Below are positions 1-64,000 of a stretch of DNA of 64,000 nucleotides, one piece after another; position 1 is the first letter of the stretch, and each line of letters opens with the position of its first letter. Origin of the DNA: Bacteroidales bacterium (GTDB lineage: Bacteria > Bacteroidota > Bacteroidia > Bacteroidales > UBA10428); contig JAMIIA010000174.1 in NCBI GenBank assembly GCA_035913795.1, forward strand, positions 50,325-114,324, given 5' to 3'. The translations under genes and the position numbers were made by a program. The notes below the pieces were generated by a model. That model saw only the letters and a list, made by a program, of their open reading frames with translations, was not told the origin of the DNA and did not search any database.

Positions 1-432
1 GGGAATATTTGCACATTGCTTCGCCCGGGTAAAATTACAATCGATGAAATAAAAAATGCCTTACCCGGCTTATTTGTTTTCGATACGCATAAATCGGAAA
101 AATTAATTGCCCCCGGATTATTAAAAAGCCACTATTCGCCCAATAAACCCTTGTATTTATATTCAAACCAGTCCACACAGCTACCCGTTAATTCGGGTCT
201 GATTTTACATAGCCTGAAAAACGAAATCCCTCAAAGTGAAAGAGTAATTTTTACTTCCAAAAACAATAACCTCCTCGAAATTGCAGCCAATCTTTTCTCC
301 TCGCTTCATGCCATGGAAGACGATGAGCAGGTAAAGCAAATTTTTATTGAACCTGTTTTGGAAGAAGGCTTGGGAATAGCCATAATGGATAGAATAAAGA
401 AAGCGGTGTATAAATACGAATCAAGAAAATAG
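1..432 (+). CDS. sua5: Threonylcarbamoyl-AMP synthase Sua5/TsaC, C-terminal SUA5 domain (5'-partial)
   Basis: Frame is open from base 1. APGLLKSHYSP and LFSSLH...EEGLGIAIMDRIKKA match the SUA5 C-terminal domain. Confidence 0.85.
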   Translation, partial: GNICTLLRPGKITIDEIKNALPGLFVFDTHKSEKLIAPGLLKSHYSPNKPLYLYSNQSTQLPVNSGLILHSLKNEIPQSERVIFTSKNNNLLEIAANLFSSLHAMEDDEQVKQIFIEPVLEEGLGIAIMDRIKKAVYKYESRK

Positions 433-820
433 TTTTTTTTTGATTCAGCCAAAGAGAACTAAAACCCCTGGGTCCAGGGTACAAACTAATTCGGTTGATT
501 ATCTTGACTCTAGCTTGAAATAGTTGTAAATTTAACGTGTGTTAATTACTGAATCTGCAGCATTCTAATGCTTTGCACCAAACAGTTTTGGTTGACGAAA
601 ACTGATGTGTACGATAGTTAAAAATGCTTCCTGGTCAATGTTCACCGGAAGAAATCCGGATAGGCTTTTCCGCTGCCAAAAAGTGCCTGTAATTGGTCGA
701 TACAACCTCATTTCCTTCGAGGGCAGGATTTAGGCATCTTACACCCTTTAGGCCAATACCTTCCCTTAAGAATAATAGTTTGGCAAACGCCTGATATCCG
801 ACTTTAATGCCTACTCCAAT

Positions 821-2065
821 ATGAAAACCTTGCAGCTTGTTTTTACAGCCCTTTCGTTTTTTTTGTGGAATATAAGCATCACTGCACAGCCGGTTTGGCA
901 TCTGCAGGATTGTCCGATTGACGAGGAACTTATTTCGGTTTCCTTTATCGATACCCTGAATGGCTGGGTTATCAGCGAAAACGGAGTAGTGCTTCGCACC
1001 CATGATGGCGGTAAGAATTGGGAAATTCAGAACGAATTAACTAATCTTTTCGCCACTAAAATTTTCTTCATCAATGAGAACATTGGCTGGATTTCCGGTT
1101 ACCGTTCAGACAGGGAATACGGTAGGCTTTTATACACCAACGATTCTGGCGAAAACTGGACAAGCCGCGTCGACAGCAATAGAATTCTTTACAACGATGT
1201 ATTTTTTGCCAACGAAAATATTGGTTGGGCAGCAGGCTATCACAATTTGGACGATACCATCAATTATATTATGGTAACCGAAGATGGCGGAAACCACTGG
1301 AAGCGGCAAATGGAAGATCACTTTCTGAGCGGAGCCATGCTCAATATCAGTTTCCGCGATTCGCTGGATGGAAATATCTGTGGAACGGGTGGTTTTTTTC
1401 TTCTTACTTCTGACATGGGCGAACACTGGTGGATGAGCATTTTTCCCTGGGGAATTGACCTTAAGGATGTGTACAATGCAGGAGATCGGTATGGTTGCAT
1501 GGTAGGTTCTGGCGGTCTGGTTTATTTTACAAAAGATAAGTGGGCAAATTCAACAGATTATGAGCTACCCTTTGATGATACCCTAAGAGCAATTTCAGGC
1601 CTTGAGAATTTAAAATTCTGGGCAGTTGGCGATAATGGATCCATTGTTTACATGGCTTATTCGCCTATTTTGTATATGCTTATTACGAGCGACCAAAGTG
1701 TCGATACCCTTGGGCGCCTGAACGATGTGGTTGCTATAGATGATAACCATGTTTGGGCAGTGGGGGAGACGGGCACTATTTTGCATTTTGGAATTAAAAG
1801 CACTGGTGAACCCATAGGTTTGAAAGATTTGCCAGAATTGGCTTATGCTGTTTTTCCTAACCCAACCGAAAATTGGTTGTTTATTGAAGGCAATTTCTTC
1901 GGCTTTGGCGAGGCTGCATTTTTTAATATGGAAGGAAAACTAGTATATAAGGTTAAGCTTTCTATTCCGGGCTCTTTAGACATAAGCCAGCTTAAAAGTG
2001 GCATGTATATAATGGAATTGCGAAATGACCAGAATAATTTTTATGATTTAATAATTAAGAAATAG
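821..2065 (+). CDS. YCF48/BNR-repeat beta-propeller protein with T9SS C-terminal domain
   Basis: Signal peptide; repeats of F.....GW...T.DGG..W; C-terminal VFPNP...LKSGMYIMEL. Confidence 0.85.
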   Translation: MKTLQLVFTALSFFLWNISITAQPVWHLQDCPIDEELISVSFIDTLNGWVISENGVVLRTHDGGKNWEIQNELTNLFATKIFFINENIGWISGYRSDREYGRLLYTNDSGENWTSRVDSNRILYNDVFFANENIGWAAGYHNLDDTINYIMVTEDGGNHWKRQMEDHFLSGAMLNISFRDSLDGNICGTGGFFLLTSDMGEHWWMSIFPWGIDLKDVYNAGDRYGCMVGSGGLVYFTKDKWANSTDYELPFDDTLRAISGLENLKFWAVGDNGSIVYMAYSPILYMLITSDQSVDTLGRLNDVVAIDDNHVWAVGETGTILHFGIKSTGEPIGLKDLPELAYAVFPNPTENWLFIEGNFFGFGEAAFFNMEGKLVYKVKLSIPGSLDISQLKSGMYIMELRNDQNNFYDLIIKK

Positions 2066-2165
2066 GGCACTGAGATTTTGCAGGCTGGTTGATGTAATTG
2101 AGCTGGAATAGCTGTTATTTTTTTCCTTGCTTGTGTTTGCATGTTTTGGATGAACATTCGGAAGA

Positions 2166-2468
2166 TCAAATCGAAATGGTGATATTGACGAATTTGTCGA
2201 TATCAAGGTCTTCTTCTCGCCTTATCTCAGCTTTGAGGGGCAATAGATAAGTATTCATTTTCGTGTCAAACCAAAGGTTTGTTTCCCACTCGTTTGTATT
2301 AATTTTTGCACTTGTTTTTAAACGTCCCCAACCTTCTTCTTGCCATTTTAGATTTTCTCTAATCTCTTTTGAAATTTCTGGCGGAAGCGAAACAAAATAC
2401 CAACCTCCTTTTGGGGACGAATATCTCCAAATGGTGGCAGTGAATTGATATTCTATTTTACCCTTCAT
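2166..2468 (-). CDS. DUF1905-family protein
   Basis: FTATIW..GGWYFVSLP, GWGRLKTSAKIN..WETNLW, YLLPLKAEIR. Start set at MKGKIEY; the ORF track extends to 2519. Confidence 0.75.
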   Translation of the reverse strand: MKGKIEYQFTATIWRYSSPKGGWYFVSLPPEISKEIRENLKWQEEGWGRLKTSAKINTNEWETNLWFDTKMNTYLLPLKAEIRREEDLDIDKFVNITISI

Positions 2469-2682
2469 AATCGGAACCGTTTTGTTTTTTTCGATGGCAA
2501 CCAAAGGTTTTTTGTGCAATACTTGCGGTGCTAGTGCGCAGTACTATGCCATAAATATACTCCAATTTTTAGCGCTGAAAAAGTCGGGCAAGAAAATGCC
2601 CTGTTAATGATGGATTGTTTCGCATGCAATCGCTCGAACAACCGTGAATAAAGGAAAGTAAGCTGGCATAAACTCCAATGGT

Positions 2683-2700
2683 TTATACACCGTGTTGGGT
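2683..2700 (-). repeat. attC-like half-site (R''/L'' arm) downstream of the zf-TFIIB gene
   Basis: Minus strand reads ACCCAAC-acggt-GTATAA, the same AAC-5 nt-GTATAA layout as the site at 5120-5251. No well-matching partner arm is adjacent. Confidence 0.45.
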
Positions 2701-2778
2701 TTTTTGCTTAATTTCTGGCTCGGGTAGTTTAAAAGCTTCTATTCTTTAACTTAAGAAGATGTAACCCATGCCTTTGTA

Positions 2779-3024
2779 TTAAAAATCAAACAACTCCCCC
2801 AATAATCCTTTTTTCTTTTTGTAACGATAGTCATTATCTTTTGGATATTGCTGTTTATTCGCATAACTATCATGTGGCATATTCGTATTTTGTGAAGAAC
2901 GTTCAATAATTTTATCAAGTTCTCCGCGGTCGAGCCATACACCACGACAATCAGGGCAGTAGTCAATTTCTATTCCACTACGGTCCGTCATTACCAGGTT
3001 AACATTACAATTTGGACATTTCAT
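2779..3024 (-). CDS. zf-TFIIB-type zinc-ribbon protein
   Basis: MKCPNC...IEIDYCPDCRGVWLDRGELDKII with C-terminal KKKKGLLGELFDF. Confidence 0.85.
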   Translation of the reverse strand: MKCPNCNVNLVMTDRSGIEIDYCPDCRGVWLDRGELDKIIERSSQNTNMPHDSYANKQQYPKDNDYRYKKKKGLLGELFDF

Positions 3025-3112
3025 TGTTTTAATCCTTTCTTAATTAGTAATCTTTTTTAGGTCTCCAAAAATAGTGTTTGATTAGCATTTTTTTAGGCTT
3101 TCATAAAACTTT

Positions 3113-3235
3113 CCCACGGTATGATGTCATGCGGGGGATTGTGAAGTGATCACCTATCAGTTTACAAGATTTTTTTTTCGATATGTAAGGTCAGCAAACC
3201 GCTGAGTCCCTTTTGCTCGCTAGTATGAGTTAGCC
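3113..3235 (-). repeat. Degenerate or chimeric attC-like site downstream of hipT
   Basis: Minus strand has GGCTAAC 28 bp after the hipT stop. The plus-strand left arm ggtatgatgtcatgcgggggatt resembles ggtatgaggtcatggcggatt of the 5120 site. The two arms do not pair well and the terminal GTT is missing. Confidence 0.5.
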
Positions 3236-3262
3236 GCTGGCTTGTTTTTATGTAACTATTAT

Positions 3263-4198
3263 TTATTTTGGATTTAGTAATTCAATTCTCTTTGAGACTA
3301 GTTTTTTTAACAAGTCCCTTTGTTCAAAGGTTAAAAAAGAGTTATCAATCCACCAGTGAATTTTACCTGAATTGTCGGCAAAAGATTTGTAGCAGTGGTA
3401 TATTTGTTTCTCATTCAATAGCAAATTCGAACCTAAATTATCAAAGTCTTTTTTGGAAAGTTCATTTTTCTTTCCATTTAAATTCAAACTCATTTGCTCG
3501 GGTTCGTTCTTTATTGCAAGATAAGTGCTAACCAGGTCGTAAGCAGGACTAAGACTAAATGTACCGTCTTCTCTTTCAAGCATTGAAAAATTTTTCAAGT
3601 GCATATCTGCATTCCCTGTAATGAAACTAAACAGAACAAGTTGATAATACCGTAACATATCCAGACCTGGTTGAGTTGAAAATTGCCTTATAGTTTTGCC
3701 CGCTTTCTCATAACTTCCTCTGTATTTGTGCTCTGTGAGGCTTTCAGAGAGTTGACACAAATCTTCACTTGCTATTTTAGTTGTTTTGTTCCTGTCAAAC
3801 CGCCTTGTAATGTATGCAAGCCTTCCGCTTTTCATTCTTACCAAACCATGTGTCGCTACTTCTATTCCCAATTCTGCTGCAAGGTGCATACATAAGTCCT
3901 CATTTTCTGGCAATGAAATGTATGTTTCACTTTGTGGTTTGATAATGTAGTTGCTTTTATCATCCACAATGGTAAAGCGCATATTTTTCTTGCTTTCTTC
4001 TAACCACAAACTTAGCTTAGGTTGTACTCCGGTTATTGCATTGTTTGCTCCAACAATTCTTTTCGCGTAATCACTTAATTTTTTTTCATCTATATCAAGC
4101 TCTGGCATCTGTTTCAATCCAAAAATATTAGTGATACACCTAATGTGATAATCAACTTCATCTAATGTCAGGGGCTTATAGCAAAGTAAGCAGTTCAT
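3263..4198 (-). CDS. hipT: HipA-family kinase toxin lacking the N-terminal subdomain (HipT-like)
   Basis: Gly-rich loop AITGVQPKLS, YIIKP, ENE, RRFDR, GNADMHLKNFS and LSPAYDL. Third gene of a HTH/HipA-N/kinase trio. Confidence 0.85.
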   Translation of the reverse strand: MNCLLCYKPLTLDEVDYHIRCITNIFGLKQMPELDIDEKKLSDYAKRIVGANNAITGVQPKLSLWLEESKKNMRFTIVDDKSNYIIKPQSETYISLPENEDLCMHLAAELGIEVATHGLVRMKSGRLAYITRRFDRNKTTKIASEDLCQLSESLTEHKYRGSYEKAGKTIRQFSTQPGLDMLRYYQLVLFSFITGNADMHLKNFSMLEREDGTFSLSPAYDLVSTYLAIKNEPEQMSLNLNGKKNELSKKDFDNLGSNLLLNEKQIYHCYKSFADNSGKIHWWIDNSFLTFEQRDLLKKLVSKRIELLNPK

Positions 4199-4202
4199 GT
4201 AT

Positions 4203-4517
4203 TTAGCTTTTTAATATTGATATATCGCCAATACAATCTTTACAAAGTGTCAGCAGTAAACTCATCCTGTCTCTTGGGTTAAGTTTCCAATTATTGATGG
4301 CTATCTGTAATAACCATCCCTCTGGTATCAATCCGTCAAAAAAAGGCAGCATATTTTTGTCTGTAAAAACTTCAGAACGTAACGGTAAAGTCCTACTTAC
4401 TTCTCCATAAAGTGGATTTAGCAGGTAGTCATTATCATATTGAAAAAAATATCCATTTTCATCTTCCCATACTAGTCCTGCCATTTTATCTTTTTTATAA
4501 ACCAATCCTTTTTTCAT
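4203..4517 (-). CDS. hipS: Stand-alone HipA N-terminal domain protein (HipS-like antitoxin)
   Basis: YFFQYD..Y, VSRTLPL and LPFFDGLIPEGWL, which contains the conserved Trp. Confidence 0.85.
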   Translation of the reverse strand: MKKGLVYKKDKMAGLVWEDENGYFFQYDNDYLLNPLYGEVSRTLPLRSEVFTDKNMLPFFDGLIPEGWLLQIAINNWKLNPRDRMSLLLTLCKDCIGDISILKS

Positions 4518-4530
4518 ATAGAAACGTGTT

Positions 4531-4962
4531 TCACTGGTTTTCTATTGATATGATATCTGCATGATTTATTGTTTCCGTTAACCTTTCATCAGGCTTTTGC
4601 TGATATTGTATTGCATTATTGTTCGGAACAAATTTCCATGCAAAAATTTTATTTTCTTTTTTATCAATAATCTCTTTTATAATTATTCCATATCTAGTTA
4701 GCTTGTTGGCAAGAGTAATTTTCACACCTTTATTGAAATAATTCCAGAAAATGTCATAGGCATCAATCCGTTGTTTGTTTGGGGTTAATTGAAATCCAAA
4801 CAAGCGAAGCACTTGTTCTACTTTGTTTAATTGTAGTGTTTCTTTACCTTGCTCCAAGTCACGGATAAAGCGAACGCCAACTCCTGCTTTTAAAGCAAGT
4901 TCTTCTTGGGTAATGCCAAGCTTTTTTCTCTGAAACTTGATAAATGCTGATAAATTATTCAT
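4531..4962 (-). CDS. hipB: HipB/y4mF-type HTH regulator with an extra ~75-aa C-terminal domain
   Basis: RKKLGITQEELALKAGVGVRFIRDLEQGKETLQLNKVEQVL is a Cro/XRE HTH. First gene of the trio. Confidence 0.8.
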   Translation of the reverse strand: MNNLSAFIKFQRKKLGITQEELALKAGVGVRFIRDLEQGKETLQLNKVEQVLRLFGFQLTPNKQRIDAYDIFWNYFNKGVKITLANKLTRYGIIIKEIIDKKENKIFAWKFVPNNNAIQYQQKPDERLTETINHADIISIENQ

Positions 4963-4966
4963 TTTT

Positions 4967-5064
4967 TATACCTTAACGGGTACAAATATAAACATAAATA
5001 ATAAAATAAATCCGTTCGGGTATAAAGTGTTTTAATTTCACTAGTTTCGAACCTTACGGGTATA
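4967..5064 (-). promoter_or_regulatory. hipBST promoter with three 18-bp operator palindromes (consensus TATACCCG-NN-CGGGTATA)
   Basis: TATACCTTAACGGGTACA (4967), TAAATCCGTTCGGGTATA (5007), TCGAACCTTACGGGTATA (5047). Minus-strand -7 box TATATTTG at 4990-4983. Confidence 0.7.
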
Positions 5065-5119
5065 CTTTAAATAAGTATATTTAACACTCATTAGTTTCAA
5101 GTTACCGCAATCTAATTAG

Positions 5120-5251
5120 GCCTAACGGCAAGGCGGTATGAGGTCATGGCGGATTACAGGGCGAATACTTATAAGATTACACCAACTTTAAATGCGAGTA
5201 TCAACCTTTGCACCCTGAAACGCTCGACATGCCTTATACCGATTGTTAGCG
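5120..5251 (-). repeat. attC-like site (132 bp) downstream of the HEPN gene
   Basis: Minus strand: CGCTAAC aatcg GTATAAggcatg ... catgaccTCATAC cgccttgcc GTTAGGC. Imperfect dyad that begins 6 bp after the stop codon and ends in a perfect GTTRRRY. Confidence 0.7.
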
Positions 5252-5257
5252 GCTGAT

Positions 5258-5653
5258 TTAGTTTTTAGAATTAATCATTTTGATTAAAAGTGAATTGAAT
5301 TTCTCAACATTTTCTATCAGAGGGACAACATCATCTTCACTAAAATCAACGTAAACGGAATAATCACTTTCTTGTCTCCAGTCTATCAAACGAGAATATA
5401 ATTTACCATACTCGATATCAATCACATTTGTCTTAACGTATTGTTGAAGAAACTTAGTTTTTAATCCATCATGAGATTTTGCTGTAATACCGTCTTGAAA
5501 AAGAAGAGCATTTATCAGATGAAAACAAGAATAGTATAGTCTATTAACACATGACCGCCATCTCTTATTGTCGGCAAGTAACTGTGCATCTTGAAAAATC
5601 TCCTCAGATCTATCAAGTCGGTACTGAATATAATCCTCTTGCGAACCTATCAT
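5258..5653 (-). CDS. HEPN-domain protein (UPF0332/COG1895-like)
   Basis: A..L......RSCVNRLYYSCFH, KSHDG and WRQESDY. Overlaps the upstream MNT gene by 4 bp. Confidence 0.8.
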   Translation of the reverse strand: MIGSQEDYIQYRLDRSEEIFQDAQLLADNKRWRSCVNRLYYSCFHLINALLFQDGITAKSHDGLKTKFLQQYVKTNVIDIEYGKLYSRLIDWRQESDYSVYVDFSEDDVVPLIENVEKFNSLLIKMINSKN

Positions 5654-5973
5654 GATATCTTAACTCCTTCACGTTTAATATTCTGATATAGCGGAGTATA
5701 AATAAATCTTGATTCCCAATCATCCTTTGAGTAAACTAAAGTAGAAATTGGCTCACCAAGCTCCAACTCTAATTGAAACATCTCGTTCCGATATCTCTCT
5801 TCGACAGATCTATCATATTTTGGCCTATCTATCAGAATTAGCACATCCCAATCAGACTCATCTTTAGCTTGTCCAATTGCATGGGAGCCAAAAATAATCA
5901 CCTCAGCTTTAGGATCTTGATGCTTTATCCTCAAGCCTATCATCTTTGCAATATTTAATTCTCTCGCAGTCAT
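5650..5973 (-). CDS. Minimal nucleotidyltransferase (MNT) antitoxin
   Basis: GS-x10-DWD (FGSHAIGQAKDESDWD) and IKREGV at the C-terminus. Paired with the HEPN gene. Confidence 0.85.
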   Translation of the reverse strand: MTARELNIAKMIGLRIKHQDPKAEVIIFGSHAIGQAKDESDWDVLILIDRPKYDRSVEERYRNEMFQLELELGEPISTLVYSKDDWESRFIYTPLYQNIKREGVKIS

Positions 5974-6023
5974 TGTGTAAATATAATCTTATTATAAATA
6001 GTTCGCAATCCTGCCCCATTTGT

Positions 6024-6153
6024 TGCCAACGCCCCGCAGCTATGCCCTGTGCGGAATTAAAACCGGAATCTGTCCCGCCACCTGCTGATTTTATTAATGC
6101 AGGAAGCTGTTCTAATCCCACGGAAACCGCATTGGGTGTAGGTGCTGTTGTGC
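6024..6153 (-). repeat. attC-like site (130 bp) upstream of the MNT-HEPN cassette
   Basis: Minus strand: GCACAAC agcac CTACACccaatgcgg ... ccgcacaggGCATAG ctgcggggc GTTGGCA, an imperfect dyad. Confidence 0.65.
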
Positions 6154-6264
6154 TCCGTTTTTTTTCATTCAAGCGTCAAAATTCTTTATTAAATCCTGTC
6201 ACAAAAAGAAATCTACTAACTGGATTAGCTAGTAGATTTCAAATTTTTTTGATGTTTTTTCTTA

Positions 6265-6756
6265 CTAAAAATCTCTTGAAGCACAATTCAATGAAGAAGA
6301 ACGGAATTCAATTTTTTTAATATTCAATTTGTCTTTCAACAATTCATAGAATACTGTGCAAAACCATTCGCATGTTGAAGGGCCTGTACTTACTGCTACC
6401 CTACTTTCTGGAAAAGATTTAACCAATTCGTGGTTAAGAGCCTTGGCAGGTGCTCCATATCTATTAGTTGTACCTTTCATTCCTGTTTTCTCATATCCTT
6501 GCAACACTAAATCAAGTAAAGGGTCGCCTTCTTGAAAAATCGTTCCATGATGAAAATTGTCTGCAACTGCCCAAGCTAATTTTTGAGCTTCTTTTACAGG
6601 ATAAGCATAATTGCTTTTATCTAAATCTCCTTCGATTTCGATAGTTAAATATCCTGAGTGTCCGTGAAGATAACTTGCTTCTCCTGCATAATTCATAAAT
6701 CTGTGTGCATATTGGAAATCTAATTTCACAATAGACCTGTACTTGCCGTTTGACAT
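6265..6756 (-). CDS. QueD/6-pyruvoyl-tetrahydropterin-synthase-like T-fold protein with atypical active site
   Basis: FQYAHRF and YLHGHS give the three Zn-binding His; STCE aligns with PTSE. No Cys precedes HGH. Confidence 0.7.
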   Translation of the reverse strand: MSNGKYRSIVKLDFQYAHRFMNYAGEASYLHGHSGYLTIEIEGDLDKSNYAYPVKEAQKLAWAVADNFHHGTIFQEGDPLLDLVLQGYEKTGMKGTTNRYGAPAKALNHELVKSFPESRVAVSTGPSTCEWFCTVFYELLKDKLNIKKIEFRSSSLNCASRDF

Positions 6757-6789
6757 AATATAAACCTCCTATTTTTTAAAAGTGAATAA

Positions 6790-7215
6790 TTAGCATTTAT
6801 TAAAAGTGCCTCTAATTTGAAGAACTATATCTTCAATCTTAAATCCTTCTATATTTTTGTTTTTAAAATGATTATGTAATAATTCATCTAATTCTTCGTC
6901 CTTGTAATCCTCAATTAAATCGCATTCAGAGCAATACAAATGATGGTGATTTTCAATTATACCATCGTATCTCATAACATCTTTATCCGTAGTAACCTTT
7001 TTAATTAGTCCGTTTTCAACAAGTGTATCCAAAACTTTATATACTGTCCCCGTAGCAATATTTGGATGTGACTCTCTGATATACTCAATAATATTATCGG
7101 CAGTCGGATGATTGTTTAATTTATAAATAGCTTCAAGTATAACAACTCGCTGAGGGGTTATCTTTAATCCCTTTTCCGAAAATTTATTCCTTATATTCTC
7201 TATTAAAAACTTCAT
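6790..7215 (-). CDS. Fur-family transcriptional regulator (Fur/PerR-like)
   Basis: GLKITPQR, HPTAD, ATGTVYKVL, RYD and HHHLYCSEC. Confidence 0.9.
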   Translation of the reverse strand: MKFLIENIRNKFSEKGLKITPQRVVILEAIYKLNNHPTADNIIEYIRESHPNIATGTVYKVLDTLVENGLIKKVTTDKDVMRYDGIIENHHHLYCSECDLIEDYKDEELDELLHNHFKNKNIEGFKIEDIVLQIRGTFNKC

Positions 7216-7230
7216 TGAATATTTCCTTAT

Positions 7231-7261
7231 TGAGAATTATTCTCTCATGAGAGCAAATGTA
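7231..7261 (-). promoter_or_regulatory. Fur-box-like 7-1-7 repeat and -7 promoter box of the fur/queD-like operon
   Basis: TGAGAAT-T-ATTCTCT at 7231-7245; minus-strand TACATTTG at 7261-7254. Confidence 0.55.
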
Positions 7262-7597
7262 ATCTAAGTTTTTATATAATCCAATTTTTTATTGAAAATT
7301 TTGCTTTTTGATTTCGCTTCTATCAGGAACGCTGTCTTTTTTTAAAATGGAGCACAACTCAATAATATCAGCAACTTAAAAAAATAAACTACATTAGAAA
7401 ATGTGTTCCTACTATTATGCGGTTTCAGAGGAAGAATGCATTTTTTCCTAAATAAGAGGGATGCTTCAAAGGGTAGCATTTCAGAATGAGATGGGTAGTT
7501 TTTAGCACTGAATTTCGTTTAAATTAAAGAAAGAGAAACAGTGTTTCTATAAGTTATCCCACGCGAAAAGTAAAAATCGATCGTGAAAGATTTTGCA

Positions 7598-8236
7598 TCA
7601 CTGTAATTTCAAACGAGCAGCCATTGCCTCAAGGTCTGATTTCCCCCATGCATAGGGCAGGAATTCATCTTCCGGTTTTTTGGTGCTATTTTCTAATGCC
7701 AGTTGAATGCATTCGCCGGCTTGTTGCCTTCCATACTCTGAATCCGGATATTTTACAAGAAAATACTGCGCCAATACATAGTGAGCGCGGATATTTTTTT
7801 GATCGCCGGCGAGTGCATTTTTCAATAAAAAGGCGCAGTCAAGCAGGGCCACACTGTCGTTGGTATATTGGTATTGATGCAATTTCAGTTTTGCTTCGAG
7901 AATATTGAATTCAACCAAACCACTAAACTTTTTACCACTTTGATCGAAGAAGGTTTGTACTGCATTTAGAACAACGGGCTTATTATTTAAATTCGAGTCT
8001 TCGGTACACTTTAAGGAGGCATAGATATAATAATATGCTGACCTCCAGTCGTTAGGGTTTGTTTCGAATATTCTGTAGAAAAAAACCGAGCTTTGAGTGT
8101 AACCCTTAAGTGTATTCGCAGAATCCAACGATACTATTCCGGCATTTAATTGCTGGGCATACCAATCTTCGGTTTGCCCGCTCAAAGTGGTTTTTAAAAT
8201 CAACAGCAATAAGGCAGCTGTGAATATTTTATTCAT
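7598..8236 (-). CDS. Secreted helical (TPR-like) hypothetical protein
   Basis: Signal peptide MNKIFTAALLLLILK. ATG overlaps the stop region of the upstream gene. The ORF track starts it at 8257. Confidence 0.6.
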   Translation of the reverse strand: MNKIFTAALLLLILKTTLSGQTEDWYAQQLNAGIVSLDSANTLKGYTQSSVFFYRIFETNPNDWRSAYYYIYASLKCTEDSNLNNKPVVLNAVQTFFDQSGKKFSGLVEFNILEAKLKLHQYQYTNDSVALLDCAFLLKNALAGDQKNIRAHYVLAQYFLVKYPDSEYGRQQAGECIQLALENSTKKPEDEFLPYAWGKSDLEAMAARLKLQ

Positions 8237-10940
8237 GTGAAACAATAATTTTCTCATTTTTGGTAAAATCGTTGCTATTAAACTGAATAAAATAGATTCC
8301 GTCTTTTAAGCTTTGTTTTTTCAATCGAAAGCTTAACTCATGCTCGCCGGCTGCGATTGTTCCAGAATAAAAATCTTCCAACTTTTTACCATCAATGGTA
8401 TAAAGCGAAATTAAAACCTCCGATTGCGATTGAAGAAAGCAATGAACCGTAAAATTGTCAGAAACAAATGTCGGATAAATGTGCACCTGTTGCATATTGG
8501 CTTTGTTGTCGTCGATGCCGGTTTCCTCCTGAAAAAGGGCTAAAATTTGATCGTTTTTGTTAATCCTTAAACTATTGTTTGCAATGCTTTCAGATTTTAA
8601 GAACACACTTTCGTTCGATTTCCATTTATAAAATGGTTTATCGAAAGTGGAGGTATCATACGCATTTAGTGCAATATCGATGTTGCCAAAATAGGCAGCA
8701 TTCCAGGGCAAATTTGTAATCTGAAGCGAATTTACATCCAATGCAATGTTTTCTCGTGGTAAGGCGTCGAAGGTGATATTGTAGGGACCAGTGAGGTTGT
8801 AGCAGCTATCCAATTTGTTTTCTGCCCATGCACCGCATCTTCTTGTTACAAAATCTCTTAAGCGATCATAGTTTTTTTCCCATTCTTCATAGCTCCCGCC
8901 AGGCCAGCGTTCGTTATGCCGGTACATTTCGGGTGCAATTAACGCTTTAAGACTGTCGAGCTGGTGCAGCATATTTTCGCAGCTGAAAGTGGTATTGATT
9001 AAATCGATGTATCGCGAAATGTAATAATTATTAAACCCTGGGTTACCACGCAATTTATTGAGAATCTGAATATGCCTCTCCGGATCGGACCATTCGGTCA
9101 AATGATCGACGTTGCAAAAAGCTGCATTTGCTGAGGTGTCGGGTATTCCTGTGTAATTAATATAGAAGGCAAAAGAGGCATCGTTGTCCCAAAGAATATA
9201 GCCCCATTTTTTATGGTCCCCTTCTGGGTTAAGGCCTCTCCACCATCCTGTATTGTATACCAGCCAGTCGGATGACACAGAAATCGAGTGGCCAATTACA
9301 TAATCTGTTAAGCTTTCAACATCTAATTCAGCTGCTACTTTGTCGAAATTACTTTGGTTTGCCATCGAATGGCTGAAAATAAAATCGGTAAGCTCGTACC
9401 AATCTTCAAATGCCTGTTCACCTCCATATTCTGCCCAGGTATATCCCCAGGTTAAAAGGTATTGTATATCATATTTTCCCTGGTTGTAGTAATGCTCGGT
9501 ATAATCATGGTCATCGGGAATTTCTCTTATATCATATACTCCCCAGTAGTTGCCGTTTAAATAAACAACACATTTCGAGGCGGCCCTTACATCAAGTTTC
9601 ATATCTCCCTGCTTGCAAAGGTTTTGGAAATAGGCATCTCTAAGATGAGCGCTTCCCAAATTCGAAATGTTTTGTATGCCATCGGTAGTTGCAGGGTAGT
9701 TGTCGTCGCCGGAGGCACGTAATATGATGCGCTGAAAATTTTTCCTGTCGGAAAGGGTAAAGAGCTTTTCTTTTAACTCTTTGCTATACCCCATTTCGTC
9801 GCGGGCAACAAAATCGAGGCTTCGCTGATCGTTTACCCATGAATCCTGTCCATGCGAATTAAACTCACCATACGAATCGGCAGCTCTTGTTCCGCTGGTA
9901 TCGAAATATTCTATGGTTCCCCACGGACGGGCTTCTTTTAAGCCCATGGCCAAACTATCCAACAGGCTGCCGGAAATGGAAATTACAGGTAAGCTGTGAT
10001 TTTCGCTGATAAAATAAGTGCCGTATTGTATAAATCCAGGAAGAATAGTGGTGTCACTGTCTGCAATTATTGCTTTGAGAATGGTTGTCTTGTCAATGCT
10101 TACCGGCGCCGTATACACATAAGATTGTGTGCCAGGCTCTGAACCATCGACAGAATAATAAATGGTTTCATTCTCAGAAGCTGTGCCTGAAATACTCACT
10201 GCGATGGCACTGCTGTAAAATCCGGCATCGTGACTGAACTTGGGTTTGGGCGAATACTTTATAAACGATTTTTCGTTGCTGTTGGATTTTCCGGCGGTAG
10301 GATTTACAAACACACCCCAGTTTGATACTCCGTCATTTACCCTGCCATACGAACTACAGCCTTTTGTTTTTCGAATATCTATTGCATCAATCAGGTTGCC
10401 ATTCTTATCGGAAAGAAAAATGGTTTCTTTTTTGTCTTTGGTTTGGGTTAACCTAAAATTGGTATGAATGGTATCGTTTTCAATCAGATTTCTTCCACTG
10501 GCAAAAATTATTTTAAATCCTTTGGCAGGAATGGGGCTGCAGGAAGGTATCTGGTACTTGACAAGGTTGGTTTCCTTGTCGCTTAAGTAATAACCAGTTA
10601 TATCAATCGGTTCGTTGCCTGCATTGTATAATTCAATCCAATCTTCCAGTTTACCATAGTTATCGCGACAGGTAACGCAGGTGGAGTCTTCCATGGCATA
10701 CGACCAAACGTAAGGGATTGAATCCATGGTTGAAGAGTCGGCATTGAAAAAATCTTCTGTTTTTAAGTCCCAGATTATAGTCGTATCGTAATCATTCGAA
10801 TCATAAACCGGAAACCAAATTGTGTCATGCACTAAAACAACCCGCTTTATATTTGAACAGGAATACTCGTTAATGACAATTTGCGATTTTAGGTGGACTG
10901 AGATAAGGAAGAAAAGGAAAAGTAGAATTTTGTTTCTCAT
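8229..10940 (-). CDS. CotH-kinase-family protein with lamin-tail domain, Ig/CHB_HEX-like domain and T9SS domain
   Basis: IVINEY...DWIELYN (LTD); PKFSHDAGFY, IYYSVDGSEP; LNGNYWGVYDIRE, ILWDND (CotH); IYPT...GIYFI C-terminus. Confidence 0.85.
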   Translation of the reverse strand: MRNKILLFLFFLISVHLKSQIVINEYSCSNIKRVVLVHDTIWFPVYDSNDYDTTIIWDLKTEDFFNADSSTMDSIPYVWSYAMEDSTCVTCRDNYGKLEDWIELYNAGNEPIDITGYYLSDKETNLVKYQIPSCSPIPAKGFKIIFASGRNLIENDTIHTNFRLTQTKDKKETIFLSDKNGNLIDAIDIRKTKGCSSYGRVNDGVSNWGVFVNPTAGKSNSNEKSFIKYSPKPKFSHDAGFYSSAIAVSISGTASENETIYYSVDGSEPGTQSYVYTAPVSIDKTTILKAIIADSDTTILPGFIQYGTYFISENHSLPVISISGSLLDSLAMGLKEARPWGTIEYFDTSGTRAADSYGEFNSHGQDSWVNDQRSLDFVARDEMGYSKELKEKLFTLSDRKNFQRIILRASGDDNYPATTDGIQNISNLGSAHLRDAYFQNLCKQGDMKLDVRAASKCVVYLNGNYWGVYDIREIPDDHDYTEHYYNQGKYDIQYLLTWGYTWAEYGGEQAFEDWYELTDFIFSHSMANQSNFDKVAAELDVESLTDYVIGHSISVSSDWLVYNTGWWRGLNPEGDHKKWGYILWDNDASFAFYINYTGIPDTSANAAFCNVDHLTEWSDPERHIQILNKLRGNPGFNNYYISRYIDLINTTFSCENMLHQLDSLKALIAPEMYRHNERWPGGSYEEWEKNYDRLRDFVTRRCGAWAENKLDSCYNLTGPYNITFDALPRENIALDVNSLQITNLPWNAAYFGNIDIALNAYDTSTFDKPFYKWKSNESVFLKSESIANNSLRINKNDQILALFQEETGIDDNKANMQQVHIYPTFVSDNFTVHCFLQSQSEVLISLYTIDGKKLEDFYSGTIAAGEHELSFRLKKQSLKDGIYFIQFNSNDFTKNEKIIVSHE

Positions 10941-11276
10941 TTAAATAGGGTTATGCTTTTAGTAAGAATAGATGACTGAAACGAACAATGGTTGCGTTAA
11001 GGAGCGTTTTTTTTCAAAAGTATTGATTTTATAACAAAATAAACCCTGCCATTTTTTAGTAAGGCGGCACGATTTTAACCAAAGAATATTCGCGATCGAA
11101 TAGGCTTCAACATAAATATTTGTATTTTTCTGTACCCGGGCTTTGGGTGTTTAAGTAAGGTAAATCAGGCAGAAATACCATACTTGTGTATATGATTTTT
11201 ATTCTTGCATGCCAACAATTTCTGGCTTTAAGCTACCTTTATACAGCCAGCAGAAATTTTTCTGGGTTCAATAGGT

Positions 11277-14141
11277 ATGAAAAAGTTTTATCTGAAAATA
11301 ATACTTCCTACAATCCTCACCATTTTATTGTTTATTCTAACGATATTCTTAATCATTATCCCTCGTTTCCAGCAGAATATCATGAACGGAAAGCGGGAAA
11401 TGATACAAGAGCTTACCAACTCGGCGTGGAGCATACTGTCGGAGTTTGAAACCGACGAGCGAAATGGACTACTTACACGCGAAGAGGCCCAGAAAATTGC
11501 AATTTCGAGAATACAGTATTTACGCTATGGCGATGAAGGCAAAGATTATTTTTGGATAACCGATACCTTTCCAAATATGATCATGCATCCGTTCAGGTCC
11601 GACCTCAATGGGAAGGACTTATCGGATTTTACCGACCCGCATGGTAAGAGGTTATTTGTAGAATGTGTCGAAACAGTTAAAAAATCGGAACATGGTTATG
11701 TAAACTACATGTGGCAATGGAAAGACGACTCGCTCCACATTGTTCCAAAGTTATCGTATGTTAAAATTTTTAAACCCTGGAACTGGGTTGTTGGAACAGG
11801 TATTTATATCGAAGATGTAAAGAAAGAGATTTCGGCCCTTTCCAGAAAATTGCTTTGGATATCGGTTGGCATATCCGTATTAACGGCTTTGCTGCTATTT
11901 TATATTATCAAACAAAGTTTGAACATCGAACACAAACGAATTGAAGCCGAAAAGGATTTAAACGAATCGAAAGAAAAATACCGAACACTTGTAGAAGCAG
12001 CAACCGAAGGTTTGTTGATGCTTGTTGACAGTAAAATCAGCTTTGCCAATGCGGTATTGAGTAGAATGATTGGGTACGAAACAACTGAGCTTATTCACCG
12101 TTCGCTCGATGAAATTATCAGCGAGAACAACAATAAAGATATCATCGATATTTTCTTAAAGAATTCTGTAATTAAAGAGGGGCAATTTGAGCTAAATCTT
12201 AAAAAGAAAAGCGGTGGATTTGTAGAAGTGCTTGTTACCACATCAACCGCCAAATTCTTTGGTAACAGAGTGAATATATTTATTGTGAAAGACATCAGTA
12301 TCGATCGGGGTCAGACTTTTTCCAACCTCGATTATCAAAAGTTGATTGGCACTTTAAACCTGGGGTTTTTTAAAGTAAGAATCGATACAAAAGGTAAAAT
12401 TTTGTTTGCCAACGAAACAGCCATCCGCATTTTTGGATTTGAGAGCTTACACGAACTTTCCGATGTAAATATTCTAAAACTATTTACGGATCCAGAAGAA
12501 AGAAAAAACCTCAGAAAAAGTCTTTTGGCCGAAGGGTATATTAAAAATAAAATTCTTGCTATAAACTCTAAAAACAAAAACAGTTCAATTGTTGCCTTGT
12601 CGCTAGTAGTCGTTGAGAATGAAAATCCTGAGCATATGGTGTGTGATGGAATAATCGAAGACATTACACTAAAAGAAAATGAGAAAACACAGTATAATAA
12701 TCTCATTGCCGATTTAAAATCAACTAGTTTTTTACTGGAGCAAGCCATTAAAAATTACATTATCCCATTTTATTCAGTCGATTCCGATTCGACAATAGGT
12801 GAAGCAGTCAGGATTTTATCGAAACAAAATACCGATTGTTTATTGCTTACAAAAAATGAAAACGACTACATCGGAATAATTTCGAATAACGACATTCAAA
12901 AACGGGTGCTATCCTTAAAACTGAACCTCGAGAATCCTGTTTATTTAATTATGAGTTCCCCTATTGTTTATGTAGGTTGCGATACTCCTGTGATAGATGC
13001 AATTAACCTTTGTGAGGATAAAAAAATAAACCACCTGGTTGTAGTGGATGAAACAAATACCATTACAGGAATATTTAGTACCAAAGCAATCTATAAATAC
13101 TTCACCAACTCACTCTCTCTCTACATCGACAAGGCAGGTAAGGCAGAAACAAACGATGAATTAAGGCAATGCTATAAGGCACATCAGCTATTTATTAAAC
13201 CGCTAATAAACAGCGATATATTTATTAAACATATCACCAATCTTACCTCCTCCTTTTCCGATTCGGTGGTGAAAAGAATTATTGAATTATCGATTCATAA
13301 ACTTGGTAAGCCACCTGTTGATTTTTCTTTTATATGTCTCGGCAGCGAGGGTAGAAGGGAAGAAAGTTTATTTACCGACCAGGACAATGCCATCATTTAC
13401 GAAGATGTTCCGGCAGAAAAAGAAGCTTTGGTAAGCGAATATTTTATTCAACTGGGCGAAATGGTATGCAACTCATTAAACCATGTAGGTTATTCGTATT
13501 GCAAGGGCAATGTGATGGCAAAAAATCCGCAGTGGAACAAACCAATAAGTACCTGGGAAAAGTATTTTACTCACTGGATCATCACCCCTGAGCCACAGAA
13601 TCTGTTGGGTGCAATAATTTTCTTCGACTTCAGAACCGTATATGGCAGCGAAGAATTTGCAGACCGATTAAGGAAAATGATTCATACTTTGATTTCGCAG
13701 CAATCGGTTTTTTTGTACCATCTGGCTTTTAACAGCTTTAATACCAAAACTCAGAATATATCTGGTGGTAACATTTTATCGGATAGTAATGCAGAAATGC
13801 TGGATTTAAAAGGCAGCATTAATCACATTATCATGTTTGCACGGACCTATTCTCTTCAAAATAATATATGGGCCACAAACACAATCGAAAGGTTGGAGGC
13901 ATTAAAATCGAAGCACATTATTGAAAAGAAGACTGTCGATGAAATTATTTTCGTGTACAACTATTTAATGAAACTACGTTTCAAAAACCAGATTAAACTT
14001 TTGGATAACAACTTACCCTTATCGAATGTATTAAATACAAAGGGTTTGATTGATATCGAAATTTCTATTCTAAAAAAACTGCTGTCGCAACTACCAGCCT
14101 ATCAAAACAAACTCAGTATCGATTTTCGAATAAGCACTTAA
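11277..14141 (+). CDS. Membrane protein: TM-sCache_2-TM-PAS-PAS-CBS pair-DUF294 nucleotidyltransferase-DUF294_C
   Basis: YFWITD..MIMHP..DPHGK..VNYMW..PKLSY..PWNWVVGTGIY (Cache); YRTLVE..EG (PAS); IGIISNNDI (CBS); CLGSEGRREESLFTDQDNA and IFFDFR..YG (DUF294). Confidence 0.85.
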   Translation: MKKFYLKIILPTILTILLFILTIFLIIIPRFQQNIMNGKREMIQELTNSAWSILSEFETDERNGLLTREEAQKIAISRIQYLRYGDEGKDYFWITDTFPNMIMHPFRSDLNGKDLSDFTDPHGKRLFVECVETVKKSEHGYVNYMWQWKDDSLHIVPKLSYVKIFKPWNWVVGTGIYIEDVKKEISALSRKLLWISVGISVLTALLLFYIIKQSLNIEHKRIEAEKDLNESKEKYRTLVEAATEGLLMLVDSKISFANAVLSRMIGYETTELIHRSLDEIISENNNKDIIDIFLKNSVIKEGQFELNLKKKSGGFVEVLVTTSTAKFFGNRVNIFIVKDISIDRGQTFSNLDYQKLIGTLNLGFFKVRIDTKGKILFANETAIRIFGFESLHELSDVNILKLFTDPEERKNLRKSLLAEGYIKNKILAINSKNKNSSIVALSLVVVENENPEHMVCDGIIEDITLKENEKTQYNNLIADLKSTSFLLEQAIKNYIIPFYSVDSDSTIGEAVRILSKQNTDCLLLTKNENDYIGIISNNDIQKRVLSLKLNLENPVYLIMSSPIVYVGCDTPVIDAINLCEDKKINHLVVVDETNTITGIFSTKAIYKYFTNSLSLYIDKAGKAETNDELRQCYKAHQLFIKPLINSDIFIKHITNLTSSFSDSVVKRIIELSIHKLGKPPVDFSFICLGSEGRREESLFTDQDNAIIYEDVPAEKEALVSEYFIQLGEMVCNSLNHVGYSYCKGNVMAKNPQWNKPISTWEKYFTHWIITPEPQNLLGAIIFFDFRTVYGSEEFADRLRKMIHTLISQQSVFLYHLAFNSFNTKTQNISGGNILSDSNAEMLDLKGSINHIIMFARTYSLQNNIWATNTIERLEALKSKHIIEKKTVDEIIFVYNYLMKLRFKNQIKLLDNNLPLSNVLNTKGLIDIEISILKKLLSQLPAYQNKLSIDFRIST

Positions 14142-14166
14142 AAGGTATAAAACGGTGTTAAAAATA

Positions 14167-14197
14167 CCCGCCCCTAACCCCTCCAAAGGAGGGGAAT
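14167..14197. repeat. REP-like GC hairpin between convergent genes
   Basis: cccctaa-CCCCTCC aaa GGAGGGG-aa; could also act as a terminator. Confidence 0.45.
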
Positions 14198-14251
14198 TGT
14201 TCACTCGGTAATACTTTCACCAAAACTCAACTCCGAATACGCCTATTTTAT

Positions 14252-15007
14252 TCAGATCGAAAAATAGGCATTCCGCTTAAAACTTTTGTGCTCATTGCTT
14301 TGCACATAGCCCAACTGATTGGTTAGTAAAATCGTATTTCCAACTTGCAAAGGCTTTTGATTAAAATGGCTATGGCCATAAATCCAGAAATTGACATTAC
14401 TGGACTCTATAAAACCGGTTAAATCGACACAAAAAGCTTCGTTGATGGAGCTGTTTTTATGCTCAGAAGAGTTACACAAATTCGAGGGCAAGTGATGGCT
14501 TACTACCACAGTTTTCTCATGCAATTCTTTTACAGATTGTTGTATAAACTCAAAACCTTCGATATGCAGCAGGTTGTATTCTTTCGTTTTAAGCTTTTTA
14601 TTCTTGTGCGAAATGCTTGTAAAATCTGAAACCCCCAGTTCAATATTTCTCTCGTTTTCAGGACTTATTTTCGTCCACAATGTGCTAAAAACGAAGCGAA
14701 TGTTTTCATAAATTAACGCAACATTGTTTACGATATTGATATTGTCTCTTATTCGAATATTGTACGAATTACTGAATTCGGTAATATCCTTGTAGTAAAA
14801 TTCGTGATTGCCCGGCACCCAAAAAACCTGTTTATAGTTTTCAGCGATAAAACCAAAAAATGAGTCGTTTAAAAATTCATCATGGAGGGGAATAATATCT
14901 CCGGCTAACAATAAAATATCGCCACTAACTTTAAGAGGGTTTTTAGAAATATACCTGCTGTTTTGACCAAATTCAAGGTGCAAATCAGAACAATACTGTA
15001 TTCTCAT
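14252..15007 (-). CDS. Calcineurin-like metallophosphoesterase
   Basis: All five motifs are present: SDLH, AGDI, PGNHE, SHH and GHSH. Confidence 0.9.
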   Translation of the reverse strand: MRIQYCSDLHLEFGQNSRYISKNPLKVSGDILLLAGDIIPLHDEFLNDSFFGFIAENYKQVFWVPGNHEFYYKDITEFSNSYNIRIRDNINIVNNVALIYENIRFVFSTLWTKISPENERNIELGVSDFTSISHKNKKLKTKEYNLLHIEGFEFIQQSVKELHEKTVVVSHHLPSNLCNSSEHKNSSINEAFCVDLTGFIESSNVNFWIYGHSHFNQKPLQVGNTILLTNQLGYVQSNEHKSFKRNAYFSI

Positions 15008-15091
15008 CTATTTTTTATCTAAATGACTTAGCATAAATCACTTATTTTTATTTCCGATCTAAATATTGCGAATAAAACCTCTATTTAAAAG

Positions 15092-15121
15092 TTTGCTCGT
15101 ATGCTTTAAATGATAACTTTG
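15092..15121 (+). promoter_or_regulatory. Bacteroidota sigma-A promoter for DUF485-actP-porin
   Basis: TTTG (15092) - 18 bp - TAACTTTG (15114). Confidence 0.55.
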
Positions 15122-15163
15122 CCGACAAAATTTATTTTAATTCAAAATTAAAAACAAAAATAT

Positions 15164-15436
15164 ATGTTACATGAACCCGTAGTAGAAATTGGAACTGACA
15201 AAGCTGCAGCAAGAAAAGCAAAGCTAGGCGTAAAAATGTTCATTGCTTACACTATTATTTATGCTGGTTTTGTGCTTATTGGTTTAACCAAACCCGAGTT
15301 AATGGGGTTGAAGATATTAGGTGGACAAAACCTGGCCATTGTTTATGGGTTTGGGTTAATTCTGCTTGCCATAATTATGGGCTTTGTCTATAATTATTTC
15401 TGCACAAGGTTGGAAAATAATTTAAATAAAAACTAA
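15164..15436 (+). CDS. DUF485 (YjcH-like) small membrane partner of ActP
   Basis: Two TM segments, YAGFVLI...LAIVYGFGLI; lies directly upstream of the SSS transporter. Confidence 0.8.
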   Translation: MLHEPVVEIGTDKAAARKAKLGVKMFIAYTIIYAGFVLIGLTKPELMGLKILGGQNLAIVYGFGLILLAIIMGFVYNYFCTRLENNLNKN

Positions 15437-15453
15437 TACTAAAGTAAGAAGAT

Positions 15454-17376
15454 ATGATTTACGAAGTTTCAAATTTAGCAATTGCTATTTTTTTATTTAT
15501 CGTGGGTTTAGTATTAGGCCTCTCCTTTTACTTTGCAAGAAAAACTAAGTCGGCTTCAAGCTATTATGCTGCAGGCGGAAATATCCATTGGTTTGTAAAC
15601 GGTATCGCTTTTGCCGGCGATTATTTATCAGCCGCCTCCTTTTTAGGAATATGCGGAATGATAGCATTTTCGGGTTATGACGGATTTCTATACTCCATCG
15701 GATACCTTGCAGGATGGGTGGTTGCTTTGTTTTTAGTTGCCGAACCACTTAAAAAACTGGGTAAGTATACTTTTACCGATGCCTTAGATTCCAAGTTTAA
15801 TTCGAAACAAATAAAATTGGCGGCATCAATCAGTACGCTTATTGTTTCTATTTTCTACCTCATTCCACAAATGGTTGGAGCCGGCGATCTGGTTGTTCCT
15901 TTGCTCGGATTACCCCATTGGATGGGTGTTGTGCTGGTTGGTTCAATTGTAATTTATATTGTTGCCACTGCAGGTATGACCTCAACCACTTATGTGCAGT
16001 TTGTGAAAGGTGCTTTATTGGTTATTTTCTCTACCGTACTTACAGTTTATATTTTAAATAACGGACTGACATTAAATCCAAATGAGAATTACCACAAATT
16101 TGCCCAAATCAACGCAACGATTACAAACGATACAATTGTAAGTGTACCTGATTCAACTTTGATTGTTAAAAACACCAAAGTTGTTGATAAGATCGTGTTT
16201 GTTAAACTTCAGAAAGAAGGAATCGACGGCTGGTATAAACTTAATAAAACAGAGGATAAAGCAGTTCTCGATGAAATGCCTTATATCACAGTAAACCCTG
16301 GTGGCGAAAAATTATACAATGGCGCCCCAAAATCCGAGAAGAAATTTTATCAGGTCGGACACCTCAGCAAAATTATTGTGGATGGAAAAGAAGTCGATAA
16401 AACAGGCCCTGTTGGACCATTTGAGTTTTTAGAAACCATTGAAAGCAGCGAAGTCGTGCGTTTCACAAAAAAGGCCTTCTCCGATGGCGATGACAAAGTA
16501 ACGGTATGGTACCAGAATGTTACCAAAGGTGAAAATGTGATGAAACCAGGTCTTTTATACAAGCTATCAAAATCGGCAGGAGCATCTTTCTGGGACAGGT
16601 TAAACTTCTTATCGTTAATGTTAGCCCTATTTTTAGGAACCTCGGCATTGCCACACATTTTAATCCGTTATTATACTGTACCAAGTCAAAGAGCCGCAAG
16701 AAAATCGACAATAGTAGCAATTGCAGCGATTGGATTCTTCTATGTTCTAACTCTTTATATGGGACTTGGTTCGATGATTAGCGGCGCTTTAGATGTGGAG
16801 AGCAGCAATATGTCTGCACCTCTTTTAGCAAAAACTTTTGGGGTAGGTATTTTTTCCATAATCTCTGCAATTGCTTTTGCCACCGTGCTTGGTACTGTAA
16901 GCGGACTAATTGTAGCCTCTTCTGGTGCTATTGCGCACGATTTTATCGATAAGTACCTGCAGGTAGAAATGACCGACAAGGCGAAAGTAAAGGCAGGAAA
17001 AATTGCTGCTATATGCGTTGGTATTTTTGCTATCATTTTGGGAATTTTGTTTAAAGGGATGAACGTATCATTTCTGGTGGGACTGGCTTTTGCAGTGGCT
17101 GCTTCTGCTAACCTTCCGGCAATTCTGTTCCTTTTATTCTGGAAAAAGACCACAGCCAAGGGTATTGCCTGGTCTATTATTGTGGGTATAGTATCTTCAA
17201 TAGGCATTATACTATTCTCGCCTACCATGTTCGACAAGTATGGTCTTGTACCAGCAGATGCGCCAATTCCGCTCGACAACCCTGGTATTATCTCCATTCC
17301 ATTGGCCGTAATTACTTTGGTGCTTGTATCACTGATGACCCAGAAAGACAACTCAACAAAAGATTTTAGCAAATAA
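15454..17376 (+). CDS. actP: Cation/acetate symporter (SLC5/SSS, ActP-like) with a large soluble insertion
   Basis: YYAAGG, NGIAFAGDYLSAASFLG, GTSALPHILIRYYTVP, AFATVLGTVSGL and AASANLP. Confidence 0.85.
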   Translation: MIYEVSNLAIAIFLFIVGLVLGLSFYFARKTKSASSYYAAGGNIHWFVNGIAFAGDYLSAASFLGICGMIAFSGYDGFLYSIGYLAGWVVALFLVAEPLKKLGKYTFTDALDSKFNSKQIKLAASISTLIVSIFYLIPQMVGAGDLVVPLLGLPHWMGVVLVGSIVIYIVATAGMTSTTYVQFVKGALLVIFSTVLTVYILNNGLTLNPNENYHKFAQINATITNDTIVSVPDSTLIVKNTKVVDKIVFVKLQKEGIDGWYKLNKTEDKAVLDEMPYITVNPGGEKLYNGAPKSEKKFYQVGHLSKIIVDGKEVDKTGPVGPFEFLETIESSEVVRFTKKAFSDGDDKVTVWYQNVTKGENVMKPGLLYKLSKSAGASFWDRLNFLSLMLALFLGTSALPHILIRYYTVPSQRAARKSTIVAIAAIGFFYVLTLYMGLGSMISGALDVESSNMSAPLLAKTFGVGIFSIISAIAFATVLGTVSGLIVASSGAIAHDFIDKYLQVEMTDKAKVKAGKIAAICVGIFAIILGILFKGMNVSFLVGLAFAVAASANLPAILFLLFWKKTTAKGIAWSIIVGIVSSIGIILFSPTMFDKYGLVPADAPIPLDNPGIISIPLAVITLVLVSLMTQKDNSTKDFSK

Positions 17377-17387
17377 TATTTTTAGAA

Positions 17388-18710
17388 ATGAAGAAATTAG
17401 GTTTATTATTCTTGGCATTTTATTCTCTGGCAGTTCAGGCCCAGGAGAATAAAGAAGCCCCAAAATTTGGTATCAGCTTTACGGGATTTGTAAAAACAGA
17501 TATTTTTTACGATACCCGCCAAACCGTGAATATCCGCGAAGGGCATTTTTTACTTTATCCAGAAGATATCGCCCCAGATGCCAATAAGAATGATATCAAT
17601 GATAAGTCAACTTTTAACATGCTTTCCATTCAATCGAGGTTAAAAGGTTCTATTACTGGCCCCGATGCTTTTGGGGCAAAAACTTCGGGCGTGTTGGAAG
17701 CCGATTTCTTTGGTAACGAAAACACCAGCTTTGGCGATTTAAATGGTTTCCGTTTGCGACATGCCTTTGTGAAGCTGAACTGGAAATCGACCGAATTGTT
17801 GGTTGGCCAATACTGGCATCCGATGTTTATTGCCGAATCGTTTCCGGGTACTGTATCGTTCAATACAGGTGCGCCTTTTCAACCCTTTTCGCGTAATCCG
17901 CAAATAAGACTTAGTAAAACTTTCGGAGGCTTGAAATTAATTGGTTGCCTGTTCACGCAACGCGATTTTACCAGCTCGGGCCCTGAATACGTTAAAAATG
18001 CCACCAATGAGTACAACGCCGTTACAGTTGCGAGTTCCAAATACATGCGGAATGCAGCTGTTCCGAATGCACATTTTCAGGTGCAGTTCGCACCCGACTC
18101 GTCGGAACATTTATTTGGTGCAGGAATTGATTATAAAACCCTACTGCCCGAGCTTTATACGGTTGATAATACCAAAAAACTGCAATATAAATCGTCTGAA
18201 ACGATTGGCAGTTTTTCTGCAATAGCCTTTGCTAAATTCAAATTTAAACCTGTATCGATCCGTATAGAGGGTGTTTTTGCACAGAATGCATTCGACATGG
18301 CCATGATTGGCGGCTATGCTGTGCAGCAGGTGAATGATTCGCTCACCGGTGCAAAAAGCTTTACGAATCTGAACACAGCCTCTGTTTGGCTCGATATGAA
18401 TACACATGGGAAAAAAATTCAGTTTGGGCTTTTTACCGGGTATACTAAGAATCTGGGCACAGAAGACAACATCCAAAAAGATAGTTACTATAAAAAAGAA
18501 ACTTACTATGCGAGAGGCTCTAATATTGATAATGTATACAGAGTGGCCCCACGGGTTGTGTTTATAGCCGGAAAGTTAGATATAGCGTTTGAACTTGAAC
18601 ACACAGTTGCCACCTATGGTATTGCCAATGGCGATGGCCAGGGCCGTGTTACAAGCGGGAAAGATGTATCGAATACCAGAGGACTTTTAGCCTTTGTATA
18701 TAAATTCTAG
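17388..18710 (+). CDS. DcaP-like outer-membrane porin
   Basis: Signal peptide; GFVKTD, QSRL, FRLRHAFVKL, LLVGQYWHPMF, RNPQIR; C-terminal aromatic YKF. Confidence 0.7.
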   Translation: MKKLGLLFLAFYSLAVQAQENKEAPKFGISFTGFVKTDIFYDTRQTVNIREGHFLLYPEDIAPDANKNDINDKSTFNMLSIQSRLKGSITGPDAFGAKTSGVLEADFFGNENTSFGDLNGFRLRHAFVKLNWKSTELLVGQYWHPMFIAESFPGTVSFNTGAPFQPFSRNPQIRLSKTFGGLKLIGCLFTQRDFTSSGPEYVKNATNEYNAVTVASSKYMRNAAVPNAHFQVQFAPDSSEHLFGAGIDYKTLLPELYTVDNTKKLQYKSSETIGSFSAIAFAKFKFKPVSIRIEGVFAQNAFDMAMIGGYAVQQVNDSLTGAKSFTNLNTASVWLDMNTHGKKIQFGLFTGYTKNLGTEDNIQKDSYYKKETYYARGSNIDNVYRVAPRVVFIAGKLDIAFELEHTVATYGIANGDGQGRVTSGKDVSNTRGLLAFVYKF

Positions 18711-18734
18711 TACAATCTTATTTAAGTAATTGCT

Positions 18735-18776
18735 AAAACCCTGAGTAATTGCCTGTAGGCTTACTCAGGGTTTTTT
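18735..18776. terminator. Bidirectional intrinsic terminator
   Basis: AAAACCCTGAGTAA...TTACTCAGGGTTTTTT between convergent genes. Confidence 0.8.
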
Positions 18777-18855
18777 ATGGAACACCTGGTTTGCAAACAA
18801 TCGAAAGTTTTTATAAGAGGGGTTATAATGCATTATTTTTTGTGGTCTGCAAGTG

Positions 18856-20850
18856 TCAGGTAGTTTTTTTCATGAGGGGAAACTTTAAAGTAACAGTAGT
18901 TCCTTTGTTAATTTCAGAATCAAGCTCAATGGTTCCATTGTACTCCCTGAGGATGTTATAGCTGATTGAGAGACCCAGTCCGGCACCTTTGCCCGGATCT
19001 TTGGTTGTAAAGAACGGATCAAGAACTTTAGACAGATTTTCTTTACTTATACCGCATCCGTTATCTTCAATATTCAGGTTGAATTTATCTTCTACGCAGG
19101 CTGTTGTAATTGTAATTTTTCCGGCACTCTCAATGGATTGAACGGCATTTAGCAGAATATTAAAAATGGCCTGTTGCAGCTTGTTTTCGTTGAAAAAAAC
19201 CGCATGAGGTTTCGATGTATATTTTCTTGCAATCTCTACTTTCTGTTTAACCTGTTCCTGAAGCATATCAAGGCAATTATCAATCACAGCATGTGCATCG
19301 CATTCTGTAGCTGGTTTATTGCTACTAAAGCTATAGTGATTGAGGCTGGTAACTATGGCAGCTGCTCTATCAATGCCTATGTTCATGGCGTGTAAAAGCG
19401 GAGACAGCTCTTCGAGATGAGTAGTAAGCTTTTCGCTTAAGTAACTTTCTATACCAGCAATGCCTCCTTTAATGTAATTTAATGGATTATTTATTTCATG
19501 GGCTACTCCAGAAGCCAGCACACCAATTGAGGCCATCTTTTCGGCATGAATAAGCTGTTTCTGAATTTTTTGAAGATTTGTCAATGCCATTTCAAGATTG
19601 TTGCGTTGGGCATGAAGTTCTTCGTTGGTTATGGAGAGCTCTTCATTCAGAGTTTCGATTTCAGAGTTTCGTTCCGCAAGGTTACGATTGAGTTCCTTAT
19701 TTCTTTTTAAACTTTTAAGAGTAACAAAAAGTAAGAACAGAATAACAAATAATAGAGCAGTACCGAAAATTAAAATAGCTTTTTGAGTTCGGATTTCTTT
19801 CTCCTGTAGCGAGTTTATTTGCCGGAGATACTCGATTTTTTGAATCTCCTTTTCAGCATTCGCCAGATTTCTTAATTGGTCAAACTGCTTAACCCGCGAT
19901 GCATGTATGAGGCTATCTCTTAGTAAGGCATATTTATCGCGAAATAGATAGGCTTCATAGTACATCTTTTTGTCGCTGTAATAATCGGAGTATAGTTTCA
20001 GAAGTCTGGTTTTCAGATGTCCCGCATTGATATCATAGATGATTTTTTCAGCCTCGTTTAAATGAGCCAATGCTTTAGGGTAATTTTCGATTGTTAAATA
20101 CACTTCGGCAAGGTTGCATAAATTCTGCGCCTCTTCGTAGTTGTTGTAGAGTGATCGGTTTAATTCCAGGGCTTGAGTTAGATAGGCAAGGGCACTATTG
20201 TAATTGTTTTCCAGAAAAAGCAGGTTTCCAAGGTTGTTTAGATTATGCGCCTTTGATCGAAGGGCTCCAGTTTCAGTATTTATTTCTAAGGCCTTTTTAT
20301 AAGCATTTTTGGCTAAATCGTATTGCTTTAAACCTCTATGGCTCACACCCAGGTTGTTTAATACTGAAGCTTTTTGGGCCCTGTCACCGTTTATCTTTTC
20401 TAATATGTTTAAAGCAAGCTCAAAATATTGAACAGCCCTTTCATAATGATCGAGACTGTTTAATATCAAGCCGATGTTATTGTATTCCCTAATCACCGAT
20501 TCAATATCTCCGAGTTTATCTTTGATGCTTAGCGATAAAAAGTAATTTTCCAGCGCACTGTTGTAATCGCCCAAATAATACTGAGCTACTGCTTTCCGGC
20601 TAATGGAATGGGCAAGCCTTGCCGAGTCGTGAATACTTATGGAGAGTTCAATCGATGAGTCGGAATAAGGAAGAGTATATTCTGGTTGAATAGCAGAGAA
20701 TTCGGTAATACCCTTGTTGAGCAAATCAATTTTAGAGGAGTCTGCAATATCTTGCTGCAACACATGGCTTAAAGAATCCAACACATTCACCTGAGCAAAG
20801 GCAGTATGCTGAACGAAAATAAATGCCAGTAATGCTAAAAAAAGTTTCAT
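18856..20850 (-). CDS. TPR-sensor histidine kinase (NtrB-like HisKA/HATPase_c)
   Basis: Signal peptide, TPR repeats, TM segment, [27 protein letters not shown] and [16 protein letters not shown]. Confidence 0.9.
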
Positions 20851-21031
20851 GAAATAACTTTAATCTACAAGGTATAAAAATTTTTGCCTTATTCTGCTTT
20901 TTACCATAACCAAAAGCATTATAGCATTCTTGTGCGCTTGGCTTTGAATATCGAAAACAGAAAAAAAGTTAGTTTTGGAGTTCCTGTTTAGAAACCGGTT
21001 TATTAATTTAAGATTTTACAAGGTTTTAGAA

Positions 21032-22741
21032 TCAGAGCGATAGTAAATAACTTACCAGATTGGTATCAGTATTAGTGAGTTCAAGTTTTTTTCGCAGGCG
21101 GGTGCGCGAAACTTCCACGCTTTTAATATTTTGGTGGGTTATAGCAACAATTTCTTTCGAACTCATGTTCAAGCGTAAAAAAGCACACAGGCGCTCTTCT
21201 GCCGGACTAAGATCAGGATGTTTGTTTCGAAGATTTTGATAAAACTGACTGTGCACCTGCTGAAAACGGTATTCGAATTCCTGCCACACCTCGTTGCCAA
21301 CTTCTTTCTCAAGTTCATTGATTATATCCATTATTGGCTTTTGATATTCGGGTAGAAGTTTCTGGTGCAAAATCATTAATCGTTTGGCAACATTATTTAT
21401 TAATTCGTTTTTCCTTACAAGGTACATTACATCAGTGGTAAGCTCGCGGTTTTTGGTATCGATATCCAGCTCAAGTTTTACATTTTCAAGTTCGATTTTG
21501 CGTTTCCTTATTCGTTGTTTAAAAAATAAAAAGCTTATCGCCAAAAGAAATAATGCCAGGGTGGAGATTAAAACATTGTATTTCGAGCTTAGCTTTTGTT
21601 TCTCAATGAGTGCCTGTTTGTCGAATTTTTCGAGTTCAAATTCTTTTTGCAAGCGCGAAATTTCGTTGAGCTTATCAGTATTTATTACGCTGTCGCTTAA
21701 TTGTTTAAATTCTTTATGAGCATAAAGTGCTAATTGATAGTTGTGGGTTTTCTCATAAATTTCAGCCAGGAGTAATTTGGCGTAAAGTTGCGATTCGAGC
21801 GAACCAAGTTCTTGTGCAATTTCGAGCGATTTAGTTGCAGCAGCTTCGGCACTGTCGAGCTCATTAGCAAGAATGTAATACGAACATAAAAAATAGTACG
21901 ATTTGGCCAACCCTTTCTTGTCATCAGCTTTTAGCCTGGCTTCAAGCGATTTTCCTAAGTAATACCTAGCTTTTTTTAAATCGTTAAATTCGTTGAGATT
22001 TAACTTTCCAAGGTTATTGTTTATTAAGCCTATGGCAATATTGTCATTGTTGGCTTCGGCGATTTCCAAACCCTTGTTGTAATATTCGATGGCCGTAGTA
22101 TTGTTGCCCTGAGAGTTATAAATATTGCCGATGTTATTAAACATAATCGACGAAATGCGGCTAATCTTTTTATCGAGTGGTGTAGGAAAATTGTTGAGAA
22201 TATGCAAGGCTTTAAAGTAGTTTTCGAGGGCCTGTGTGTAATCACCTAATCGGTCGTATAAAGCACCACAATTATTATAAATACTTAAAAGCTCTTTCTG
22301 GTATTTTTTCGAATGGGTACTAAAATACCGTTCTCCGGCAAAGAAAAAATTTAAAGAAGAACTGTAATCGCCAATTTCAAAATATATTTTCCCTTTTTGT
22401 ACACTAAATATGGCCTGCCAGAAATCGTTTTTTGCCTGCACAGCCAGGTCATAACCAATCTGGGCATCTTTTAGGGCCGAATCATAATCGAATTGATAGT
22501 AATAATCTGATAAGTCGCGGTATAAACTTAGTTTCACCGTATCAATAGTGCTGTTCCTAATTCCTACCTGCATGCTGTCAACTTTAAGTTGATTCTGTGC
22601 CATCAGAAAGTTAGTTAACAACAGCATCGCCAAACCAGTAGTAGGAACTCTTAAAAAAAAATTCATTTTTACCTTCAAATGTATTTTGGTTAAATGTATT
22701 GATGAATTCCCGAATATCAAAAGTTTCATTTTAGTACCCAT
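21032..22741 (-). CDS. TPR-TM-LuxR-like HTH one-component regulator
   Basis: TPR repeats, TM YNVLISTLALFLLAISFLFF, C-terminal LSPAEERLCAFLRLNMSSKEI...SVEVSRTRLRKKL. True start may be 22666. Confidence 0.85.
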   Translation of the reverse strand: MGTKMKLLIFGNSSIHLTKIHLKVKMNFFLRVPTTGLAMLLLTNFLMAQNQLKVDSMQVGIRNSTIDTVKLSLYRDLSDYYYQFDYDSALKDAQIGYDLAVQAKNDFWQAIFSVQKGKIYFEIGDYSSSLNFFFAGERYFSTHSKKYQKELLSIYNNCGALYDRLGDYTQALENYFKALHILNNFPTPLDKKISRISSIMFNNIGNIYNSQGNNTTAIEYYNKGLEIAEANNDNIAIGLINNNLGKLNLNEFNDLKKARYYLGKSLEARLKADDKKGLAKSYYFLCSYYILANELDSAEAAATKSLEIAQELGSLESQLYAKLLLAEIYEKTHNYQLALYAHKEFKQLSDSVINTDKLNEISRLQKEFELEKFDKQALIEKQKLSSKYNVLISTLALFLLAISFLFFKQRIRKRKIELENVKLELDIDTKNRELTTDVMYLVRKNELINNVAKRLMILHQKLLPEYQKPIMDIINELEKEVGNEVWQEFEYRFQQVHSQFYQNLRNKHPDLSPAEERLCAFLRLNMSSKEIVAITHQNIKSVEVSRTRLRKKLELTNTDTNLVSYLLSL

Positions 22742-23164
22742 ACAATTACCTAGGCATTGGAAGAAAACTCAATTTACCAATAAAAAATGGAAATACTTTG
22801 CGTGTTGCCTTGTATTGGTAATTTATGAAGCAGAAATAGGTTTTGTGGAGTTTTAGTAGTGGTATTTCAAGGCAGACAGAGTAAAAAAACTTTGGTAGTT
22901 ATTTGTTTTGTATTGTTTTTAGTGCATGGTTTTTTTTGAAGCTTTAAATAGGGTCAATTACCTTGGTCAATTCATACTATAAGAATGAAAATCTCTACAA
23001 AACACCAGGTCGATAGACTTATCGAGGATTTGGAACTCAAAAATCAGGCGCTTACGAAAATATTACTGGAATCTGAAAAGGCAAGAAAGAAAAACTTCAA
23101 TCAGCCACAACAGGTCACAAATATTGCCAACCCAAATAACAACCTTATTAAATTCTTTTCTGCT

Positions 23165-26100
23165 ATGAAAGCGAAATTTTTTACTATCCGGTTTATTGTT
23201 TTTTTAACCATTGCATCTGCTTTTATTTTGAGTGTAGATGCTCAAACTTTTGAAAATGGCGTAATGAAAGGTGTGGTTCGAGTAAAGCTCGATCCAAAAC
23301 TTGTGACAGCTCAAACCGGTATCAAGCCTTTTTCTAAGAAAGGAATTGTGTATACAGGCATACAGCAGCTCGATAATGTGAATACTTCGATTAAATCAAC
23401 CTCGGTTAAAAGGGTTTTTGCTTACTCCGAAAAGTTTGAAGAAAGGCACCGCAAATATGGTTTGCACCTTTGGTACGAGATACAATATTCTGAAGCTTTA
23501 AGTGCTACTGAGGTGGCAAAAGCCTATGCAGGTGTATCTGGAGTAATTGAATCGGAGCCTGTGTACGAAAAAAAGCTTATTGATAAGGTATTATCTACAC
23601 AAGCCACTGATGTTACTGCATGGTCGGGCAATTTCAACGACCCGTATCTTCCAGATCAGTGGCATTACAACAATACAGGACAAACAGGTGGAACCATTGG
23701 CGCTGACATCAACTTATACGAAGCATGGGAAACTTCAACGGGTTCGCCCAAAGTAATAGTTTCGGTGCATGATGTGGGTATTGATTATTCACACGAAGAT
23801 CTTGCCTCAAATATGTGGGTAAACCAGGCTGAATTCAATGGCACAAAAGGTGTGGACGATGATGGGAATGGATACCTCGATGACATTTACGGGTTTAATT
23901 TTGTGGATAATTATGGGGAGATTACCCCAGGCGACCATGCAACTCATGTTGCCGGCATTATTGGTGCAGTCAATAACAATGGCATCGGAATAAGTGGTAT
24001 TGCAGGTGGCACCAACCACAACGATGGTGTTAAACTTATGTCGTGCCAGATAATCGGCGGTTATGCTCGTGTGGAAGAGTCGTTCATTTATGCTGCCGAT
24101 AATGGCGCTGTTATATCGCAGAATAGTTGGGGATATTCCTATCCTGGATCGGTAGAGCAGGTAGTGCTTGATGCTATTGATTATTTTATAGCCGAAGCGG
24201 GTAATTTTTCCGGAAGTCTGATGAAAGGTGGAGTTGTTATTTTTGCAGCAGGAAATGCTAACTGGGATGCCGATTTTTGGCCAGGGTACTATGAAAATGT
24301 GATTTCTGTATCGGCCTTAAACCACAACAATGTTAAGGCGGAATATTCTAATTATGGATCGTGGGTAGACATAGCTGCACCTGGTGGAGATTATAGCAAT
24401 GGTATTGCAACCAATGTACTCAGTACCCTTGCCAATAACAACTACGGTTATATGGAAGGCACTTCGATGGCCTGTCCGCATGTTTCGGGCGTTGCGGCTC
24501 TTGTTGTTGCTGCAAATAATAACCAAAACTTTACCAACACAGCTTTAAAAAACCATTTGTTAACAGCCTACCGGTTAATCGATACCATAACTGCCAATGA
24601 GTCTTTTGCCGGCAAACTTGGAATTGGTGTAATCGATGCGGCATTGGCAGTGGCTTTCGACAGCGGCATTGCACCCAATGCCATTGCCAATTTAAATGTA
24701 ACAGGTACTTCCCAGGATTTTGCAACCCTCCAATGGTCAGTGCCCGCGGATGGCGATGACGATAAGCCAATTGGATTCGAGGTTTTGTATTCTTTGCAGA
24801 ACATTACTCCGGCAACCATTCAGTTTGCAAAAACAAAGCTTATCGATAATAGTCAAAGTGTAGGCATCTTAGTAAATGCCGAAGTCAACGCTCTTATTCC
24901 ATTATCTACTTACTTTTTTGCAGTTCGTTCAATCGATCGTTGGGGAAATATTTCAAACCTGTCCAATATTGTATCGGCCAATACCAACGAAGGTCCTAAT
25001 GCCAGTGTTGACCGATCGGATCTTAGCATTCACATCGATGCTTCTGTTTCACTCATTGGTTCCGATACCATTAACCTCCTTAATTCCGGACAGGGAATTT
25101 TGCGTTGGACGGCCGATGCACGTCACGTTTCTCAAATCGATCAGTACAACAATACTCACATTCATTACCCCAAGCTTAAACAGCCGCTGGGTGATAAAAG
25201 AATTTCGGTTTCATCGAATGAATTGACCAGAGAAAATAAAATAGTTCCCATGGGGCAGCAATATGAGTATAACGAACTTAACTATTGCGATTATTCGAGG
25301 GGTTTATTTATTCTGGGCGAAACCAATCTAAACTATACCAACTCTTCTGCAACAAGGTTTTTTGTTACCGATGCCAATGGTTTTAACCTTACCCAGGTTC
25401 AGGCCTTGCTTAAGCAAGACAATGTTTTCGGGCCTATCGTTTTAGAAGTTTATTTGGGCGAAAGCATTTACAATTCCCGTTTAGTTTATGCGCAGGAAGT
25501 ATACAGCTATAGCAAAACAGAATATCAGCATAGTATTGATCTGGAGGAGCAGCTCTTTTTTCAGCAGGGCGAATACTTTTGGCTTGTTTTTCATGTACCT
25601 GCAGGGAATTTATATCCGCTTGGCGCAGGTTTTGAGCTGGCAACCAACCACAGTAATAATTGTTTCTTCAGCCTAAATCTCGGACAGTCGTGGCAAAGGC
25701 TCGAGGATGTGTATTGGGACAACCGCCTTGTGTGGGCAGTTACTGCCATAAGTCAGTATAAAACACTCGGTGAATATATTAGCATTTTACCTGATAATGG
25801 CGATATAGCTTCAGCTGGTGCGCAACACATCGAGGTTTCAGTAGATGCCTCGAACCTTGTGAGTGGTATTTACAATTCGAACATAGTGCTTCAGACCAAC
25901 GAACCCGAAGAACAAATTATTCGAATTCCCATAAATCTGACCATAACAGGTCGGAAGCCAATTATTACCAGCAACGATATCACCGATTTTGGAGGAATAT
26001 TATACGGAAACGAAAAAACCGTTGACATTGCATTCCAAAACGAAGGATATGGACCTTTCGAGAACATAGCTGCATCGATTTCCGATTCGCAGTTTACAAT

Positions 26101-29100
26101 TGTGGGTTCGCCACCCTACAGCATTAGTGCACGAAGCGAACAGATGATTTCGATCACGTTCAAACCTTCGGCACCAGGCAACAGCAATGCCGTTCTAACC
26201 CTGTCGGACGATAAAGGAAACACCTTTACATTCAGCTTATTTGGTGTAGCAGCCCAACCTCCGGTAATCGCAATTTCCCCGGCCGATACTACCATCTCAG
26301 GCTTATCAATTGGCGATACAGTTACTTCAGAATTATACCTTATCAACCAGGGTAACTATCCGCTGAAATATTATTTTCCTTCGTTTGCCGATGGATCAAA
26401 CATTGATCAGGTTGACAAATACATTTCAAAATTCGGTTATTCTTCCTCTATTGATACAGCTTTGTTTGAGTGGAATGAAATTTCGTCGAATGGCACAAAA
26501 GTAACCGACGAATTTAAAATCGATGCAAAACGGTTTTCCGATCCGGTTTCTTTAGGCTTCAGTTTCCCCTTTTTCGGAAAACCGGAAACACAGGTGTTTA
26601 TTACCGATCGGTTTCTGTTATCCTTCGATCAGAATACTACCTTCAACGTGAGTCCGATACGTTTTAAGGATCAATATAGTCCTGACAGGTTTATCGGTGC
26701 CATTGGCTTGCAGTTTTACCCGGAAGTAAGTGGCGATGTATATTATAAATGCCTGCCCGACAGGTTTATTGTTGAGTATAAAAATGCAGCAATGTATTAT
26801 TCTGATCCGGTAACATGGCAATTGGAATATGTAAACATCGATGTTCAAATGGTATTGTTTGATAATGGCGACATCGGATTTTTTTATAATAATGTATCTT
26901 CTTTATATAATTCTAACGAGTTCAATTATGGTGCTTATATTGGAATCGAGGACCAAAATATCGACGATGGTTTACGCGTATACGATCAGAATTCGAATTA
27001 TCAAGACGGCAAATTTTGTCCTATCGACGATAGTGCAGCGGTTATAATCAAGAATCCGGGTATGGGAATTGTTAAGCAGCTGGATAATTCGTTCGGAACG
27101 ATTCAACCAGGCGATTCAGTAATGGTAAATTATACCATCGAAACTTCCGCTCTCTGGCAAGATAATTTTACCGAGCGCTTGAGCATTGTTTCAAACGATC
27201 CTTTTAATAATCCGGTATATTCAACCATTCACCTCAATATAACTAGCGGTGGTTTGCCGGAAGTATGCCTGAATACCGATACCCTCAATTTTGGAGACGT
27301 ATTCCAAACCGGCAAAAAGGCTTTATCTTTTATTGCTATCAACTCGGGTAGCCTTGCGGTAGATATCGATACAATGTATTTTGTTCAGAACGATTATGTT
27401 ATTTCGAACGGCCAGGTACCCATTGAATTAAAGGCAAAGCACTCCCTGATATTCGAAATTAGCGTTCTGACAGCAACCCTTGGAGTTAAAAATGATATCC
27501 TAATTATTAAAACCAACGATGGAGATTCGTTGCAATTAAGTTTGCTGGGTGAAATCATTGAAGCACCAATAATCTCAGTGGATTTAACTACCATTAATGA
27601 AACACTCAATCATGGCGATAGTACTTTGTTAAATTTTACTGTGAATAATACGGGTGGCAATAATCTCGAAATTTCACCTGTCGGAAACGATTGGCTTACT
27701 GTTTCCACCACAAAGCAACCAATTTCCTATAATTATTCAATGAGTTCAGGCAAAGAGCTGAATGGTCCTGTTTGCAACTGGGTAGATATATTACAAACCG
27801 GAACAGAACACTCTTCGACTCTGGATCCTTTCGATCCGCAAAAGTTATGGGGTACTTTGGCATTGCCCTTCCCTTTTAAATTTTATGGAATTGATTACGA
27901 TACGATATACTTTACTTTAAGCGGTTTATTGTCGTTTGATAATTCCAATGGCTCGGATCTGGCTTGGGGCCCGCCAAATACAATTCCTTCTATGGAGCTA
28001 CCCAATAACTTCATATCCCCATTATGGGCGTTTGGTGGTCCGGCATACAAAGTTTATTTCCCTGATGCAGGAATTTATACCATGGTTTTCAGCGATAAAG
28101 TTGTCATTACCTATCAGGATTTCTTGAACAACTTTGGCATGGGCGATCCGGTATCGTTTCAGGCTATACTGTATGCCGATGGTAAAATCAAATTTCAATA
28201 CAATATAACTGGTTCCGACATTACATCGAACCTAGCACTTATTGGCATTGAAAACCAGGATGGCACCAAAGGAAAACAGGCATCTTATCGCCAGTGGTTT
28301 GTTACCGATGATCTTGCTATTATTTTTATACCAGCCGATACCTACGAAGTCGAGCCAGCAGCCTCAGCTACATTCGATTTAAAAGTTTCTGCAAAAGAAC
28401 TTTACGGAGGGACCTACCAGGGTAAGCTGGCCATAAATAACAACACACCCGATACAGCCAACTATGAAATACCTGCAAGTCTGACAGTAATTGGCGAACC
28501 AATTCTCGAAGCGCCTGCTCACATTCAATTCGACACCATATTTGTATATGATACCATAGACGATTGGGGGATGCCCATACCAAAATCCCATATCCGCGAG
28601 TTTTTACTAAAAAATACGGGCACATCATTGGTAAGCGTATCTTCGATTTACCTGCTGCAAAATGTAGAAACTGTGGCAGAGTCGTATGTATGTATTCACG
28701 ATCCGTGGTTTGGGCTCTTGTGTTCCTGGGCAGATATTTCCACCGAAACTTTTCCTGTTGAGCTAAGACCAGGCGAACAGAAATCTTTCCGCGTGCGTAT
28801 TACACCCACCGGAAGTAATATTAACCTGAATGATACCCTGATTATTCAATCGAATGCATTGGTGAATGAACTCAAGATTCCGGTTTCGGCATTTGTTTCT
28901 CTGCCACCGGTACTCAATATACAGGATAATATAATTACCGTAATTGCTCATAATAGTTCGCACCAGGAGAATCGTAGTCTTAATCTGGATAATACTGCCG
29001 GTTCGGCCAATCTGAACTATAGTCTGTCTCTTAAATTCGAACGAACCGGAAGCGAACCTTCTGCCGCAAGTTTGAGTGCTGTAAAGACACTGTTTGGCGA

Positions 29101-30691
29101 AAGTGCAAAGGCGCCTATGCTTCAAAGTACAATGGTATCTTCGAATCAGGTAATTTCTAAAATGTCGCCGGTAGGATATAACCGTGTATTGGAATACGAT
29201 ACAGCTTCTACTGCTGCAAACTCGGTTGGTTATGGTGGCGAAATGGCTTTCCATTCCGCCACGGCATTTTATGCACCGGCCAACGGGTTTAACCTTACGC
29301 ATGTGATGAATTATGTGGTGCCTCGTGCCTGGCTGAACTCTAGAATAACGCTTGAGATATTGAGTGGTACCGATAATATTAATAATGCAATAGTTTTGGC
29401 CAGCCAAACAGTTGAACATAACATTTCGTCTCCCGACAATACCGGTAGCTTTTTGACAATAAAACTTGATGAAAGCATTTCTTTTTATCCGAACGAAAAG
29501 TTTTATGTGGTATTTAGATATCCTTTAGGCCTCGAATTTCCTCAAGGTTTGGGAGAGTTGGTTGTGCCTTCTGCTTCCAACAGATTCTTTTTTGGTGACG
29601 GTAAAGGTTGGTACGATTTAATTGGCCAGGGATTCGACGAACTGGGTTGGATGGTTAAAGCGCTTGAAGAAGAAGCCAATAGTGGTTCGTGGGTAGAAAT
29701 TACTTCGGCATTATCAGGAACAATTGTACCTGGTGGTTCGGTAGATGTTGGTTTGGCCTTCGATGCAGAATGGACGCAACCCGGAGACAATACTGCCAAA
29801 CTTGAAATTAATACCAACGACCCCAAAAACCTGAAGGGCCTTGCCACTCTTAAACTACTGCGCAACAAAGCGCCTGAATTTAAAAATGCCCCTGCACTTA
29901 AGCTCTATGCCACTGAGGGTGTTGTATCGAATTATACCATTGAGGCTACCGATCTGGAAGCCGATGCATTTGAATATGCACTGGAAGGCAGTGTGGAGTA
30001 TTTAACAAGCGCAGAAAATAACGGAAAATTTGAGCTTACTTTTTCGCCCGGGTTTGATGCAGCTGCACAATACAATTTTAACGTTTCTGCAACCGACACA
30101 AACGGAAACAAATCGCTATTGCCTGTATCCATTCAGCTTACAAATGTGAACCGAGCCCCGGTTGCGATTTCTGCCCTCGATGATGTTACTCTATACCTTG
30201 CAACGGGCATAGAGGTAATCCCTACGAAATCGATGTTTACCGATCCCGATGGCGATGACTATACAGTTACCGGAATAATCAACGATAACAGCATTGCCGA
30301 ATTATTTAGTTCCGAATCTAGTGTTGCCCTGCAACCGCTAACGCTTGGTAATACCTTTGTCACATTGTATGTTACCGATAGCCATGGCGCAGCAACCAAT
30401 GCTTCTTTTAATGTGGGTGTGCAAGCAGTATCTGGAACCAGGGAAATTGCGGAAGATGGATTCGAAGTGTTTCCAAATCCCGCCACTGATGTTTTCAAGG
30501 TAATGGCTGGAAATACTATATCTGGTTTGGTTACCATTTATATAATAGATTCCAGAGGCAATACCGTTTCGACCATTACTACGCAAAAGGAGGAAACCAC
30601 AATTGATATCAGAAATTTACCCGAAGGCATCTACACTCTTCAAATAATCAATGGTAAAAATCAGGTGCAAAAAGTATTTATTAAAAAGTAA
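23165..30691 (+). CDS. Very large S8 subtilase with FN3/Ig-like (ASH-type) repeats and T9SS domain
   Basis: Catalytic D (VHDVGID), H (HATHVAG) and S (GTSMACPHV); C-terminal VFPNP..LPEGIY. A signal peptide follows Met at 23165; the frame is open from 22985. Confidence 0.9.
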   Translation: MKAKFFTIRFIVFLTIASAFILSVDAQTFENGVMKGVVRVKLDPKLVTAQTGIKPFSKKGIVYTGIQQLDNVNTSIKSTSVKRVFAYSEKFEERHRKYGLHLWYEIQYSEALSATEVAKAYAGVSGVIESEPVYEKKLIDKVLSTQATDVTAWSGNFNDPYLPDQWHYNNTGQTGGTIGADINLYEAWETSTGSPKVIVSVHDVGIDYSHEDLASNMWVNQAEFNGTKGVDDDGNGYLDDIYGFNFVDNYGEITPGDHATHVAGIIGAVNNNGIGISGIAGGTNHNDGVKLMSCQIIGGYARVEESFIYAADNGAVISQNSWGYSYPGSVEQVVLDAIDYFIAEAGNFSGSLMKGGVVIFAAGNANWDADFWPGYYENVISVSALNHNNVKAEYSNYGSWVDIAAPGGDYSNGIATNVLSTLANNNYGYMEGTSMACPHVSGVAALVVAANNNQNFTNTALKNHLLTAYRLIDTITANESFAGKLGIGVIDAALAVAFDSGIAPNAIANLNVTGTSQDFATLQWSVPADGDDDKPIGFEVLYSLQNITPATIQFAKTKLIDNSQSVGILVNAEVNALIPLSTYFFAVRSIDRWGNISNLSNIVSANTNEGPNASVDRSDLSIHIDASVSLIGSDTINLLNSGQGILRWTADARHVSQIDQYNNTHIHYPKLKQPLGDKRISVSSNELTRENKIVPMGQQYEYNELNYCDYSRGLFILGETNLNYTNSSATRFFVTDANGFNLTQVQALLKQDNVFGPIVLEVYLGESIYNSRLVYAQEVYSYSKTEYQHSIDLEEQLFFQQGEYFWLVFHVPAGNLYPLGAGFELATNHSNNCFFSLNLGQSWQRLEDVYWDNRLVWAVTAISQYKTLGEYISILPDNGDIASAGAQHIEVSVDASNLVSGIYNSNIVLQTNEPEEQIIRIPINLTITGRKPIITSNDITDFGGILYGNEKTVDIAFQNEGYGPFENIAASISDSQFTIVGSPPYSISARSEQMISITFKPSAPGNSNAVLTLSDDKGNTFTFSLFGVAAQPPVIAISPADTTISGLSIGDTVTSELYLINQGNYPLKYYFPSFADGSNIDQVDKYISKFGYSSSIDTALFEWNEISSNGTKVTDEFKIDAKRFSDPVSLGFSFPFFGKPETQVFITDRFLLSFDQNTTFNVSPIRFKDQYSPDRFIGAIGLQFYPEVSGDVYYKCLPDRFIVEYKNAAMYYSDPVTWQLEYVNIDVQMVLFDNGDIGFFYNNVSSLYNSNEFNYGAYIGIEDQNIDDGLRVYDQNSNYQDGKFCPIDDSAAVIIKNPGMGIVKQLDNSFGTIQPGDSVMVNYTIETSALWQDNFTERLSIVSNDPFNNPVYSTIHLNITSGGLPEVCLNTDTLNFGDVFQTGKKALSFIAINSGSLAVDIDTMYFVQNDYVISNGQVPIELKAKHSLIFEISVLTATLGVKNDILIIKTNDGDSLQLSLLGEIIEAPIISVDLTTINETLNHGDSTLLNFTVNNTGGNNLEISPVGNDWLTVSTTKQPISYNYSMSSGKELNGPVCNWVDILQTGTEHSSTLDPFDPQKLWGTLALPFPFKFYGIDYDTIYFTLSGLLSFDNSNGSDLAWGPPNTIPSMELPNNFISPLWAFGGPAYKVYFPDAGIYTMVFSDKVVITYQDFLNNFGMGDPVSFQAILYADGKIKFQYNITGSDITSNLALIGIENQDGTKGKQASYRQWFVTDDLAIIFIPADTYEVEPAASATFDLKVSAKELYGGTYQGKLAINNNTPDTANYEIPASLTVIGEPILEAPAHIQFDTIFVYDTIDDWGMPIPKSHIREFLLKNTGTSLVSVSSIYLLQNVETVAESYVCIHDPWFGLLCSWADISTETFPVELRPGEQKSFRVRITPTGSNINLNDTLIIQSNALVNELKIPVSAFVSLPPVLNIQDNIITVIAHNSSHQENRSLNLDNTAGSANLNYSLSLKFERTGSEPSAASLSAVKTLFGESAKAPMLQSTMVSSNQVISKMSPVGYNRVLEYDTASTAANSVGYGGEMAFHSATAFYAPANGFNLTHVMNYVVPRAWLNSRITLEILSGTDNINNAIVLASQTVEHNISSPDNTGSFLTIKLDESISFYPNEKFYVVFRYPLGLEFPQGLGELVVPSASNRFFFGDGKGWYDLIGQGFDELGWMVKALEEEANSGSWVEITSALSGTIVPGGSVDVGLAFDAEWTQPGDNTAKLEINTNDPKNLKGLATLKLLRNKAPEFKNAPALKLYATEGVVSNYTIEATDLEADAFEYALEGSVEYLTSAENNGKFELTFSPGFDAAAQYNFNVSATDTNGNKSLLPVSIQLTNVNRAPVAISALDDVTLYLATGIEVIPTKSMFTDPDGDDYTVTGIINDNSIAELFSSESSVALQPLTLGNTFVTLYVTDSHGAATNASFNVGVQAVSGTREIAEDGFEVFPNPATDVFKVMAGNTISGLVTIYIIDSRGNTVSTITTQKEETTIDIRNLPEGIYTLQIINGKNQVQKVFIKK

Positions 30692-30711
30692 GTATAAACT
30701 TCAGTAGGCAT

Positions 30712-30745
30712 AAAAAAGCTGCTGCCCTTTGGCAGCAGCTTTTTT
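30712..30745. terminator. Bidirectional intrinsic terminator
   Basis: AAAAAAGCTGCTGCC cttt GGCAGCAGCTTTTTT. Confidence 0.85.
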
Positions 30746-30874
30746 ATACTATTTACCGACTTATGTTTGAAGGCTATTTCTACTTCAGACAAAAACAATA
30801 TGCAAAGCATGCGTTGAGCTTTTTAACGGCAGGTATTTCTTACTTACCATGTAATTGCGCGCATTCGAATTCCG

Positions 30875-31522
30875 CTATTGAAACTTCGACCACAATTCAA
30901 CGGGTTTAAGGCTGAATATTTCATTAAACATCAATGCAACAATTACAACGAATAAAGTAAACGCAAGAAGAATACCTATCTGCAAAACCGATATCTTTTG
31001 TATATCCTGTCTGGCTTTAACATCGCATATTTCGCCTGGGCAATACTGCGCTTTTTCTTTATAAAACCATCCATAAAACAAGCAGCCCAGACAAATGCCA
31101 AATGCCGATTCGAAAAACAGAAAAATCAGGCAAATCAGACAAATAATACCGGTAATCACACTGTACGAATTCACCACCACCATAAGTGCAAACATGCTTG
31201 CTGCGAGGATTATTCCAATAATCCAGGCAAATTTCTTTTGGGCTGCACCCACATATTCCGGATTTTGGCGTCTGACAATTAACCGGCCTAAAATTAATGT
31301 TGGTGCGTATTTGGGACTAATTAATACCCGAATCAGAAAATCAGCAAGAAAAGCCGTGATTACATATTTAATGAGTAAAAAGTTACCCTTTAGCAAAATG
31401 AGCATTAACGACAAAAAGGTAAACAAAAAAAGTATTCCGGCCGAAGCTCTTATCTCGCGTTCGTTTAATACCGGAATGGCATAGCCCTCCACGGTTTCTC
31501 CAAATTCTAACTTTTTCTTCAT
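30875..31522 (-). CDS. DUF4395 membrane protein
   Basis: NEREIRASAG, AAQKKFAWIIG and FFESAFGICLGC. Confidence 0.75.
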   Translation of the reverse strand: MKKKLEFGETVEGYAIPVLNEREIRASAGILFLFTFLSLMLILLKGNFLLIKYVITAFLADFLIRVLISPKYAPTLILGRLIVRRQNPEYVGAAQKKFAWIIGIILAASMFALMVVVNSYSVITGIICLICLIFLFFESAFGICLGCLFYGWFYKEKAQYCPGEICDVKARQDIQKISVLQIGILLAFTLFVVIVALMFNEIFSLKPVELWSKFQ

Positions 31523-31530
31523 AATTTTTA

Positions 31531-33480
31531 TTATTGGTTATATACTTCTTCTGCTTTTTTTTCCATTTGTATTTTCAGCATTTTTTTCACTTGTTCGGGC
31601 GAAATGTCTGAACTATCAATTTCGTTATTTTTTGCTGGTTTCCCTGCTAATGCGCCCAGCACCTGGATCAATGCATCGATTTCCTGTTTTGTATTTTGAA
31701 TTCCAAAGCTGATACGCACTACCCCCGGCAGTTCTAACTTGGGCAATAAACTAACAATAAATCCCTGAAACCGTTCAAGATTAGACGGAATTTTTAGCAA
31801 ATGTTTAATGAGTATGTGCGAACAATGGCATCCGCTCCTTACCCCAATACCTCCTTGTAAGGCAAGCTGTTTGGCTACCTTAAAGGGCATAACCCCTTTA
31901 AGACTAAATACAATCACCCCAACTTTGCGATGGAAATCAGCAGCTTGTGTATCACTTATTCCATAAATGGTTATTCCCGGTATTTGTTTGATTTGTTCAA
32001 GAGCATAGGCCAACACTTCCTGTTCTTCGCGATAAATCTGGTCCATGCCAATTCTCTTCAAAAGAACGAAAGCCTTTCCCATGGCTGCAATGCCACCTAC
32101 ATTTTCCTCGCCTGCTTCCTGTATATGGTTCAGTCTTTCTGCATCGAAGAAAAGCAGCCCCTTTCTTGCCACAAGCGCACCACTGCCAAAAGGGGCATAC
32201 ATTTTATGAGCCGAAAAAGCCAGAAAGTCGATTCCCCAGTTTTCAATTTCTACCTCGCGGTGTGCAACAAGCTGTGCTGCATCGACCAATAAAAGTGCCT
32301 TATAATGATGCACAATTTTACTTATCTCCTGAAGGTTGTTGCATGTTCCCAGCACATTCGAAGCGCCAGAAACCGCTACCAGTTTTATCTGTTTTTTTCC
32401 AAACTCACCGTTCAGATTAAAGGCCTTTAAAAGTGTTTCCAGTTCGTTCAAATCAATGAAACCCTTGGCATCAATTTTCAAACGTAAAAGTGTCATTCCG
32501 GGTACCATGCGCCAGGGCAACTCGTTCGAATTGTGTTCGAGCATGGTATTCAGCACAACCGGTTCAATGTCATCAGAAGAATTGTTTTTAAAACTTTCGG
32601 CAACCAGGTTGATGGCTTCTGTTGTATTCGAAGTAAAAAAAATATCAAAGTTTTTCAGGTTGAAATTCAATGCGCCGGAACAGATCGATTTTGCTTCGCG
32701 AATTATATCCTCACGAACCGGTTTGGGCTGAAACCAGCTCTGATAAAAAGTTTCAAGGATAGGCATGAAGGTTGGTGTACTTGCCGCATTGTCAAAATTG
32801 ATAAAGCGTCTTACCCCGGAAATTGTTGGAACGGTGCTATCATTTCCAATCAGCGTTTTGTTGAGTTCTGATAGCAATTCTTTCCCTGTAAATTTTTCCA
32901 GTCTGTCGCGATAAAACAGTTCTTTCACTGTCTTTTGCTCAGCAGTAATTTCCCTGAAAATGTTTGCTCCATATTTCCGAAAAATTTGAAGTGCACTGAC
33001 AAAGGCCACAATGTTTACGATGGCAGGAGTTCCGGCTTCGAATTTATTGGGTGTTTTGGACCATATTACCCAACCAGGTGCCACAAGGCGGGCAGTTCCA
33101 CCTCCGGCCTGAAATGCAATATTCGTGTTCAGAACTTTTCGTTTTACAGCCAGGGCAATTACTCCCAAAGACAAGCCGAATTCGGCAGCTGACAAACTCC
33201 GATAATTTTCGGTGCTAAGCTGAGATTTCAGTATTTCTGCAATAAGCGGGGTGCAAAAAATCACCACATGGCTTTTGCTTTTTAAACCAAGCTTTGCCAA
33301 AACAATTTCTCTTGCTTTGTCGAACAAGTGAGTAGTTACCATGGAGTGATACCCGCTTCCGCGGTGCACATTGGAATAGGTCTCGAGAACAGAATGAATA
33401 CCTGATTTTAACTGGGTGAGTGCAGATTTCTGCTTGCTATCCCCTTGTGAAGCGATATTATTATTTTCGGTTGTTATCAT
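31531..33480 (-). CDS. Class-V PLP enzyme (SufS/cysteine-desulfurase-like) with an extra N-terminal partial module
   Basis: NFDNAASTP, NTTEAIN, LEHNSNELPW, DAAQ, FSAHKMYAPFG and RSGCHCS. Start set at MITTE; the ORF track starts at 33519. Confidence 0.85.
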   Translation of the reverse strand: MITTENNNIASQGDSKQKSALTQLKSGIHSVLETYSNVHRGSGYHSMVTTHLFDKAREIVLAKLGLKSKSHVVIFCTPLIAEILKSQLSTENYRSLSAAEFGLSLGVIALAVKRKVLNTNIAFQAGGGTARLVAPGWVIWSKTPNKFEAGTPAIVNIVAFVSALQIFRKYGANIFREITAEQKTVKELFYRDRLEKFTGKELLSELNKTLIGNDSTVPTISGVRRFINFDNAASTPTFMPILETFYQSWFQPKPVREDIIREAKSICSGALNFNLKNFDIFFTSNTTEAINLVAESFKNNSSDDIEPVVLNTMLEHNSNELPWRMVPGMTLLRLKIDAKGFIDLNELETLLKAFNLNGEFGKKQIKLVAVSGASNVLGTCNNLQEISKIVHHYKALLLVDAAQLVAHREVEIENWGIDFLAFSAHKMYAPFGSGALVARKGLLFFDAERLNHIQEAGEENVGGIAAMGKAFVLLKRIGMDQIYREEQEVLAYALEQIKQIPGITIYGISDTQAADFHRKVGVIVFSLKGVMPFKVAKQLALQGGIGVRSGCHCSHILIKHLLKIPSNLERFQGFIVSLLPKLELPGVVRISFGIQNTKQEIDALIQVLGALAGKPAKNNEIDSSDISPEQVKKMLKIQMEKKAEEVYNQ

Positions 33481-33621
33481 CTGTTTTAGTTTATTTTTTT
33501 TTAACCATATAGCCTGCATTCATGGGCATGCTCAATATTTACGATAAATCGGGGCTGGCGGAGTGTGTCTAACTTAATTCATAGGTGTGGTTCAATATAA
33601 ATCTTAATTGTTCGGGCACTT

Positions 33622-33870
33622 TCACTTATTATTGTATAAGTTTAAAAACAACGCAAATTGGTATTCAAGAATGCTGATGCAGGCCTTTGTAAGCATTTTG
33701 GCCATAAAGAAAACCACCCGGAAAAACTGTAACCTTAATACAAGTGCAAAGTAGCCAAGACACACAATAGCGATTGCCTTTTCAAAAGGCTGAAGATTTT
33801 TGAATAGTATCACCATCAGCACTAATAATCCTCCAATTTCTACCAGACTTATCCGCATTGATTCTTTCAT
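33622..33870 (-). CDS. Small hypothetical membrane protein
   Basis: Hydrophobic 82-aa ORF that starts 2 bp after the upstream gene. Confidence 0.45.
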   Translation of the reverse strand: MKESMRISLVEIGGLLVLMVILFKNLQPFEKAIAIVCLGYFALVLRLQFFRVVFFMAKMLTKACISILEYQFALFLNLYNNK

Positions 33871-33872
33871 GG

Positions 33873-35366
33873 CTAATCTTTTCTTTTTACTTTTTTTAAC
33901 TCGGCAGAGGGGACCAAAACAGTACGATTATTCCACATTTCGGGTGTGTAGGCATATTCAATTTTATATTTCATGAGCAGAGGCTGTTTCACTTCTTCGA
34001 ATTTTTTTGGTTCAATTTGTTCTGTGTTGAGCACTAAGAGCTCCCACGTGCCGGCGATATCAAAATAGATCTCGAGTTGCATTTTTATTTCGCTTAATTC
34101 TTTATCGGTTAAAAACCGCTTTTGCTTTTTTACAATGGATAGTTCACGTTCGATACGTGCCGATTCCTTCTCTACGGCCGAAATATACCTGATAAGGTAT
34201 CCGTTTTTCCCTTTCTCGAAAAGTACACGACCCTTTATCATATTCATAGAATGCTCGAACCCAAGTACATCGAATTGTTCGGTCCGAACGCCGTCGGCAA
34301 ATTCGAAATGGAGCTGCAGAACCGCATAAGTTAGCATGGAAATGTACATTGTGCCTTGAAATTTTCCCCGGTTTTTCGGATAAAAGGAGATTTTATAAAC
34401 CGGTTCGTCGTTGTACATCGAAAAACCTTCTTTCTTATAGCCATACTTGGCTGGGTCGTTTATAAATTCCCAATTTTTACTTTCTAGGGTGCTGTAATCG
34501 TTTAGCAGAGAAACAATATCGGCCTTAACAATCTTGGTTTCGACTGTAAGGTTCGTAGGGTCGTTTTTATATTCTTTCCAGATCGAATCGTTCGCATCGT
34601 TTTTTTCTATTTTTTGGCTCAGTATACCCGATCGGATTTTATAATACACATCCGGTTCAGACTTAGTTTTTTCGATATCTTCGAAAAGCACACTCAACTT
34701 ACTTTCAATTTCTTTTGTAATTGCCTGGTACGATCCTTCTTCTAGCGAGATACCTTGCACAGGCACCAGTTTATAGTTTTTCTTTGAGCTGTATAAATCA
34801 ATCAGGGCATCCTGATATTCAATAAATTCGCGGGGCATTAATTCCAAAAGCTCATCGAATGTTTTTCTGTCGAGACCTACAAAATCTGATTTTTTAAGTA
34901 TTATCTTATTCTCTTCGGGGAAGGGAGTCTTTTCGTACTTATGAAAGAAAATGCTCCTTTTTTGCGGTGTATCAGGGTAATTTGACGCAAAATTTTTTCG
35001 CACCAGGGAAAGTATTTCGCGCACTTCGAGTTGTTTTGAAGATACATGCACTTCGCGAAGTTTGATAGAGGAAGGGTACATTTCTACCTGCGTAAACTGT
35101 TGAAGTTTCGAAGCCTTTATTTTCAATGTTTCATAACCCATGTAGTAGAACAATACTGTATCGTTGGGCGAAATGCCCTCCATGGCAAGTATAAATGAAC
35201 CCTCGCTGTTCGAAACGGTTCCTTTTTGCTGGCCAGAAACTACAATATTGGTGAATGGCAATGGCTCATTGGTTCTTGCATCAAGTACAATTCCCCTTAT
35301 TGGATCATTGGCTGTGAGCCGAAAGCTCAAGAAACAGAAGATTAATATAACAAACAATATTTTCAT
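33873..35366 (-). CDS. Secreted protein with CarboxypepD_reg-like N-terminal domain
   Basis: Signal peptide; GIVLDARTNEPLPFTNI..KGTVSNSEGSF..FYYMGY. Confidence 0.8.
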   Translation of the reverse strand: MKILFVILIFCFLSFRLTANDPIRGIVLDARTNEPLPFTNIVVSGQQKGTVSNSEGSFILAMEGISPNDTVLFYYMGYETLKIKASKLQQFTQVEMYPSSIKLREVHVSSKQLEVREILSLVRKNFASNYPDTPQKRSIFFHKYEKTPFPEENKIILKKSDFVGLDRKTFDELLELMPREFIEYQDALIDLYSSKKNYKLVPVQGISLEEGSYQAITKEIESKLSVLFEDIEKTKSEPDVYYKIRSGILSQKIEKNDANDSIWKEYKNDPTNLTVETKIVKADIVSLLNDYSTLESKNWEFINDPAKYGYKKEGFSMYNDEPVYKISFYPKNRGKFQGTMYISMLTYAVLQLHFEFADGVRTEQFDVLGFEHSMNMIKGRVLFEKGKNGYLIRYISAVEKESARIERELSIVKKQKRFLTDKELSEIKMQLEIYFDIAGTWELLVLNTEQIEPKKFEEVKQPLLMKYKIEYAYTPEMWNNRTVLVPSAELKKVKRKD

Positions 35367-35635
35367 TTTCTGGTTAGAATTTATTGAACCTGAAAGGCAA
35401 TAGAACCTGATAGGATCAGGTAAGTCATCAGTTGTTATTGGAACAAGAGCTGATTAATTGTATTTCCTATATGTTTTTCCATGCCTAAAATGGCTGGCGG
35501 GTAGAACCAAAAAGCTGTGCTAAGTAGAAAGGGTTTCATAATGGTTGGATTTGGTATTTCGAATCTGCTTAAATCATTCGTCCATTTTTCAGTTTTTAAA
35601 GTTTTATTCGTGCTGGATTTCAACTAATGTTTTTA

Positions 35636-36169
35636 CTAATCCGCTACAATGTTGTTGATTTCGATGTACACTTCGCCAGTTGTTTTGTAGCTCACATATT
35701 TAAAACTGTTGTTTTTACCGGCAAATACAGCACCATTGCATAGCACCAGGCTGATTGAATCGGAAGTAAAGTTTTCGAGTCTGATCTGTGCCCCCTCAGA
35801 AGCATGTATCGTGCGAATCAAAGGCATGGTAACCCTTGCATAAACCGTGTCTGTGTTGGAAAGTGACACTGTGGTGTCAATCTTTAGTACAGCAGTTTCA
35901 TTAACAATATCTATGGCTGGTATAAAAGAAGCATTGCCATAGGCTGCCAATTCAATCTTAAAATCTCTTCCCTGTCTTACTTTAACCTTCCAGTTGGCCG
36001 GTATCGAAAGACTGCTGAATGAAGGCACTTCGACCGAAGTAAATTTCAGCTCCTTGTCAGCATCCGAAACGAGGCTGCGTACATCTTTGCGTAGCACTGC
36101 CAATGCTGTAATCAGAAACAAGATTATAAAGGCTGCTGTGGATAGCAAGAGTATTTTATTTTTTTTCAT
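35636..36169 (-). CDS. DUF2807/GIN-like beta-helix protein
   Basis: N-terminal TM; FSSLSI..WKVKVRQG, ARVTMPLIRTI.ASEGA. Last gene of the GntR/ABC operon. Confidence 0.6.
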   Translation of the reverse strand: MKKNKILLLSTAAFIILFLITALAVLRKDVRSLVSDADKELKFTSVEVPSFSSLSIPANWKVKVRQGRDFKIELAAYGNASFIPAIDIVNETAVLKIDTTVSLSNTDTVYARVTMPLIRTIHASEGAQIRLENFTSDSISLVLCNGAVFAGKNNSFKYVSYKTTGEVYIEINNIVAD

Positions 36170-36211
36170 CGTTGTAATTGTTTGGTTTACAAATCATCTT
36201 ACAGTTTGTGT

Positions 36212-36610
36212 TTAGTTCCCAAGCAATCCGCCTTCGGAGCCTTTTTTGTTGTTTTCAATATAAATATGGTGATAGGCGGTAACATCCTCCATGGTAAGAT
36301 CCAGCAGGCTAAGTGCTCTGAAAAAACGGGGCAATTCCTTACTGATAAATTCCTCTTTACGCAATATTCGTGTTTTTTCTAGGCCATTTTCTTCTACAAA
36401 ATAACCAATGCCTCGTTTGTTGAAAATGATTCCTTTTTCCTGAAGATAGTTGTATGTGCGCATAACTGTATTTGGATTTACTTCGATACTAATTGCTATT
36501 TCCCTTACCGAGGGAATTCGGTCTCCCTCTTTCCACTTGCGGAGTAGAATATTCTCGCAAAAGTGATCGGCTATCTGCAAATAAATAGCCTGACTATCTC
36601 TAAACTCCAT
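36212..36610 (-). CDS. GntR-family (YtrA-type) regulator
   Basis: IYLQIAD, RIPSVRE, VNPNTVMRTY and KRGIGYFV. Confidence 0.9.
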   Translation of the reverse strand: MEFRDSQAIYLQIADHFCENILLRKWKEGDRIPSVREIAISIEVNPNTVMRTYNYLQEKGIIFNKRGIGYFVEENGLEKTRILRKEEFISKELPRFFRALSLLDLTMEDVTAYHHIYIENNKKGSEGGLLGN

Positions 36611-36611
36611 C

Positions 36612-37370
36612 TTATACCTCCTTCTCTTTTAATCCCATATAGCCAATTAGCCAGCCAAGAGGCGCCAATACCCACCAGAAAAGCCATACCGCAAATTGCC
36701 AGAACCGGTAAACAGGCATGTTGAGCAGGGCATCGTCTTTTGTAAAATAATCTTCATCGAGTGTAAACATGTCTGACAATACAAGATAAAAAACAAGTCC
36801 ACATACAAGAGCAAATAAAACCAGCGAGAGTATTGTCTTCGGGAAAACATAGCCTTTAAAGCTTGTGGCCCCGGCCAGAAAAATACCCTGGAGTACGAAG
36901 TAGTATTTTGCTGCCTGAACAGATATATGCCCGAAGGGTTCAAAAGGCAGAAAGAGTATACTACGGAAAACCACCGAGCCCAATGCATTGGCCATTGCTG
37001 CATAGACAAAATATGCAAGAGTAAATACCAGTATCCATCCCAGTGAGGTAAGTAACCACATGCAGAGAAATTTTTCGAAACCCGAAGCAGGCAATGTCAG
37101 ATATCGATAACGTTTTAGAGTATTGCTTAGATCATTAAATGCAAGACTGCTTAGGATAAACCCTCCTGTAATGAGGCTGAATGCAAAAGTTCCTTCATGC
37201 GAGTAAACCGAAAGGTCGGCATCGAAAACAATGGCAAGAATAAATCCCATTACAAACAGAAGTCCGAACACCAGGGCAAAGGTCAGCAGAATTCCTTTCA
37301 GACTTCTGAATATCTCCATTTTCATCAGAAGAAAAAACCGCGCTATATTAAAGTGATTGGATAGTTTCAT
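36612..37370 (-). CDS. ABC-2-type permease-like membrane protein
   Basis: About six TM segments and YLTLPASGFEKF; follows the ABC ATPase. Confidence 0.7.
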   Translation of the reverse strand: MKLSNHFNIARFFLLMKMEIFRSLKGILLTFALVFGLLFVMGFILAIVFDADLSVYSHEGTFAFSLITGGFILSSLAFNDLSNTLKRYRYLTLPASGFEKFLCMWLLTSLGWILVFTLAYFVYAAMANALGSVVFRSILFLPFEPFGHISVQAAKYYFVLQGIFLAGATSFKGYVFPKTILSLVLFALVCGLVFYLVLSDMFTLDEDYFTKDDALLNMPVYRFWQFAVWLFWWVLAPLGWLIGYMGLKEKEV

Positions 37371-37374
37371 GACT

Positions 37375-38211
37375 TTAAGAATTAAATATTTCGGCAACTC
37401 CCTGTTTGTTACTAATTACGGCATTAAACAGCATCTCGAGGTTTATGCTGGTTTCTGTCATTGTAGTGTTTTGTTTCACTACCGAATATCCGGTAAGGGA
37501 CGATTCGGAATAAACCACCGTGCTATTGTCTGGCGCCTGAGTTTGCCTGGAGAATGCAAGCTTCTCTGATATTTCCTCTATGCTGTGGTGGAAAACAATT
37601 TTACCTTCATCGAGAATAATTATAGGGTCAATAAGATTTTCCATATCGCGCACCTGATGAGTAGAGATAATAAAGCTGCGTTCTTCGTGAATGGCATTGG
37701 CAACTATTTTGCGAAACTGACTTTTCGATGGGATATCGAGTCCATTTGTGGGTTCATCGAGAATCAGCAGCCGGCAATCTGTGGCCAGGCCGAACGATAG
37801 CAAAAAGTTTTTCTTTTGGCCATAAGACAAGTCATTAAGCTTTTTATCGCGCGGCAACTTAAACTCGTTCAGGTATTCGTCGAACAAACTATGATTGAAA
37901 CGGGGATAAAACGGACTATACAAGCTTACAAATCGCTCCATTTTCATCGAGGGTAGCGAAAACTCCTCGGTTACCAGGTATATTTCACGTAAAAATTGAG
38001 GAGTACGACTCTTTGGCTCAAGGTTCATTACTTCAATATTTCCTTTTTTTGGAAACAACAAACCGGTAATCAGGTATAGTAAAGTTGATTTTCCGGCTCC
38101 GTTCTTGCCAAGCAATCCATAAATATTTCCTGCGGGGAGTTGAACAGACAGCTGGTCGAAGAGCATTTGCTTTCGGTTATAACTAAAGCAGAGGTTTTCG
38201 ATTCGTATCAT
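37375..38211 (-). CDS. ABC transporter ATP-binding protein
   Basis: GKNGAGKS, LSYGQKK and LILDEPTNGLD. Confidence 0.95.
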   Translation of the reverse strand: MIRIENLCFSYNRKQMLFDQLSVQLPAGNIYGLLGKNGAGKSTLLYLITGLLFPKKGNIEVMNLEPKSRTPQFLREIYLVTEEFSLPSMKMERFVSLYSPFYPRFNHSLFDEYLNEFKLPRDKKLNDLSYGQKKNFLLSFGLATDCRLLILDEPTNGLDIPSKSQFRKIVANAIHEERSFIISTHQVRDMENLIDPIIILDEGKIVFHHSIEEISEKLAFSRQTQAPDNSTVVYSESSLTGYSVVKQNTTMTETSINLEMLFNAVISNKQGVAEIFNS

Positions 38212-38226
38212 TTCGTTTGGTAAATT

Positions 38227-38250
38227 AGTGTATTACATAACTAATACACT
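38227..38250. promoter_or_regulatory. YtrA/GntR operator palindrome
   Basis: Perfect AGTGTATTA-cataac-TAATACACT, 16 bp upstream of the operon start. Confidence 0.75.
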
Positions 38251-38329
38251 GCAATAGTACGATCAAAATTCTTTTTTACCAAATTTTTTCTAGAATTTTT
38301 GGTAATGATGCCAATAAATAGGAGAAATA

Positions 38330-38563
38330 ATGACTGGTTTTAAAGAAACTGCAAATACTGCAAAGTTTGCTACACCTGAATTAAGAGGCTTATTTGATGA
38401 ATGGTGCCAGCAAATAGAAATAGAGATTTTAGAATTTATTAAAGAAAAAAAAGCAATAAAAATGGACGAATTATCTGCCAAATTTATTCTTTCGGAAGAA
38501 AGCCTAAAATATCTGCTAAGTAGATTGGCTTGTAAAAATTTAATTGATTTTAAAATTAATTAA
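38330..38563 (+). CDS. Small hypothetical protein, possible winged helix
   Basis: AGGAGA precedes the ATG; ATPELRGLFDEW...LSEESLKYLLSRLA. Confidence 0.6.
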   Translation: MTGFKETANTAKFATPELRGLFDEWCQQIEIEILEFIKEKKAIKMDELSAKFILSEESLKYLLSRLACKNLIDFKIN

Positions 38564-38576
38564 TTACCCGCCCTAA

Positions 38577-38675
38577 ATATAACTAATGCGCCATCTCTGC
38601 CGAAGGTCGTCGACTTTTAACCAAGCCTTAAAAAAATGAAGGTTTTATGCGGCAAAGTGGCGCCACCAGTTAGCT
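38577..38675 (-). repeat. Isolated attC-like site (99 bp)
   Basis: Minus strand: AGCTAAC tggtggcgccactttgccg ... cggcagagatggcgcatta GTTATAT, 19 bp after the stop of 38695-38910. Confidence 0.55.
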
Positions 38676-38694
38676 TTGTCGGCAGTGGGGTATT

Positions 38695-38910
38695 TTATAA
38701 ATAAATTGCAATAAGTACTATTGCCAATAATAAACCAATAATTACCACATAAGCCAAAGGCTGACCAAAATTGATTGTATATCCCGCAGAGGGAATTGAT
38801 TTTGGAACAAATAGTCTTTTATCTTTTCTATTAGAGTAAAAACCACCAGATAGTATGGTTAGGACATTGCCAATCGAATTAAAACCTCTGGTACTTTGTT
38901 TCGTTTTCAT
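38695..38910 (-). CDS. DUF5808-like small membrane protein
   Basis: FYSNRKDKRLFVPK..GYTINFGQP followed by a TM segment. Confidence 0.7.
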   Translation of the reverse strand: MKTKQSTRGFNSIGNVLTILSGGFYSNRKDKRLFVPKSIPSAGYTINFGQPLAYVVIIGLLLAIVLIAIYL

Positions 38911-39170
38911 TTTCTGTCATTTTAAAACGTAACATCAAAATAGATTCATTAATACTTCTATAATACAACCCATTCAGGGCTTTCCAGCAAGTCAAACGGT
39001 GAGTAATTTAAGCAATTTAAGTTTCATTGGAAAATACATTCATTTCAATTGTGGGTTTGTTAACGGAAAAGGCACCATAATCCAACCTCATCCAGTTATT
39101 GAGGATGATCTTAACCTGATTTTAACACCACACAAGTGTTTATGCCTTAAAAATGCACTAATTTTGTACC

Positions 39171-39563
39171 ATGCAAAAATGGCTTTCCATAGTATTTACA
39201 TTGTTTTACCTTTCGGTTACTTCGATCGATGCCATTAATTTTCATTTCTGTCATGGCAGGCTGGTAGATGTTTCTCTCAATATTCCTGAAAAATCATGTT
39301 GTGGTGATCTCTCATCTATTCATAGTGCTTGCTGCGCAAATGTGTTGGTAGATATTGAAGTGGATGAGAATCAGCTCATCGCTGGTGCTGTCTCAGAGTT
39401 TATTCCTCAATTTTCCGCTTCCAACCAACAAAGCGATGCGTTTTTATTTCAACCCGAACAGTCCTCTTCCGACAAGGCAAATTCTCCAGACCTTTCTCCG
39501 CCATTGAGCGTTCATCCCCCATTTTATCTTGTCTATCATTCGTTTCTCTTTTACCATTCTTAA
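39171..39563 (+). CDS. HYC_CC_PP-family protein
   Basis: Signal-like N-terminus, HFC, SCC, CC and C-terminal SPP..HPP; lies upstream of HMA and TBDR genes. Confidence 0.75.
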   Translation: MQKWLSIVFTLFYLSVTSIDAINFHFCHGRLVDVSLNIPEKSCCGDLSSIHSACCANVLVDIEVDENQLIAGAVSEFIPQFSASNQQSDAFLFQPEQSSSDKANSPDLSPPLSVHPPFYLVYHSFLFYHS

Positions 39564-39622
39564 ACTGGTCTTAATTTTTCTTCCTGAAAACATTCAGTTT
39601 AATAATTTTAAATTTTTCTATC

Positions 39623-39979
39623 ATGATACGATTGATATTCGTTTGTAACCTTGTATTTCTTTCTTTTCTTTCTTCGAATAGGGTTTTAGCCCAGCAATCC
39701 AATCAAGCCGAAGCGCAATTTGAGGTAGAAGGGGTATGCGAACAGTGCAAAGCCCGCATCGAAAATGCAGCTTATATAAAAGGTGTAAAATTTTGCGAGT
39801 GGAACAAAAACACCCAAACACTCAAAGTAGTGTACAATGCCGATAAGGTTTCGCTGGAAAGCATACAAAACAGCATTGCATTAGCCGGACACACTGCCGG
39901 AGCCCTTGAAGCCGATTCCATTGCCTATAAAAAACTCCCATCGTGCTGCGCCTACCGCGATGGAGCTCGGGTACATTAA
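39623..39979 (+). CDS. Periplasmic heavy-metal-associated (HMA) protein
   Basis: Signal peptide; VEGVCEQCKARIE; LPSCCAY. Confidence 0.85.
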   Translation: MIRLIFVCNLVFLSFLSSNRVLAQQSNQAEAQFEVEGVCEQCKARIENAAYIKGVKFCEWNKNTQTLKVVYNADKVSLESIQNSIALAGHTAGALEADSIAYKKLPSCCAYRDGARVH

Positions 39980-39981
39980 AA

Positions 39982-42213
39982 ATGAAAATGAAGCTTTTTA
40001 TTGTATTCATTTTACTTTTTCAGGCTTTTCTGGGAGTTACAGCGCAGCCAGCTCCGGAAATCATAACTGGAAAGGTATTCGAATCGGAACACGGACATCA
40101 CCATCCCCTTTCGGGGGCCAATATTTATTGGGCAGGTACCACGCAGGGTACCATTTCTATACCTGATGGCAGTTTTTCCATCGAGCGAAACAGTTCCACC
40201 AATCTTTTAGTGGTGAGTTTTGCGGGCTGTAAGTCCGATACTTTGGTAACCGATCAGCTCAATTATTTCGAAATTATACTAGATAACATTTATGAAATTG
40301 AAGTTGTGGAGGTTGTTAAGCGAGCCAAAACTACCAGTTTTTCCATGATCAATCCGATAAAAGTGGAAAAAATATCGGAGACAGAACTTCATAAAGCGGC
40401 TTGCTGTAATCTTTCAGAAAGTTTCGAAACCAATGCCTCCGTCGATGTTAGCTTTACCGATGCCATTACTGGTACCAAACAAATACAGTTACTCGGACTG
40501 GCCGGTCCCTATACACAGATTACACGCGAAAACATACCTGATATTCGAGGTTTATCGGCCATTTATGGTTTGGAGTATATTCCCGGAACATGGATTGAAA
40601 GCATTCAGCTTAACAAAGGAACAGGTTCGGTAATAAACGGATTCGAAAGCATAGCCGGACAGATTAATGTGGAACTTCGCAAACCCGAATCGGCCGATAA
40701 GCTTTATTTCAATGCCTATGTCAATCAGGATTCGAGGGTGGAAGCCAACCTGAATCTCGCTCAAAAAATTAACGACAAACTTTCCACAGGTCTTTTACTG
40801 CATGCCCGCACGCAGCGGACAGAAATGGATGGCAACGAAGATGGTTTTATGGATAAACCACTCGGAGAGCAACTAATCGTGCTGAACCGATGGAATTTTC
40901 ATACACCGGATCGATGGGAGTCGCAAGTTGGAATTCGGGCAACTTTTAACCGCAATACAGGCGGACAGATGGGTTACTCAGAAAATGCTCCTTCCGGTTT
41001 ATGGGGCATGAACATGGAAACCAACCGCCTCGAAGGCTGGCTGAAAATAGGGAAAGTGTTTGATAAGAACCCTTCACAGAGTATCGGAACCCAATTTTCG
41101 GGTTTGGTACATGATCATAAATCGTCCTTTGGTAAAAAGCAATATGCAGGCAACCAAAAATCGCTTTATGCCAATTTCATCTTTCAATCGGTGCAGAATA
41201 TTTTTCATAGTTATAAAGCGGGGTTTAGTTTTCAGTACGACGATTATACAGAGTCACTCGATAGTTTAAACTTTCTTAGACAGGAAATGGTTCCGGGTGT
41301 TTTTGCCGAGTACAATTTCTCGCCAAACGACCATTTCGATCTTGTAATGGGAATGCGCGCCGATTACCACAATCTTTACGGTGTGTTTTTTACCCCGAGG
41401 ATGCATCTCCGTTATGCTCTGGCAGAGCATTCGGTTATGAGGTTCTCGGCCGGTCGCGGTCAGCGCACGGCATCCATCATCGCGGAAAACAATTCTGTCC
41501 TGGCTTCGTCACGGAGTTTTATCATACGTCCATCGGAAGAAACATTTCCCTATGGTCTTGATAAAGAAGTGGCCTGGAACTTTGGAACAAATTTTACCCA
41601 GAACTTTAAATTGGGCTATCGCGAAGGAACATTTTCGGCAGATTATTACTATACCCTTTTTACCAGCCAGGTAGTTGTGGATATGGATCAAAGTCCGCAG
41701 GAAATAATATTTTACAATCTGGATGGTAAATCTTACGCAAGCAGCATGCAGGTTCAGCTCGATTACGAGTTGTTGCCACGTTTCGATATTCGGTTGGCTT
41801 ACCGTTGGTACGAGCTGCGCACACAGTATTTATCGGGTATGTTGCAAAAACCTTTGGTTTCTCCGCACCGTTCGTTTGCCAACCTTGCCTATCGCACACG
41901 TAAGCATTGGAGTTTCGATTATACCCTGCAGTGGAATAGCAGCAAGCGTATACCATATACAGAATCGAACCCCGTGGCTTATCGTCTGGAGAACCATTCG
42001 CCCTCATTTTTTCTGATGAATGCGCAAGTAAGTAAACAATGGGCTGAAAAATTCGATGTGTATCTGGGGGTGGAAAATATGCTCGACTATAAACAACCCA
42101 ATCCTATTCTTGCTGCATCTGACCCTTTTAGCGAGTATTTCGATGCCTCGCTTATCTGGGGGCCCATTTTTGGACGTATGTTTTATGCCGGCGTAAGATT
42201 TCGGATACCCTAG
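39982..42213 (+). CDS. TonB-dependent receptor (metal-uptake context)
   Basis: CarboxypepD_reg-like domain; plug with AACCNLSESFE; C-terminal YAGVRFRI. Confidence 0.9.
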   Translation: MKMKLFIVFILLFQAFLGVTAQPAPEIITGKVFESEHGHHHPLSGANIYWAGTTQGTISIPDGSFSIERNSSTNLLVVSFAGCKSDTLVTDQLNYFEIILDNIYEIEVVEVVKRAKTTSFSMINPIKVEKISETELHKAACCNLSESFETNASVDVSFTDAITGTKQIQLLGLAGPYTQITRENIPDIRGLSAIYGLEYIPGTWIESIQLNKGTGSVINGFESIAGQINVELRKPESADKLYFNAYVNQDSRVEANLNLAQKINDKLSTGLLLHARTQRTEMDGNEDGFMDKPLGEQLIVLNRWNFHTPDRWESQVGIRATFNRNTGGQMGYSENAPSGLWGMNMETNRLEGWLKIGKVFDKNPSQSIGTQFSGLVHDHKSSFGKKQYAGNQKSLYANFIFQSVQNIFHSYKAGFSFQYDDYTESLDSLNFLRQEMVPGVFAEYNFSPNDHFDLVMGMRADYHNLYGVFFTPRMHLRYALAEHSVMRFSAGRGQRTASIIAENNSVLASSRSFIIRPSEETFPYGLDKEVAWNFGTNFTQNFKLGYREGTFSADYYYTLFTSQVVVDMDQSPQEIIFYNLDGKSYASSMQVQLDYELLPRFDIRLAYRWYELRTQYLSGMLQKPLVSPHRSFANLAYRTRKHWSFDYTLQWNSSKRIPYTESNPVAYRLENHSPSFFLMNAQVSKQWAEKFDVYLGVENMLDYKQPNPILAASDPFSEYFDASLIWGPIFGRMFYAGVRFRIP

Positions 42214-42237
42214 CAAGAACAGGGTAGTAAAAAAGTT

Positions 42238-42927
42238 TCAGGCCGATGCAATGGCAAGGTAAGATACTGTTGTTCCTTTTGCACGTAGAAGCTCCTCCAT
42301 GCAGGCTTCAGAAGTAGCACCGGTGGTTACAACATCGTCTATCACAAGAAGGTGTTTGCCTGTCAGAGCTTCGGGTCGGGTTAGCAGAAAGGCACCTTCC
42401 ACATTTTGCCAGCGCTCGTAACGGGTTTTGGCTGTTTGGCTCCGCGTGGGTTTGCAACGAATTATGGCCTTGCTTTCAAGGGGTATGTTTAAACTTGCAC
42501 TTAAGCCTTTTGCTATCATTTCGCTCTGGTTGTAGCCTCTCTTGCGCTGGCGCGATGCATGTAGGGGGATAGGAATTATAAGATCGGCATTCGCGTATGG
42601 AGTACCCTGGAGTTTTACACCGGAAATTTTACCAAGCACAATGCCTATTTCGTTTTTTCCTTTGTATTTTAAATTATGCAAGAGGTGCTGCAGAGTACTT
42701 CCTTTTTCGAAAAATAACATCGAAGCGGCATTCTCAATACTAATTCGACCCCAGAATAAAGCAGACACCGGATTATCTGCCGATTTCCAATAGTGTGTAA
42801 AAGGAAGGTTAGCCAGGCAAGAAGTGCAAACCCTGCTTTCGTTGCCGGCCAGAGTATTGCCACAGGCATCACAGATGCCGGGGAACAACAGATTAACAAA
42901 TGCTTTAAAGTAGTTTGTAAGAGCCAA
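42238..42927 (-). CDS. comF: ComF-family double zinc ribbon/phosphoribosyltransferase
   Basis: CDAC...CTSC, IPIPLH..RGYNQS and LVIDDVVTTGAT. Confidence 0.9.
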   Translation of the reverse strand: MALTNYFKAFVNLLFPGICDACGNTLAGNESRVCTSCLANLPFTHYWKSADNPVSALFWGRISIENAASMLFFEKGSTLQHLLHNLKYKGKNEIGIVLGKISGVKLQGTPYANADLIIPIPLHASRQRKRGYNQSEMIAKGLSASLNIPLESKAIIRCKPTRSQTAKTRYERWQNVEGAFLLTRPEALTGKHLLVIDDVVTTGATSEACMEELLRAKGTTVSYLAIASA

Positions 42928-42930
42928 ATA

Positions 42931-43344
42931 TTAATTGATTTTTATTTCATGCGTAACCAGAAACGATTTACGGTACATAGCACTCACACCGCAATACTTC
43001 TCCTGCGATAGGTTGATGGCTTTTTCGAGTTTATCCAAGGGCAGATCTTTTCCGCCGAATTTGTAAATAATGTGCATATTGGTATAAACTTTCGGGTGAT
43101 CTTCAGTCATATCCCCAATCACTTCTAAGTCGAAACTGTCGAGCTCTACTTTCATTTTTTCTAAAATCGACACTACATCCATGCCAGTGCAGCCGGCAAG
43201 GGCCAAGAGCATAAGTGGTTTAGGCCGTGGTCCTTTTCCATCGCCACCCGATTCCTTTTTTGCATCCACTTGTATTTTGTGTCCATCAATTTCGGCAGCG
43301 AAGCTCATTCTTCCTGTCCAATTTACATTCAGTGTTTCTTTCAT
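42931..43344 (-). CDS. OsmC/YhfA-family protein
   Basis: GPRPKPLMLLALAGCTGMDV and EKYCGVS. Confidence 0.9.
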   Translation of the reverse strand: MKETLNVNWTGRMSFAAEIDGHKIQVDAKKESGGDGKGPRPKPLMLLALAGCTGMDVVSILEKMKVELDSFDLEVIGDMTEDHPKVYTNMHIIYKFGGKDLPLDKLEKAINLSQEKYCGVSAMYRKSFLVTHEIKIN

Positions 43345-43647
43345 AATGTATTAATCTACTGTTTTAATCGATACCGAAGAAGAGAACAAGAATACTACAA
43401 ATTCGTTCATTTCATAAAAGAAAATCTTGCCTCAATATTCAAATAAGAAGTTGATAAACAGTTATTTTGAAAGATACAAATTTATATTTGTGCGACAGAA
43501 TGAAAATCCGTTATATTTTTCGTGAAGCCAATAAAATAATTCGTACTAAACCCTTATCTTTCGGCGTTTATGCAAAATAATATTTAGGTTTAGTTAAGAT
43601 TTTTTATCTTTAGTAAAGCCTAATTAGAATTTGAAAATCAATTTGCC

Positions 43648-44355
43648 ATGATGAAATCTTCGAATGAATCGGTCAATATTCGTCAGTTTTTACACGAAAA
43701 CACTGTTTTCAAGCATCTTACTCAAAAAGAACTGGAGTTGATCCCTGTTGATGAGGACCCGGATTTTTATCAACGCAACGAACTTTTATACGAAGAAGGT
43801 AGCCGCATCAACGGTTTTTATTGTGTATTGCGCGGTATCGTAAAGATTTTTAAAACAGGTTTCGACGGAAAGGATATGATTATTCGCTTTGCTAAACCGG
43901 GCGATATCATGGGTTTTCGTTCTACTATTACAGGTGAATTGGCTTGTACTTCAACAAAAGTGATAGAAGATTCAGCGGTGTGTTACATTCCTGGCGATCT
44001 GGTAAAATCGTTTGTGCGAAGCAATGGCGATTTTGCCATGGACTTGCTGGAACTGGCCTGCAAGGAACTTGGCGAGGCCAATGACTATATTACCGACATT
44101 GCGCAAAAAACTGTACGCGAGCGCCTTGCCGAAGTGCTGATACACCTGAAATGGACTTTTAACCTCGACGGCGATAATTTTCTGCAAATATCCCTTACCC
44201 GCGAAGAATTGGCTAACCTGGTTGGCACTGCTACCGAGTCGGTAATTCGTTTACTCTCTGAATTTAAACAAGACAAGCTCATCGAATTGCACGGCCGCAA
44301 AATTAAAATCGTAGACGAGGCCAAGCTTATAAAAATCGGAAACATGCACTATTAA
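43648..44355 (+). CDS. Crp/Fnr-family regulator
   Basis: cNMP-binding domain; TVRERLA; LTREELANLVGTATESVIRLLS. Confidence 0.9.
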   Translation: MMKSSNESVNIRQFLHENTVFKHLTQKELELIPVDEDPDFYQRNELLYEEGSRINGFYCVLRGIVKIFKTGFDGKDMIIRFAKPGDIMGFRSTITGELACTSTKVIEDSAVCYIPGDLVKSFVRSNGDFAMDLLELACKELGEANDYITDIAQKTVRERLAEVLIHLKWTFNLDGDNFLQISLTREELANLVGTATESVIRLLSEFKQDKLIELHGRKIKIVDEAKLIKIGNMHY

Positions 44356-44436
44356 TGTGTATTTTCGTTTTACTGAATTTATTTCGTATCGGGTGCTCTG
44401 CATATGGAGACGGCTCCATTAATTCTAAACCAAAAG

Positions 44437-45243
44437 ATGGAAATTAAAGATTTGCTTCTGCCTTTCGGCCTTACATTGTTTGCTGGCTTGGCAACAGGCA
44501 TTGGCAGTGCCATTGCTTTTTTTGCAAAAACCACCAATACCCGTTTTTTATCAGTTGCCCTTGGTTTTTCGGCAGGAGTAATGATTTATGTGGCCTTGGT
44601 GGAGATTTTCCAGAAAGCACGTACATCACTCGAATCGGCCTATGGCGAGCCAATGGGATATTGGATTACCGCCCTGGCTTTTTTTGGTGGCATTTTGCTT
44701 ATTGCCATTATCGACAAAATGGTGCCAAGTTATGAGAACCCGCACGAGCTGAAAAAAATAGAAGACGTAGACAAGCAAAATTTTGATAAGAAAAAGCTGA
44801 TGCGTTTGGGTTTGTTTTCGGCTTTGGCTATCGGAATTCACAACTTTCCTGAAGGATTGGCCACTTTTATTGCTGCTGTGCACGAACCAGCCTATGGTAT
44901 CGCCATTGCTGTAGCCATTGCCATTCATAACATCCCTGAAGGTATTGCCGTTTCAGTGCCGGTATATTATGCCACTGGCGACAAAAAAAAGGCTTTCAAG
45001 CTTTCCTTTTTATCGGGTCTTGCCGAACCTGTGGGTGCTGTGGTAGGTTACCTGCTTTTGTTGCCCTTTATGAGCGATGCCCTCTTCGGAATCCTGTTTG
45101 CCTCCGTGGCCGGTATCATGGTATTTATCTCGCTCGATGAACTTTTACCTGCTGCGCGCGAGTATGGCCGCCCTCACTGGGCTATTTACGGCCTTATTGC
45201 CGGTATGATGATAATGAGCGCCAGCCTGATATTGTTCATTTAG
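44437..45243 (+). CDS. zupT: ZIP-family zinc transporter
   Basis: [21 protein letters not shown] and SGLAEP. The ORF track starts at 44404. Confidence 0.9.
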
Positions 45244-45247
45244 TGCA

Positions 45248-45685
45248 ATGAAATACAATATACGCTCCTTAATACATGTAGCCCTTCAGATAGGCTTATT
45301 CTTTGTTCTGTTCTTTTCTACCGATTTTTATTGGCATCTTCTTTCTATGCTTTTTATGGCAGCCGGAGTAGCACTTGCTTTTTGGGCTATTTACCAATTT
45401 AGAGGGGGTGGTTTAACAGCCTTCCCGGAGCCTAAACCAGATAGAGATCTTATTTGCAGTGGTCCTTACAAGCAAATCCGGCATCCGATGTACAGTTCAC
45501 TTTTTCTTGTTATCACTTCCTTACTCATCATGGAGTTTAACGGCTTTCGAATGGCTATTGCCCTGGCTTTTTTAGTAAACCAGGTTTTAAAGCTGCTTTA
45601 CGAAGAAAAAATGCTGCTGGAACGAATGCCCGGGTATCAAAATTACATGCAAAACAGCTGGCGACTTCTTCCCTTTGTGTTCTAA
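45248..45685 (+). CDS. Isoprenylcysteine carboxyl methyltransferase-family protein
   Basis: GPYKQIRHPMYS and EEKML...Y..YM. Confidence 0.85.
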   Translation: MKYNIRSLIHVALQIGLFFVLFFSTDFYWHLLSMLFMAAGVALAFWAIYQFRGGGLTAFPEPKPDRDLICSGPYKQIRHPMYSSLFLVITSLLIMEFNGFRMAIALAFLVNQVLKLLYEEKMLLERMPGYQNYMQNSWRLLPFVF

Positions 45686-45877
45686 AAAGCCCATGCGACA
45701 AGCGTAATTACTTTATTTTTAACAAAATATAGAAATTAGTAAAAAAGCATTACCTTTGTGCCGATTTAAACACCCTTCCATTATTTTAATCCTCACATCA
45801 AGTAATTAGAATTATAAATTTGGGTCCCGTTAAAAGTCCGGCGTGGAGTTTTTTCAGGATCTGATTAAACTATTAGT

Positions 45878-47587
45878 ATGACTTTTAACGAAACAGGTTT
45901 AAACGAAGCAATTCTTCGTGCTATAACCGAAATGGGATTTATTAATCCCACACCCATTCAGGAAAAAACCATTCCTCAGATTCTAGAATCAAAAAACGAC
46001 CTTGTGGCTCTTGCGCAAACCGGCACCGGAAAAACGGCGGCTTTTGGCTTGCCAGTGTTGCAACTCACCGAAATAGCGAACAGAGATGTTCAGACACTGG
46101 TGCTTTGTCCTACACGCGAACTGGGTTTGCAGATTACAAAAGATCTTCAGAACTATTCGAAGTACATAAAAGGCTTTAAGGTAGTGCCTGTATATGGCGG
46201 TGCAGCCATAGTCAATCAAATCAGAGAAGTAAAAGCCGGAGCCCATGTGGTAGTTGGCACTCCCGGACGCACACTCGACCTGATTAAACGCAAGGTGCTC
46301 AAACTCGAATACATTCGCTGGCTAATTCTTGACGAGGCCGACGAAATGTTAAACATGGGTTTTAAAGAAGACCTCGATGCCATTTTGCAGGGAACACCTG
46401 CCAGCAGACAAACGCTTCTATTTTCGGCTACCATGCCAAAGGAAATTGAGCGCATCTCGAAAAACTACATGAAAAATCCCGACCAGCTATCGGTAGGTAA
46501 ACGCAATGCAGGTGCCGATAATGTAAAGCACGAATATTATATGGTGCGGGCAAAAGACCGTTATGAAACACTCAAACGGGTGGCCGATTTAAATCCGAAT
46601 ATTTATGGCATTGTGTTTTGTCGTACACGTGCCGAAACCAAAGAGGTAGCCGATAAATTGATGCAAGACGGCTACAATGCCGATACCCTTCATGGCGATT
46701 TAAGCCAGGCGCAGCGCGATTATGTTATGGGCCGTTTTCGCCAGAAACACCTGCAGATATTGGTAGCTACTGATGTGGCAGCCCGCGGTTTGGATGTGAA
46801 CGACCTTTCGCATGTAATCAACTTTAATTTGCCAGACGACCTTGAGGTTTACGTGCACCGTAGCGGCCGCACAGGTCGTGCAGGAAAAAGCGGAGTTTCT
46901 ATTTCCATTGTGCATACAAAGGAAACAGGACATATTCGTGAGCTGGAGCGCATGACCCAAAAGAAATTTGAACAAAAACAAGTGCCCGATGGACGTGCCA
47001 TCTGCGAAAAACAGCTCTTTCACCTTGTCGATATTGTTGAAAATATTCATGTCGACAATCACCAAATTGAACAATACCTTCCGGTTATTTATAAGAAACT
47101 CGAATGGCTCGATCGGGAAGAACTTATCAAGCATTTTGTTTCGGTAGAGTTTAACCGCTTTTTAGCCTATTATAAAGATGCTCCCGATTTGAATGTGAAG
47201 GCGGGCGCCGAACGAAACGAAATAAGACAGGAGAGGGGTGGCAGTAGGAGCAGAGTGAAATTTGCACGTTTTCACATCAACATTGGTACCAACAACAAAG
47301 CCAATGCTTCCTATTTGCTCAACATGATTAACGATGTAGTTCCTGGCGGAAAAATAGAAATAGGAAAAATAGATATTCTTCGTAATTTCTCCTTTTTCGA
47401 AGCAGACAGCAACCACGAAGAAGTAATTCTGAAAGCCTTTCAGAACACCTTTATCGGAGATTTACCCATTGTGGTTACCAAATCGAAGGAAGATAAAGCA
47501 GAAAGGGATACACGCGACCGGGTTGGTGGTGGCGGAAGGGTAAACTTTCCCGATAAGAATAAGAAACGCAAACGCAAACAATGGTAA
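45878..47587 (+). CDS. DEAD-box RNA helicase with DbpA-type RNA-binding domain
   Basis: Q motif, AQTGTGKT, PTREL, DEAD, SAT and HRSGRTGRAG. Confidence 0.95.
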   Translation: MTFNETGLNEAILRAITEMGFINPTPIQEKTIPQILESKNDLVALAQTGTGKTAAFGLPVLQLTEIANRDVQTLVLCPTRELGLQITKDLQNYSKYIKGFKVVPVYGGAAIVNQIREVKAGAHVVVGTPGRTLDLIKRKVLKLEYIRWLILDEADEMLNMGFKEDLDAILQGTPASRQTLLFSATMPKEIERISKNYMKNPDQLSVGKRNAGADNVKHEYYMVRAKDRYETLKRVADLNPNIYGIVFCRTRAETKEVADKLMQDGYNADTLHGDLSQAQRDYVMGRFRQKHLQILVATDVAARGLDVNDLSHVINFNLPDDLEVYVHRSGRTGRAGKSGVSISIVHTKETGHIRELERMTQKKFEQKQVPDGRAICEKQLFHLVDIVENIHVDNHQIEQYLPVIYKKLEWLDREELIKHFVSVEFNRFLAYYKDAPDLNVKAGAERNEIRQERGGSRSRVKFARFHINIGTNNKANASYLLNMINDVVPGGKIEIGKIDILRNFSFFEADSNHEEVILKAFQNTFIGDLPIVVTKSKEDKAERDTRDRVGGGGRVNFPDKNKKRKRKQW

Positions 47588-47592
47588 AATAT

Positions 47593-47620
47593 AAAAAGGT
47601 GCTCACAAGGCACCTTTTTT
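47593..47620. terminator. Bidirectional intrinsic terminator
   Basis: AAAAAGGTGC tcacaag GCACCTTTTTT. Confidence 0.8.
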
Positions 47621-47642
47621 ATTTATAGCCAGCGGCATTCGA

Positions 47643-48170
47643 TTAAAAATGAATCATGCTGCTTATATCGAATTCCTCACCCACATGCTTGCGACCTTTT
47701 AAAAAGTCGAGTTCAACAATGTAGTTCAGATATACTTCTTCGGGCTTAAAATGCATTAGTAAATCGAGAGCGGCTTTTGACGTTCCGCCGGTGGCAAGCA
47801 AATCATCGTGCAACAAAATTACCTCGCCTGGCTCGATGGCATCCTGATGGATTTCGATCGAATCTTCGCCATATTCAAGCATGTACGATACAGAATATTT
47901 TTCGGCGGGCAATTTGCCCTTTTTTCTGATGGGAACAAAACCAGCGCCTAGTCTTGCAGCCAGCGCGCCACCTATAATAAAACCCCGCGACTCGATACCT
48001 ACTACTTTGGTTATTCCACGCCCCATATACATTTCCGATATTTCTTCGATTAAAAAGTGAAAGATTTCGGGCTGTTTCAGGGCAGTGGTAAGATCTTTAA
48101 ACTGTATTCCTTTTTTTGGATAGTCAGGCACGTTGCGGATAGCGGCCTTCACATGTTCAATGCTAATCAT
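47643..48170 (-). CDS. apt: Adenine phosphoribosyltransferase
   Basis: PDYPKKGIQFKD, GIESRGF, RKKGKLP and DDLLATGGT. Confidence 0.95.
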   Translation of the reverse strand: MISIEHVKAAIRNVPDYPKKGIQFKDLTTALKQPEIFHFLIEEISEMYMGRGITKVVGIESRGFIIGGALAARLGAGFVPIRKKGKLPAEKYSVSYMLEYGEDSIEIHQDAIEPGEVILLHDDLLATGGTSKAALDLLMHFKPEEVYLNYIVELDFLKGRKHVGEEFDISSMIHF

Positions 48171-48305
48171 ATTTATTCGATGATATTCTGAATTTTAGTT
48201 CGAATATCAGCAAGATTTTGCGATTTAGCAAATGGCAGTATTGCGTTTAATAACTTTTTTAATTCATCAAAAATTTGTGGGCTATCTTGCTCAAAATTTC
48301 CTGTT

Positions 48306-49586
48306 ATGGTGCTGAATTATATCTGGATTGGATTTTTTCTGTTGGCCTTTCTGGTAGCCCTTATGCGTGTTGGAGGTTACTACCTTCAGCAGCATGTCGA
48401 CTGGTTCGGATCGATTGTGTTTGATGCTGCCGACCGCGATGTGTTTGGTGCCATTGTCGATTCAAGCTTTGTGATGGCTGAAAGTAGCGTAAAAATTACA
48501 ATCTACCTTATTGGTATTATGGCCTTGTGGCTTGGTATTATGAAGATTGGCGAAAAGGGCGGAGCGGTAAATGTACTGGCACGAATCACTTCGCCCTTCT
48601 TTACCCGCATATTTCCTGAAGTTCCAAAAAATCATCCGGCTATGGGCAGCATGCTCATGAACATAACCGCCAATATGCTGGGTCTTGACAATGCTGCCAC
48701 ACCTCTTGGTTTAAAAGCCATGAACGAGTTGCAACAACTCAATAAACAAACCGATACTGCCTCGAATGCGCAGATTATGTTTTTGGTACTGAATGCATCA
48801 GGCCTTACCATTATCCCTGTGAGCATTATGGGTTTGAGAGCAGCCGCCAATGCGGCGAACCCGGCCGACATCTTTTTGCCTATTTTAATGGCCACCTTTA
48901 TGTCAACCCTTGCCGGACTGATTTTTGTGTCTGTTTTGCAACGTATCAACCTGCTTAATAAGCATGTATTGGCCTACCTCGGTGGTATGGCATTGTTTAT
49001 TGCTTCTTTGTTTTTCCTTCTTGCTCACCTCGACAAAAACCAGATTGAGGTAGTTTCGCGTTTTGCGGGCAGTTTTATTATTTTTTCAATCATTATCTTT
49101 TTCTTTTTATTAGCCATTCGAAAAAAGATTAACCTGTACGAGGTTTTTATTGAAGGTGCCCGAGAGGGATTTGAGGTGGCTGTTAAAATAATTCCTTATC
49201 TGGTGGCTATGCTCTTTGCTATTGGCGTGTTCAGGGCTTCGGGTACACTTGACTGGATTGTAGGTGGGCTCCAATACCTCTTTGCTTCCATGGGCTTTGA
49301 TACACGCTTTGTGCCTGCCTTGCCCACTGCGCTAATGAAACCCCTGAGCGGAAGCGGTGCCCGGGGCATGATGGTAGAAACCATGCAAAACTATGGTGCC
49401 GATTCTTTTGCAGGACGGTTGGCTTCAATCTTCCAGGGCAGTACCGAAACTACCTTTTATATTGTAGCGGTATATTTCGGATCGGTAAACATTCGCAAAA
49501 CCCGCTATACAGTTACTGCCGGGCTTATTGCCGACCTGGCTGGAGTGGTCACAGCCATTTTTGTAGCTTATTTGTTTTTCGGCTGA
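48306..49586 (+). CDS. SpmA/SpmB fused nucleoside-recognition (Gate) membrane protein
   Basis: ANMLGLDNAATPLGLKAM, KPLSGSGARG and GSTETTFY. Confidence 0.85.
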   Translation: MVLNYIWIGFFLLAFLVALMRVGGYYLQQHVDWFGSIVFDAADRDVFGAIVDSSFVMAESSVKITIYLIGIMALWLGIMKIGEKGGAVNVLARITSPFFTRIFPEVPKNHPAMGSMLMNITANMLGLDNAATPLGLKAMNELQQLNKQTDTASNAQIMFLVLNASGLTIIPVSIMGLRAAANAANPADIFLPILMATFMSTLAGLIFVSVLQRINLLNKHVLAYLGGMALFIASLFFLLAHLDKNQIEVVSRFAGSFIIFSIIIFFFLLAIRKKINLYEVFIEGAREGFEVAVKIIPYLVAMLFAIGVFRASGTLDWIVGGLQYLFASMGFDTRFVPALPTALMKPLSGSGARGMMVETMQNYGADSFAGRLASIFQGSTETTFYIVAVYFGSVNIRKTRYTVTAGLIADLAGVVTAIFVAYLFFG

Positions 49587-49642
49587 TTTATGGAATTTAT
49601 TATCTCGCTGCATCTGTATTGTAAATATTAATCGCATACACT

Positions 49643-51247
49643 ATGAAAAACTTATTTTTAATCTTGGTTCTTACTGCTTACAGCTTAAGCACATGGGCCA
49701 ACAACCCTTCTAAAATAAACCAGGTAATTGTTTACCAGCAGGGTGCAAAAATCACTAGCGAAGCAACCGTAAAACTTCTCACTGGCAATAACGAAATTAT
49801 CATCAGTAACCTTCCTGTAGGCTTGGATCCGAATAGTATTCAGGTTAAAGTGGGTGGTTCTGCAATACTTTTGTCGGCCAATGTTCGAACACGTTTGCTC
49901 GAAAACAAAGAATTACCAATTCGCACCAAACAAATCGAAGACTCCATTCAAGCCATCGACAATGAAGTACTTTGGCTTAATAGCGAGAAGGCAGTGTACG
50001 AAGGAGAGGAAAAAATAATTCTTGCGAACCAAAAACTCGGAAACGAACAACAAAAAATGCAGGTAGAAGAATTGGTGAAACTCTCCGAGTTCTTTCGCAC
50101 CCGCCTTCTGGATATACACCAGAAAAATTTTAACATAGACAAAAAAATCGACCAACTCATGCAAATGCGTTTGCTGCTGACGCAAAAATTGAATGAGCTC
50201 CGGAATTCTGAAAAAAAATCAGTAGGTGAGTTGGTCATAAATATTAGCTCGAAAGAAACTGTTAGCCAGAAATTAGTGTTTAATTACCTTATTTACGAAG
50301 CGGGTTGGACACCCCTTTACGATGTACGTGCCGAAGGATCAAACAAACCAATGCAACTGGTTTATAAGGCCAATGTGTACCAATACAGCGGTATCGATTG
50401 GAGCGGAGTACAACTCACCATTTCTACCGGTAACCCCACTGCAAGTAAGGACAGGCCAGTGTTGTTTCCCTGGTTTATTGACTTTGTACATGCCTGGAAT
50501 TATTCCGACGATATGTCTGTTCAAAGAAAGGCAGCGGCAACAGAAAATCTTTATCAGGGTGCCATGGCTGCTGAAGTCATTTCAGAAGACAAAGAAGAAG
50601 CCTCTCCTATTGCTTATCCTGTGCTCGAAACGAATAACCGTATGTCGGCAGAATACCGTATCGACATTGCTCAGGATATTCCATCCGATGGCAACAACCA
50701 CCTGGTGGCCATACAGGCTTACGAGCTGAATTCGAGCTATGTATACCATGCCGTGCCGAAACTCGATCCGGGAGCTTATCTTTTAGCAAAGGTGGCCGAT
50801 TACGGAAAGTTTAACTTATTGCCTGGTCCCTCAAACCTTTTTTTAGAAGGCATGTACATGGGTCAATCGTACCTTAATCCGGTAACTACTGTCGATTCTA
50901 TGTTGCTTTCATTGGGTCAGGACGATAAAATCTCTATCAAACGCACTCAATTGAAGGATTTCACCTCGCAACAGCAAATAGGCGGTACGATTAAAGAGTC
51001 GAGAGGCTTTGAGATTTCGGTACGCAACAACAATACTTTTGCCATCGACATTGAGGTTCTGGATCAGCTTCCCATCTCTAAATCGAAAGAAATTGAAGTA
51101 AAAGCAGAAGATATTGGTGGAGCAACCTACGATGCAAACTATGGATCGTTGCTTTGGAAATTGAACCTCAAACCAGGTGAAACAAAGACTCTTAGGTTTG
51201 CTTACTCGGTAAAATATCCGAAAGATAAAAACATCGATATTTTATAG
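49643..51247 (+). CDS. DUF4140/DUF4139 (MuiA-like) protein
   Basis: VIVYQQGAKI, AGWTPLYDVR, DWSGVQLTISTGNP, AVPKLD and GSLLWKL. Confidence 0.85.
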   Translation: MKNLFLILVLTAYSLSTWANNPSKINQVIVYQQGAKITSEATVKLLTGNNEIIISNLPVGLDPNSIQVKVGGSAILLSANVRTRLLENKELPIRTKQIEDSIQAIDNEVLWLNSEKAVYEGEEKIILANQKLGNEQQKMQVEELVKLSEFFRTRLLDIHQKNFNIDKKIDQLMQMRLLLTQKLNELRNSEKKSVGELVINISSKETVSQKLVFNYLIYEAGWTPLYDVRAEGSNKPMQLVYKANVYQYSGIDWSGVQLTISTGNPTASKDRPVLFPWFIDFVHAWNYSDDMSVQRKAAATENLYQGAMAAEVISEDKEEASPIAYPVLETNNRMSAEYRIDIAQDIPSDGNNHLVAIQAYELNSSYVYHAVPKLDPGAYLLAKVADYGKFNLLPGPSNLFLEGMYMGQSYLNPVTTVDSMLLSLGQDDKISIKRTQLKDFTSQQQIGGTIKESRGFEISVRNNNTFAIDIEVLDQLPISKSKEIEVKAEDIGGATYDANYGSLLWKLNLKPGETKTLRFAYSVKYPKDKNIDIL

Positions 51248-51265
51248 TTAAGGATGAAATAAAAC

Positions 51266-51299
51266 AAAAAAAGCATGGCAATATCGCCATGCTTTTTTT
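51266..51299. terminator. Bidirectional intrinsic terminator
   Basis: AAAAAAAGCATGGC aatatc GCCATGCTTTTTTT. Confidence 0.8.
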
Positions 51300-51316
51300 A
51301 TGATGGTTTTATTGTA

Positions 51317-51922
51317 TTAGCTGTTAGGTCCGATATGAAAATACAATCCGAAATTAATTACCTGATTGTACCAGGCACCTTCGCCGTAGGACGAACCCGA
51401 ATAGGTGGATCGCACAGGAAACAAGGAATAATTCCATCGCAGGTTTAAATCGAAACGTTGAAAAAAGCGGTAATTGATACCAAATAGAATGGCCGTTTCA
51501 AATGAGTTCGGTCCTTCCTCCTCATCCCATTCAAACCAAGCGCCGTCGAAGTATTGGGCCTTATATAAATAGTTAAACGATAATCCGCCTTCAAGTTTAA
51601 GGTTTTTAGCTGCCTCATAGGTGCCCATTATAGGAACGTCGATATAGTTGAGCTTTATTTTCGACGGATAGTCTGGATGCTTGCTTCCTGGGGCAGAGCC
51701 TTTTGGGGAGTATTTTATTTCGAGCTGTGCTCCAAATTTGTCCCGAAGATCAGTTTTTACAAAGGCTCCGGCCAGAAGCCCACCTTTATAAAATCCGACC
51801 CAGGTATCGCCATCGATTTGTGAAGCATTCATACCAACCAGAACACCTCCCTGAAAGCGCTGCGCTGAGGCCATTATCGTTAAGAACAATAATAAAGGGA
51901 GAAGGAGTTGTTGGAGTTTCAT
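51317..51922 (-). CDS. Outer-membrane beta-barrel (porin-like) protein
   Basis: Signal peptide; GMNASQIDGD, LNYIDVP and DLNLRW. Confidence 0.75.
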   Translation of the reverse strand: MKLQQLLLPLLLFLTIMASAQRFQGGVLVGMNASQIDGDTWVGFYKGGLLAGAFVKTDLRDKFGAQLEIKYSPKGSAPGSKHPDYPSKIKLNYIDVPIMGTYEAAKNLKLEGGLSFNYLYKAQYFDGAWFEWDEEEGPNSFETAILFGINYRFFQRFDLNLRWNYSLFPVRSTYSGSSYGEGAWYNQVINFGLYFHIGPNS

Positions 51923-52018
51923 GGAAAGTATTTTTTTTGGGTTGTTGGTACAAAGCTAAGATTTTGCTGCATTTCTGAGTTCCATTTCAAAATATCGACT
52001 CATATACTTTAGAGTTGT

Positions 52019-52720
52019 TTATTCCGAGTGTTTCATGTAGGGCTGTAATTTTTCTGTCAGAGCTTTCACACCTTTTCCGGCCGATTCTTTAATGTATTCT
52101 ATCTTTCGGCCAAAGGGGGCATTCACCTCGTTGGGGTCGATCACAAAAACCGGTGCATGTGTTGGGGCGTATTGAACAAGGGAGGCCGCAGGATACACCA
52201 CCAGCGAGGAGCCTATTACCACAAAAATATCGGCTTGCGAGGCAATATGGCTGGCTTCTGCCATGGCAGGCACAGCCTCTCCAAACCAAACAATGTCTGG
52301 GCGAAGCTGAAATCCTTTTTCGCAAGTATCGCCTTTGTGTATGGCTTTGTAGCCAATGTCGTACACCAGGTTTTCATCGCCCGTGCTGCGCACTTTGGTT
52401 AAAATACCATGCAAGTGCAACACTTTTGTGCTTCCTGCCTGCTCGTGCAGGTTGTCGACATTTTGGGTAATAATGTGTACATCGAAATATTTTTCTAAGG
52501 CTACCAGTCCGGTATGACCCGCATTTGGGCGGGCATCTTTCAGTTGAGCACGACGCTCGTTGTAAAATTTCAATACGAGCTCCATGTCGCGATTCCAACC
52601 CTGAGGGCTTGCCACCTCCATTACATCGTAATTTTCCCACAAACCTCCCATATCGCGAAAGGTTTTAAGGCCGCTCTCAGCGCTTATTCCCGCACCACTT
52701 AGAATAACCAGCTTTTTCAT
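52019..52720 (-). CDS. cobB: Sir2-family NAD-dependent deacylase
   Basis: GAGISAESGLKTFR, TQNVDNLHE, HLHG, RPDIVWFGE and GSSLVVYPAA. Confidence 0.95.
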   Translation of the reverse strand: MKKLVILSGAGISAESGLKTFRDMGGLWENYDVMEVASPQGWNRDMELVLKFYNERRAQLKDARPNAGHTGLVALEKYFDVHIITQNVDNLHEQAGSTKVLHLHGILTKVRSTGDENLVYDIGYKAIHKGDTCEKGFQLRPDIVWFGEAVPAMAEASHIASQADIFVVIGSSLVVYPAASLVQYAPTHAPVFVIDPNEVNAPFGRKIEYIKESAGKGVKALTEKLQPYMKHSE

Positions 52721-52873
52721 TCTATACCATTTCAGGTAAAAATAAGTCAAATCTTTGCAATTGCGATAGGTTCTGGCATGGCTTGAGAAAATATTGGCCA
52801 GAGTTTCCGGTGTTACTTTAGTAGTGATAAGTTAAGGTATCTTTTCGTATTTTTAGGCCCTCAAATCATTTTA

Positions 52874-54805
52874 ATGATAAATCGCGAAACCGTTGATCGA
52901 ATTTTTGCTACTGCCGATATTGTGGAGGTTATCAGCGATTTTGTGAAACTTAAAAAGTCGGGCACCAACTACAAAGGCCTAAGTCCCTTTTCGAGCGAAA
53001 AAACACCTTCGTTTTTTGTTAGCCCATCAAAAGGAATCTTTAAATGTTTTAGTTCCGGATTGGGCGGTAATTCCGTTAAGTTTTTAATGGAGCACGAAAA
53101 GCTTTCGTACCCCGAAGCACTCAAATATCTGGCGAAAAAATACAACATCGAGATAGTTGAAAAAGAACTTACCCCGGAAGATGTAAAAGAGCGTAACGAG
53201 CGCGAGAGCCTCTTAGCTGCGACAGATTTTGCCCGTAATCAGTTTATCGAATGGCTTTGGAAGCGTGACGAGGGGAAAGCCATTGGGCTGGCCTATTTTA
53301 AAGAACGTGGCTTTAGAGAAAGTACCATCGAAAAGTTTCAACTGGGCTATTCTCTCGAAGCCCGCGATGCCTTTACCAATCTTGCTTTGGAAAAAGGATA
53401 CAAGCTTGAATACCTGCTGAAAACGGGTCTTTCCATCGAAAAAAACAATTACCGTTTCGACCGGTTTTCGGGTCGTGTGCTGTTTCCTATCCACAGTCTC
53501 TCGGGGCAGGTGGTAGGTTTTGGTGGACGTGTGCTGAAGAAAGACGAAAAAACGGCCAAATACCTCAATTCGCCCGAATCGGAAATATACCACAAAAGCC
53601 ACCTGCTCTATGGCTTGTATTATGCCCGCCAGGCAATTATTAAACACGATAGCTGCTTTCTGGTGGAGGGCTACACCGATGTCATTAGCCTGCACCAGGC
53701 GGGTATCGAAAATGTGGTGGCCTCGTCGGGCACAGCTCTCAGTGCTGAGCAAATAAGGTTAATCAAGAGGTTTACAAAGAACATCACTGTGCTTTACGAT
53801 GGCGATGAGGCTGGTATCAAAGCCTCCTTACGAGGTATCGACCTGATTCTCGAAGAAGGTATGAACGTTAAAGTGCTGCTCTTACCCGAAGGTGAAGACC
53901 CCGATTCTTTTGCCCGCTCACATAGTCAAACTGAGTTTTTTGAGTTTATAGAAAAGAACGAGAGCGATTTTATTCGCTTCAAAACCAGGTTGCTGATAAA
54001 AGATGCCGAAAACGACCCTATAAAACGCGCACGGCTTATCAGCGAAATTGTGAAGACCATTGCCGTTATCCCCGATAGTATTGTGCGCAGTGTATACTTG
54101 CGCGAGTGCAGCAAGCTCATGGATATCGAAGAGAAAATTCTTTACGACGAAACCTACAAAATTCGCCGCACCAAATACCAGGAACAGGAGAGACGTTACA
54201 AGCCCTTACAAACCCAAAATGTACCCTTACCTCAATCCGGCGAGCTTGTGCTCAACCTGGGCCGTGAGTTTATGCATGAGCACGAAATTATGCGGGTGTT
54301 GCTAAATTTCGGAAACAGCCAACTGCTTATGGGGGAAGAATCCATTAGTGTGGCGCAATACGTGGTGAATGAACTTCGTGAAGATAGCCTCGAATTCCTC
54401 CACCCGATATATCGGCGAATATTCGAAATTATCACCGACTGGGTCGACCGGAAAATGCACATCGACAACAATTACCTTGTGATGAACGAAGACATCGAAA
54501 TTACTTCGGCTGCCAGTGAACTGATGACGAAAAGCTACGATGATCAAATTAGTGTATTGTGGAGTAAACGCGATGTGAAGCTTGAAACAGAAGAAATGAA
54601 GCTTAAAAGTATTGTGCCGGAATTGGTTACTTCGTTTAAAAACAAGAAACTCCATGTCTTGCTTTCTGAAACGCAGGACGAAATTCAAAGTGCCCAGGAC
54701 AGGCACGACCGTGAGTCTATTGAATTATTGATGCAGAAATTTACTTTGCTCAATGAGCTTAAGAAAAGTATTAGCAAAGAGCTGGGCGATAGGATTATAT
54801 TATAG
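52874..54805 (+). CDS. dnaG: DNA primase
   Basis: Bacteroidota LSPF..EKTPSF N-terminus; KYLNSPE, VEGYTDV, ASSGTAL and YDGDEAG. Confidence 0.95.
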   Translation: MINRETVDRIFATADIVEVISDFVKLKKSGTNYKGLSPFSSEKTPSFFVSPSKGIFKCFSSGLGGNSVKFLMEHEKLSYPEALKYLAKKYNIEIVEKELTPEDVKERNERESLLAATDFARNQFIEWLWKRDEGKAIGLAYFKERGFRESTIEKFQLGYSLEARDAFTNLALEKGYKLEYLLKTGLSIEKNNYRFDRFSGRVLFPIHSLSGQVVGFGGRVLKKDEKTAKYLNSPESEIYHKSHLLYGLYYARQAIIKHDSCFLVEGYTDVISLHQAGIENVVASSGTALSAEQIRLIKRFTKNITVLYDGDEAGIKASLRGIDLILEEGMNVKVLLLPEGEDPDSFARSHSQTEFFEFIEKNESDFIRFKTRLLIKDAENDPIKRARLISEIVKTIAVIPDSIVRSVYLRECSKLMDIEEKILYDETYKIRRTKYQEQERRYKPLQTQNVPLPQSGELVLNLGREFMHEHEIMRVLLNFGNSQLLMGEESISVAQYVVNELREDSLEFLHPIYRRIFEIITDWVDRKMHIDNNYLVMNEDIEITSAASELMTKSYDDQISVLWSKRDVKLETEEMKLKSIVPELVTSFKNKKLHVLLSETQDEIQSAQDRHDRESIELLMQKFTLLNELKKSISKELGDRIIL

Positions 54806-54825
54806 GCAGCTTAAAACGACTCCAA

Positions 54826-55752
54826 TTAAAGCAAGCCTTTTCGCGAGATGCCAATGTTTTTTTCTTCGAGGTGTTCTCCTTCCGGCTCAATGTGAATGGC
54901 CACATCAAACACATCGGGTATTTCTTTTTTAATCAGGCTTTCTGCACAATGCGAAATGCGGTGTGCTTCGGCCAAGGTCATATGCCCGTCCATTTCGATA
55001 TCGATATTGATATTTTTTTTCGGTCCTATTTTCCGGATTCGCAAACGGTGCGGGTTTTTAACCCCTTCGATGGAATCGATTAGCTGAAAGACTTTTTCGT
55101 AAATTTCCTTGTCAACATTGCCATCCATCAATTCTACATTGGTTTGTAAAAATATGCGAATGGCTACCCACAGTATCCAGAGGCTTACCAGCAATGCTGC
55201 AATAGGGTCGAGTATGGGCAATTGAAACACGTGGGTGAAAATTAATCCGGCCAATACCGAAAAGGAAATGAGCACATCACTCTGCATGTTTTTGGCGGTG
55301 GCCAGCAACATGCCACTATTCACTTTTTTACCCATGTAACGCTGATAGTGGGCCAGGCTAAATTTTCCGACTATGGAAAAGCCAAGCACATAAAGGGCAA
55401 ATATTTCGGGAAGTGCATCGCTGGTGCCAGAGAACAGTTTTTTTACCGAAGCGATGGCCAGCTGCATGCCGGCAACGAAAATAATAAAGGCCAGTAAATT
55501 GGTGGCATTGGTTTCGGCTTTGGCAAAACCATACGGAAATTTTAAGCTGGGAGGTTTAGAGAGGAGCGAAGCAATGTAAAGAATAAGCGCTGCCGATATT
55601 ACATCGCCCGAGGAATCTATTCCATCGGCGAGCACTGACATGCTGCCGGACCAAAAACCCGTGGTAATTTTTGCCAAGGCAAGAAGACTGTTTCCTCCAA
55701 TGCCTATCCACGAAGCAGTTCGTATGGCTTTTATTCTTCTTTCTTCGTTCAT
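54826..55752 (-). CDS. Cation diffusion facilitator transporter
   Basis: SVLADGIDSSGD, PYGFAKAE, QSDV, LDPIAA and AEAHRISH..HIEP. Confidence 0.9.
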   Translation of the reverse strand: MNEERRIKAIRTASWIGIGGNSLLALAKITTGFWSGSMSVLADGIDSSGDVISAALILYIASLLSKPPSLKFPYGFAKAETNATNLLAFIIFVAGMQLAIASVKKLFSGTSDALPEIFALYVLGFSIVGKFSLAHYQRYMGKKVNSGMLLATAKNMQSDVLISFSVLAGLIFTHVFQLPILDPIAALLVSLWILWVAIRIFLQTNVELMDGNVDKEIYEKVFQLIDSIEGVKNPHRLRIRKIGPKKNINIDIEMDGHMTLAEAHRISHCAESLIKKEIPDVFDVAIHIEPEGEHLEEKNIGISRKGLL

Positions 55753-55836
55753 GCTAAAAAATTAGGGTCGGATGGTATTCAAAAACTTTTCGAAAATACA
55801 AACTAAATATGGGAATCAATCAAAAGGAGAAATGGT

Positions 55837-55844
55837 TATATTTG
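55837..55844 (+). promoter_or_regulatory. -7 promoter box for tRNA-Val
   Basis: TATATTTG 11 bp upstream of the tRNA. Confidence 0.6.
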
Positions 55845-55855
55845 CAAAACTTTAA

Positions 55856-55930
55856 GGGCATTTAGCTCAGTTGGTTTAGAGCACTACCTTGACAGGGTAG
55901 GGGTCACTGGTTCGAATCCAGTAATGCCCA
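55856..55930 (+). tRNA. tRNA-Val(GAC)
   Basis: GGGCATT/AATGCCC acceptor stem; CTACC-TTGACAG-GGTAG anticodon arm; GGTTCGAATCC T-loop; CCA not encoded. Confidence 0.95.
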
Positions 55931-55961
55931 CAAGCATTACCATCTTAAATTATTTCGATAA

Positions 55962-55993
55962 AAAATCCCGGCAAAAAAAATTGCCGGGATTTT
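55962..55993. terminator. Bidirectional intrinsic terminator
   Basis: AAAATCCCGGCAA aaaaaa TTGCCGGGATTTT. Confidence 0.85.
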
Positions 55994-56012
55994 ACTTTTT
56001 GTTGCTCAGGGT

Positions 56013-56852
56013 TTAGGGCAGCAATGCTTTAAATGCCTGATATTCACTGTCGAATGTTTGTCCGGTTGGACTTCCGAGGCTCTGCCAAACTTTATCAATT
56101 TCAGCTACTCTATTGGAGCCCGAAGGGTGAGTGCTTAAAAACTCCCACGATTGTTTTTCTTTGTCTTCCTCCTCGAGTTTTTCGAAAAAGCCTGCTACTC
56201 CGCGTGGGTCATATTTTGCATCGTATTCACTACTTAGCGGGGTGGTGCCGGCGAGATATCGCACCGAAAAGGCATCGGCCTGGTATTCGTCTTCGCGGCT
56301 AAACTCGAGAGCTGCAAGGCCACCACCTATGTCGGTAAGTATTTGCTCGAGCTGCGATTTATCGGTGCCAAAGAGAATAGAGGCAGCAAAGTTTACCCCA
56401 TAAGCTTTTTGCATTTGCTGGGCAGCGTGTCTTAAATCGGCATGAGCCATTTCATGTCCCATTACGCCAGCTACATTCGAAGCATTGTCGAGGTATTTTA
56501 GCAGTCCGGTGTAAAAATACAAGTATCCGCCAGGAGCTGCAAAAGCATTGAGCTCGTTTTTGTTAATGATGGTAAGTTTCCAATTGAAATTATCTTTGTA
56601 TTTAAGGGGTTCGTCGGTATTATCCAGAATGTCATCAATAATCGTTTGCAAATAAGCATAGGCAGCCGCATTCTGCGCAGGGTTCAACACTGGATACTCG
56701 CTCGGATTAGCCCGAATGGTACTGTCGAGTTGTTCGCCAAGGGCTACTTCCTGAGAGATTGGCATTATGATAAAACCTCTGTCTTTGTCGCAATTGCTTA
56801 GCGATAGAGTTAAGCAAATTAGTAAAGCGGAATAGAGCAATAATTTTTTCAT
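56013..56852 (-). CDS. M48-family zinc metalloprotease lipoprotein
   Basis: Lipobox LSNC; NAFAAPGG, HEMAH, EYQAD and FLSTHP. Confidence 0.9.
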   Translation of the reverse strand: MKKLLLYSALLICLTLSLSNCDKDRGFIIMPISQEVALGEQLDSTIRANPSEYPVLNPAQNAAAYAYLQTIIDDILDNTDEPLKYKDNFNWKLTIINKNELNAFAAPGGYLYFYTGLLKYLDNASNVAGVMGHEMAHADLRHAAQQMQKAYGVNFAASILFGTDKSQLEQILTDIGGGLAALEFSREDEYQADAFSVRYLAGTTPLSSEYDAKYDPRGVAGFFEKLEEEDKEKQSWEFLSTHPSGSNRVAEIDKVWQSLGSPTGQTFDSEYQAFKALLP

Positions 56853-56942
56853 CTTTTTAAGCAATAAATTTCTTGTAGTAACGAAAATAAGCTAAAATTG
56901 TTACTGATAGCTTGTTTTAGATTTATTTTTCATTCGGGCTGT

Positions 56943-56972
56943 TTGCCGATAATAAACCTAACTTGGCCGATA
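56943..56972 (+). promoter_or_regulatory. LytTR-type direct repeats
   Basis: TTGCCGATA-N12-TGGCCGATA (21-bp period) upstream of the LiaF/LytS/LytTR operon. Confidence 0.6.
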
Positions 56973-57032
56973 TTGTGTTTTACACCAAAGTCTTGATGTT
57001 TACTTTTGGCTTGTCATTTAAACTATAAAGTA

Positions 57033-57749
57033 ATGGAAAGAGGGAATACAAAAAAAAGACTGATTGTTGGTTTAATTGTATTGGTAGTGGGTGCATTGCT
57101 ATTGATGCGCAATGTTGGAATATTTGATTCTTTTATTAGCGAATACATTTTCAGGTGGGAGATGATACTGATAGCCCTGGGTCTTATCAATGTGTTTTCG
57201 CACGAGGGCAATGGCCCGGGTTATTTGCTCCTGCTTATTGGTGGTGGCCTATACCTGCGCAATTACATTGAACTGCCTTATGGCTTTAATTTCTGGCAGA
57301 TATTTGTAGCCTTTGCCTTTATACTGGCAGGTATTTTTATTCTTTTCAAGCGTAAAAATCCGGCGTATTGCAATGGCCCTCGTCGTGAGAATAAAGAAGG
57401 CATCGATACCATTGATGAAGTGGCTATTTTCGGAGGCGGCGACCGCACTATTGTGAGCGATACTTTTAATGGCGGTAAAATGCTTGCCATTTTTGGAGGT
57501 TCGAATTTCAACCTTACGCGGTCGAAGTTGGCACCGGGGAAAAACTATTTCGATGTATTGGTTTTGTTTGGGGGTTTTAAGTTAATAGTACCTGAGAATT
57601 GGAATGTGAAAGTAACAGCCATTTCGATATTTGGAGGGTTTAGCGACAAACACCGTGTGCCTGCGCCCGAAAAACCAGCAGCGGACGATCCAGAACTGAT
57701 CATAAAAGGATTTGTAATATTCGGAGGGGGCGAGATAAAAAGCTATTAA
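57033..57749 (+). CDS. LiaF-like membrane protein (DUF5668/DUF2154-type)
   Basis: Four N-terminal TM segments; AIFGGG, AIFGGS, LFGG, SIFGG and VIFGGGEI repeats. Confidence 0.8.
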   Translation: MERGNTKKRLIVGLIVLVVGALLLMRNVGIFDSFISEYIFRWEMILIALGLINVFSHEGNGPGYLLLLIGGGLYLRNYIELPYGFNFWQIFVAFAFILAGIFILFKRKNPAYCNGPRRENKEGIDTIDEVAIFGGGDRTIVSDTFNGGKMLAIFGGSNFNLTRSKLAPGKNYFDVLVLFGGFKLIVPENWNVKVTAISIFGGFSDKHRVPAPEKPAADDPELIIKGFVIFGGGEIKSY

Positions 57750-57776
57750 GCCTTTGCTCTTATCGAGAAAGAAGCC

Positions 57777-58853
57777 ATGCTGAACCCCATACTTAAAAAC
57801 AAAAAATTTTCACTTGCCTATTTGTCGGCCTGGTTACTTATTGGGTTTACCCAGGTTGCCATTGTGTTGTACTTTTATCCGGGAAACCTGTGGGTATCGA
57901 TTGGCGAAAGTGCCATATTCAATTCGTTTTATGCCATAATCGGAATTGGTATCTGGTATCCGGTGTATTATACCGACCTTGAGAAAAACAAGATTACCAA
58001 TTTTATAACCAATCACCTGGCTTCAAGTTCGCTGGCCGTTGCTCTTTGGCTTTGGATGAGTTATTTGGTTTTAACGGGTCTGTTTAGTCAGCAGCCTGAT
58101 TATGTGCAGCACCTGCAAAATACACTGCCCTGGAGAATTGGCTTTGGTTTTCTTTTTTACATTTTATTGATATCAAACTATTACCTGCTTATCTATTATC
58201 AGAATTTTAAAGAAAAGCTTACCCGTGAGTCGGAGCTAAAAGCCCTTGTGAAGGAATCGGAATTAAATTCATTGAAAGCCCAGATTAATCCACATTTTTT
58301 ATTCAATAGCTTAAACTCCATTAGTTCACTTACCATGATCAGCCCTGAAAGAGCTCAGGAAATGGTGATCAACCTGTCGGAATTTTTGCGCTATTCGCTT
58401 TCTACCAAGAATGAAATTTTAACCAGTTTCGAAGACGAACTGAATAACATCGAACGCTATTTAAAAATCGAGAAAACTCGTTTTGGCAAACGCCTGCATG
58501 TTGAAAAACACATTTCGGGTAGCTCGCTTAAACTGGAGTTGCCTGGCCTGATTCTTCAACCAATTATTGAGAATGCTGTAAAATATGGTGTTTACGAAAG
58601 TATTGATCAATCAGAAATCTGCATAGAAAGCAGGCAAATTGACACTATGCTCGAAGTAATTGTGCGTAACGATTACGATCCGGAATTTTTGGTGAAAAAG
58701 GGAGCAGGCATTGGGCTGCGCAATGTAATGAGCCGAATGCGTATACTTTATGGTAGCGACGAACTGATGAAAGTAAATAAAACCGACAATAAATTCGAAA
58801 TAGTATTGCGTTTTCCGCAAGCAGGGCAAGGAAAACCGGCAATTGAATCTTAA
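57777..58853 (+). CDS. LytS/YpdA-type histidine kinase
   Basis: ELNSLKAQINPHFLFNSLNSI, LQPIIENAVKYG and GIGLRNV. Confidence 0.92.
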   Translation: MLNPILKNKKFSLAYLSAWLLIGFTQVAIVLYFYPGNLWVSIGESAIFNSFYAIIGIGIWYPVYYTDLEKNKITNFITNHLASSSLAVALWLWMSYLVLTGLFSQQPDYVQHLQNTLPWRIGFGFLFYILLISNYYLLIYYQNFKEKLTRESELKALVKESELNSLKAQINPHFLFNSLNSISSLTMISPERAQEMVINLSEFLRYSLSTKNEILTSFEDELNNIERYLKIEKTRFGKRLHVEKHISGSSLKLELPGLILQPIIENAVKYGVYESIDQSEICIESRQIDTMLEVIVRNDYDPEFLVKKGAGIGLRNVMSRMRILYGSDELMKVNKTDNKFEIVLRFPQAGQGKPAIES

Positions 58854-58864
58854 GCATAACATCC

Positions 58865-59623
58865 ATGGAAAAACTAAAGGTTGTAATTATCGAAGACGAA
58901 GAGTTGGGCCGCGAGGTAGTAAAAAATTACCTGAAAGAACTCAACACGGTGGAGCTTATTGCCGAATGTGAAAATGGGTTCGAAGGTGCAAAAACCATTA
59001 ACGAGCAAAAACCCGACCTGGTTTTTCTCGACATACAAATGCCTAAGTTGAATGGTTTTGAGATGCTTGAAATTATCGATGCTTCAACCCGACCCGAAAT
59101 AATATTTACCACGGCTTATAATCAATATGCCATTCAGGCTTTTGAGCTCAACGCCATCGATTACCTCTTAAAACCTTTTTCAAAAGAAAGATTTTTCGAA
59201 GCCGTTAGCAAAGCCATCGACCGCTATCGCTCCAAATCAGGTTCCATTCAGCCACCGGTCTATACGCAATTGACGCATCAACCTATTACTGAAACACTCG
59301 AAAGGGTGGTAGTAAAAAGCAACCACAAAATAAGTGTTATTCCGGTAAGCAAGATAAAATACCTCGAAGCGCAGGACGATTATGTAATGCTCTATACCAC
59401 CGAAGGTAAACACCTGAAACAGGGAACTATGAAATACTTCGAAGATAATCTCGACAGCAACGAGTTTCTTAGGGTGCACCGTTCCTATATTATTCGTATC
59501 GACCAGGTGAACCAACTCGAACCTTATGGAAAGGACAGCTATGTAGCGCGCCTGAAAGATGGTACAACAATAAAAATTAGCAAAAGCGGATTTAAAACCC
59601 TTAAGGAGAAGCTTAATTTCTAG
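58865..59623 (+). CDS. LytTR-family response regulator
   Basis: Receiver (IEDEE, FLDIQMP, TTAY, DYLLKP) plus LytTR domain (FLRVHRSYII). Confidence 0.95.
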   Translation: MEKLKVVIIEDEELGREVVKNYLKELNTVELIAECENGFEGAKTINEQKPDLVFLDIQMPKLNGFEMLEIIDASTRPEIIFTTAYNQYAIQAFELNAIDYLLKPFSKERFFEAVSKAIDRYRSKSGSIQPPVYTQLTHQPITETLERVVVKSNHKISVIPVSKIKYLEAQDDYVMLYTTEGKHLKQGTMKYFEDNLDSNEFLRVHRSYIIRIDQVNQLEPYGKDSYVARLKDGTTIKISKSGFKTLKEKLNF

Positions 59624-59776
59624 TCCCCTAAAATCGCTTTCGATTCAAAGAAAACGATCGAGTCTGTTGTAAAATACTTTTGCAGTTTTTTCCTCTAATA
59701 GAGGTATCTGCTTTTCGGCAACGAATGGTGAGCAAACTGTTTTTCATAATATTTATACTATAATCTATTATTTTTT

Positions 59777-59798
59777 TATCTTTGCATCGTTGTTGCAA
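59777..59798 (+). promoter_or_regulatory. -7 box with overlapping palindromic operator
   Basis: TATCTTTG (59777-59784) overlaps TTGCATC-gtt-GTTGCAA (59782-59798). Confidence 0.55.
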
Positions 59799-59817
59799 TT
59801 GAAATATATTTGCATTT

Positions 59818-60219
59818 ATGAAGGCAATAGATATAATAAATAGACATAATCTCAAACGTACAAGCTGCCGTGAAGGAATTATCGAAGTTGTAATGGCTTC
59901 TCAGCACGCACTCTCCGAAAATGAAATCAGGCAACTACTTGCTGGTAATTACGATCGTACAACTTTTTATCGTTCTTTCAAGACCCTTCAGCAGCATAAA
60001 ATTTTACATAAGATTGTTGTAGATAATCAACAGGTAAAGTACGCTCTCGATAATTCGGTGACACATAAAAAAGAACACGCACACTTCTATTGCAACGAAT
60101 GCCATTGTGTTCAATGCCTTGAATCGTGGCCGGTAAATAGGGTTAAGTTGCCCGAAGGATACGAAGAAGTTGAAACTGAAGTACTGGTCAAAGGAACATG
60201 TGCTGTTTGTAAGAAATAG
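59818..60219 (+). CDS. Fur-family regulator (Bacteroidota Zur-like)
   Basis: LKRTSCR, DRTTFYR, HAHFYCNEC and KGTCAVC. Confidence 0.88.
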   Translation: MKAIDIINRHNLKRTSCREGIIEVVMASQHALSENEIRQLLAGNYDRTTFYRSFKTLQQHKILHKIVVDNQQVKYALDNSVTHKKEHAHFYCNECHCVQCLESWPVNRVKLPEGYEEVETEVLVKGTCAVCKK

Positions 60220-60232
60220 AATACTATTCGGA

Positions 60233-60595
60233 TTGTTAAAGTTTAAAATACATATCGTAATTGCCTTATTGGGAATATTTACTTTTCCAATTGCCTTCCA
60301 ATCAATTCACATTATAGGGCATCATTCTCATGGCTTTATGGTAGACCAGCATATTTGCGGTACCAATGCAGTCGATGAGTGTGCTCAGGCGGAGGCAATA
60401 GATGGATCAGAAAAGGAGAATCAATGTCCTGTATGTACATATCAATTTGTAATAAAAAGCCTATCTGAGGCACCCTTTTTTACATCAATCTTGCCTGTAA
60501 GCCTTGGTTGGTTTAACGAAATAGTAATAATCCGAACTGACCTACCGGTATTTTCGAATAAATCTCCGCGAGCGCCGCCCTCTTTTACCTGTTGA
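60233..60595 (+). CDS. DUF2946/CruR-like upstream ORF with RAPP motif
   Basis: Probable TTG start; signal-like TM, HIIGHHSHG, CPVC and C-terminal SPRAPP. The ORF track starts at 60170. Confidence 0.7.
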   Translation: MLKFKIHIVIALLGIFTFPIAFQSIHIIGHHSHGFMVDQHICGTNAVDECAQAEAIDGSEKENQCPVCTYQFVIKSLSEAPFFTSILPVSLGWFNEIVIIRTDLPVFSNKSPRAPPSFTC

Positions 60596-60647
60596 TTCTG
60601 CTTTCCAGGTAATTTTTCATTTCTTTTTTTGGTTTAACTCAAATTAT

Positions 60648-63059
60648 ATGAGCAAAGTTTTCGTGCTTTTATTGAGCATGAATATCTTTTTAAGTCTGTC
60701 TTTCGGGCAAAATAAGTATTCTTTAAAAGGTGAGGTTGTTGATGAAAACAACCAGTCCCTAGCCGGAGCGTCTGTTTTTTTGTACCCGATAGCGGAAGGG
60801 TCGATTACCGACCAAAAGGGCAGTTTTTTTATTGGCAACCTCAAAAAGGGTGAATATAAAATCGAAATATCATTTATCGGATACAAAACGATAAGCGATA
60901 CTATTTTGATTAACGGAGAGATGACCTACAATGCCAAACTCAATGTTTCATTGGTTAATTTACAAGAAGTGGTTGTCACCGATCATTATGGTGAAAAGCG
61001 AAAAAAGGAAGAACCACTTAATATAGAAATTGTGAATGACGATTACCTGAAACAAAACCTTGGTGGTAGCCTCATGCAATCGCTGGAAAGGTTGCCAGGA
61101 GTTACCACCATTGATATTGGTTCCGGGCAGTCAAAGCCTGTAATCCGGGGACTGAGTTTTAACAGGGTGGTTGTAGTCGACAATGGTATTAAGCACGAAG
61201 CCCAGCAATGGGGTGCCGACCATGGACTTGAAATTGACCAGTATGCAGTTGATAATATCGAAATAATAAAGGGACCCGCTTCGCTCATGTATGGTTCAGA
61301 TGCCATTGGCGGAATAATTAACATGAAAAGCAGCGTTATTGTGCCAGAAGACTGTTTGGGTGGAACCATTGACTTGGTAGGGAAATCAAATAATAATTTG
61401 GTAGGTAGCTCTATTTTACTCTTTGGTAGAAAAAAATGGTTTTATGCCGATTTTCGAGCTACTTATATTTCCTATGGCGACTATAAAGCTCCGACCGATC
61501 ATGTCGATATTTACAATTACCCTGTTTATTTGTATAACAACCAATTACGAAATACCGCAGGCAAAGAGCAAAATCACCATTTATCGGTAGGAATACTTAA
61601 ACCAAAATTTCGAAGCAAATTTTACCTGAACAATGTTTACAACAAGAGTGGCTTTTTTGCCAATGCACATGGCTTAGAGCCCAAACAGGTTGATACAGTT
61701 TTGCACGACAAGTCAAGCCGCGATATCATTTATCCCTACCATCATGTAAACCATTTCAAAATCACCAATACAAGTGAATATAAATGGAGCAAAACAAAGC
61801 TTGAGGCCGATCTCGGTTTTCAGCAAAATTTCAGACAGGAATGGAGCCAATATGTTAGTCATGGATGGATGCCCGCTGTTTTTCCAGACACATTGAGTTT
61901 TGACCAAGATCTTGAGCGTCAGTTTAAGAAATATGTCTATTCAGGTAATGTAAAAATGAACCATGAACTGACTGGAAAAACAAATTTATTATTGGGGGTC
62001 AACAGCGAGTTTCAACAAAACCAGATCGATGGCCGTGCGTTTATCATACCCGCCTTTACTCAAATAAGCTTAGGCGGTTATGCACTTGCCAAACATTCCT
62101 TTTCTGGAAGAGCTATTTATCAAATGGGCATTCGTTACGATTATGGCAACATCAACACCGATGAATATTACGATTGGTTTCCATCGCAAGTGGTAATCGA
62201 TAATGACACTACGTATCAGTATTTACAAAGAGCAGATGATATTGATCGCGAATTTTCAGAAGTAACGTGGTCGGCAGGTTTTAATTACAATACCGAAAAA
62301 TGGTCGTTTAAAGGTAATTTGGGTAAAAGTTTTCGAATGCCAACGGCGAAAGAATTGGCTGCAAACGGCCCCGAATACCACATGTATATGTATGTGGTGG
62401 GCGATGCCAATTTGGCGCCAGAAAAAGCCAGTCAACTCGATTTAGGTGCAGAGTACAATTCATCTAAATTTGCCATAGGTATCACGCCCTTTGTCAATTA
62501 CTTTTCGAATTACATCTATCTAAACCCCACTTCCGATCACGATAGAAATAATGGTGCTGGCTTGCAGATATTTCGATACACACAAAGCAAAGTGTTTCGC
62601 TATGGTGGCGAAATTCATGCACACTATCAGTTACTAAAGCCATTGCAAATAGGTGTTATTGGTGAGTATGTTTATTCTGAACAACTATCTGGCGAAAAGA
62701 AAGGCTATACCCTGCCCTTTTCGCCTCCTGCTTCGGCTATTTTAAATGTTAAGTACCAAAGGCCAAAGATGGGTTTTATGGAAAACAACTATTTATCGGT
62801 TGATTACAGGCTAACTGCACCTCAAAACAATGTCGTTGCTCCCGAAGAACCCACCGATGGATATCAGGTAATAAACATTGGCTTGGGTGGAGATGTAAAA
62901 CTAAAAAGTCAAAGAGTGAACATCTCAATTCAGGTTCAAAACCTCCTTAACAACAAATACTTTAATCACACCAGCTATTACAGGCTAATTAACCTTCCAG
63001 AGCCGGGTAGAAATTTTATTGTCAATCTTTCAATACCCTTTACAGGAAAAATTAAATAA
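60648..63059 (+). CDS. TonB-dependent receptor (Zn/Ni/Co-uptake-type context)
   Basis: CarboxypepD_reg-like domain; KPVIRGL, QQWGADHG, NAHG..HD, NHTSYYR..PGRNF. Confidence 0.9.
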   Translation: MSKVFVLLLSMNIFLSLSFGQNKYSLKGEVVDENNQSLAGASVFLYPIAEGSITDQKGSFFIGNLKKGEYKIEISFIGYKTISDTILINGEMTYNAKLNVSLVNLQEVVVTDHYGEKRKKEEPLNIEIVNDDYLKQNLGGSLMQSLERLPGVTTIDIGSGQSKPVIRGLSFNRVVVVDNGIKHEAQQWGADHGLEIDQYAVDNIEIIKGPASLMYGSDAIGGIINMKSSVIVPEDCLGGTIDLVGKSNNNLVGSSILLFGRKKWFYADFRATYISYGDYKAPTDHVDIYNYPVYLYNNQLRNTAGKEQNHHLSVGILKPKFRSKFYLNNVYNKSGFFANAHGLEPKQVDTVLHDKSSRDIIYPYHHVNHFKITNTSEYKWSKTKLEADLGFQQNFRQEWSQYVSHGWMPAVFPDTLSFDQDLERQFKKYVYSGNVKMNHELTGKTNLLLGVNSEFQQNQIDGRAFIIPAFTQISLGGYALAKHSFSGRAIYQMGIRYDYGNINTDEYYDWFPSQVVIDNDTTYQYLQRADDIDREFSEVTWSAGFNYNTEKWSFKGNLGKSFRMPTAKELAANGPEYHMYMYVVGDANLAPEKASQLDLGAEYNSSKFAIGITPFVNYFSNYIYLNPTSDHDRNNGAGLQIFRYTQSKVFRYGGEIHAHYQLLKPLQIGVIGEYVYSEQLSGEKKGYTLPFSPPASAILNVKYQRPKMGFMENNYLSVDYRLTAPQNNVVAPEEPTDGYQVINIGLGGDVKLKSQRVNISIQVQNLLNNKYFNHTSYYRLINLPEPGRNFIVNLSIPFTGKIK

Positions 63060-63066
63060 ACTAAAA

Positions 63067-63531
63067 ATGTATAACAAACTAAATCTTAAAATTATGAACA
63101 GAAGTATTGTATTTCTTGCAGTTGTATTCACATCAGGGGTTCTTTTTACCGCATGTAATAAAGAGGAAACGCCAGCTAAACCGGTTATAAATATACTGGA
63201 GCTTGGTGAAGGAGACACGCACGGCAACGACTATACCGCTAAAATTGGAGGCGAGTTGCACATTGAGGCAGAAATTGTAGCCGAAGGAAAAATTGATAAA
63301 GTTAGTATCAGACTGCACCCCGAGGGAGAACATGAAGCGGAAGGTAGCCTTGATGAATGGGAATTGGACACCACTTACACCAAGTTTTCAGGATTAAAAA
63401 ACACCACTTTTCATGAACATGTTAAAATTGACACGACTGCCGAACCAGGCGAGTACCATTTTGATTTTGTGGTAACCGATATGGAAGGAAACCAAACTAG
63501 TGTAGAAGCTGATGTTTTGATTGTAGAGTAA
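63067..63531 (+). CDS. DUF4625 lipoprotein
   Basis: Lipobox FTAC; ELHIEAEI, FHEHVKI and GEYHFDFVVTD. Start may be 63094. Confidence 0.85.
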   Translation: MYNKLNLKIMNRSIVFLAVVFTSGVLFTACNKEETPAKPVINILELGEGDTHGNDYTAKIGGELHIEAEIVAEGKIDKVSIRLHPEGEHEAEGSLDEWELDTTYTKFSGLKNTTFHEHVKIDTTAEPGEYHFDFVVTDMEGNQTSVEADVLIVE

Positions 63532-63543
63532 TATTTTAACCAT

Positions 63544-63571
63544 ACCTGACAAGTTTTTAAACTTGTCAGGT
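63544..63571. repeat. REP-like palindrome
   Basis: ACCTGACAAGTTT tt AAACTTGTCAGGT; a degenerate relative lies near 35387-35415. Confidence 0.55.
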
Positions 63572-63585
63572 TACAATTTTTTTTT

Positions 63586-64000
63586 ATGAAAACATCCATA
63601 GTTACTTTTTTTCTTTTTTTACTATTCATCGGAATAATATCCTGCGAAAAAGACATTGACGATGAGAAACCGGTTATTAGTAATGATTTTACAGGTTCTT
63701 TTCCTGTAAACTGCGATACCTTGTATTTCGGCGAAACTTTCATTCTGAAGTTAAGATTTTCAGATAATTTTGAATTAGGCTCATTCAGTATGGATATTCA
63801 TAATAATTTTAACCATCATTCGCACAGCACAGAAGTATCGGAATGCAACCTCGGTCCGAAAAAAAGTCCTGTCAATCCTTACGTGTTTATTCAGGATTAT
63901 AGCATTCCCGAAGGCTTAAAAGAATACGAAACGAATGTTTCAATTGCTATTCCTTCGGCTAATAACAAGGGTACGTTTGATGAAGGGGATTATCATTTTT
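63586..64000 (+). CDS. Second DUF4625 lipoprotein (3'-partial)
   Basis: Hand translation: MKTSIVTFFLFLLFIGIISC EKDIDDEKPVI..DIHNNFNHHSHSTE..GDYHF, open to the window end. Confidence 0.85.
   Translation, partial: MKTSIVTFFLFLLFIGIISCEKDIDDEKPVISNDFTGSFPVNCDTLYFGETFILKLRFSDNFELGSFSMDIHNNFNHHSHSTEVSECNLGPKKSPVNPYVFIQDYSIPEGLKEYETNVSIAIPSANNKGTFDEGDYHF

Follow-up and report, generated by a model that had tools for sequence, protein, structure and literature searches.

Our analysis of a 64,000-nt stretch of a Bacteroidales genome (hereafter the window) suggests that a small leader gene, lying between a Fur-family gene and a TBDR gene, probably encodes a cis-acting, ligand-sensing arrest peptide of the CruR/CutF type within a putative uptake operon (Table 1). 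Judging from its sequence, the leader is an unannotated relative of CruR; the principle is known, the branch is new. Throughout the Fur-linked clade the leader is the second cistron, behind the Fur-family gene and with the TBDR directly 3' of it. The downstream contig sequence places the end of the operon at the gene for DUF4625 lipoprotein B, which is followed by a convergent gene. The features from which an earlier note on this DNA had started (a TM-like N terminus, the HIIGHHSHG, CPVC and RAPP motifs, the neighbouring genes and the 52-nt gap) were all found in place. It had called the leader a uORF, a loose term here, since the first cistron of the operon is the Fur-family gene and the leader comes second. 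Elsewhere in the window there is a separate CopZ-linked leader-TBDR module, which looks like a copper system.

Table 1. Features of the putative five-gene uptake operon (Fur-like repressor, leader, TBDR, two DUF4625 lipoproteins) of the Bacteroidales genome; positions are those of the window.
Feature	Position	Strand	Remarks
Promoter region, two TAnnTTTG boxes	59777-59812	+	TATCTTTG 59777-59784; TATATTTG 59805-59812
6-3-6 palindrome TGCATC-GTT-GTTGCA (TGCATCGTTGTTGCA)	59783-59797	.	presumed Fur-like repressor site, overlaps promoter
Fur-family gene	59818-60219	+	133 aa; ends 13 nt 5' of leader
Leader gene	60233-60595	+	120 aa; TTG start 60233, TGA 60593-60595
His motif HIIGHHSHG	60308-60334	+	residues 26-34; end of N-terminal helix
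CPVC motif C65-P-V-C68	60425-60436	+	
CxxC-to-RAPP spacer	60437-60568	+	44 residues; length fixed, sequence weakly conserved
RAPP motif R113-A-P-P116	60569-60580	+	codons CGA GCG CCG CCC
Weak hairpin and U-rich tract	60586-60611, tract to 60631	+	-5.8 kcal/mol; spans leader stop
Leader/TBDR intergenic spacer	60596-60647	+	52 nt, U-rich (29 T, 10 A, 8 C, 5 G)
TBDR gene	60648-63059	+	803 aa; ATG at 60648, 52 nt past leader stop
DUF4625 lipoprotein A gene	63067-63531	+	PF15418, 3e-23
DUF4625 lipoprotein B gene	63586-64000, continuing to 64071 past window end	+	161 aa; PF15418

The leader is a real conserved gene, far beyond chance. A HMMER search against 1.84 billion representative proteins returned 173 homologue clusters at E<1e-3, all annotated as 'hypothetical' in the databases. 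RAPP or RGPP is present in 146 of the 150 listed matches, nearly always 1-16 residues from the C terminus. Of 30 phylum-level loci, 27 have a TBDR gene immediately 3' of the leader, as do 55 of the 60 related loci tabulated; this synteny is kept across orders and classes. The gene begins with TTG, it is 'hypothetical' in every database and its product has no Pfam or NCBIfam match of its own, as might be expected if the ORF were there by chance or the Fur gene had been wrongly extended, with no biological role in either case; the number of homologue clusters, the invariant motif residues and the synteny leave that reading a negligible probability, and we rejected it. As to the start, using the in-frame TTG at 60170 would make the leader overlap with the Fur gene, and the family consensus MxxxKKHIA... 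begins at 60233, not at 60170.

The leader protein (MLKFKIHIVIALLGIFTFPIAFQSIHIIGHHSHG...QCPVCTYQF...NKSPRAPPSFTC) carries a hydrophobic stretch at residues 6-28, behind K3/K5, that looks uncleaved. AlphaFold2 predicts a helix at residues 2-34 (pLDDT above 90) and coil for the remainder; the mean pLDDT of the model is 75.9. In the family alignment (A1), the conserved columns fall on the helix and its His motif (P19 98%, Q23 94%, H26 100%, H30 93%, H31 73%, H33 46%), the CxxC region (C65 100%, P66 69%, C68 89%, Y70 87%, F72 86%) and the RAPP motif (R113, P115 and P116 100%, A114 94%), with KSP just ahead of the latter. The RAPP codons differ synonymously among orthologues (CGA/AGA/CGT; GCG/GCA/GCT; CCG/CCT/CCA/CCC), so it is the peptide that is under selection, not the RNA. 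Four residues, SFTC, separate RAPP from the leader stop; in the family this tail is mostly 1-6 residues long and its sequence is unconserved. The CxxC-RAPP spacing is 44 residues in 87 of the 89 CxxC-bearing members of A1 and in 170 of 173 family proteins, and across the same 173 proteins the H26-to-C65 offset varies from 15 to 69. The 44-residue spacer is a strict ruler, in which nearly any sequence is tolerated, and no indels.

The conservation of P19, Q23, H26 and H30 exceeds what a generic signal needs, and is too high for a disposable one, so that the mature protein could have a job of its own. It might persist as a small metal-binding protein of the inner membrane or periplasm that works in uptake, for instance as an acceptor or chaperone for the TBDR cargo, or by partnering the Fur-like regulator; RAPP would then only slow translation for membrane insertion and leave the downstream genes unaffected. 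The confidently predicted N-terminal helix would suit such a protein, as would the lack of an identifiable RNA read-out element in the Fur-linked clade (see below). We nevertheless regard it as unlikely, given that the exact ruler is anchored on RAPP while other parts of the protein tolerate indels, that the post-RAPP tails are short and unconserved, that the structure prediction leaves the last two-thirds of the chain as coil, and that its homologues CruR and CutF work exclusively in cis, neither being detectable as a protein (PMC9426467, PMC9973294).

CruR is Bp2923 of Bordetella pertussis, and its gene precedes that of the copper TBDT BfrG/CrtA (PMC9426467); its arrest was demonstrated in vitro (PMC12992588), and the CrtA family is described in PMC12914433. 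Both CruR and the leader are small, with a hydrophobic N terminus, a CxxC and a RAPP motif 3-4 residues from the stop, and both lie directly 5' of a TBDR gene in the same operon. The CxxC-RAPP spacing is fixed in both, at 44 in the leader family and at 45 in CruR, whose regulation was found to depend on it; in more than 2000 DUF2946 proteins it is 45 +/- 1-2 (PMC9426467). The leader protein itself gives no match to the DUF2946 profile (PF11162) at E<=0.1, nor at E<=10 in a six-frame search. When ten relatives were scanned singly, seven scored 12-22 bits, under the Pfam gathering score of 23.7 bits, and 32 of 100 relatives match PF11162 at E<1 (best E 2.6e-6). The alignments span profile positions 5-117 of 117. 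A precomputed PF11162 annotation is attached to 2 of 73 database relatives. The proposal of a CruR-like switch is supported at the sequence level by the N terminus, the CxxC, the RAPP, their fixed spacing, the sub-threshold but end-to-end PF11162 alignments and the TBDR at about 90% of loci.

There are also differences between the two systems. Only the leader family has an additional invariant Q-x2-H-x3-H(H) motif on the helix. The leader comes second in its operon, after a Fur-family gene that has an operator of its own, whereas the cruR promoter was reported without a Fur box. Its intergenic spacer is 52 nt long and U-rich, that of CruR 162 nt with a rut site. The TBDR next to the leader resembles ZnuD and haem receptors rather than the CrtA type and carries a CarboxypepD_reg domain, and it is followed by DUF4625 lids, unlike in the CruR system, in which a PepSY_TM protein follows.

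More generally, arrest at RAPP and RGPP motifs has been demonstrated with ribosomes of both E. coli and B. subtilis, and uORFs carrying these motifs are enriched 5' of TBDR genes (PMC10951233, PMC12992588). The leader has the C-terminal core, the localisation signal and the co-directional downstream gene that define this class (PMC12992588). It likewise falls within the published definition of CutF-like proteins (under 150 aa, PP in the last 15 residues, N-terminal signal, same-strand intergenic region under 1000 nt), with 120 aa, PP at residues 115-116 of 120 and a 52-nt gap; the survey that set this definition found many Bacteroidota members with TonB-type neighbours, and not all members are specific for Cu (PMC9973294). 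[quoted passage not shown] The target of CutF is a detoxification gene, that of the leader an uptake receptor gene.

With ApdA, ApdP and ApcA, alongside which SecM is grouped, the leader shares the C-terminal core motif, which causes stalling at the peptidyl-transferase centre with both the P and the A site occupied by Pro, the localisation signal and the position 5' of the regulated gene (PMC7897499, PMC10951233, PMC10987492). The characterised non-metal RAPP peptides ApcA, ApdA and ApdP all monitor localisation (PMC7897499, PMC10987492); the leader too has a membrane-targeting N terminus, all products encoded downstream are exported and the intergenic spacer is short and unstructured. It is therefore conceivable, if quite improbable, that the leader monitors envelope machinery (Sec/YidC insertion or TonB-related capacity), with the insertion force of the N-terminal helix releasing the arrest, or that the arrest tethers the polycistronic mRNA to the translocon and thereby brings synthesis of the TBDR and the lipoproteins to the membrane. 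However, pure insertion sensing accounts neither for the CxxC ruler nor for the invariance of the His and Cys residues, and the metal-responsive DUF2946 is a relative of the leader family. ApdA, ApdP, ApcA and SecM, which monitor Sec/YidC and precede sec or yidC genes, have no conserved metal ligands or CxxC ruler; the context of the leader is a receptor operon presumably controlled by a Fur-family protein.

The product of the first gene is a divergent member of the Fur family (PF01475, 37.6 bits vs cut-off 23.1), and its orthologues conserve C17, H87-x-H89, C92xxC95, C100 and C129xxC132, which includes the two CxxC pairs expected of a structural Zn site, with an HxH before the first (H87-A-H89-F-Y-C92-x-x-C95). 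Because every NCBIfam equivalog scores far below its cut-off, the protein is not assignable to the Fur, Zur, PerR or Irr subfamily. C100 stands where we would presume the conserved sensing-site Glu to be, in addition to the conserved C17. A Fur-like gene, 48-74% identical, is found directly 5' of the leader in 24 of 60 related loci (the window's own excluded), all of them from the window's own order; nine further Fur-linked loci, beyond these 24, were retrieved with the Fur-like protein as query.

The two TAnnTTTG boxes ahead of the Fur-like gene, an arrangement kept in orthologous loci, are what we take to be a promoter of the published Bacteroidota consensus. Between the proximal box and the Fur ATG there are 5 nt, which suggests a leaderless or very-short-leader mRNA, and if so the TTTG at 59781-59784 could serve as the -33 element for this box. 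The palindrome has the consensus TGCAWC-N3-GWTGCA, conserved in 18 orthologous loci whose flanks diverge and present twice in L005 and L059. A single zero-mismatch copy exists in the 3.9-Mb genome, and the one-mismatch copies are intragenic or part of a terminator hairpin. Being both conserved and unique in the genome, it points to a dedicated autoregulated repressor and is presumed to be the operator of the adjacent Fur-like protein. The consensus is presumably unlike the Fur, Zur and PerR boxes. The position of this palindrome over the promoter of a co-oriented Fur-family gene agrees with the suggestion, also made in the earlier note, that the arrest may be layered on Fur repression. Zur/Fur-repressed zinc-piracy receptors of the ZnuD type likewise combine a Fur-family repressor, a palindrome over the promoter and a ZnuD-like TBDR, but in the window the regulator is local and co-transcribed, and the arrest leader is interposed.

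How a stall would be read out was addressed through the RNA between leader and receptor. The hairpin at the leader stop is terminator-like in look but not conserved: a hairpin plus U-tract occurs in 15 of 59 loci and in none of the nearest orthologues (L002-L010). A box AACTCAAAT at 60636-60644 in the spacer recurs among orthologues. An Rfam search of the leader-TBDR intergenic spacer gave no match. A Rho-dependent read-out, which had been envisaged, finds no sequence support in the Fur-linked clade, in which the spacers have no C>G bias and are not rut-like in composition. The segment from the motif to the TBDR start has fold z-scores of -0.87 and +0.78 in two computations for the window and mostly of about -0.3 to +1.9 in close orthologues, with lower values in L003 (-1.6), L048 (-2.2) and L065 (-2.1). 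The share of TBDR start-region pairing that goes to the footprint of the stalled ribosome is 0.00 in the window and 0-0.17 in close orthologues, except for L065 (0.55). By fold z-scores and start-region pairing, there is no CutF-type stem-loop masking the start or ribosome-binding site in the Fur-linked clade.

The sister Bacteroidota RAPP/RGPP leaders (class-level loci L012-L035) belong to the same profile family and share the 44-residue ruler and the TBDR on the 3' side, but unlike the window clade they have no adjacent Fur gene. In these loci 30-65% of the predicted receptor start-region pairing goes to the RAPP/RGPP codons and tail, which in the folding model would make a translational switch opened by the stall.

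The TBDR has Plug, barrel and CarbopepD_reg_2 Pfam domains, with a CarboxypepD_reg-like domain at the N terminus. Its best solved relative is ZnuD (5.9e-26), and OprC matches at 2.5e-10. Against the ZnuD model NF038289 it scores 153 bits, under the 950-bit cut-off, and it is also under the cut-off of the NCBIfam TonB-hemin model; a FRMP...YH...DANLAPE box lies at residue 562. Both small downstream proteins match PF15418 (lipoprotein B over the full-length protein, 1.1e-34), have a lipobox Cys and are placed directly after the TBDR, as is characteristic of the DUF4625 surface lipoproteins, which adjoin non-SusC TBDTs and have a putative role as TBDT 'lids' (bioRxiv 10.1101/2023.03.17.533168). 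Their lipoboxes, LFTAC|NKEE and IISC|EKDIDDE, are followed by acidic export-signal-like residues. In orthologue alignments lipoprotein A has the conserved His motifs HPEGEHE, FHEH and YHF, and lipoprotein B the near-invariant DIHNNF(N/D)HHSHSTEV (HHNF in one exception, NL for NF in another). The His clusters of both lids, the ZnuD-nearest TBDR and the existence of the separate, copper-like module suggest a metal cation as the cargo. For the ligand, a divalent transition metal is the likeliest choice, Zn being our best guess and Cu, haem, Ni and Co also candidates; haem or iron would fit the FRxP/NxxL boxes, a Cys-Pro dipeptide and the Fur family equally well. The earlier note had the switch tuned to Zn, Ni or Co, and here the data single out no specific metal: the TBDR is nearest to ZnuD yet also haem-receptor- and OprC-like.

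On the preferred reading, that of a ligand-sensing arrest peptide, control would have two tiers. First, the metal-loaded Fur-family protein would bind the palindrome and shut off the whole operon, including its own gene. Second, by homology throughout, the leader would be translated and its N-terminal helix would enter the inner membrane, with the two lysines obeying the positive-inside rule and P19/Q23/H26/H30 forming one face. The ribosome would then arrest while Pro115 occupies the P site and Pro116 the A site, a predicted stall position drawn from the CruR/ApdA toeprints (PMC12992588). At this point the CxxC knuckle would be exactly 44 residues behind RAPP, about one exit-tunnel length plus a few residues. 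Capture of the ligand by Cys65/Cys68, probably with His26/His30, would relieve the arrest by folding the chain or pulling on it. The sign is taken to be CruR-like, which is logical because the regulated gene encodes an uptake receptor: when the ligand is scarce the ribosome would stall and the TBDR and lids would be expressed, and when it is present the arrest would be released and expression would be off.

We also put forward, as a tentative and rather doubtful extension, that the leader is a co-translational, translocon-coupled sensor of Zn or another non-Cu metal that closes a His2Cys2-type site and uses a new read-out. The membrane-edge Q/H/H site and the CxxC knuckle, kept at exactly 44 residues from the peptidyl-transferase centre, would close as the chain emerges, releasing RAPP, and the read-out would involve no start-codon masking, intrinsic terminator or rut-like spacer, a mode undescribed for CruR/CutF. 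If this is true, a fast post-transcriptional veto would be nested in a slow, autoregulated Fur-type circuit.

Work on metal-sensing arrest peptides has dealt with two proteobacterial examples only, CruR and CutF, and how a metal triggers RAPP release is a question for the field. The invariant His pair on the membrane helix may alter metal specificity by supplying a second ligand set. A Fur-type repressor and an arrest leader on one transcript would permit slow and fast, or cytoplasmic and periplasmic, sensing to be compared. The analysis puts a candidate function on several hundred Bacteroidales 'hypothetical proteins' and describes a presumed new Fur-family operator. What is new here is the palindrome over the promoter of the Fur-like gene; the RAPP-leader principle was already known, so the gain is incremental.

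Like the leader, HYC_CC_PP (NF047658), DUF6660 and LIC10965 (NF047702) are small, Cys/His-rich, exported and TBDR-adjacent proteins with Pro-rich C termini. LIC10965 adjoins the TBDR LIC10964, and LIC10965_fam is weakly matched by 29 of 100 leader-family members (16 bits vs a cut-off of 130). HYC_CC_PP lacks RAPP and shows no profile similarity to the leader family (hhalign probability 0.1%); a HYC_CC_PP gene is present in the same window, at 39171-39563, in a TBDR context.

Judged from sequence comparison, the leader ORF between the genes of a Fur-family regulator and a TonB-dependent receptor (TBDR) is a real, conserved gene. The earlier note had described this reading frame, its motifs and its neighbours, and sequence reading and domain matches confirm that description in every element. 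The protein reads MLKFKIHIVIALLGIFTFPIAFQSIHIIGHHSHG...NQCPVCTYQF...NKSPRAPPSFTC, with a His cluster at residues 26-34, CPVC at 65-68 and RAPP at 113-116, leaving 4 residues before the stop. A word-indexed search with it returned no match besides the leader itself; an exhaustive HMMER search of 1.84 billion representatives gave 173 clusters at E<1e-3, nearly all of 100-135 aa and of a common plan. In a 100-sequence alignment H26, C65, R113, P115 and P116 are invariant, P19, Q23, H30 and A114 are each conserved in more than 90%, and C68, Y70 and F72 in 86-89%. The RAPP codons differ synonymously among orthologues, and thus it is the peptide, not an RNA element, that is conserved. Of 401 genomes sampled from the order, 32 gave a match (E<=1e-8), as did 38 of 401 sampled phylum-wide (E<=1e-3). 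Every database source labels the relatives "hypothetical"; the named hosts among these are Marinifilum, Prolixibacteraceae, Draconibacterium, Carboxylicivirga and other Bacteroidales.

Features of the leader operon and of other loci discussed in the text (window positions)
Feature	Position	Strand	Remarks
HYC_CC_PP / CopZ-like HMA / TBDR module	39171-42213	+	separate module in the same window
LiaF-like, LytS-type and LytTR genes	57006-59623	+	directly upstream of the operon
Distal TAnnTTTG box	59777-59784		TATCTTTG
Palindrome	59783-59797		TGCATCGTTGTTGCA; overlaps the TAnnTTTG box TATCTTTG
Proximal TAnnTTTG box	59805-59812		TATATTTG; downstream of the palindrome
Fur-family gene	59818-60219		PF01475, 37.6 bits; 3' end 13 nt upstream of the leader
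Leader ORF	60233 (TTG) to 60593-60595 (TGA)	+	120 aa; family-consistent start chosen
Hairpin across leader stop codon	60586-60611		weak, -5.8 kcal/mol; U-tract after it (element 60586-60631)
GGT(G)GTTTAA(C/T)CTCAAT box	60631-60644		upstream of the receptor ATG
TBDR	60648-63059		Plug, barrel and CarboxypepD_reg-like domains; start 52 nt downstream of the leader
9-bp hairpin	60660-60682	+	within receptor signal-peptide codons; flagged terminator-like

The gene order is also conserved. Of 30 phylum-level loci, 27 have a TBDR gene directly downstream of the leader; so do 55 of the 60 tabulated related loci. A Fur-family gene, 48-74% identical to that of the window, stands immediately upstream in 24 of these 60, all of them loci of the window's own order, with a gap to the leader of 2-13 nt as measured in two loci (the window and the related locus L073). 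Two genes for DUF4625 surface lipoproteins (the putative lids) follow the receptor gene, and the second (161 aa) extends 71 nt past the window, where the operon ends and a convergent gene is next. The five-gene operon is identical in one Prolixibacteraceae relative. The genes preceding it, for a LiaF-like membrane protein (PF22570), a LytS-type histidine kinase (PF06580) and a LytTR response regulator (PF04397 and PF00072), are co-oriented with the operon, but they are probably unrelated to it because they are not conserved beside it in relatives.

Aligned across 18 orthologous loci, the 110 nt preceding the Fur-like start show a 6-3-6 palindrome, TGCAWC-N3-GWTGCA, joined to TAnnTTTG promoter boxes within unrelated flanks and present twice in two of these loci. 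The perfect copy at this operon is the only one in the 3.9-Mb assembly. This, together with conservation of the palindrome at the promoter, points to the Fur-like protein as a dedicated, autoregulated local repressor. A wider palindrome regulon, as a clue to the metal, was rejected, the five one-mismatch copies being intragenic or forming a terminator hairpin. The operon mRNA may be leaderless or nearly so, given that 5 nt separate the proximal promoter box from the Fur-like ATG and that many orthologues share TTTGCATTT-ATG. Both family signatures, HxH-x2-CxxC and the C-terminal CxxC, are retained in the regulator, which also has conserved Cys residues at positions 100 and 17, the former being where, presumably, the site Glu conserved in Fur proteins would be expected. 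No NCBIfam subfamily model matched it above threshold, and its relationship to Fur and Zur proteins of known structure is distant. The two-tier control proposed earlier for this operon gains real support from the conserved operator at the Fur-like promoter; its other parts, namely binding to that operator and the metal, stay presumptive.

The leader protein matched no Pfam or NCBIfam model, and it did not match PF11162 (DUF2946, the family of the proteobacterial copper-system leader CruR) even at E<=10. PF11162 was matched by 32 of 100 leader relatives (best E 2.6e-6), in alignments spanning profile positions 5-117 of 117 at 12-22 bits (cut-off 23.7). Because the relatives align across the model below its cut-off while the leader itself is unmatched, we read the family as a sister branch of DUF2946/CruR beyond the reach of the curated model. 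The leader has every feature by which the CutF-like set is operationally defined, and the survey of that set found that Bacteroidota contribute a large share of it and that TonB-type genes are often neighbours (PMC9973294). An enrichment of RAPP/RGPP uORFs in front of TBDR genes has been documented across Gram-negative phyla, and in vitro CruR stalls the ribosome with proline occupying both the P and the A site (Fujiwara et al., PMC12992588). Based on these two studies, the kind of system is already known; the interpretation in the earlier note is partly supported, and its underlying principle was already published. Kinship of the leader to the HYC_CC_PP gene in the same window was rejected for want of profile similarity (hhalign probability 0.1%). 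NCBIfam NF047702 (the LIC10965 family of Leptospira) was weakly matched by 29 of 100 leader-family members over their C-terminal halves. LIC10965 adjoins the TBDR LIC10964, which is annotated as phuR, and the two genes are both induced in a host model (PMC3953431). The LIC10965 family may be another branch of the leader superfamily, in Spirochaetota.

Of the 173 family proteins with both motifs, 170 have exactly 44 residues between CxxC and R(A/G)PP. In the same 173 proteins, the invariant His precedes the first Cys by 15 to 69 residues (mode 39, only 31%), and the tail after PP, of 1-6 residues in most family proteins, is unconserved. A spacing counted from the stall site, frozen in length but free in sequence, would be expected of a spacer spanning the exit tunnel, not of a folded domain. 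Over 2000 DUF2946 proteins show a spacing of 45 +/- 1-2 residues, and altering it disturbs regulation (Roy et al., PMC9426467).

We favour, with some confidence, the reading of the leader as a CruR-like cis-acting sensor. When the ligand is scarce, the operon would be derepressed and the leader's ribosome would stall at Pro115/Pro116, the stalled state permitting expression of receptor and lids. When the ligand is back, Cys65/Cys68 (with His26/His30) would capture it on the part of the nascent chain that has just emerged from the tunnel; arrest would then be released and downstream expression would drop, ahead of the action of the Fur-type repressor. The main rival, that the leader product is a stable membrane metallochaperone-like protein, draws on an unusually conserved helix face (P19, Q23, H26, H30), but a ruler anchored on RAPP and homologues that act only in cis count against it, and we consider it rather improbable. 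The AlphaFold2 model of the leader, consisting of helix and coil, is uninformative on the geometry of the His/Cys site.

As to the read-out of the putative stall, intrinsic-terminator attenuation was rejected as a conserved mechanism, since a hairpin and U-tract of any kind like that at the window's leader stop codon occur in only 15 of 59 loci and in none of the nearest orthologues. The segments from motif to receptor start fold no better than shuffles in most close orthologues (z mostly about -0.3 to +1.9); the related loci L003, L048 and L065 reach -1.6 to -2.2, and several class-level relatives -3 to -5.6. In a start-masking test, the ribosome footprint was forced single-stranded, and accessibility and pairing share of the receptor start region were computed. 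In the RGPP sister clades (class- and phylum-level loci), start accessibility rises with the footprint forced open, and the footprint takes up 30-65% of start-region pairing. Pairing of the RGPP/RAPP codons and tail with the receptor initiation region is predicted in sister loci L012, L014, L018, L020-L024, L028, L030, L031 and L035; where the spacer is <=120 nt, fold z is -0.3 to -5.6 (four of seven <=-3). In these models, the sister clades look like CutF-type, stall-opened translational switches. The footprint share is 0.00 in the window and 0-0.17 in the Fur-linked clade (close orthologues with an adjacent Fur-like gene), except for L065 (0.55). A CutF-type stall-opened stem-loop over the receptor start was rejected for this clade, which has no excess folding and essentially no footprint pairing. 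The spacer is ~50% U. The Rho/rut composition test found no C>G bias in the spacer and early receptor region, and a Rho-type read-out via rut composition is unsupported. No Rfam family matched in the leader or the intergenic region.

The Fur-linked clade, as far as its sequences tell, keeps the arrest motif and ruler without a recognisable RNA transducer, a point for the rival, the metallochaperone-like protein. The leader with its Fur-headed operon and DUF4625 lids is an unannotated DUF2946 sister branch without the predicted RNA switch of its relatives. For the CruR-like sensor that we prefer, candidates for the coupling are transcriptional polarity from uncoupling of the ribosome and RNAP along the U-rich spacer, Rho without canonical rut, mRNA stabilisation and membrane tethering of the transcript.

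Two further elements were observed near the receptor start. The box GGT(G)GTTTAA(C/T)CTCAAT has equivalent sites in related loci L002-L010, L039 and L043, and in close orthologues it precedes the receptor ATG by 5-30 nt. In L005, L006, L039 and L040, though not in the window, the GGTGG of this box can base-pair with the Ala-Pro-Pro codons. The CATGC...GCATG pairing of the 9-bp hairpin (TTCGTGCTT...GAGCATGAA) recurs in orthologues, and this recurrence may be a simple by-product of conserved (V/M)LLLSM codons.

Tuning of the leader to "Zn, Ni or Co", as suggested in the earlier note, is one possibility among several, since points for a cation, for copper and for haem or iron are all present. A divalent cation, Zn, is our best guess, based on the kinship of the TBDR to ZnuD, its best solved relative (5.9e-26, OprC 2.5e-10), the conserved His clusters of both lids (HPEGEHE and FHEH in one, a near-invariant DIHNNF(N/D)HHSHSTEV in the other), the His2 and Cys2 of the leader as a potential ligand set, and the presence of a separate copper-like module. 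In that module a HYC_CC_PP gene (NF047658, 42.5 bits, cut-off 28; 130 aa with HFC/CC/CC and PP motifs near the end) is followed by a CopZ-like HMA lipoprotein gene and then a TBDR gene, and it is probably the copper-linked counterpart. Homology of the leader to CruR would point to copper. Haem or iron would fit the Fur-family regulator, the FRMP...YH...DANLAPE box in the TBDR, the best NCBIfam model for this receptor (TonB-hemin, score below cut-off) and the Cys-Pro dipeptide of the leader, which we take to resemble a haem-regulatory motif. A further point for haem or iron is that the LIC10965 family, weakly similar to the leader, adjoins a Leptospira receptor that carries a hemin-receptor annotation.
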